From positions 1-34,255 of the forward strand of contig LPNZ01003081.1 of assembly GCA_001655205.1 (NCBI GenBank): a DNA stretch of 34,255 nt, written 5' to 3'. Both the position numbers and the translations under genes were made by a program. The DNA comes from Lenisia limosa. Taxonomy: Eukaryota; Protista; Breviatea. Under the pieces are notes generated by a model. The model worked only from the letters and a program-made list of their open reading frames with translations. It did no database searches and was not told where the DNA came from. Shown here in pieces: positions 1 to 34,255 of the stretch (the first letter of the stretch is position 1; each line of letters opens with the position of its first letter).

Positions 1-110
1 GTGTAGTGTGCATATCATATGCTTGTGTTTTTTTCGGGTTTTCTTCAAGATTTTGTTTTCTCATTTCCAAAAATAGCCGCTCTGCCACATTTTTCTTTTT
101 GACCCTTTAG

Positions 111-812
111 GAACACAACAACGCCATGCTACAGTGGAAGCCGAAGAAATGAAAAAGCGATCACAGACACGGGAGTTCGTTTCAGGTTTGCCTAATGTGG
201 AACAGTTTTGTTTTTTCTAACCGGTGTAGGCGGAACACAAAAACGTGATACAAGTTCAGGCCTTCAGCCCAAACGGGCAAAGTCAAAATGGGTGTGTTTT
301 CCTTGGATGGTTATTCTCAACAAACTGGACTAACGTTTCAGGATCAGCCAGATAGGGGGCGAAGAGAACGATCGCGGTCGCCTCGTAAATCACCACACCG
401 AGCTGCAAGGTTTGCAGAAAGGAGGGTGGATTCTTTTACAAGTTCGACGCTGGAGGGGTTTTTATTTGAAATAATGTTCTTATTTTCCCTATGTTCAAAC
501 TTCTATTCCTTTATTTTCCAGGAGGTCTCCTAGGAGGTCTTCACCAAGACGACAATCTCCAAATCGCCTATCTCCCCCGAGAAGGTTTGAGTATAAACAA
601 CTCTATTCCCTTAATGTTGTGAATCTTGTATTTCAGGACTGTGTGACTTGCTGTCCCTCTTTTGACGTGTTAGATCGCGTGATCACCGAGATGAGCGGCG
701 ACGTGACAGAGACCGTGATCGCGACCGTCGCGACCGGGACCGTCACCGTGAGCCCAGGGAACCTCGGGAGTCCAGAGATCGTGACAGAGATAGGCGAGAA
801 AGGCGGAGATAA
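111..812 (+). CDS. 3' part of a spliced gene for an Arg/Ser- and Arg/Asp-rich protein, probably splicing- or nuclear-speckle-associated; 5' end lies outside the window
   Basis: Exons joined at GT-AG introns give ...EEMKKRSQTREFVSGGTQKRDTSSGLQPKRAKSKWDQPDRGRRERSRSPRKSP...RSPRRSSPRR...RDHRDERRRDRDRDRDRRDRDRHREPRE...RERRR, stop TAA at 810-812. RS/RD dipeptide tails are typical of SR-related proteins. No specific family recognised. Confidence 0.7.
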
Positions 813-856
813 TAGCATGGTTTTCTTAATTTAGTTTTTCTTCCTTTTCATACAAA

Positions 857-3003
857 TTAGGTCCATGGTAAAAATGTAGGAAACAAGAAGAAACCAAGAA
901 CAAGGAATACAGAGTAATACCAGAACAGCGCAATTTTTTCCAATTTTTCTCTAGAAGGTAAGGGAAACTGCTCAGGAACGCACCCATAAATGGCGATATG
1001 CGCTGCAGCCCAGTGGAGCACTGGTGACGAAGAAAACAGAAACCGTGTTAATACCTGGATGTGGAGGAAACTAATGCGATTAAAGAACATCTTGAAAGGC
1101 AATTGAGCTCTTCACAAGCTTACGGGAGAAGAACTGCAGTTGCTCCGATAAGGTGAATTATAAATACTGTGCTCGCCTGATGCAAGAAAGACTACACACA
1201 TAAGAACTCCGAAATATATAATCCTCCCACCTGTGTGTTTTGAAGAATTTCATTCTTATCTACAAAATTACATGCAACAGCAAGAGACAACTCACCACGC
1301 GCAAGCCCAAGTAGGAAAAGAGACGACCTGCATAGTTTATTCCTACAAAAGAGAGCAACACTGTAGACAACCAAAAGAAGAACGGGGGCAGCCAGAACGA
1401 AGTTAGGGATTTGTGAGACTGTGTAGTATCTCATGAATCCCACATTCCTATATAGTTGAATAACACCCTATGATGTGCTGACAACAACAAAAAAAAACAA
1501 GCAGATAGCTTACCAGTATCTATCTTGTACATAGTTGTAAATGTTTGGGAACCTATCTGAACAAAACAGCGGTTGTGAATCGCCGAAACAGTATTGAGAA
1601 TAACTACAAATTTACACGACCTCTTCAACTCTTACCCATATGTGCAATATAATACAAATGGGGCAACGACAATAACACCTGCCATTACCATGTGCAATAA
1701 AGAGGCTACAACCTAATAGTGAAAACACAATTGAGATATACCAGGATAGGGTTGATAATGAAGTTGTAGTTTGACTTGGGTCTATTCTGAAGAGAATTGA
1801 AGAGTGTTTTGAGGCAATAGTGCCCAATGAACCCAAAAAGAACCATTCCATTCGACCTACATAATAAGGTGTTTCCAAGAACGTATATGAATAACACTGA
1901 GGAATACACAGCTCCCTACCGAACTAGAGACGCGCATGCGAACATGAGAGAAGCAAACAGGGGTCCACAATACTCTGAATATACATGATTAACAATTCAG
2001 TTTGAGAAGGCAGTCCCCGCAAACCTAATAAAAGCAGCCCCAAAAGTGTACATAAGAAGAAAGTCGACTCTGTATATCTGGAACGTTAACTGTTCTGTCC
2101 ATTCTCAACCTTACGCTGCAGTCATAAAGATACTGGCTGGGTTGACAGTGAACAGTAAACAAGTAGTAGCAGCAAAGGATTCGTTACCAAAAAGTTTCTT
2201 TGTCAAGCTACAGGGTGATGCTACATCTACTTACAAATAAAGAGCAAGAGCAGAAGAAACACAAGAAATGAAGGAAACAACTATCGAAGATATCAAGACA
2301 TGAGCGTGAAAAGAGATCTTAGGCTACACATTAAATAAAACCAGCATCTTACAATAAATTCCATTTGTTCAACAATAAAAACAAATGCTTTTGCCAATTG
2401 GTTTACAATCACTGGGTATCCTGGGAAGAAAGCATGCCACTGATCAATGGAATAGCCAGCAGTCGCGATGCTGGTGAAGTACACCCCGTCCCAATGACTT
2501 AGGGGGGCTGAGTAATGAAAACTGAAACAGGATATAAACTACGATTATCCAGCCTACAAAGCAACTTGTAAATGGACTGATCGAGAGGAGTGTAATCTAA
2601 TGTAAATATTAATGAACAGTTTTCTGGTTGTTGAGACAATTTGTTTGTTTATTGGGTAACAGTACTCATGAAAACATATTACACCAAAGTACCACTAACC
2701 ATAATGCCACACATTGGGAACACCATTAAAGTCAAATCTAATAAGAAAAATAGCTTTTGTCTTTTGGGAGGCATGCAGCAATACCCCCTGCCCCCCTCCA
2801 ACACACCTCTGCCATATCCTTCATTCAGCCTGGTAAATTCCGAAAATAATTTCCCTGATGCGTCGTAAGGCGGCAATACGTTCCCAATCAAGAGTGCAAT
2901 AGCTATAAACACAAAACGAATGCCAAGAACCCTGTTGTTTAGTTGGGGGGGGGGGGATAACTTACTTCACAAACAGACTTGAGGTTGTCATCTTTTTCAT
3001 CAT
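857..3003 (-). CDS. PIGV: GPI mannosyltransferase 2 (PIG-V/Gpi18), multi-exon
   Basis: Spliced exons carry PIG-V signatures: LPPYDAS, PLSHWDGVYFTSIATAGYSIDQWHAFFPGYP, GFMRYYTVSQIPNFVLAAP, LFSSSPVLHW, and many hydrophobic segments. Start ATG at 3003 or 3000; stop at 857-859. Confidence 0.92.
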
Positions 3004-3135
3004 GGAACTTCGCCCAACCAAAGCCCAATTGCTATTAAAATCACACAAACATCATAACAATTTCAATAATTGAAAAAAAACAGTGAAAGGGGTTGAAAAA
3101 AAGGGGGGGGGGTGATTGTCGCGGCCGCGGCGGGG

Positions 3136-3201
3136 NNNNNNNNNNNNNNNNNNNNNNNNNNNNNNNNNNNNNNNNNNNNNNNNNNNNNNNNNNNNNNNNN
3201 N
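3136..3201. other. Assembly gap (N run)
   Basis: Run of N after a G/GC-rich stretch. Confidence 1.
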
Positions 3202-3333
3202 GGCCTGGCCTCTATGTCAGTATGCCCTGTTATCAATACCTCAACAAGACCTTCATAAACTCTTCTCACCATTAAAATCAGAAAAGAACATTAACATCAA
3301 AATAGAATACCTCATTGAAACGGCAAAAAACAA

Positions 3334-4636
3334 TTATTGTGCAGTCTTCTTGCCCTTCTTCTTTTTGGCCTTAGGAGCTGAAGAAGATTCAGCTGGACGT
3401 TTTGAAATTTCTTCCTTCTTCTTCTCTCCCTTTACAATATTTCTCTCACCCTTCTTCTCTTCCTTGGCACTAATCTTCTCTTCCTTCTTCTCTGCTTTCT
3501 TCTCTTCCTTTTTCACATCTTTCTTCTCTTCTTGTTGTTTTTTCTGTTTATTTTCATTAGCAGACTTCTTACGTTCCTTTGCCTGAAGTGTAATCACATA
3601 ATAACGGTAGTTACAACTAAAAAGAGTCCATTGTAATTCTTGTCTTTAAAAACCCACAACCCGTTGCTCAACGAAATAATTGTCAATGGTATTCTCATTA
3701 GATAGTAAGCCCCGCAAACGGCAGCCTTTTTCCTCTCAAAACGACGCTTCGCCTTCTCTTCGTTCTTCTTCTTCTTCTCTAAAAAGTTAGGAATACATGT
3801 TCAAGTCCCCTTCCCGTGCTTACTCATAAATATATAAGGATCAGAGTTGAGATGTTTGATAGACTTCTTTTGGGCTTCAACTGCCTTTAAGTGTTTCTAA
3901 GTAGGTCAGCCAAGATTTGCTCCGATTAAACAAACTTTGGACTGAAGATGGGATTCCTCGTCCTTGAGAGACAAGAGCATTTTACCAGGGCAAGTACCGC
4001 ATTCATAAGCTGGAAAAGTAAGCTTACAACTACAGGACTTGAGCTTACGGGTAAACTTGTTTTCTTTCTCAGGCTCTTCGTCCAAAAGTGCTGCGAGGTC
4101 TTCTTCATCAAGTTCACTGCCACTACTCAACTCCTCCTCCTCATCTGCTTCATCCTCTTCTTCTTCATCTTCCTCTTCTTCATCAGCATCCCCATCCACT
4201 TCATCCTTGGGAAGTGCATAATCGGGAATTTCTCCCGCCTTATCCTCATCTCCTTCAGACGCATCAGAGTCTTGGTCAGACATACCAGAAAGGTCTGAGG
4301 CATACATGCCCTTAATCGTTAAGCCATGCACACTATTAAAAATATGTATAAAAATAAATATAATAGAGTGACCAGATAAGTCTTGACCGATTTGTTTTGT
4401 GATTTCCCAAAGACAATCGGTCAAGACTTATCCTGGTCACTGTATATGTATCTATCTTCATCAACAGCAGAGAAAACTCCCTCTTACATCAAACTCAGCA
4501 AGAGGATCTACCCCATCATATTCTTTTTCATTCTCAGAGTCAGAAGATTCCCAATCAATCTCCCTAAAGTATCAGCGAAGATCAATTAAACTGCACAGCA
4601 GCCAAATAACTCACAGTTCGCCAGATCTTTGGGCAT
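3334..4636 (-). CDS. Acidic N-terminal, Lys-rich C-terminal protein with one C2H2/U1-like zinc finger; possibly nucleolar, function unknown
   Basis: Hand-spliced product MPKDLANWEIDWESSDSENEKEYDGVDPLAEFD-GMYASD...(long D/E tract)...YECGTCPGKMLLSLKDEESHLQSKKHLKAVEAQKK (C-x2-C-x13-H-x5-H), then a KEEKK-rich tail ending KKKKGKKTAQ. The start codon is a best guess. Confidence 0.75.
4367..4441 (-). other. 75-nt near-perfect inverted repeat (about 32-bp stem, 8-nt loop) within inferred intron 4311-4487; pre-miRNA-like hairpin
   Basis: Arms on the transcribed strand are AGTGACCAGGATAAGTCTTGACCGATTGTCTTTG and CAAAACAAATCGGTCAAGACTTATCTGGTCACT. They pair as 9+17+2+4 bp with three single-nt bulges. 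The repeat is directly visible; a small-RNA function is inference. Confidence 0.85.
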
Positions 4637-4930
4637 CAATAACACGAGCTGCTCGTTTATACATTGTTCTTTTTCTGTCTTCTTCCCTTTATTCTTAATC
4701 ACACACAGCTATAACCCACCCTTTACAACAAAAAAGAACAAGGGACAAGAGGCGGCACACAGAGTAAATGGAAATACGGTCGCGCAGCTTGTAATATGCA
4801 TCTGCTATCCGTCTTCTAACCCTCTTCTAGCTGCCTTCTAACACGAAAAAGTGCCGTGAGTGCAAAAATTAACAGAAAAGTGCCCGATTTTGCCTTGGTT
4901 GCTTATTCTTGCAACATTTACCGTAACAAG

Positions 4931-7236
4931 ATGACAGTTTTTCTCTGCGCATTTGTACTTTTCTCTTTCTTCTGGCAGGCATTGTAATGAGATTATATTG
5001 AAATTGCTTATTTTGTAGTTCAATGGCGTTACCTGAAAGAAAGTTTGAAATTTTGCACATCACAGATGTTCATGGCTGGATTGATGGTTGGTTATGCGTT
5101 CATTCGACTCACAACCAGGTCATAGACATATCGAGGGCTTGGATGCCGATTTTGGAGACTTAGTTTCTTTGATTGAGTGGAAAAGAGTGAGTTAAGGTAT
5201 TGTACTTACCATTCAGCTTGAAGCTCAAGCGAGCAATGTCAATCTTCTTGTAATTGACACGGGGTAGGCTTTGGCTGACTTTGTTGACAGATATTTCAGT
5301 GATATGATGGAAGGTACCGGCATTAGTGATGCATCTGCTGTTCATGGTCAATTTGTTATTCCTTCTTTCCCATTGGATCTCGATGCATTGACAATTGGTT
5401 TGTTGGATTGTTGTTGAACATGTTTCAAAAGACGTTTTTTATTTCCAGGTAACCACGACCTTGCCACTAACGCGGGAGTTGATAACCTTCTTGAAAAGTC
5501 CAAAGCTCGTTGGGGTGACAGATATATCACAACTAACGTGTTCCACAAAGTGCATGGACGGATGGGTTCACCCTACCTTGTCACTACTGTTGGAGATACC
5601 AAGATCCTATACTTGGGAGTTATGTACAACTTTGACCACCAAGCCGACAGTGTTGAAGTACAGGTTTGTGGGAGTGTAATATTTGGACAGTAATGATATA
5701 CAATAGTTCTCTTTTGACTCGTGTTACAGTTTGTTGAGGACATGGTGGAGGATACAGCCTTTTTAGAAGCAATGGAGCAAGAAGTAGACATCGTCATTAG
5801 TCTGTGTCACATTTCACCCACGCTTCAACCCGAGCTGGATAACTTGCAAAAAGCTATTCGAAGCCACAAGCCTGACGTCCCACTTGTTCTTTTGACAGGC
5901 CACGAGTGAGTTGAGTCTCAAAACTAATTTGTAGTCATGTTTTGTACTCCTCTCTCCCCGATGCTCAGACTGTCAAGTTTGATTCGGCTTGCTACTTCCT
6001 CAATATTGGTGTCTTGCACTTCACCTTATCTCCTGTAAGCAAACTTCAGTGCACATTTTAAAAGGGGGAATTAATTACTGCTGTAGTCGAATGAAATGAA
6101 CATTGAATCGAGGATGTGGTATCCCACCACACGAGAGACGCTAGCAAAGATGGCAGGTCGTGACCTCAGCAACTTCCTTACTCCAAGTGGTTTGTGGATT
6201 TGGAATTGGGTAAACATTTGTTGGATTAAATTGCTTATTTGACAGGTGAGGAATTAAAGATTCAATTGGCAAAATGGAATACGGAGCTAGGCCTAGACAC
6301 TGTGGAAGGATGCAGTAACTACACTTATCAAAACGTTTGTTGGTTTACAGCAAAACGAGCGTGTCATTCTTTCGACTTACATTTCAGAACAAACCACCAT
6401 CTTCTGAATTTTCTCTTTATAACCTGCTCTACTATCATGTTGTTCCTGAAATTTTGTTCCCCAATATGATCCCTGGAGTAACAAAAAATGATCTTTGGTT
6501 CGTGTCAAACAACGCGTAAGCATGAAGATTATGTTGTATTTTTAAAACTCCTCTCAATTCTCTAGGTTTATGAGGACTTCTATATTCCAGGGCGAGATTG
6601 TATTTGATGATCTTCTCTCAATTGACCCGTTTAATGACACTTTTCATGTCGTCGACCCTATCCCTGGGTATGCTCTGATTCATTTTTCGAAGGGTTTACG
6701 TTTATAATGTTGTTTACCAAAGAATTGCTAACATTATGACAATTGTTTAGCACCATTATCCCCGAGCTAAAGAAAGCTCTTGTTGCTCTTGGCACCTTGG
6801 GGGAAAGAGGCACTATTCTTGGCGGAGGTTTGTCTTTTTCTTGAAAGCTTATCCAGCTCAGATGAGAGGGGTTCTATTGCATTTGAGGCAAGACCCCCTG
6901 TTGATTCCAGATTACCAAAGTACATGTGGCAAGACATAAAAATCAGCCCAAAGAAGGTAACTTATTTCTATATTCTTTTAACATGCTTTGTTAGTCTTAC
7001 GCCTTGGTTTGTGTCGAGTATGATGCTCAAGTGATCGTGAAAGTTCTCGCCAAGTTAGACCCTTCTATCCAAGTCACTTCTCAGGTTTGGTGCGGGCTTT
7101 AATACTCACCCTTTTAGAAATTCTCACATATTACAAGTGTCCCTTCACTGAAGGCTTACGTCAATGGCAGAATGTCACATTGCTGATTAAAAATGGTTCT
7201 TATGGTTATTATGAAGAGTATTTAATATTATATTAA
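4931..7236 (+). CDS. Secreted calcineurin-like metallophosphoesterase / 5'-nucleotidase of the yeast SMN1 (YHR202W) type, multi-exon
   Basis: Signal-peptide-like MTVFLCAFVLFSFFWQAFS; metallophosphoesterase motifs ILHITDVHGW, ADFGD, VIDTGDMMEGTGISDA, DALTIGNHDL, WGDRYITTNV and GHxH; stop TAA at 7234-7236. Confidence 0.85.
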
Positions 7237-7261
7237 TCTACAAAACAATACCAACTGACAC

Positions 7262-7305
7262 CTGAAAACCATACCACCTTCGCTGAAAACCATACCACCT
7301 TCGCT
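7262..7305. repeat. Exact 21-bp tandem duplication (CTGAAAACCATACCACCTTCG x2) between two convergent stop codons
   Basis: Units at 7262-7282 and 7283-7303, followed by CT. Confidence 0.95.
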
Positions 7306-7318
7306 ATGCCTCCAAGTC

Positions 7319-9359
7319 TTATGTAGATGTAGCTTTCTTTTTGATGATCTAAACATGTTACAAGTTTTGAAAAAACAGCACAACAGAAACCACTCCCACC
7401 TTCTTCTTCTTTTTGATTTTCTTAGCCCCCTCTTTTTTAACAACTGTTTTGGCAACAGCAGGTTTCTACACAATGAATCCACTCAAAGATGAAAGAGTTT
7501 ATTGATACCCTAAGCAAAGTACATACCATTCGTGGAACTAGTGTATTGATTTCAGACGACGGTTTAGGAGCCTATTAGGATTAGTTTTTAACATTTTGCA
7601 GAAACATCAATAAAAGTACACGTACTACTGTTATTAGATACACTATCATACTCATGGGACCTCCTACCCTGGGCTTGACCGTGAGAGTATTCATTGACGG
7701 TTCAGAGGCCTAAATTCTATAAGTTTTTTAGAAGGCTAAAGCTTATTGGTTCTTCATATAATTACATTCGATACACTACAATGAAAGGGCGATAACCTGT
7801 CATTTTGAAAGCTAATTCAGATCCCAACTGTTTTGCTCTTTGGTACAAGTGTCATTGTCGGTTCGGCCTCAGCCTTTGCCTTGGCTGCGGCAAATGGGTC
7901 TATAAATGAGAACAGCCATGATAAAAGAAAAAGCCTACCGTCAGGCTGGGACTCTTTCAGAGAAGCAATGACCTTCCCGACTTCGCTCGCCAGCGTACTG
8001 CCCTGCTTCAGTGCCATTACTTCGGCTTCATCAAATTCTGAGAGCTACAATATTACCACAAGTTATCATCCCTATTAGCCCTGTTCAAGACGAAGTATCA
8101 GCGTTATTGTAAAAACTCAAGTCCCACAAACTCTGATAGAAATGTCCTGAACAAAGGAGTGGATGTCATCATACTGCTTCTGAAGAGCTGCAATCTAACG
8201 TGTAATGACACCACAAGGCCAAATTAATAATGACACTTACTCCCCACTTTCGCATCCATCTGCGGGGACGAGGGTTTGGATTTCACCAAATCAAGGGCGG
8301 CCTTCAGTTTTTCTCCTCTCAATGAAAGGGCCTTGGAAAAGGTTAACAAAAATCAAACTGGAAAAGAACTCACCTTATGTGCCGAACGATAGTGAGCAGT
8401 TCCTTCCGTTACCTTGTATTGCATGAGATAGCACACTGCAGCATGCACAAAACTAATAAATGCGTCAGAAATGTAGATGCATACTATTCAGCAAGGGTTT
8501 TGTCATGAGGAGGGGAGCAAAGACTCCTCAACTCTGCAGCATTTTCGTATTCAGCAGCAGCTATAACAGGGTCCCCTGGTGTATGAGTAAATATAGCATT
8601 TGACAAAAAAATAAAATAATAATAACAAAAAAAAAACATTCCCAATTACCCATGTTATTGAGCGAAATATCAGCAACGAAGGCTAAAACAGACGCCAGTT
8701 GTTTGCGGTATTCTGTTTTCCCGTCTCTAATAAGAGTACGGTAGGTAAGAGCGCAGCGCTCAAGACTTTCTAACGCAATTTCAATATCATTACTTTGCTA
8801 AAAAAAATGAGGAGTCATCTTCCAAACTAACCTCTTCTGTATCTTCCTCCTCATCTTTTTCATTTTCTTCCTCTTCATCACAGTCTTCCCAGTCATCATC
8901 TTCAGCTAAACCATCAAAAAAGAAAGAGCATTACCATCCGCGCTTTCGACAAGAGTCGGAGCTCCAGTTTCCTTTTCTTCATCTTCTTCCTGCTTCCCTT
9001 TGGAGATTGGGTCTGTAACAAGTCAGATTCCTTAAAATGAAGAACCGCATTTTCCATTTTAGAGGTCGCAAAACAACATACCAGCACCATCTTCATTTTC
9101 TTGAACAGCCTTTACAAGAACTTCGGCGTAGTGAAATAAGACTTCAGCAACTTCAACACTGTCTTCTCCAAGGGTTTTAGTCCTGTGGGGTGAGGGAGGA
9201 GTGAAGACAAATAAGAAGAGCTGGTGCTTAAATGATCTTATATCTGTACGCAACCAACATTTCCTCAAGTGCATCAGCAAAGAGTTCGCAAGCATTGAGA
9301 TATTCTTTATCCAAGATCAGACGTCTGGCTTCGGCAATATTCTCCTTATATGTAGTCAT
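7319..9359 (-). CDS. NASP: NASP/Sim3/Hif1-like SHNi-TPR histone chaperone, multi-exon
   Basis: TPR-like MTTYKENIAEARRLILDKEYLNACELFADALEEM-TKTLGEDSVEVAEVLFHYAEVLVKAVQ; acidic insertion (DDWEDCDEEENEKDEEEDTEE); then NDIEIALESLERCALTY...LASVLAFVADISLNNM; basic C-terminus ending KKKATST. This layout matches the NASP family. Confidence 0.75.
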
Positions 9360-9556
9360 TTTGCTATTTTCTTGTAAGATAACGAGAAGGTCAGTTTTCG
9401 TTACTAGCGTGGGGGATATCAATGATTTAGTATTAGGAAAGGGGCTTCTTCTACTTTCCACCGTTGGTTTCCAGTTTTATACCCAACTACCCAACTCGCA
9501 AACTCTATCTTCCACCAGCCCGAAAGCAAAAAATTGGTTTTTGGTGGGGTTTTAAA

Positions 9557-10805
9557 ATGAAAGAATGTGGGGTATTGTGCAATTCATCAAACTGTGTCCC
9601 TATTAGGCAAGTACCCAAGAGAGACTACAGATTCATATTGGAAAGAACGTCCTTGGTTGAACGCTTGGGTGTGAACGATAGTAATTGAGTAATTGAATAG
9701 TGATTCCGCAGGAACTTGAACCCCGTTCCACTCACGCCCACAATGACGATAAGCTCGACAGGTGGCAGTGCAAGTTGGCTACTTGTAGTAAACTCACCAT
9801 TTAGAAACCGTTCAAAGGTCTTCAGGCATTTCAAACAAGCCACTAAAAGTTTCCTCTTATAATGAAGCAAGGTTTGCCTTTGTGTTTCATTCGATTCCTC
9901 TTCGTCATATTGACGTTACAGCCAAACCATTACAACTCCAGGTTTGGAGGAGAGGATCCGCGCCGAGATCCTGGCACTCCCAATGCCAGTCGTACTGAAC
10001 CAGGTCTGAGTCTGATATTGATGAAACTGCCAAAGTTTACCCCCACAACCCCTCACCGTGTAGAATCTGAAATTGACCCACCCCCTCTTGCCAATGACAT
10101 CCCAATGGAAGAGGTAACACAGACCAGCATTTTCACTCTTCAGAGCTACCAGGATGTTGTTGACGAGCTTGCCCGCCGGTTTGGTCTTGACATGTCTAAA
10201 AACTTCCTTCCTGAAGGAGACCCTATTGTCTACGAGGGCATGATTGGCCCGGGCGCCAGGGCTAGAGAGGCCAAAATGGCGGTGGGATTCCCTTTTTTTG
10301 TAATTGCATAGGTTTGGAGAGAGCGTCTCATTTGGTGTGCCTCCTACATTGTTGATTCCGATATTGTGGTAAGCAACAGGAAATCGCAAAATTATCACTT
10401 ATAACATTAGATCCCCAGTATTTACTTCTGCCCTCTGTGCGCTAGATTAATCAGTGAACCTGTTACTGCTCAAGATGGCACGACGTATCATCGGTCGGGG
10501 GTGGGGGTCATATTCAATTTAGATTTGAGTGTTTTGTGGTGTTAGTTTTCTTAAATCCAAAATGACTTACTTTGTAGCCCTGCATTAGTGGCATGGCAAA
10601 GGAGAAACGGAGAAGTGTCTCCTGTCACACTGAAACCAATGGTAAATCTCCTATTGGTCTAATACCCAAGGACTGCAGTGAATTGGTTCTCTCTTTGGAC
10701 TTCCTTCAGTCAATGGTTCTGATGCTGGAGGCTATTGTGAAGTTCGACAAGATGACTATGACCAAAGATAAGAAGAAGAAACGCCAAAGCACGAGAAAAT
10801 ACTAA
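9557..10805 (+). CDS. Protein with a C-terminal U-box domain (putative E3 ubiquitin ligase) and a basic tail
   Basis: Spliced U-box IPSIYFCPLCARLISEPVTAQDGTTYHRPALVAWQRRNGEVSPVTLKPMDCSELVLSLDFLQSM, which needs a 29-nt intron at 10642-10670; ends KDKKKKRQSTRKY. The 5' exon structure is less certain. Confidence 0.75.
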
Positions 10806-10897
10806 CGCAGTTAATCAATTATGTATTATTCATTAACCGAACAAAAATGAATTACTAAAATACATGTAATAAGAACAAATAGAATTAAATAACATAG

Positions 10898-10924
10898 AAC
10901 CATCAACATAACCATCAACATAAC
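10898..10924. repeat. 12-bp tandem duplication (AACCATCAACAT x2 plus partial) just 3' of the coiled-coil gene stop
   Basis: Units at 10898-10909 and 10910-10921, followed by AAC. Confidence 0.9.
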
Positions 10925-10927
10925 ACA

Positions 10928-13900
10928 CTACTTTCTGGAGCTTGTACTGTGCGAACGTCGACTCAGAGACTCAGCAAGCTGGTTTTCCACCCCGATCCTG
11001 GCAAATGAGAAAAGAAAAACCAGTCTTACAGTCTTCTGGAGTGCCTTTCTAACTGAGCTGGCTCCACAAGCTGGTCAACCTAAAATAGGTCATATTATAC
11101 TTTGGTGAGAGACCAATGATCATAAAGACACTGACCTTTAAGTTGGCCAGAGATGCATCAAGTAAGTTATGAAGTCTCGACAGCTCAGAGTTATTGGCCG
11201 AAGCACGCGCTGTGTTTTCTTTTCGACGGTTCTGAGAGCATGATCAACTATTTTCCGACAGTAAAAACAAAACAAAAATAATCAACGATGAATACCTCCT
11301 TTTCTTTTAGTCTGGCCTCAAAGCGAGCAAGTTTCGCCACTGAAAGGTTATAAACTGGAATTCAGAAAATTGATATTATTGACAATGATGATTTCTTGCT
11401 CACAATCGGCTTCAACTTGCTGTCGTTGTTCAGTCATTTGGCCTCTGATACGTGATGCCTCTTTCTGTGCATCATCAGCGCGAACACGGGCAGTTTTGAG
11501 GTCGGCTCGTGCCGACTCCGTATCACCATGAGCCTGGGGCCATTAACAACGCTGTGACAATGCTAGTAATCTTTTAACTCTGCTTACTTTTAGTAATTGG
11601 CTTCGAAGTTGTGTTTCAGCTCGCTAAAATAATGAGAAGACTTTCGCGTAGTTTACCTTCCATTCTTGCCGAAGAGCATTGACTTGACTTTTGTTCTTTG
11701 ACGATTCCGATCTATGCTTGTTAACAAGTGAAGAGAGCTCACTTTAACTTCTCAAGAGCCCGCTGGTGTTCCTCTTCCAGAGATTTGCGATCATTAGAGG
11801 CTTGAGAAAGTGTCTAAAGAGTCAATCGTTATGATTAACCCACCTCCTGAAGTTCTTGCCTGGCCTCCCTTCTGGCTGCCTCAACCGCTATCGTCCGTGC
11901 CGCCTCTTGGTCCTTCAAAGAAAGCGAACTGTCCCGACTTTGTCTCTCAAGCAGACCCGTCATCTCATGGATTCTCAGCCTCTCAGAATTCAGCAGCTGC
12001 TCCTGCGAAACAAGCTCATCATCAAGGGCCTTCATGATTGCTGTCACATCTGGTGTGATTAGCCGGAGAAACTCATTGAGGTCCAAGATCTTATCTCACC
12101 CAAAGTGGCCTGGAACGACGGGCTGTCACCAGGCATTGTTGACACGGTCTCTGCAAAGGCTTCGGGCTGTTTAGCCGGACCGGTGGACTTGGAAAGCCAT
12201 TGGTCGAGGTGCGTCACGTGCGGCCATTGGGCCTATTGTATCAGATCTCTTGACCAGAGTAAGTCAAGTCCTACCACTGGTACAGCCCGTCTGAAGGCGG
12301 CCGCAATATCGATGCCCTGCGTTGCGACCTGGCCGGCTGATACCGCACAAGCGCGCGCTGACACCAAGTCCGCGGTCAGTGAGGCGATCTGTTTCTGTGT
12401 GGAGCTTCTAAATAGATAAGTAAGCACAATGGTACCACTTGTGGAAGGGACCCTTACAAGTCATTTTTCAGAGTATCTTTGTCATACGTCGCAGATTCAT
12501 TGGACGATCGAAGGTCGTTTTCGTACTACGGGGTCAGACCTTTTCAATACCCACCTTGTGCTGAAGTTTGACAAGTTGTTGCGAAAGGTTCGATTTGTCC
12601 TCAGAAAGTTGCCTGTCAAAGTTAGAGCAAAAGCCCTAGTGCAACCTACTCGATTCTGGCCTGGGCGGTCTTGGCTTGCTGTTGAGCCGGCTGAGCCAGA
12701 GCGGCCGCGGCTGATCGGACTGCCTCCTCCACCGCCTGAAATATGAGAATGTCGCTGAAGCAAGAAAGTAATGCCCACATCAAGCTCTTGGCTAGGATGG
12801 ATAACGGAAGAGGAAACCGAAAGGCCACGCGCAACTCTGGAGCTGTATTGTGCCAGATGGTCACGTGAGTTCATTTCATCCATACGGTTCTACAAGGATC
12901 AGTGGGCGTTGTCACCAACCTTTCTTTCAGCATCTGCGAGTTTAGCCTCCAAGGCCCGGGTCTTGGCCAAAGCGTCCCTGTAAAGTGAGGGCAAAACAAA
13001 GAATGCTGTTTCATACTCAGTTTCCTTGGCAGCGGAATGAACCGACCGCAGTGATGAAGTTTGGGCGTCTCTTCGTTCACTGTCCAAAACAGAACACACT
13101 AACTGCGACAAAACACTGGGAAGTAGAGTCTAAAACATGACAAGCAGCACAGCACTCCGTACCAGGTCACATTGCTTGACTTCCTTATCCTGAACCGAAA
13201 GAGCAGAGGTGACACTCTCCGAAACAGTTCGCGTTAAAGTCGTTGCATTCTCGAGGTCTGTTGAGAGCTGCTGGATCTAAACGTGTCAGTGCAGGGTGCA
13301 TCAAAAAAGCACAGTCCAACCTTTGCCTCAAGAGTTTCACTGTCAAAGGATTTGCCACGAAGTGTGTCCTCCAACTCCCTGCGATGTTACAAACTCAATA
13401 CAAGCAGTAGATGGCATACTCGATCCTGGCCTGGGCGGTCTTGGCTTGCTGCTGAGCCGGCTGAGCCAGTGCGGCCGCGGCTGACCTGACGGCCTCCTCC
13501 ACCGCCTGCGGCACGGGTGTGGCAGACAGGGATGGCACAATATCGGTAATAGAGACCTGAAGAGCGGAAGCAGTTGCGGAAAGAACACAGCGGTACGCGG
13601 ACTGATTAGCATCAAGGGCCTTTTGAATGGTCTCGGCCTGGTGCTGTAAGGGCCGTTCAGCTGAAAAGAACAAACCTCAGCTTGAAGACGCGTGCGTTCA
13701 GCGCGCAGTAAAGCGGAAACTTGCTCTTGCTGAAAGAGTTAACCAAAAAAAAAACTCACATCAGTCTTTGCAGATGACACGTCACGCTCCATATTGGCAA
13801 CTGCCCGAGTGACAGCCTTGCTCATTTCAACATCGAAGTCCCTTTGGAGTGTTGTTGTTTTCGTTTCATGCTCCGAAATAGCCTTCTATAGCAGTTAGCA

Positions 13901-16900
13901 TCATTGACAGCTGACCCACTGCTAATGAACGTCGCGAAGACTCAAGTTCCAAGGTCAGCTCTCGAACTTCTGCAGTTTTTCGTGACACTTCGGACTCGAA
14001 TTCTTGGCGCATAAGTGTCATCTTGTCATTGTGCATCTGAGTAGTAGTCTTGTCTGGAGGGTGAACAGGATGACAGGACAAACGTTTATCTTCAGCCGCC
14101 TTCCGGGCCGCCTGAAGGTCATCAGCAGCCCGGGTTCTCAGGTCATTGAGATCTTGAGATGCTGATGCTGCTGACGATATGAAGCGAGACAGTCTGATTT
14201 TTGCGTCTTCCAATTGCATCTGGAATATTATTAAGGTATTTCTCTGTCGAATGCGTGTTCTCACACCAACCTCGCAGTCAGCAAGAGAGCTTGAAGTGGC
14301 TCTTATTTTGTCCTGTTTTTCCTCAACGATCCTCTCCAGTCGGTCCAACTCAGACTAGAAGGTCAAAAACACCAGTGGAGCCAACCTCTGCAACTTCGGC
14401 TCGAGCCTGCAAGCTCGTAATCCGAGCTGCCGTGGTGTCACTCCGGACAACAGCATCGCGAAGCTGCGACGACAGGCCACTTAAGACGGCAAATACCTCT
14501 TCTGCAGCCGTGGTTGCTGCTTCTGTGGTGTTACAGTCATGAGACACGGTAAAGCACCGTAGATGACAACCAACTATTTTGAGCGTTGTCATCGTCATGG
14601 AAGAGACTGAGAGGTAATCTTGCAACCGGAGCAGCGGATGACAACCATGAATCAAGAGTTGAAATGTCCGACCATTGGGCCTATTGTGTCAGAGGGGGTT
14701 AAGTCCTACCACTGGTACAGCCCGTCTGAAGGCGGCCGCAATATCGATGCCCTGCGTTGCGACCTGGCCAGCTGATACCGCACAAGCGCGCGCTGACGTC
14801 AAGTCCGCGCTCAAAGTCGTCAGTGCTGTCTCCTTTTCTGCAACTAAAGCCCGGGCTTCCGATCTAGAATTCCAATGAATACCGCCGAGCTCTTTTGCCT
14901 TTTGCCTATTGTGCCTACAGTCTTGCGTTGAGTTTGAGTTGAATTTCATGAGCAGCCATTGAAATGTCGGACATTTTCGATGAAGCCTGAAGCGTGAGAA
15001 GTGACGAGAGACCGACCTCAGTGACCTCAACGTCCTTCTCTGCTGAAACCTGGCGCAGCTGGCTCTCAAGAGATCTGCACTGTAAGAAAAATAAGGAAGA
15101 CGACATACTCGATCCTGGCCTGGGCGGTCTTGGCTTGCTGCTGAGCCGGCTGAGCCAGTGCGGCCGCGGCTGATCGGACTGCCTCCTCCACCGCCTGTGG
15201 CACGGGCGGCTGAAAATGAGAATCTCAGGAGATACAACATACCGCGTAAGAGGATGTTGGCGTCCAGGAGGAGTCTCCATCAACGCTTTCCAGAAGATCA
15301 CTATTGGCATGGATGGAAGATGTTTTGAGATCCAGGCTTCTGTCTGTCTTCGGGGCTCGGAGCTCAGGCAGGTTTGTGGTTTTCAAGAGGTCAGAGAACG
15401 GAATACCGAGTCCTGCTGCCACTGATGACGCGAGGGTCTTGAGGTTTTGGAGGTTTTGGTCAGATCGCCTCCGCATCTCAGCAGCCTTTCATGTCAAGGC
15501 AAAAAAGAAGATATCATATCAAAATAGCCATTCTTAATAAAACGTAAGATAAATCATCTACAACATGTTAGGCATGTCACAGTCATTATGGTTCAAAATG
15601 GAACAAACCTGCCATCCGAGACCTGTACGCTCGTCTTCATAAACAGATGCCATTTGGTCCCACTATAACTGTCACGACATTGTTGGGCTCACCTCCTTCA
15701 GTCCCTCATCAACTCGCTTTGTTAGAGCAGCAATATCAATATCGCGTGCAGTAACCTCTCGATTCTTATCAAGCAGCTCTTCTGCCATCTTCGTGAGCCT
15801 GGTGTGTACGTCAGCATGGGCTACCTGGAGTTCCTCAAACGAGGCCTTTTGCACACTGCCTGCTTGGAACTGTCTCTCTAAGTTCAACTACACGGTCAGG
15901 CAAGAAAGAGTAACCAAAAACATGCAGCGAAACTGACCTTAGCAGTTTGTAGTTCATCTTCAGCAGCAGATAGCTTCTTCTTGACAGTCCGTAGAGATTC
16001 CTCAAGGGACGTAGCGTGATTCTAAAAGGGTCAGTTATTAGAGAGTAACAACGTTAACCTACTTGAGATTCAGTAAGCTTTTTCTGTAGTCCTTCAGAGG
16101 ACTCCATAGCGTTCTTCAAAACAGCACTATTCAATGAGCACAGTGATCAAAAGGTAAGATCACGGAAAACACCCACCTTCTCTCATCAAGATTGGCCTGT
16201 AGAGTTTCAGCTCGGTCAGCATCCGCCTTGGCCGATTCAAACTGATGGGTTAGGACCGTCAGAGTCTCTCAACCCACTCTTTCACTCAGCATGGTAAGCC
16301 GCGCTGTTGTGTCACGTAGTTCGGTCTCCGCAGCTTCGGCCCTCTGCGCCACTGCCGACTGTTCGGAAGCTTGCGTTGAGATGCGTCTAGACGATAAGAT
16401 GCTAAATGATAGACACATTGATTTAGGCGATACATTGTTTGCCATTATTTATTGGCCTCCCCACCTTTGGGCTTGTGCTAGTTTAGCGTCAGTATCAGCA
16501 GCACTGATTTTAAATGCAGTGAATTGGTTGTTGAGATCTTGCCACTCATTTTGAAGGGTTTCAATTCGCTCTTGGTGCCTCAGACTAAAACAATAAGAAT
16601 TGCACTTCTTCATTAAACAAAAAATACTGAATATCCCGATCAAGGGGTTGGGCATTATGAACAAAATACCAACCTCTCGGCATTGTAAGCCTCGAACTGA
16701 ACTTGGCTGTCTATCGCGGCCCGGGCCTCTTGGCTCTCCTGTCGAGCGGAAAGATCGGATAAACTCCGAGCTACGGCGCTCGTCACTCTGTGCTCAGTTT
16801 GCTGAAAATAGTTACCTTGGTCAACTCCAAAACCGATCTTATCACGCTGGCCTACTCTGATAAGACCGTCAGCCGTATTGAGACACATGACAGTGTCAGC

Positions 16901-19900
16901 TCGGAGGGACTTCACTTCGAAGCGCATTTCACGCACAGCTCTACCAGCCCATCGAAGGAACTGAAACATTAGAAAAAGTACTCACTTCAATCTGGTCGAT
17001 TGCGGTACTCAAAATGGTTTAATTTGTTGAAATTCCTTTCACAATTAGACCTTTCCCCTCTATTTCATAATCAGACCGGTTTTAATATAAGCCCATACTT
17101 AATGGAATGAAGCACCCAATACAACACAGTGACAGCCTACAGTCTCTCTGTCCTCAGCCTGGCGTCTTTTGGTGCGATCAGCCAAGAGTATTGCGGACTC
17201 GGTTGCAGCTCGCTGCTTCGTTAACTCCGAATATGCCGTGTCAAGGTCACTCTAAACGGATCAGGCTTGTTGTATGGTTCACACTTTGGTGCTGTAAAGC
17301 AAGTAGGATTGCGTACCTCCATCTGCTGTTTAGTGAACTGAGAGGCCATTTCAGCTGAAGCTTGGTACGATTCGAAGAATGAATTCATTCTAAAACAGTC
17401 AAAAAAGGGAGTAGACAAAGTCAGCAAACTGAGCCATGTTGTCGTTTATGATGCCGCTGAGCCTGTTTTCAATACCCTGCGACTGGGCAGTCAGGTTCTG
17501 CGACTCGGCCTGTATGGACTGTGCCGCACGTTTGAGTGCGTCAGCCGCTTCGGCCTCCAGAATGTCATTTCGAGCTCTCAGGTGGTCAACTTCCTCCTCA
17601 AGCTGCGAGACATGCCGGCGGAGAACAGCCTGTTAATGTTGAATGATACGTAGGGGTTGGGGCTTACAGTTTGGTCAGACTCCGTCAGAGACTTCAAATC
17701 CTCCGTTAATCGCGTGACTCGAGTGGTCTTCGCGGGTAAGTAGCGGCGAAACATAGTGCATAGTTATAGTGAGATAACCCACCAGTGAGACGTTGGTCGC
17801 TTCTGCCTCTGATAAGCACTTGCCAGTTTCAGCAAGCTGGCTAGCAAGTTCAGCCTTGGTCTGTGGAGTGAGCAATAGTGCTGAACTAGGAGAGCCTACC
17901 GTAGTGATGTCATCAAGCTGGGCAAGAGCTTCCTCCAACCGGCGGTTCGCAGTTTCAAATTCGGACTCGAACCGGCCTGACTCTTGACGGAGTCGCAAGG
18001 ATTCCTCCCTCTTGACAGCATTAGATCTCTGATCCGTTTTGCTTTGCCCCTACCTCAGAAGAAAGAGCGGACTTGAGAGAAGCAGCCGCGCTAGCCTCGG
18101 GTTCCAGGAGAGACAGGCGATGGACTTCGCGCTCAAGGTCCCTGGGCTGATTAGAATTGCAAGTTACACCTGTTAGAAAATAAATCCCCCAACCTTGCAA
18201 TTTGACGTTGTTGTTCAAGTTCATTATGTAACTCTAAAACGAGTAAGAAGACCAACCAACACCCAGGACTTACCATTTCGGATTTTTTCAGAAGAGTTAA
18301 CCCGAGATTCAGCAGCAAACAGGTTCTGCTCCAGAGTCGTCACCTAAAAAAGTATTACATATTGCGACATGCAAATACATACTTACATACAACATATCGA
18401 TATGCAAATGTAATGTACTTACATATAATATGTATATCATATCATATTATATATGATATGATAATGTATAGATGTAGAATGAGACAGCCGAAAACATTGA
18501 TATTATTGCTCACCTTAGACACAAGGGAGACGGTCGCGTCGGCTTCATTTCGGATTTGGGCGCTCAGACCCGTCGCTTGTGATGTGGCTAAATTGGATGA
18601 CAATGAGGACAGGTGAGGTCAGCACACCTTGTGCGGCGGTTTCCTCAAGGGTGGCAACAAGGGCGCGAGCAGAAGTGAGTTCTCTCGTCAAAATGGCTAT
18701 GTCATCCTCCAGGGCTTCGCGGTTCTACAGCATGACAGTAGCGGGTGGAAAGCAATGAAATCTCTTTAATTGAGTACAAATAAATCAGAGGAATGCCCAC
18801 TGTTTTTTCCTCAGAGAAGCTAGATCGGAGAGTGGTTAGCTCGATTTGAGACATTCGGACATCATCTTCGGCAGCCGAGAGTTTGTGACTTAAAGTGTCG
18901 GCATTGACCTTGGCTTCCGACAACTTTGACCGCACGCTTCGCAACTCAGTTTCAGCCTGAATATCAGTTACCACCCACAAGGTACAAACCTTCTCTCTTG
19001 CGCTGGACTCCATTTCAACCTGACTCTTGGCCTCCTCAACACGCTTGGCGCATGCCCGTTGGCTTTCTGCAAGGGCTGAAATGTAAGGCTTTTATGAAAA
19101 GCCATACCCGAGTTATGCTGGTCAGAAATGGCTTGCACATGGGCTTTAATTCCTTCTTCATAGTCTGCAATCATAGCCTTGGCGTCCTTATATGACGAGT
19201 TTTCCACCTCCGCAATCTAAAAAGCGTTATTAAACCAGTTCAGATCGAGTAACCTTTTCAGCAACAATACGCTTGTGCTCCTCCTTCGGAATCATGGCGT
19301 CCGTTTTGAGAGCAGCGTCCTCCAAGTCGGTGGTCATTCGTTTGACCTCCCGTCGGAAGTCGTCCTCTGCACTGACCAGTTTGACGGCCGCCAACCGCGC
19401 AGCTTCTTCATGGTCATGTACATTTTGCACTGTGGTGTTAGTATCTTTCATGGCGACACAATTCACTGTATGCACCCACCAGCATCCTCGACCAGACTCT
19501 CAGCAAGCTCGGCCCGGGCCTTCAGACGGTCAATCTCAACCTGAGCCTGCTCCTCAGCCTTCCTCCGCGCCTCCTCAGCTGAGCTGTCTCCGGCGGCTAT
19601 GAGCGTTTCCTTCAGTGATCGATGTTGAGCTGAAAGATTGTCTAACGCCAGAGTGTGTGCCGTCTGATTGTCAGCTAGCTGCGCCGCTACCAAACCTTGA
19701 GGTTCGAAAGCTTGTCTTCGATGTCAATTTCCAGAGTACTGAGCTCGACCTTCAGCGCCGTGACTTCTCGCTCCCGTTCTATGAGCTCCTTCTCAAGCCG
19801 TTCTGCAAATATAAGAATCCGATTTTCGTCCCCCACGTTTTTCTTGACTGAGGTTGTTAGACCTCTCAGTTGCTGAGTCCAAGTCGGCTTGTCTTGCGGC

Positions 19901-22526
19901 AAGCCCGGCAGAGACCCTTGCTGAGACTTCAGACTCCAAGGTGGCCCTAAGAAGTCAATGGGACCTCATTGCGGACAACAAACTTGAGCATTTCATTAGA
20001 CCGTCTGATGTTTTCCAGCTCAGTCGTCATTTTAGATGCAGCGTCAGCACGAAGAGATATCTGTGTATTCTAAAGCATGACGGAACAAATACGCAACTCA
20101 CCTCGTCCCTTGCTGATTGCAGTCTCTCCCTCATTTTATCCAATTTGGAAGTGAGATTTGAAACCTCGATTTGTTGATCGCCTTGTACGTCAATCTCAAA
20201 CACTAAATCACTCACCCGCTATGCGACTAGTGCTTTGTTTGTCTAACTCAACCATTTTCTTAATAGTAGTGAGTTCCTCCTGGTGTCTGGTTTCCGCCTC
20301 AGTTCGTCGGTACACCTGGTTGTCAAGTTCGCGAGTTAGTGTCTGCAAGGTCAATTATACCCAAGAACAACGGGACTTATACCTCAACACTGTCATTCAG
20401 CGTTTTGATTTTAACTTCAGAGTTCAATGAAGCCTCCACAAGATCACCTAGAAGGTGAGAGCGAAATGACCATGACTAACAAACCGTAGTCTTCCCGGGT
20501 TTTTTCAAGAGATTCTTTTGTGCGTTCAAGGTCATGATAGCTGTCATCCAATTCTCTCTCTCTGAAACCGTTATTAGGTTATCTTATTCAATATAACTGC
20601 GATTACACTCACCGATGGGCAAGAGCGGTTTGAAGAATCTTATTCTGCTTATCAGTTTCGCTCACAGTTTCATTTAGCGACTGGAAAATTAAAGTCCTTG
20701 AAAGAGAAGTATAACTAATTCTGAAAACCTGAAGGACCATGCAGACCTTAATCTGGTTTTGCAGTTCGACCGTGGTGGCGGAGGCGTCGACAGTCTGCTG
20801 ACTGTAGGCCTGCTGGATAGCCTCAAAAGTCTTTCTCGCATCCAACTGTGCGGCTGATACATTTTGACGCGCAGAGGAAAGCTGAACAGTCACACCAAAA
20901 GTCACTTTCGTCAGAGAACTTTGTATTTTCATCCCACAAACCTCTTCGTTTTGGGACTTCAATTTCATCTCAAGAGCCTAAAGTATAAGCAAAATTTAAC
21001 CGGGTTCATGAAAACAGAATCCTACAGTGATAGCCTTTGAATACTCTTCTTCTCTACTCCGCATAATAGCCTAAATGATTATCCTTAAAAGAAAAACACA
21101 AGAGGGGGTTGCGGAGCGTTTCTTGACGTACCTTGGTGTCCTCTTGGGCTTGATGTAATCCAGACTTGAGACCCGAACATTGGGCAACCGCAGCGTTCAG
21201 CTCTGCCTGGAGAGTGTTGATTTCTGCCTCGTAGTCCCTGCGTCGCTTTTGATCCGTTTCATGCATTGATGACGCTGATGACTGCATTGTTATTTCATTA
21301 CATTCAACGGAATAAGACCATAGGATATTCAAAGTATCATTAGTATTGCGTGGAGTTTAAGAAACTCTCACCTGAGCTGTTTTCAGTTCTTCAGTGATTC
21401 TCTTATGATCGGTTTGGAGGGCCTCCATTGCAGACTGCGTTTGTCGAAGGGCGTCCGTGAGCGACTTAAATGTTAAATAGGGCAAGGAATGACTCACTTG
21501 GATTGTAATTCGCTGGCTCTCCGTTTCAGCATCATCCACCTGATGAAGGTCAGTACATCTCCAAACCTCTGTCCAACCTACCGTCCGAGCCTGTCCCCCA
21601 GTCATCATGTCTGTGATTTCCCTGGCTAAATTAAGAGGGTCAACACCGGTGGCGGTGATGCGGGCGGCAAGGTCAGCAAGACGACAGTCCGTATTCTGTG
21701 CGGCAGCTGAGGCTTCATCAAGCCGGCGGCGATACTAAACAATCAGACCGTTGACGCGCTTACATCAACAACAGCATCTTCCGCGACTTTCAGTCTTTCA
21801 AACGCTCCTGTAACGGCCGTCTCTGCGCGGACCTGCACCATTCCAGCCTATTCAATGACTTTTTCTCCCAAAATACATACAAATGAATATAATCTAAGAT
21901 TCTGTCCACCTATTTCTTTTCAATTTATACTATTAGTTGCAGCATGGAAGAAGAAAAACCGTGTTCCCACTTCCTTTTCCATTGCAGCTGCTCTCTCTGT
22001 AACCATCATCAATTGCTGCTGTAGCTAAATAGTGAGACAATCAAGTTCCTCATCAAGACCTACTTTCATAACCGACTCCTCTCGAGAAGAAGACATCATT
22101 TCCGTTACAATTTCGTAAATCTACAAAATTAATAAAAATATCTCTCTTGTTTAATACAACACTCAGGGTAACTGAAATTGATGATATAATATTTGTTTGC
22201 AGTGATAAAGATCATAATCAGATATAACGCACGCTGGAAGGAGCAGTTAATAAAAGACCCCACCCTTGTCTCGACATGAGCAGCAGAGGCTGGATCTCCC
22301 TTCAGTATCTGCACAACCTCATCCTCAACAAAGGCACGCCCTGCCTCAGCAACACGCTATGAAGGTCATTTGTGTATATTTAGCAATAATGAACAGTTAC
22401 ACCACTGCATACCTTGGCGAGGGAGTTAATCCTGTCATCAAAAGCGTCCTTTATTGTTTTATTTACTAATACTGAATCCCTTTGAACAGGGTCAGGAGTT
22501 GGGGGACGAGCCCCAGAAGCTTGCAT
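10928..22526 (-). CDS. Giant multi-exon coiled-coil protein (cytoskeletal or basal-body-like), no recognised family
   Basis: Dozens of minus-strand exons rich in A/E/L/K/Q/R/S with heptad character. Inferred start MQASGARPPTPDPVQRDS...EDEVVQILKGDPASAAHVETR-IYEIVTEMMSSSREESVMK at 22526; end ...ENQLAESLSRRSHSTSSRK with TAG at 10928-10930. It may be more than one gene, since I did not verify every junction. Confidence 0.7.
12224..14808 (-). repeat. Internal repeat B: two copies (14672-14808, 12224-12373) encoding ADL(T/V)SARACAVSAGQVATQGIDIAAAFRRAVPV|AQW
   Basis: About 3 differences in ~99 coding nt. The shared intron position also conserves its ends (gtaggactt...acaatag); the introns are 29 and 42 nt. 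Confidence 0.92.
12650..15209 (-). repeat. Internal repeat A: three copies (15109-15209, 13420-13517, 12650-12735) encoding AVEEAVRSAAAALAQPAQQQAKTAQARIE
   Basis: The peptide is identical in all three copies, with only a few synonymous nucleotide differences. Each copy ends at the same phase-2 donor (ATC GA|gta). Confidence 0.92.
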
Positions 22527-22810
22527 TCCAAAATCCAAACTAGATCATTCACTACTAATTATTATTCTTGCTGTCTTAATTTATATATTATAATACTATA
22601 ATATATAAAAAACGTTATGTAGCAAAAAAAGGCCAAACAAGGACAAAAAGCAAGTGTAATTCCGTAATTGCTCCTTTTTGTTAAATTTAAAAATCTTAGC
22701 ACTATAGCACAGAGAAAAACAAACTTATAAGCATATAGTACTATTATTGATATATTTTGAGGATTTCCCTTTTGTATTTCTGAAGTTACTGTTCCTTTTA
22801 GTTGATTAAA

Positions 22811-25800
22811 ATGGGTTTTGACCCTAATCTTGGCTTCCGCCTTATAAAGGATGTTGAAAGCGACGATATTTCAGTTGTTCACAATGCCTTGAAAGAACTA
22901 AATTCTCAAATCGACTTCTGCTGGGCGGAGGTGTCAGATGCCCTGTCATCACTGTAAGAGATGGATATTTAGGCAGCTTTCTGTGGTTTTCGACATCCCT
23001 CCCTTTCACCAAATTCTCCTGTTCACCTTTAAGTGAGGTGCTTCATGAAGATGAAGGTTTCGCTCATCGTCAACTTGTAGCGATTGTGATTTCTAAGGTA
23101 GGAAGAAGATAATCATGTGGTGGAGGACTGCTGAGTGAGATCTTGGGTAGTTTTGCGTTCAGCCTTGATGATTATATATTAGGTTTACTTTCACCTCGGC
23201 GAGTACAATGAAGCCCTTTCCTTTGCTCTTGAGGCAGGATCTTTCTTCGATACTTCTTCGCACTCAGAATTTATTGACACTATACTTGGTATGAGAGGGA
23301 ACAAGCTGAGGGAAAGGTTCTCTGGTTTGACTTTCTAGCCAAATGTGTGAGTGAATACATTGTTCTCAGACAGAAGGCCGCTGAAGAGGGAGTTGAAGGC
23401 AAAATCAAAGCAGAAATGACCAACATTATGACCCAAATGTTCAATCAGTGCATCAAAGACAAACAGTACACTCATGGTATGTGAAGGGATACCCCCCCCC
23501 CCTTTTCTTTTATTTCTTTAGGCATTGGTATTGCTCTTGAAACAAGGCGTATCGAGTGGTTGGAACAAATCATCACAGCAGCCAAGGACCAAGACTCCCT
23601 TCTCTCCTTCACCTTCCAAGCCGCCCGCGATGTGGTGAGGAGGGCATTCCTTTCTACATTTGGAAGAATGAATTTTCCTTTGGGGTAACAGCATTGCGGT
23701 TGTGCTACCGATCATTGTAACTGATTTAGCTCGACATCAAAGAGTTTCGTTTGGAGGTTTTCAGACTTCTTGTCAAAGTCCATCTTAACCAACCAATTGT
23801 AAAATATGTAGGGGGTGGGCGGATATTTCCACATTCAAGGAATTCTCCTTATTATTTCAGGACGCAGTCTGCGATCTTTTGATCGAATGCGACGACGGAG
23901 ACAAGCTTGTCGAAATCATCCTTCTTCTGATCAAAAAAGATCAGGTGCGTGGCCCAACCGCCCATTCCTTGAAATGCAATCCTCACCCCCCCCCCTCCAG
24001 GACGGCTACCGCATGGCTCTTCAGGCCTGTTTCGACTTGGAGGCTAATGCCCGCCAGGAGTTGGTGGCTCATGTGAGATTTGAGCTGTCTGAAAAAGGTT
24101 GGTTGAGATCCACATTACATAATGGTTCAGCTCTTGATGCATCGGAGTCTTTTGTCCCGCAGTTCTGTAGGCTGAACGAGGTAATGAGGCGCGGGTACTC
24201 TTTTTTGATCACTTGTGTGGCGGCCTCTTGTGTTCTCGTTGTGTTATGATAATCTGTTTGAGAGATCAATGAACCTCTTTTTAAGTTTGACCATTATTCA
24301 GTCGCCTCTTTTGACCCCCCTCCCCCCCTTGTAACCCACATAGGTTTTGACAGGGGAGTTGAGAAGTAAATTTGGTGTTGAGTACCTCTACAGCAACAAC
24401 AAATCCGACATCAAGATCATCAATGAGCTTAAGGTAAGTCTTGTCTTCCTTGAACACTCTTGACATTTCAGGCTCTCCCACGTGGAAACTCGCTCTGCCA
24501 TTGGGCTATTGTCTTTTCTCACAGTAGGCAGTGTTTTCTCCCTGATGGAGTTTGTAATCGTTTATTTGAAACATGTTCAAGGTGCCCGAGGTTTTTACGA
24601 CGTTTAGGTATGTTGCAGTCGGGTACTACCTGTGACGCCTTCCTCCGAATCAACATGAAGTGGCTTGGAAAGGCCACCGATTGGGCTCAGTACGCTGCCG
24701 TCGCGTCACTCTCGGTTATCCACAAGGTGAGCCACTTTTGAGGCGTGGTAACACTTTAAGGGACACACCTCTGAGGCTTTCAAAATTCTCAAGCCCTACC
24801 TCCCGTCGCTCTCCAGCACTAACAGAGAAAGCTTTGCCGAGGCCGGAGCCCTTTGTGGATTAGGTTTGTTGGCACTTGCTACCAAAGCAGAAGAGCTGAT
24901 TGCTTAGGACTGATCCATGCCGGGCAGTCTGAGAACGTGCATGATTTCCTCTTGGAGGCTCTTCGTAACGCTGGAACCGGTATGTACTCCGTGTATTTTC
25001 TCACAGTATCTTCGCGGTGTAGTTTTTTTTGCTTTTTATCTGTTTTCATAAACGTTAAAGTAATTGTTAAACAGACCCGCCCCCACTTTAAGACGTTCTT
25101 TACCTTGCCCCCAGACGAGACGATCCAGCATGGCGCCTGCATGGGTATCGGAATAGCCGGCATGGGCTCGGCGTCACCCGAGTCTTACGAGGCGGTCCGC
25201 ACCATTCTCCACTCCGACTCGGCTAACGGTGGCGAAGCTGCCGGTCTGGCTATCGGCCTCATCCACCTGGGCAAGGCCCCTGCCGAGGTTGTGTCTGAAA
25301 CCCTGGCTTATGCACGTGACACTCTCCACGAGAAGATTGTTAGATCATCAGCTCTTGGTGGGCGGCTGCTGACTATCTTTTGCGCATTTGAGACTCTTCT
25401 AACTTCCAAGGATTGAGCTTCACCGTTATGGGTTGTGAGGAAGGTGGAGACTCTTTGATCGAAACACTGACATCCGAAAAGGTACCGTTTGAAATCCTTC
25501 TTGTTCCTCATTTCTTCTTCACCTTTCAGGACCCCATTCTTCGTTATGGTGGCGCATACAGTATTGGTCTGTCCTACGTTGGTACCTCAAGCTCTAGTGC
25601 CGTGAGAAGGCTTCTCCATCTTGCCGTTTCTGATGCTTCCGATGACGTGAGAAGAGCCGCAGTGACAAGTGGGTACTCTCGACGTTGTTTTAGGTCTAAC
25701 TCCCAAGGTCTTTCGTTTGTTCTGTTCCGTAACCCGGGCCGACTTTGTGATGTTGTTCGTCTGTTATCAGAGTCATTCAACCCCAACGTCAGGTATGTCG

Positions 25801-26794
25801 CCACCGGGTAGTGGGCATTCTAACCTCCAGGTACGGCACAGTGATGGCTATTGGAATCGGCTGCTGCGGTACGGCCCTCCCGGCCGCTATTGACATTCTC
25901 AAGCCCCTCCTCAAGGACCCCGTGGACATTGTGAGGCAAGCCACGTATCTCGCTATGGCCATGGTAAGTGGTGATGTCATTGGTTTCTAAATGGACAATA
26001 ATGATGATATTGTGTCACTTTTGGCCAAGGTGAATCTGTCATGACCGGGATGTAGGTGTGCATCAATGCCTCCGAGGACCTGAAGCAGGTTGCTGAGGTC
26101 AAGAAGGAGCTGACTTCGGCGATTAAGGCGTCTTCAAAGGACGGCGTTCTCCCCAGAATGGGTTTGCTCATACCTGGACCTTTTTTTTTTTTTTTTTGAT
26201 TGCATTCCTTCTTTGTTCTTCTAAAATGACGACAAAGGGCTGTACATGGCTCTCGGAATCTTCAATGCCGGCGGTGGCAACCAAACGCTCTCGATGAAAA
26301 CCCGGACCGGTGCCGTCAACATGGAGGCTGTTGTTGGAATGGTTCTCTTTGCTCAGTGGTGGTTCTGGCATCCCAATGCCTATTTCCTCAGTATGGCGCT
26401 CACACCTGCTGCGAACGCACACGTGCTCTTTGATGACGACTTCAAGGTTGAGGGAATTGGTTTTTTTTTGGTTTTTTTTTGTGGGGGGGGGGTGCTTTTT
26501 TGTGTGTATATTTTCCTTGACTGAATGGGGGAAAGTTACTTGAAATTGCCTCACGGCGGCAGGTGAAATTTGATGGAGTTCTGGACCAGTCCAAGGCCTT
26601 CAGCGTGCTGGTCAAGTCAAAAGAATCAGTCGACACCAAGGACTTCACATCCCTCAAGGAGCTCTCCACAGGTTGGCTCGCCCCTTAGTTTCACATGTCC
26701 AGATTCTGTTGGCGCCCCAATGGAAGGCAACGCGACTGAACAGGAGGCCGTCAATATGCCTGCTGAGTTCGATTATTTCACTGAGAATGAGTAA
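22811..26794 (+). CDS. RPN2: 26S proteasome non-ATPase regulatory subunit RPN2 (PSMD1), multi-exon, divergent
   Basis: KVYFHLGEYNEALSFALEAG, GIGIALETRR, FLRINMKWLGKATDWAQY, PC repeats (DPILRYGGAYSIGLSYVGT, LLHLAVSDASDDVRRAAV, SESFNPNVRYG), NAGGGNQTLSM, VVGMVLFAQWWFWHP and the terminal motif MPAEFDYF. The parts I translated splice in frame with GT-AG introns. Confidence 0.96.
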
Positions 26795-27100
26795 TGCAAC
26801 AATCAATTAAAGTGGTGGCGTGCTGGCAGGGGGTTAGTTAATTCTGATAGTTGCACCGTTTCAATATTATCCGCTCAGCTTTTGCAAATGCATGCAGTTG
26901 TCTAGGACTACACTCGCCAATTCTCGCTCTCAACTGCAGCGTCACTCAACTAAAAAACTTGAATAAAACAACTGATCAATATGAACAGGAGCCATAGAAC
27001 CATAATAGAGCGTAGGAACCATAAGCAATTCAAGGAAAAGTGATCCAGCGTGATCTTGGGGGGGAGCCCCTGATTTTTTTTTTTTTTTTTTTTTCCACCT

Positions 27101-27188
27101 NNNNNNNNNNNNNNNNNNNNNNNNNNNNNNNNNNNNNNNNNNNNNNNNNNNNNNNNNNNNNNNNNNNNNNNNNNNNNNNNNNNNNNNN
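27101..27188. other. Assembly gap (N run)
   Basis: Run of N after a poly-T tract. Confidence 1.
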
Positions 27189-27281
27189 TTAAATAAAAGC
27201 AGTTTATTAAACAAGTCAAGATTTATTACATCATAACACATATACTTTTGACCCATCGACGATCCCTCTCTCCTCCCAACA

Positions 27282-29951
27282 ATGGAAGCTTCTGATGAAC
27301 TGATCAGTGTTGTTGCTGCCACAACCGGATGCACCCCCAGTGAAGCCCGTTTAGCCCTCGATGCTGCTGGTGGTAGCCCTGACCTGGCTGTCGAGTTTCT
27401 TCTCGAGAACAGCGGGGCAAACCAAAACACTGGGGTAAGGCCTATGTGCTCTATTGACTTTTCAGGTGAGTCAGAATATCCAGTCAGATGAGGAGCTTGC
27501 AGCAAGCATGCAGGAATCTATGTACTCAGAACAGGCAGCAGTTGAAGGCATGGATGATGATGGGTATGCTGGCTGTTGCTGTGTTATACTTCAGTGTTCG
27601 TGATGCGATTCCTCAACAGAAAATGCGCCTTGTTGATGACACCTACCAAACAGGCTCAAGAGGTGAGCGCAAGAACAAAAAAAGGAACTTTCTCCGCTTT
27701 TAAAATTTTTTTATTGTTTTTTCAAATAATAATGATATGATATCATATATCATATATAAGACTACATAGTATATGTCATATAATTAGTTACTTTGTGATG
27801 GATATTTCTCTTTGCCGTTTGTGATGTTTCAGGTTCAGTAGACCACTTACTTTCAAGAAGAGGTTGGCGGGGGNNNNNNNNNNNNNNNNNNNNNNNNNNN
27901 NNNNNNNNNNNNNNNNNNNNNNNNNNNNNNNNNNNNNNNNNNNNNNNNNNNNNNNNNNNNNNNNNNNNNNNNNNNNNNNNNNNNNNNCAATTAGAAAATA
28001 GTGCCTCGCCAGCCTATCACTTTCACCACTTATTAGCGCTTCACTCAGTTTATACATACATCGGTATACACTACATGATAAATGGTTAATGTTATTTTCG
28101 AACCTAACCGAAGTGAAGAACTACATCTGATGCGCTATAGAATATTTGTCAGATCCCAACGCTTTCCGTAACTTGGACCATGAAGAGAGAATGGCAAGAA
28201 CAGGTGCGTGGAGCTATTTCTATTTTTTTTGTATATGTATATTTTATGCATGTTCACAGTATTTGTGGATGATGAGGTCATTATTTGAGAGTATCCTGAA
28301 GATCCTAATTGTTTCCCTTCCCATTTATTCATTCAGGAAACGTGTCAACGTCAGCATTGAGCAATCTCTTCGAACCGCCCTATGAAATTCTCTTCCAGGG
28401 ACCATTTTCTGATGTAGGTGTTCTTGGCATGTCTATTCAAAGATCGAGAACCAAGGAATTGTTAAAAAGATGATTTTCACATGGTAATTGTCAAGGTCGT
28501 ATCTCAGTCACAGAGGGACCAGAAGTGGATTATTATCAACATCATTGTTGGGGGGTTGATTCCAGCTTCTTTTTTTTTAGAAGAAAAAAGTGAGATTTGA
28601 GCAAACTCACTGTCTTTTTTCACCATGTAGAACGCAAGAGAATTTGATTCTCAATGCCAAAACCGAGATGTTTGGAAGAACCTCTCACTCCAACGCCTCA
28701 TTAAGTCAAGTTTTATCTTCTTCCAGGTTAGCTGCCTGTGATATTCACCAATCTTCAGACTGACGTGAAGTCTCCCGAGGGTGCGTCTTTCTGTTCAACT
28801 TTCGGTGGTGACTCTATTCCATGTATTCATATTTTAGACCCACACTCAGGGGTATGAGGGGTCTTTTCTGACATCTTTATCAAAATAGTTTTTTTGCTCA
28901 ATCTGTGTTTAATAGTTTTCTTGATACTTTCCAACTTCTTATTTCGAGATTGTTATGTTACTTATAGTAGATTATATTATTCTCTTCTTGACCTTTCAGT
29001 CGAGTATGATCAATATGTCTGGCAAATGTGAAGTTGGAGAGGTCATGGCCTGTTTGTCTTCGTTTTTGGACTCCCATCCTTCCCCAGATACTGATGTGGT
29101 TGGTGGGAAGTAACGTTGTCTACATGTATAATACACATTTGCAAACGATACCTGAAGCTCAGATCATGTGTGAAGGGGAGGATTCAGATTTCAATGACCA
29201 AGAAGAAGCCGCACGGGCCCCGTGAGACCAACTGGAGCCGCAACATCTCAACTAGCGCGGTGACCCTTGACACCGATAGTGAGTTTGAGTTTGAAGACCT
29301 CGACACTGACGATGAACGTGGTAGCACGCCGGAGCCGGAGCCCAGGTCCCCGCGAAGAGCCTCGCTGCCGGAACAGGTATGACATGTGGTGGTGTCGCTG
29401 ACCTTCAGGTTGCGCCCAGCCAGCCGTTGCCGCGCGAGGAGGTTGAAGAGCCTCAAGCCGGGCCGGGCGTTGTTCGCGTCCAGGTGGGAAAAGCCCATTG
29501 ACATGATTTAGAAGCGGAAATACGCAAATTTTGGGAAAATGAGAACGAGAAAGTTAATAACATTATTTTGCATTCTTTTTGTGTATATTATTTTCCCCAA
29601 AAGCTCAGTGGATATCAGATATTATCATAATATACTTACAAGATTTCGGAATTCAAAAGTTCAGATTCGTTTACCCCAAGGCAAGCGAATTGTCCGTCGA
29701 TTTAGAGAGACTGACACTGTGAAGGTCGGAAATTGGACAACTTGTCTTCCACCCCTACATTTTTTTTATTCATCTTTGCAGACCCTGAGGCTCTTTATCC
29801 AGTCTGAAATTACAGAAGCTTTTAATATCATTCTCCCTCCTGCAACACGGCTCGAAGATGAGGTTGGCAATGTCAAAAATTGACCATATAGACCCAATCA
29901 CTTGTAGATGCCAAGGTTGCTGGTTCAGCGATTACTGTCAGTTTATGTTAA
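27282..29951 (+). CDS. UBXN7: UBA-UAS-UBX p97/Cdc48 cofactor, UBXN7/Ubx5-like, multi-exon; interrupted by an N gap
   Basis: N-terminal UBA-like (ISVVAATTGCTPSEARLALDAAGGSPDLAVEFLLE); VRDAIP; LSNLFEPPYEILFQGPF; UAS domain (KWIIINI-NAREFDSQCQNRDVWKN...SSFIFFQ); C-terminal UBX (KVQIRLPQGKRIVRRFRETDTVK...TQSLVDAKVAGSAITVSLC). Confidence 0.88.
27874..27987. other. Assembly gap (N run) inside the UBX gene
   Basis: Run of N after a G tract. Confidence 1.
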
Positions 29952-30086
29952 GTCATTTTTATTTGCCCCGATTTCTTTCTCAATTCTTCGAATTTCTCAC
30001 AAATGTATTTTTAGTTCCTTTTCAGAAAGACCTTTTGGAAACAGTACCATACTTACATGGATTTATAATAAAAGAAAGTGGAGGCC

Positions 30087-31646
30087 TCACGGACACTTGT
30101 CAGCCTGGTCCAGGCCAGACATTGCGGGTCGCCTTAAGTCGTAGCCAGAAAACTTTTCTCGGTAACCTGGTTCACACACAGACTGGAAAAGAGTGTCTCG
30201 CTGCCGACCCTCGAGATAGCACATCATTGAAAGGATTATTCGTGCTGAGAGGCCCCAAATGATTATCTAAGTGGAATTATCTTTTTATTGCGAGAAAAGT
30301 TTGACAAATTCAATAATGTGAGCTTTTAGAATCCAAAAAAAAAAAAACAATAAAGAAATAACACTTAGCAGCACAATCCCCCCCAAGCCATGTACATCCT
30401 CCTACACAATACCAATTCACTCCCAAGTTACAATAAACACTCAATAGTTCACTCCAAAACACACCAAACAATGCTCTGATACGCCACATACCTTATTAGG
30501 CAGACTTTGGGTTCCATCAACAACAGAAACTGCATCTGAAATATCGAAAGAGGGACCTGTGTAGCCCTGTGATAATTAAAACCAACTCAAGTGTAACAAA
30601 TTCGTACTTTGAGCTTTGGGTGTTTGATGTTTGACACCAAATTGAGTCCGAGAGACGCGAAACGCGACGCCTCCACCGACATGACCCATGCCACTTCCTC
30701 GGGTTGGTTGACAAGAATCTCGGGTGGCTCGTCTGTCCAAACCACCCATGGAACAACCCAGAAACCTGTTACCCTGGAGAGTAATTTCATTGCTTGGCCA
30801 GGTATGTACAAACGAAAGGCATAATAAATAAACAAGATACTTGAATAAAAATGTAGGCCAATAGAACTTTGCCAAAATATATATGTAATGTCATAATACA
30901 GAGCCACTATACCATTCGCTCCTTATATCGTAGGAATACATACAATATAGTATTCAGAAGTTTATTACTCAGCCTACGTTGTTTGTGGCGGGAGGTTGCC
31001 AAGAAGACGTATTCTTGTGTCGGGTGAAAAGCCAATTTCTTCATAACTTTCTCGCATTGCAGCCTGAAGCAAATTGCCATCTTCTAAAGTCAGCAACCGC
31101 ATACAGGTAATGGTAAACACAAGCGTACCTCTTCCGGGCTCAAACCGGCCGCCGGGAAGGGCGTATTGGTTGGGGTGACGAATGCCTTCGCTTCGCCGCA
31201 TCACCACCGCTGACACCCCTGTCCCCTCCGTATTGGGATGCATGAAAAGAACAACCGAGGCTAATAGTCGTCAAATAAAGCGTATTGAGATATCATTTGC
31301 CTCCCTTCTGCCACCCACCGAATTTTCTTGAATTGTCTGGAAGGCGGTAATTGATGTCGGAACCACACACTGGCGGCGGCATTTCTTGGAACGGCCAGTT
31401 CCGGTGAAAATAAGGAAATGAAAGGACTGGTCTTCTATATAGCCGCTTTGCAAGGGCATCAGGAAGGTCAACCGGGGAGGAGAGTAGTTTGAAAGCGCGT
31501 TTGAAATCAGGATGAGGGAGCCAAGGTTGGGGATCAGACTGAACAGCCGACGTCAAAAAGTGGCGCAGCGGTACCGTCAGTGATGGAACTGATTTCCATG
31601 GTGCTTTGAGTGCGCTAAGTGATTGTCTCAGGCTACTCAACAGCAT
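30087..31646 (-). CDS. Nudix CoA pyrophosphatase (NUDT7/NUDT8/PCD1 type) with an N-terminal presequence-like extension
   Basis: Nudix box ALPGGRFEP...DGNLLQAAMRESYEEIG; upstream VVMRRSEGIRHPNQ; downstream FWVVPWV, NQPEEVAWV and IIWGLSARII (CoA-hydrolase-type motif). Stop TGA at 30087-30089. Confidence 0.85.
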
Positions 31647-31895
31647 CTTGGGCCATCGAAAACGATGGTCTTGTCTAAGTGATCACACAGGGAGAACAAA
31701 TACTTTTAATATCTTATGCTAATTACGTTTAACGTCAATATTTAGCCATTACCAGGAAGAATGCGGAGAAGCACCGGTTTTGTTTTTAGTGAACAACGCG
31801 GCCGAGATTGAACAAAACCAAAATTTGAAAAAAAAAAACAGCAGCGTCTAATTGATATAACACAGCTTGATCTATATTTATATTATTAAAACAAA

Positions 31896-33930
31896 ATGCC
31901 CCCAGGCACAGAAACAGCAGGGAGAGATGGTGGAACTTTCCTCACTCAAGATGCAGATGTGAAATAGTGGGATTCTTAATTGTGCATGTCTAACTTTACC
32001 TTTTTAGTCGCTATAGTCAAAAAAGCAGTGATCATTCCCTGAGAAATGAGGGCTTTGAAATGGGTAGGCTCTGTTCACGTCTCATTATTCGATCTTTATA
32101 TTTGTATTTGATAATTGTTTATATAGAGGCACAACCTCGCACGCTTCAAAGCACCCTTCTCATCCAAAAGAAGAAAGAAATGGCGGAGGTACAGGTTCGT
32201 CCACAGCTTCTGCTTTGCTGTAATTTGACTCTCAGGCTGAATTGGAGAGGAAAAGAGAGGAATTCTTTTTGAGAATGGCAAGGTGTCAAGAGAAAGAGGA
32301 CGATCTTCTTGTGAAGGTTGGGTGCGTGTACTTGTAACGTTTTGGGCCTTGTTGCATTGTTTTGGGAGTTGACCTTTTTAGCAAGGAGCAATCCAGGAGC
32401 AAGTTTTGCGATTTGAAAAGTTCTTGAACGACAATGATGCGAAGCGAGTCAGGGCCTCGCGTAAAGCAGCAGAGGAAATTAAACTCCGAGAAGAAAAGGT
32501 TGGTAGCTCCGAGAATTTTCATGTATTAGGAAGACCAACTGACTCTGCTGCGTACAGAGCTTCAGAGACTGGAAGTGCTACACATGAAAAAGAAACTTCT
32601 TTTAGGTTGTTACTGCGACAAGTTTCTCTCACCTATCAGAACGTCTGTCACGATTTGAACAATATCTGGAAAGTGTCATCACCGAATCTTCAGACTTCCC
32701 AGAAATCATGGCCATTCTCAACAGGTGAGCTGTTGCCCCGCTCAAATGCTCTGTCCAAATAGGTAGTGAATTTATGACAACAGGCACCGAACGCTGACCG
32801 CCGCCAATACAGATTTGCTGACAGGAAGCCGACAGGACTTCAAGGCGTCTGAGAAACTTCGGGCTGAAAGTCAAGCTTGGGTTAAGGTTGGCTGGGAGGG
32901 GATTTGTCAGTTTTCGATAGGGGAGAGAAAGGTGGGACCAATAAGGAGAACAATGAAAGTGCCTGTTTAGACTAGCATCTTGATTTGTGGGACNNNNNNN
33001 NNNNNNNNNNNNNNNNNNNNNNNNNNNNNNNNNNNNNNNNNNNNNNNNNNNNNNNNNNNNNNNNNNNNNNNNNNNNNNNNNNNNNNNNNNNGCTATGCAT
33101 TATCAAGCAGCTCGCATTTAGAAGAAAGATATCAGAAACTTTAATACAATTTGTTTGCAGTTCTTCTTTTAGTATTTAATTCCTTAAATGGTGGGTCATG
33201 TATTGATTGAGGATTGAGTTTAACAAACTAGGAGGCTCAGAACATGACACTACTAGCCAATTCGAAGGTGGCTGAGCTTCAACAAGAATTGGACCGACGG
33301 AAGGCTGAGTATGAGGGACTCAAGGTGATAAGATATGATCAGGATAGTCTTTTCATTCCTATACGGACGGCTCTTTGGAGTAATTCACACATCTAGGTAT
33401 GCTACAACAGATTCAGCGCTTCAGGACCAGGAGGGACTTCTGAAAGGAAGGGTAGGCCCATTAGCAATCGTTGAGACTCGTGTGTTGGGACTTTTACACA
33501 GTAGTGGCGAGAAGCGGGTGAGGTCAATATGGCAGTTGACAACCTCTACAGTCGGTGTGTTGAAGGCAGGGCAGAGGCGCAAGAGCCACTTTCATTGCAC
33601 GAAAAGGTCTGCTTATTCCACTTCGAACCACTCCCCACTGTTGTCACAGTTTTAGCTTTTGGTCATTCAGCAGCGACTCCAAGACGTTGGAGACATTGTG
33701 TCGAAGTTCCATAAAGAGCATCGAGATTTGTGGGTCAATTTTGTGCTGTCCTTTTACCTCATAGGAGAGGTGTCCGATTTGATGAAAACAAGAAACACCC
33801 CCGTGTATGTTGGGATTTTAACTCTTTTGAAATATTCAACTTTCATTCTCATAAAGTAGGGCTGAGCAGCCTCCTTTGCCCCTTTTCAAACATTAAAGAT
33901 GCCAAGGTCCAGAAGGACGAGCCAGTTTAG
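31896..33930 (+). CDS. CFAP73: CFAP73/CCDC42-family (DUF4200) flagellar coiled-coil protein, multi-exon; contains an N gap; 3' end uncertain (about 33863-33930)
   Basis: TLLIQKKKEMAEVQAELERKREEF...RFEKFLNDNDAKRVRASRKAAEE; YLESVITESSDFPEIMAILNRHRTLTAANTDL; ANSKVAELQQELD; GEVNMAVDNLY. These match the family pattern as I know it. Confidence 0.82.
32994..33091. other. Assembly gap (N run) inside the CFAP73 gene
   Basis: Run of N. Confidence 1.
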
Positions 33931-34017
33931 TTATTTGTATTTAAGGATTCCAGAGGTTTTGTGTAAAAAGCTACATTCTAATGAGTATCGTTAAATAAGA
34001 GGGCAAAACAGTTACTT

Positions 34018-34255
34018 TCACCACAGAGATGTTCTTTGGTGAACTTGTCCTTTTTGGACGGGTCCACTTGGTTGACTTTCAGCTAACGGCGGCGGCTGTG
34101 CGTCTGATTTTGATCAAACACAACCAAATCACCAACATGATTGTTTTGGTTTCGCCCGAGGCTGAGTGTCCACATCCAACGGATCACCAAAGGAGATGGC
34201 TGGACTATGAAAAGCAATGTGTTTCATATACAGAATATGAAGACGCTTGGCAAAT
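34018..34255 (-). CDS. 3' end of an unidentified spliced gene that starts outside the window
   Basis: Two exons splice in frame to PAISFGDPLDVDTQPRAKPKQSYAQPPPLAESQPSGPVQKGQVHQRTSLW, stop TGA at 34018-34020. Confidence 0.5.

Follow-up and report, generated by a model that had tools for sequence, protein, structure and literature searches.

The window analyzed here is a stretch of 34,255 nucleotides from Lenisia limosa, and the feature of interest lies in a small putative gene on its minus strand. In the gene model, which was predicted from the sequence, exon 2 (4488-4563, minus strand) reads ...EIDWESSDSENEKEYDGVDPLAEFD and ends at 4488 with ...GAG TTT GAT, immediately followed by a GT donor at 4487-4486. 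The corresponding AG acceptor is found at 4312-4311, after which the minus strand continues with GGC ATG TAT, and the frame is kept across the 177 nt between the two exons. Since a TGA stands in the exon-2 frame at 4463-4461, read-through of this interval is impossible. Based on the sequence, the frame, and the in-frame stop, we interpret the interval at 4311-4487 (minus strand) as a putative GT-AG intron that is probably removed by splicing. Putative exon 3 (3936-4310, minus strand) encodes an acidic region followed by a CxxC motif. No Pfam match was found for this exon, and a word search with the stop-free open reading frame at 3909-4424 returned the window's own ORF as the sole match. By eye, a putative C2H2-like CxxC...HxxxxxH arrangement can be traced in the gene, with the CxxC in exon 3 and the HxxxxxH in exon 4.

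The other introns of the gene are short. The upstream intron has 51 nt (4564-4614), and the downstream introns, also of the GT-AG type, have 39 and 45 nt. A further possible intron of about 134 nt was noted at 3584-3717 (minus strand), between exons rich in K and E, and long introns in this gene may not be limited to the one that bears the repeat described below. The original prediction had called the 177-nt intron oversized, which is a fair description when it is set against 51, 39, and 45 nt plus one possible intron of about 134 nt.

A run of N that marks an assembly gap is located at 3136-3201 of the window, just downstream of the 3' end of the gene, and is bordered by poly-C/poly-G and GC-rich junk (flanks 3100-3135). 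The G+C content is about 0.50 at 12001-20000, versus 0.37 to 0.44 in most of the window. An ORF fragment at 24853-25416 (plus strand) contains a proteasome/cyclosome PC repeat (PC_rep; Rpn1/Rpn2-like), which is the only clearly conserved domain among the 17 ORFs of the window; a match to DUF4200 was weak.

The middle of the putative intron is occupied by an inverted repeat, with arms at 4375-4402/4405-4432 and 4363-4375/4433-4445. RNA folding gave a hairpin composed, in order, of 9 bp, a 1-nt bulge, 17 bp, 2 bp, a 1x1 internal loop, 4 bp, and an 8-nt loop. The 101 nt at 4355-4455 fold at −47.6 kcal/mol (z = −11.1), a value reached by none of 200 shuffled sequences, and the full 177-nt interval folds at −64.2 kcal/mol (z = −8.7). 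The geometry claimed for this hairpin, a 26-bp core with one bulge, about 32 bp in total, and an 8-nt loop, was accurate, and it is a geometry that suits a pre-miRNA.

We searched the window's own 49-Mb assembly, which consists of 11,727 contigs, for further copies of the hairpin. A 101-nt query covering it returned 1,279 first-look candidates, and all 40 places that were scored, on different contigs, matched at 86 to 92% identity. When a 701-nt query spanning exons 1 to 3 was used, repeats elsewhere were found only at query positions 287-413, which correspond to the hairpin; the rest of the intron (4445-4487 and 4311-4363) and the exons are unique in the assembly. The 18-nt arm core GATAAGTCTTGACCGATT, allowing up to two mismatches, was matched 1,689 times in the forward and 1,771 times in the reverse orientation, and the reversed pattern, used as a control, gave 0 and 3 matches. 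Because the core occurs once per strand in each element, these counts correspond to about 1,700 elements, or one every 29 kb or so. Only one of them lies in the window. An exact-pattern scan of metagenome contigs, made to look for the element outside the assembly, found none.

To define the family, we aligned the 20 best-matching copies together with 50 nt of flank and added a second sample of 40 other places, drawn from the pattern matches in the order of their contigs and so independent of similarity to the copy in the window. The homology stops abruptly at TA|CAGTGACC...GGTCACTG|TA (TA|CAGTG...CACTG|TA), and the flanks beyond these edges are unrelated. The family thus consists of dispersed copies, about 1,700 in number, with sharp boundaries and unrelated surroundings. 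Among the 45 full-length copies, 28 are flanked by TA at each end, and nearly all of the others have one TA and a one-base variant opposite. Identical flanking k-mers were found only at k = 2 (26 of 41 copies), with a minor signal at k = 4 (7 of 41) that represents TATA. Longer target-site duplications, such as the 8 bp of hAT or the 3 bp of PIF elements, were ruled out, as the flanks show no duplication of 3 to 9 bp. In the flank profile, T at −2 and A at −1 each reach 85 to 87%, positions −5 to −3 show a weaker preference for A-T-A, and the information falls to zero beyond −5, which indicates ATA-TA-TAT as the favored insertion context.

In an alignment of 42 copies (A1), the consensus is 78 bp long, plus TA on each side. 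It folds as a perfect stem of 31 bp, TA included, at −58.6 kcal/mol. With 78 bp in the consensus and 77 bp in the copy of the window, there is no room for an ORF, and the element is non-coding. The 22 full-length copies aligned from the contig-order sample average 87% identity to the consensus, and one-armed truncations account for 6 of 43 intervals in that sample. The family is moderately old.

We also looked for sites that lack the insertion. The 701-nt query gave no second copy of the flanks in the assembly, and no two-sided empty site was found when the flanks of 73 copies were compared with all fetched loci; one comparison was obtained on one side only, at the end of another repeat. The TA duplication is thus a statistical result drawn from many copies, and formally the TA may instead belong to the element as its terminal base pair.

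Within the assembly, the contig G000:C9521 (locus L052) carries a complete MITE followed by two extra tandem copies of the 3' arm (3374-3535) and a shortened variant of about 70 bp in which the arms almost abut (6886-6956). Both are structural variants of the MITE family. The sampled contigs are dense in short repeat families. A second abundant family, with a small GGC-TTCG-GCC hairpin and an end that reads ...GGACGGCTTCGGCCAGATACAACC...TTTCTCATTGCTATA, was seen at L059:215-288, L056:372-444, L017:390-458, L007:570-638, L006:596-664, and many more places, and in two of these loci (L059 and L056) the MITE lies directly at the TATA end of this second family. Another dispersed repeat of about 80 to 90 bp adjoins several MITE copies (L019:206-306 and L010:1593-1693) and also has matches in L013, L100, L095, L086, L069, L002, L012, L018, and L006.

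From the repeat search and the alignments, the copy in the window extends over 77 bp at 4366-4442 and has 90% identity to the consensus, with the termini CAGTG...CACTC in place of the consensus CACTG at the second end. Its 5' terminal inverted repeat, recognized from the inverted repeat and the fold, occupies 4415-4442 (minus strand) and reads CAGTGACCAGGATAAGTCTTGACCGATT on the gene strand, with the 18-mer core at 4415-4432 (minus strand). The 3' terminal inverted repeat, delimited by alignment, lies at 4366-4392 (minus strand), with its 18-mer core on the plus strand at 4375-4392. Between the two arms, a less conserved central segment (4393-4414, minus strand) provides the loop together with a weak distal stem, and it is here that the alignment is most variable. 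The two halves of the presumed TA target-site duplication, assigned from the alignments and the flank statistics, are at 4443-4444 and 4364-4365. The 3' arm lacks one C of the consensus (alignment column 79), a gap shared only with the copies L015 and L061, and this 1-nt deletion relative to the consensus is the single bulge of the hairpin; the last pentamer of the same arm carries a G-to-C change. The copy is average for the family both in how closely it matches the consensus and in its hairpin energy, for which it takes rank 14 among 42.

The alignment A1 also allowed us to ask whether the stem is maintained by selection. For the 31-pair helix, 90.0% of the cells are paired, compared with 90.1% after the 3' letters were shuffled among the copies, and the covariation score is 0.078, compared with 0.079 after shuffling. 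This absence of covariation indicates that changes in the two arms occur independently. Each copy received its hairpin from a palindromic master element, and after insertion the pairing decays neutrally. Such decay agrees with terminal repeats that serve as transposase-binding sites, and it is at odds with an RNA structure under selection.

Taken together, we consider it very probable that the hairpin is a copy of a non-autonomous MITE of about 78 bp, of the Tc1/mariner type, present as an ordinary insertion in a pre-existing intron. The original prediction had offered a tiny non-autonomous element as the third of its alternatives, and this is borne out by the roughly 1,700 TA-flanked copies and their sharp boundaries. 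It had also stated that a MITE would be indicated by many dispersed copies that carry target-site duplications, and the check for genome copies of the arms gave this outcome, with about 1,700 TA-flanked copies across the assembly. A TA duplication of 2 bp is the mark of the Tc1/mariner/IS630 group, CAGTG termini recall those of Tc1 and Tc3, and the central TA with AT repeats around it is reminiscent of the target preference that has been reported for Tc1-like elements. We infer the superfamily and the mechanism of transposition from the TA flanks and the CAGTG termini alone, with the criteria for MITEs and the meaning of TA duplications taken from the literature (PMC4495683).

The element is built as a near-palindrome of two terminal inverted repeats of about 30 bp, which start with CAGTG and stand about 16 to 20 nt apart. 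According to the mechanism that we propose, a transposase encoded elsewhere would bind both repeats and excise the element, which would then be reinserted at a TA dinucleotide, preferably in the context ATA-TA-TAT, with duplication of the TA on insertion. The interval minus the element and one TA amounts to 98 nt, and the copy in the window would have entered an existing intron of about this length in the small acidic CxxC gene and enlarged it to 177 nt. The shape that resembles a pre-miRNA would then be explained by the fact that both ends of the element are inverted copies of one transposase-binding site.

The assembly was also searched for a possible source of the transposase. In a Pfam search, DDE_3 (weak fragments of the Tc1/mariner type) and pogo-like DDE_1 transposase genes were found to exist in the assembly, and the mariner family Transposase_1 was not detected in it. 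The contig G000:C9521 (locus L052), already mentioned for its variant copies, has an intact ORF of 472 aa with a pogo-type DDE_1 domain (62 bits) at 671-2086 (plus strand), preceded by an ORF of 167 aa; the terminal repeats of the MITE do not flank the 472-aa ORF within the contig. None of 30 transposase loci, nor C9521, carries the repeat of the MITE at its ends, and no partner arm was found within 2 to 8 kb outward of six one-armed copies, in a search for an autonomous partner that covered part of the approximately 3,460 arm matches.

Several other explanations have to be weighed against an ordinary MITE insertion. As the element sits within an intron, it might be an introner, that is, an insertion that created the intron and supplies its splice sites. 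However, both splice sites belong to unique sequence outside the repeat, the GT donor at a distance of 45 nt upstream and the AG acceptor at 53 nt downstream, and the termini of the family carry no splice signals placed for use. Since the splice sites are outside the element, it entered an existing non-coding interval; the frame of exon 2 already stops (the TGA at 4463-4461) before the element is reached, and the flanks would have been non-coding before the insertion. We therefore regard an introner origin as highly improbable. A mirtron was ruled out as well, because the hairpin is internal to the intron and its ends are not set by splicing. An artefact of assembly or sequencing, such as a fold-back chimera, might be suspected in an assembly that is this fragmented, with an N-gap about 1.2 kb away from the hairpin. 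This suspicion is opposed by the shared structure, boundaries, and TA flanks of dozens of copies that have diverged independently and lie on different contigs, and its probability is practically negligible.

It has also been proposed that the stem is kept as an aid to splicing, either by bringing the two splice sites of a long intron closer to each other or by masking decoy sites. With a stable stem, the effective length of the intron would indeed fall from 177 to about 95 nt, and most introns read in the gene have 39 to 51 nt. However, the stem is inherited from the transposon, and the same hairpin is found in about 1,700 unrelated contexts; its arms do not covary, and the copy in question already has a bulge and mismatches compared with the consensus. 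Any approach of the splice sites brought about by the stem would be incidental at most, and we consider selection for it very unlikely.

The hairpin had been put forward above all as a dedicated intron-hosted precursor of a miRNA or siRNA, a proposal that finds no support now that it turns out to be one of about 1,700 dispersed, TA-flanked copies. A weaker form of the proposal is that the MITE hairpin is in addition processed from the spliced intron by a Dicer-like enzyme and loaded into Argonaute, giving a functional miRNA or siRNAs. The stem of 26 to 32 bp with its 8-nt loop fits this reading, the intron is probably transcribed, and there are precedents in the derivation of hsa-mir-548 from Made1 (PMC1784062) and in the "transposition-transcription" route of plants (PMC9641971). 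However, with so many near-identical hairpins in the genome, nothing singles out this copy, whose folding energy is average for the family. A miRNA is expected to be a specific locus under selection; the hairpin has about 1,700 paralogs, and the covariation between its arms is no greater than in shuffled alignments.

The search for the processing enzymes, which had been suggested together with the proposal, gave a divided result. One Piwi-domain match was obtained in the assembly, in an open frame of 361 aa at 1492-2574 (minus strand) of contig G000:C7125 (locus L053; 141 bits), which speaks for the processing reading, although this contig may not come from the same organism as the window. RNase III (PF00636 and PF14622) and PAZ were undetected in an exon-by-exon search of a fragmented, mixed assembly, a search that is weak for genes split by introns and by which absence is not implied. 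The missing RNase III and PAZ matches probably reflect limited search sensitivity and not a true absence. Against Rfam, only assorted miRNA-hairpin families were matched, on both strands and far below threshold (best score 32.8 bits versus a gathering score of 211), as is expected of any long hairpin. Small RNAs may possibly arise from a transcribed MITE hairpin, by analogy with the precedents cited, but on the above evidence a functional product of the copy in the window is quite unlikely. By the same analogy, it is conceivable that intronic MITE copies in general are diced and loaded into the single Argonaute/Piwi protein, which would represent an early MITE-to-miRNA/siRNA pathway outside plants and animals; we consider this unlikely too. 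If true, such a pathway could connect about 1,700 loci in trans.

The main value of the analysis is as a correction, in that long, complex, near-perfect intronic hairpins in this genome need a repeat test first. Such hairpins are spread throughout the genome by at least one MITE family with about 1,700 copies, and any scan for miRNAs or structured RNAs will therefore pick them up. The consensus, the TA flanks, and the ATA-TA-TAT context provide a useful repeat-library entry for a poorly annotated assembly, and masking the family will improve gene and intron models. The family is also a defined set of loci for checking against small-RNA data.

We compared the element with systems that have been described elsewhere. 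As with introners and mirtrons, a short spliceosomal intron harbors a structured sequence of repeat origin, but the ends of the element are 45 and 53 nt away from the splice sites. Both miRNAs and siRNAs are known to originate from transcribed MITE hairpins (PMC1784062), and in plants, MITEs inserted into introns of active genes can become miRNAs by the "transposition-transcription" route (PMC9641971). The copy in the window resembles the MITEs behind these plant miRNAs in that it is of suitable size, sits in an intron, and would be transcribed as a hairpin. It differs from them in that processing, a conserved mature sequence, and targets would all be hypothetical here.

The element is a Stowaway/Made1-like MITE; the family is new, but the kind of element is well known. 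Like the plant Stowaway and other TA-flanked MITEs (PMC4495683), it is small and non-coding, has terminal inverted repeats and TA flanks, reaches a high copy number, and is often found in or near genes. Unlike Stowaway elements, which have the terminal motif CTCCCTCC, it has CAGTG termini, and it is shorter than most Stowaways. The closest described element in build is Made1, an 80-bp palindromic, mariner-derived human MITE composed of 37 bp + 6 bp + 37 bp, which is the source of hsa-mir-548 (PMC1784062). There is no sequence relationship between the two, and the arms of the present element, about 30 bp, surround a center of about 16 to 20 nt; a small RNA and a mariner origin are known for Made1, whereas the element described here is known only at the level of sequence. 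As in Made1, a length of about 80 bp is made up almost entirely of terminal inverted repeats, the element is a near-perfect palindrome that would form a very stable hairpin when transcribed, and many dispersed paralogs are present in the genome.
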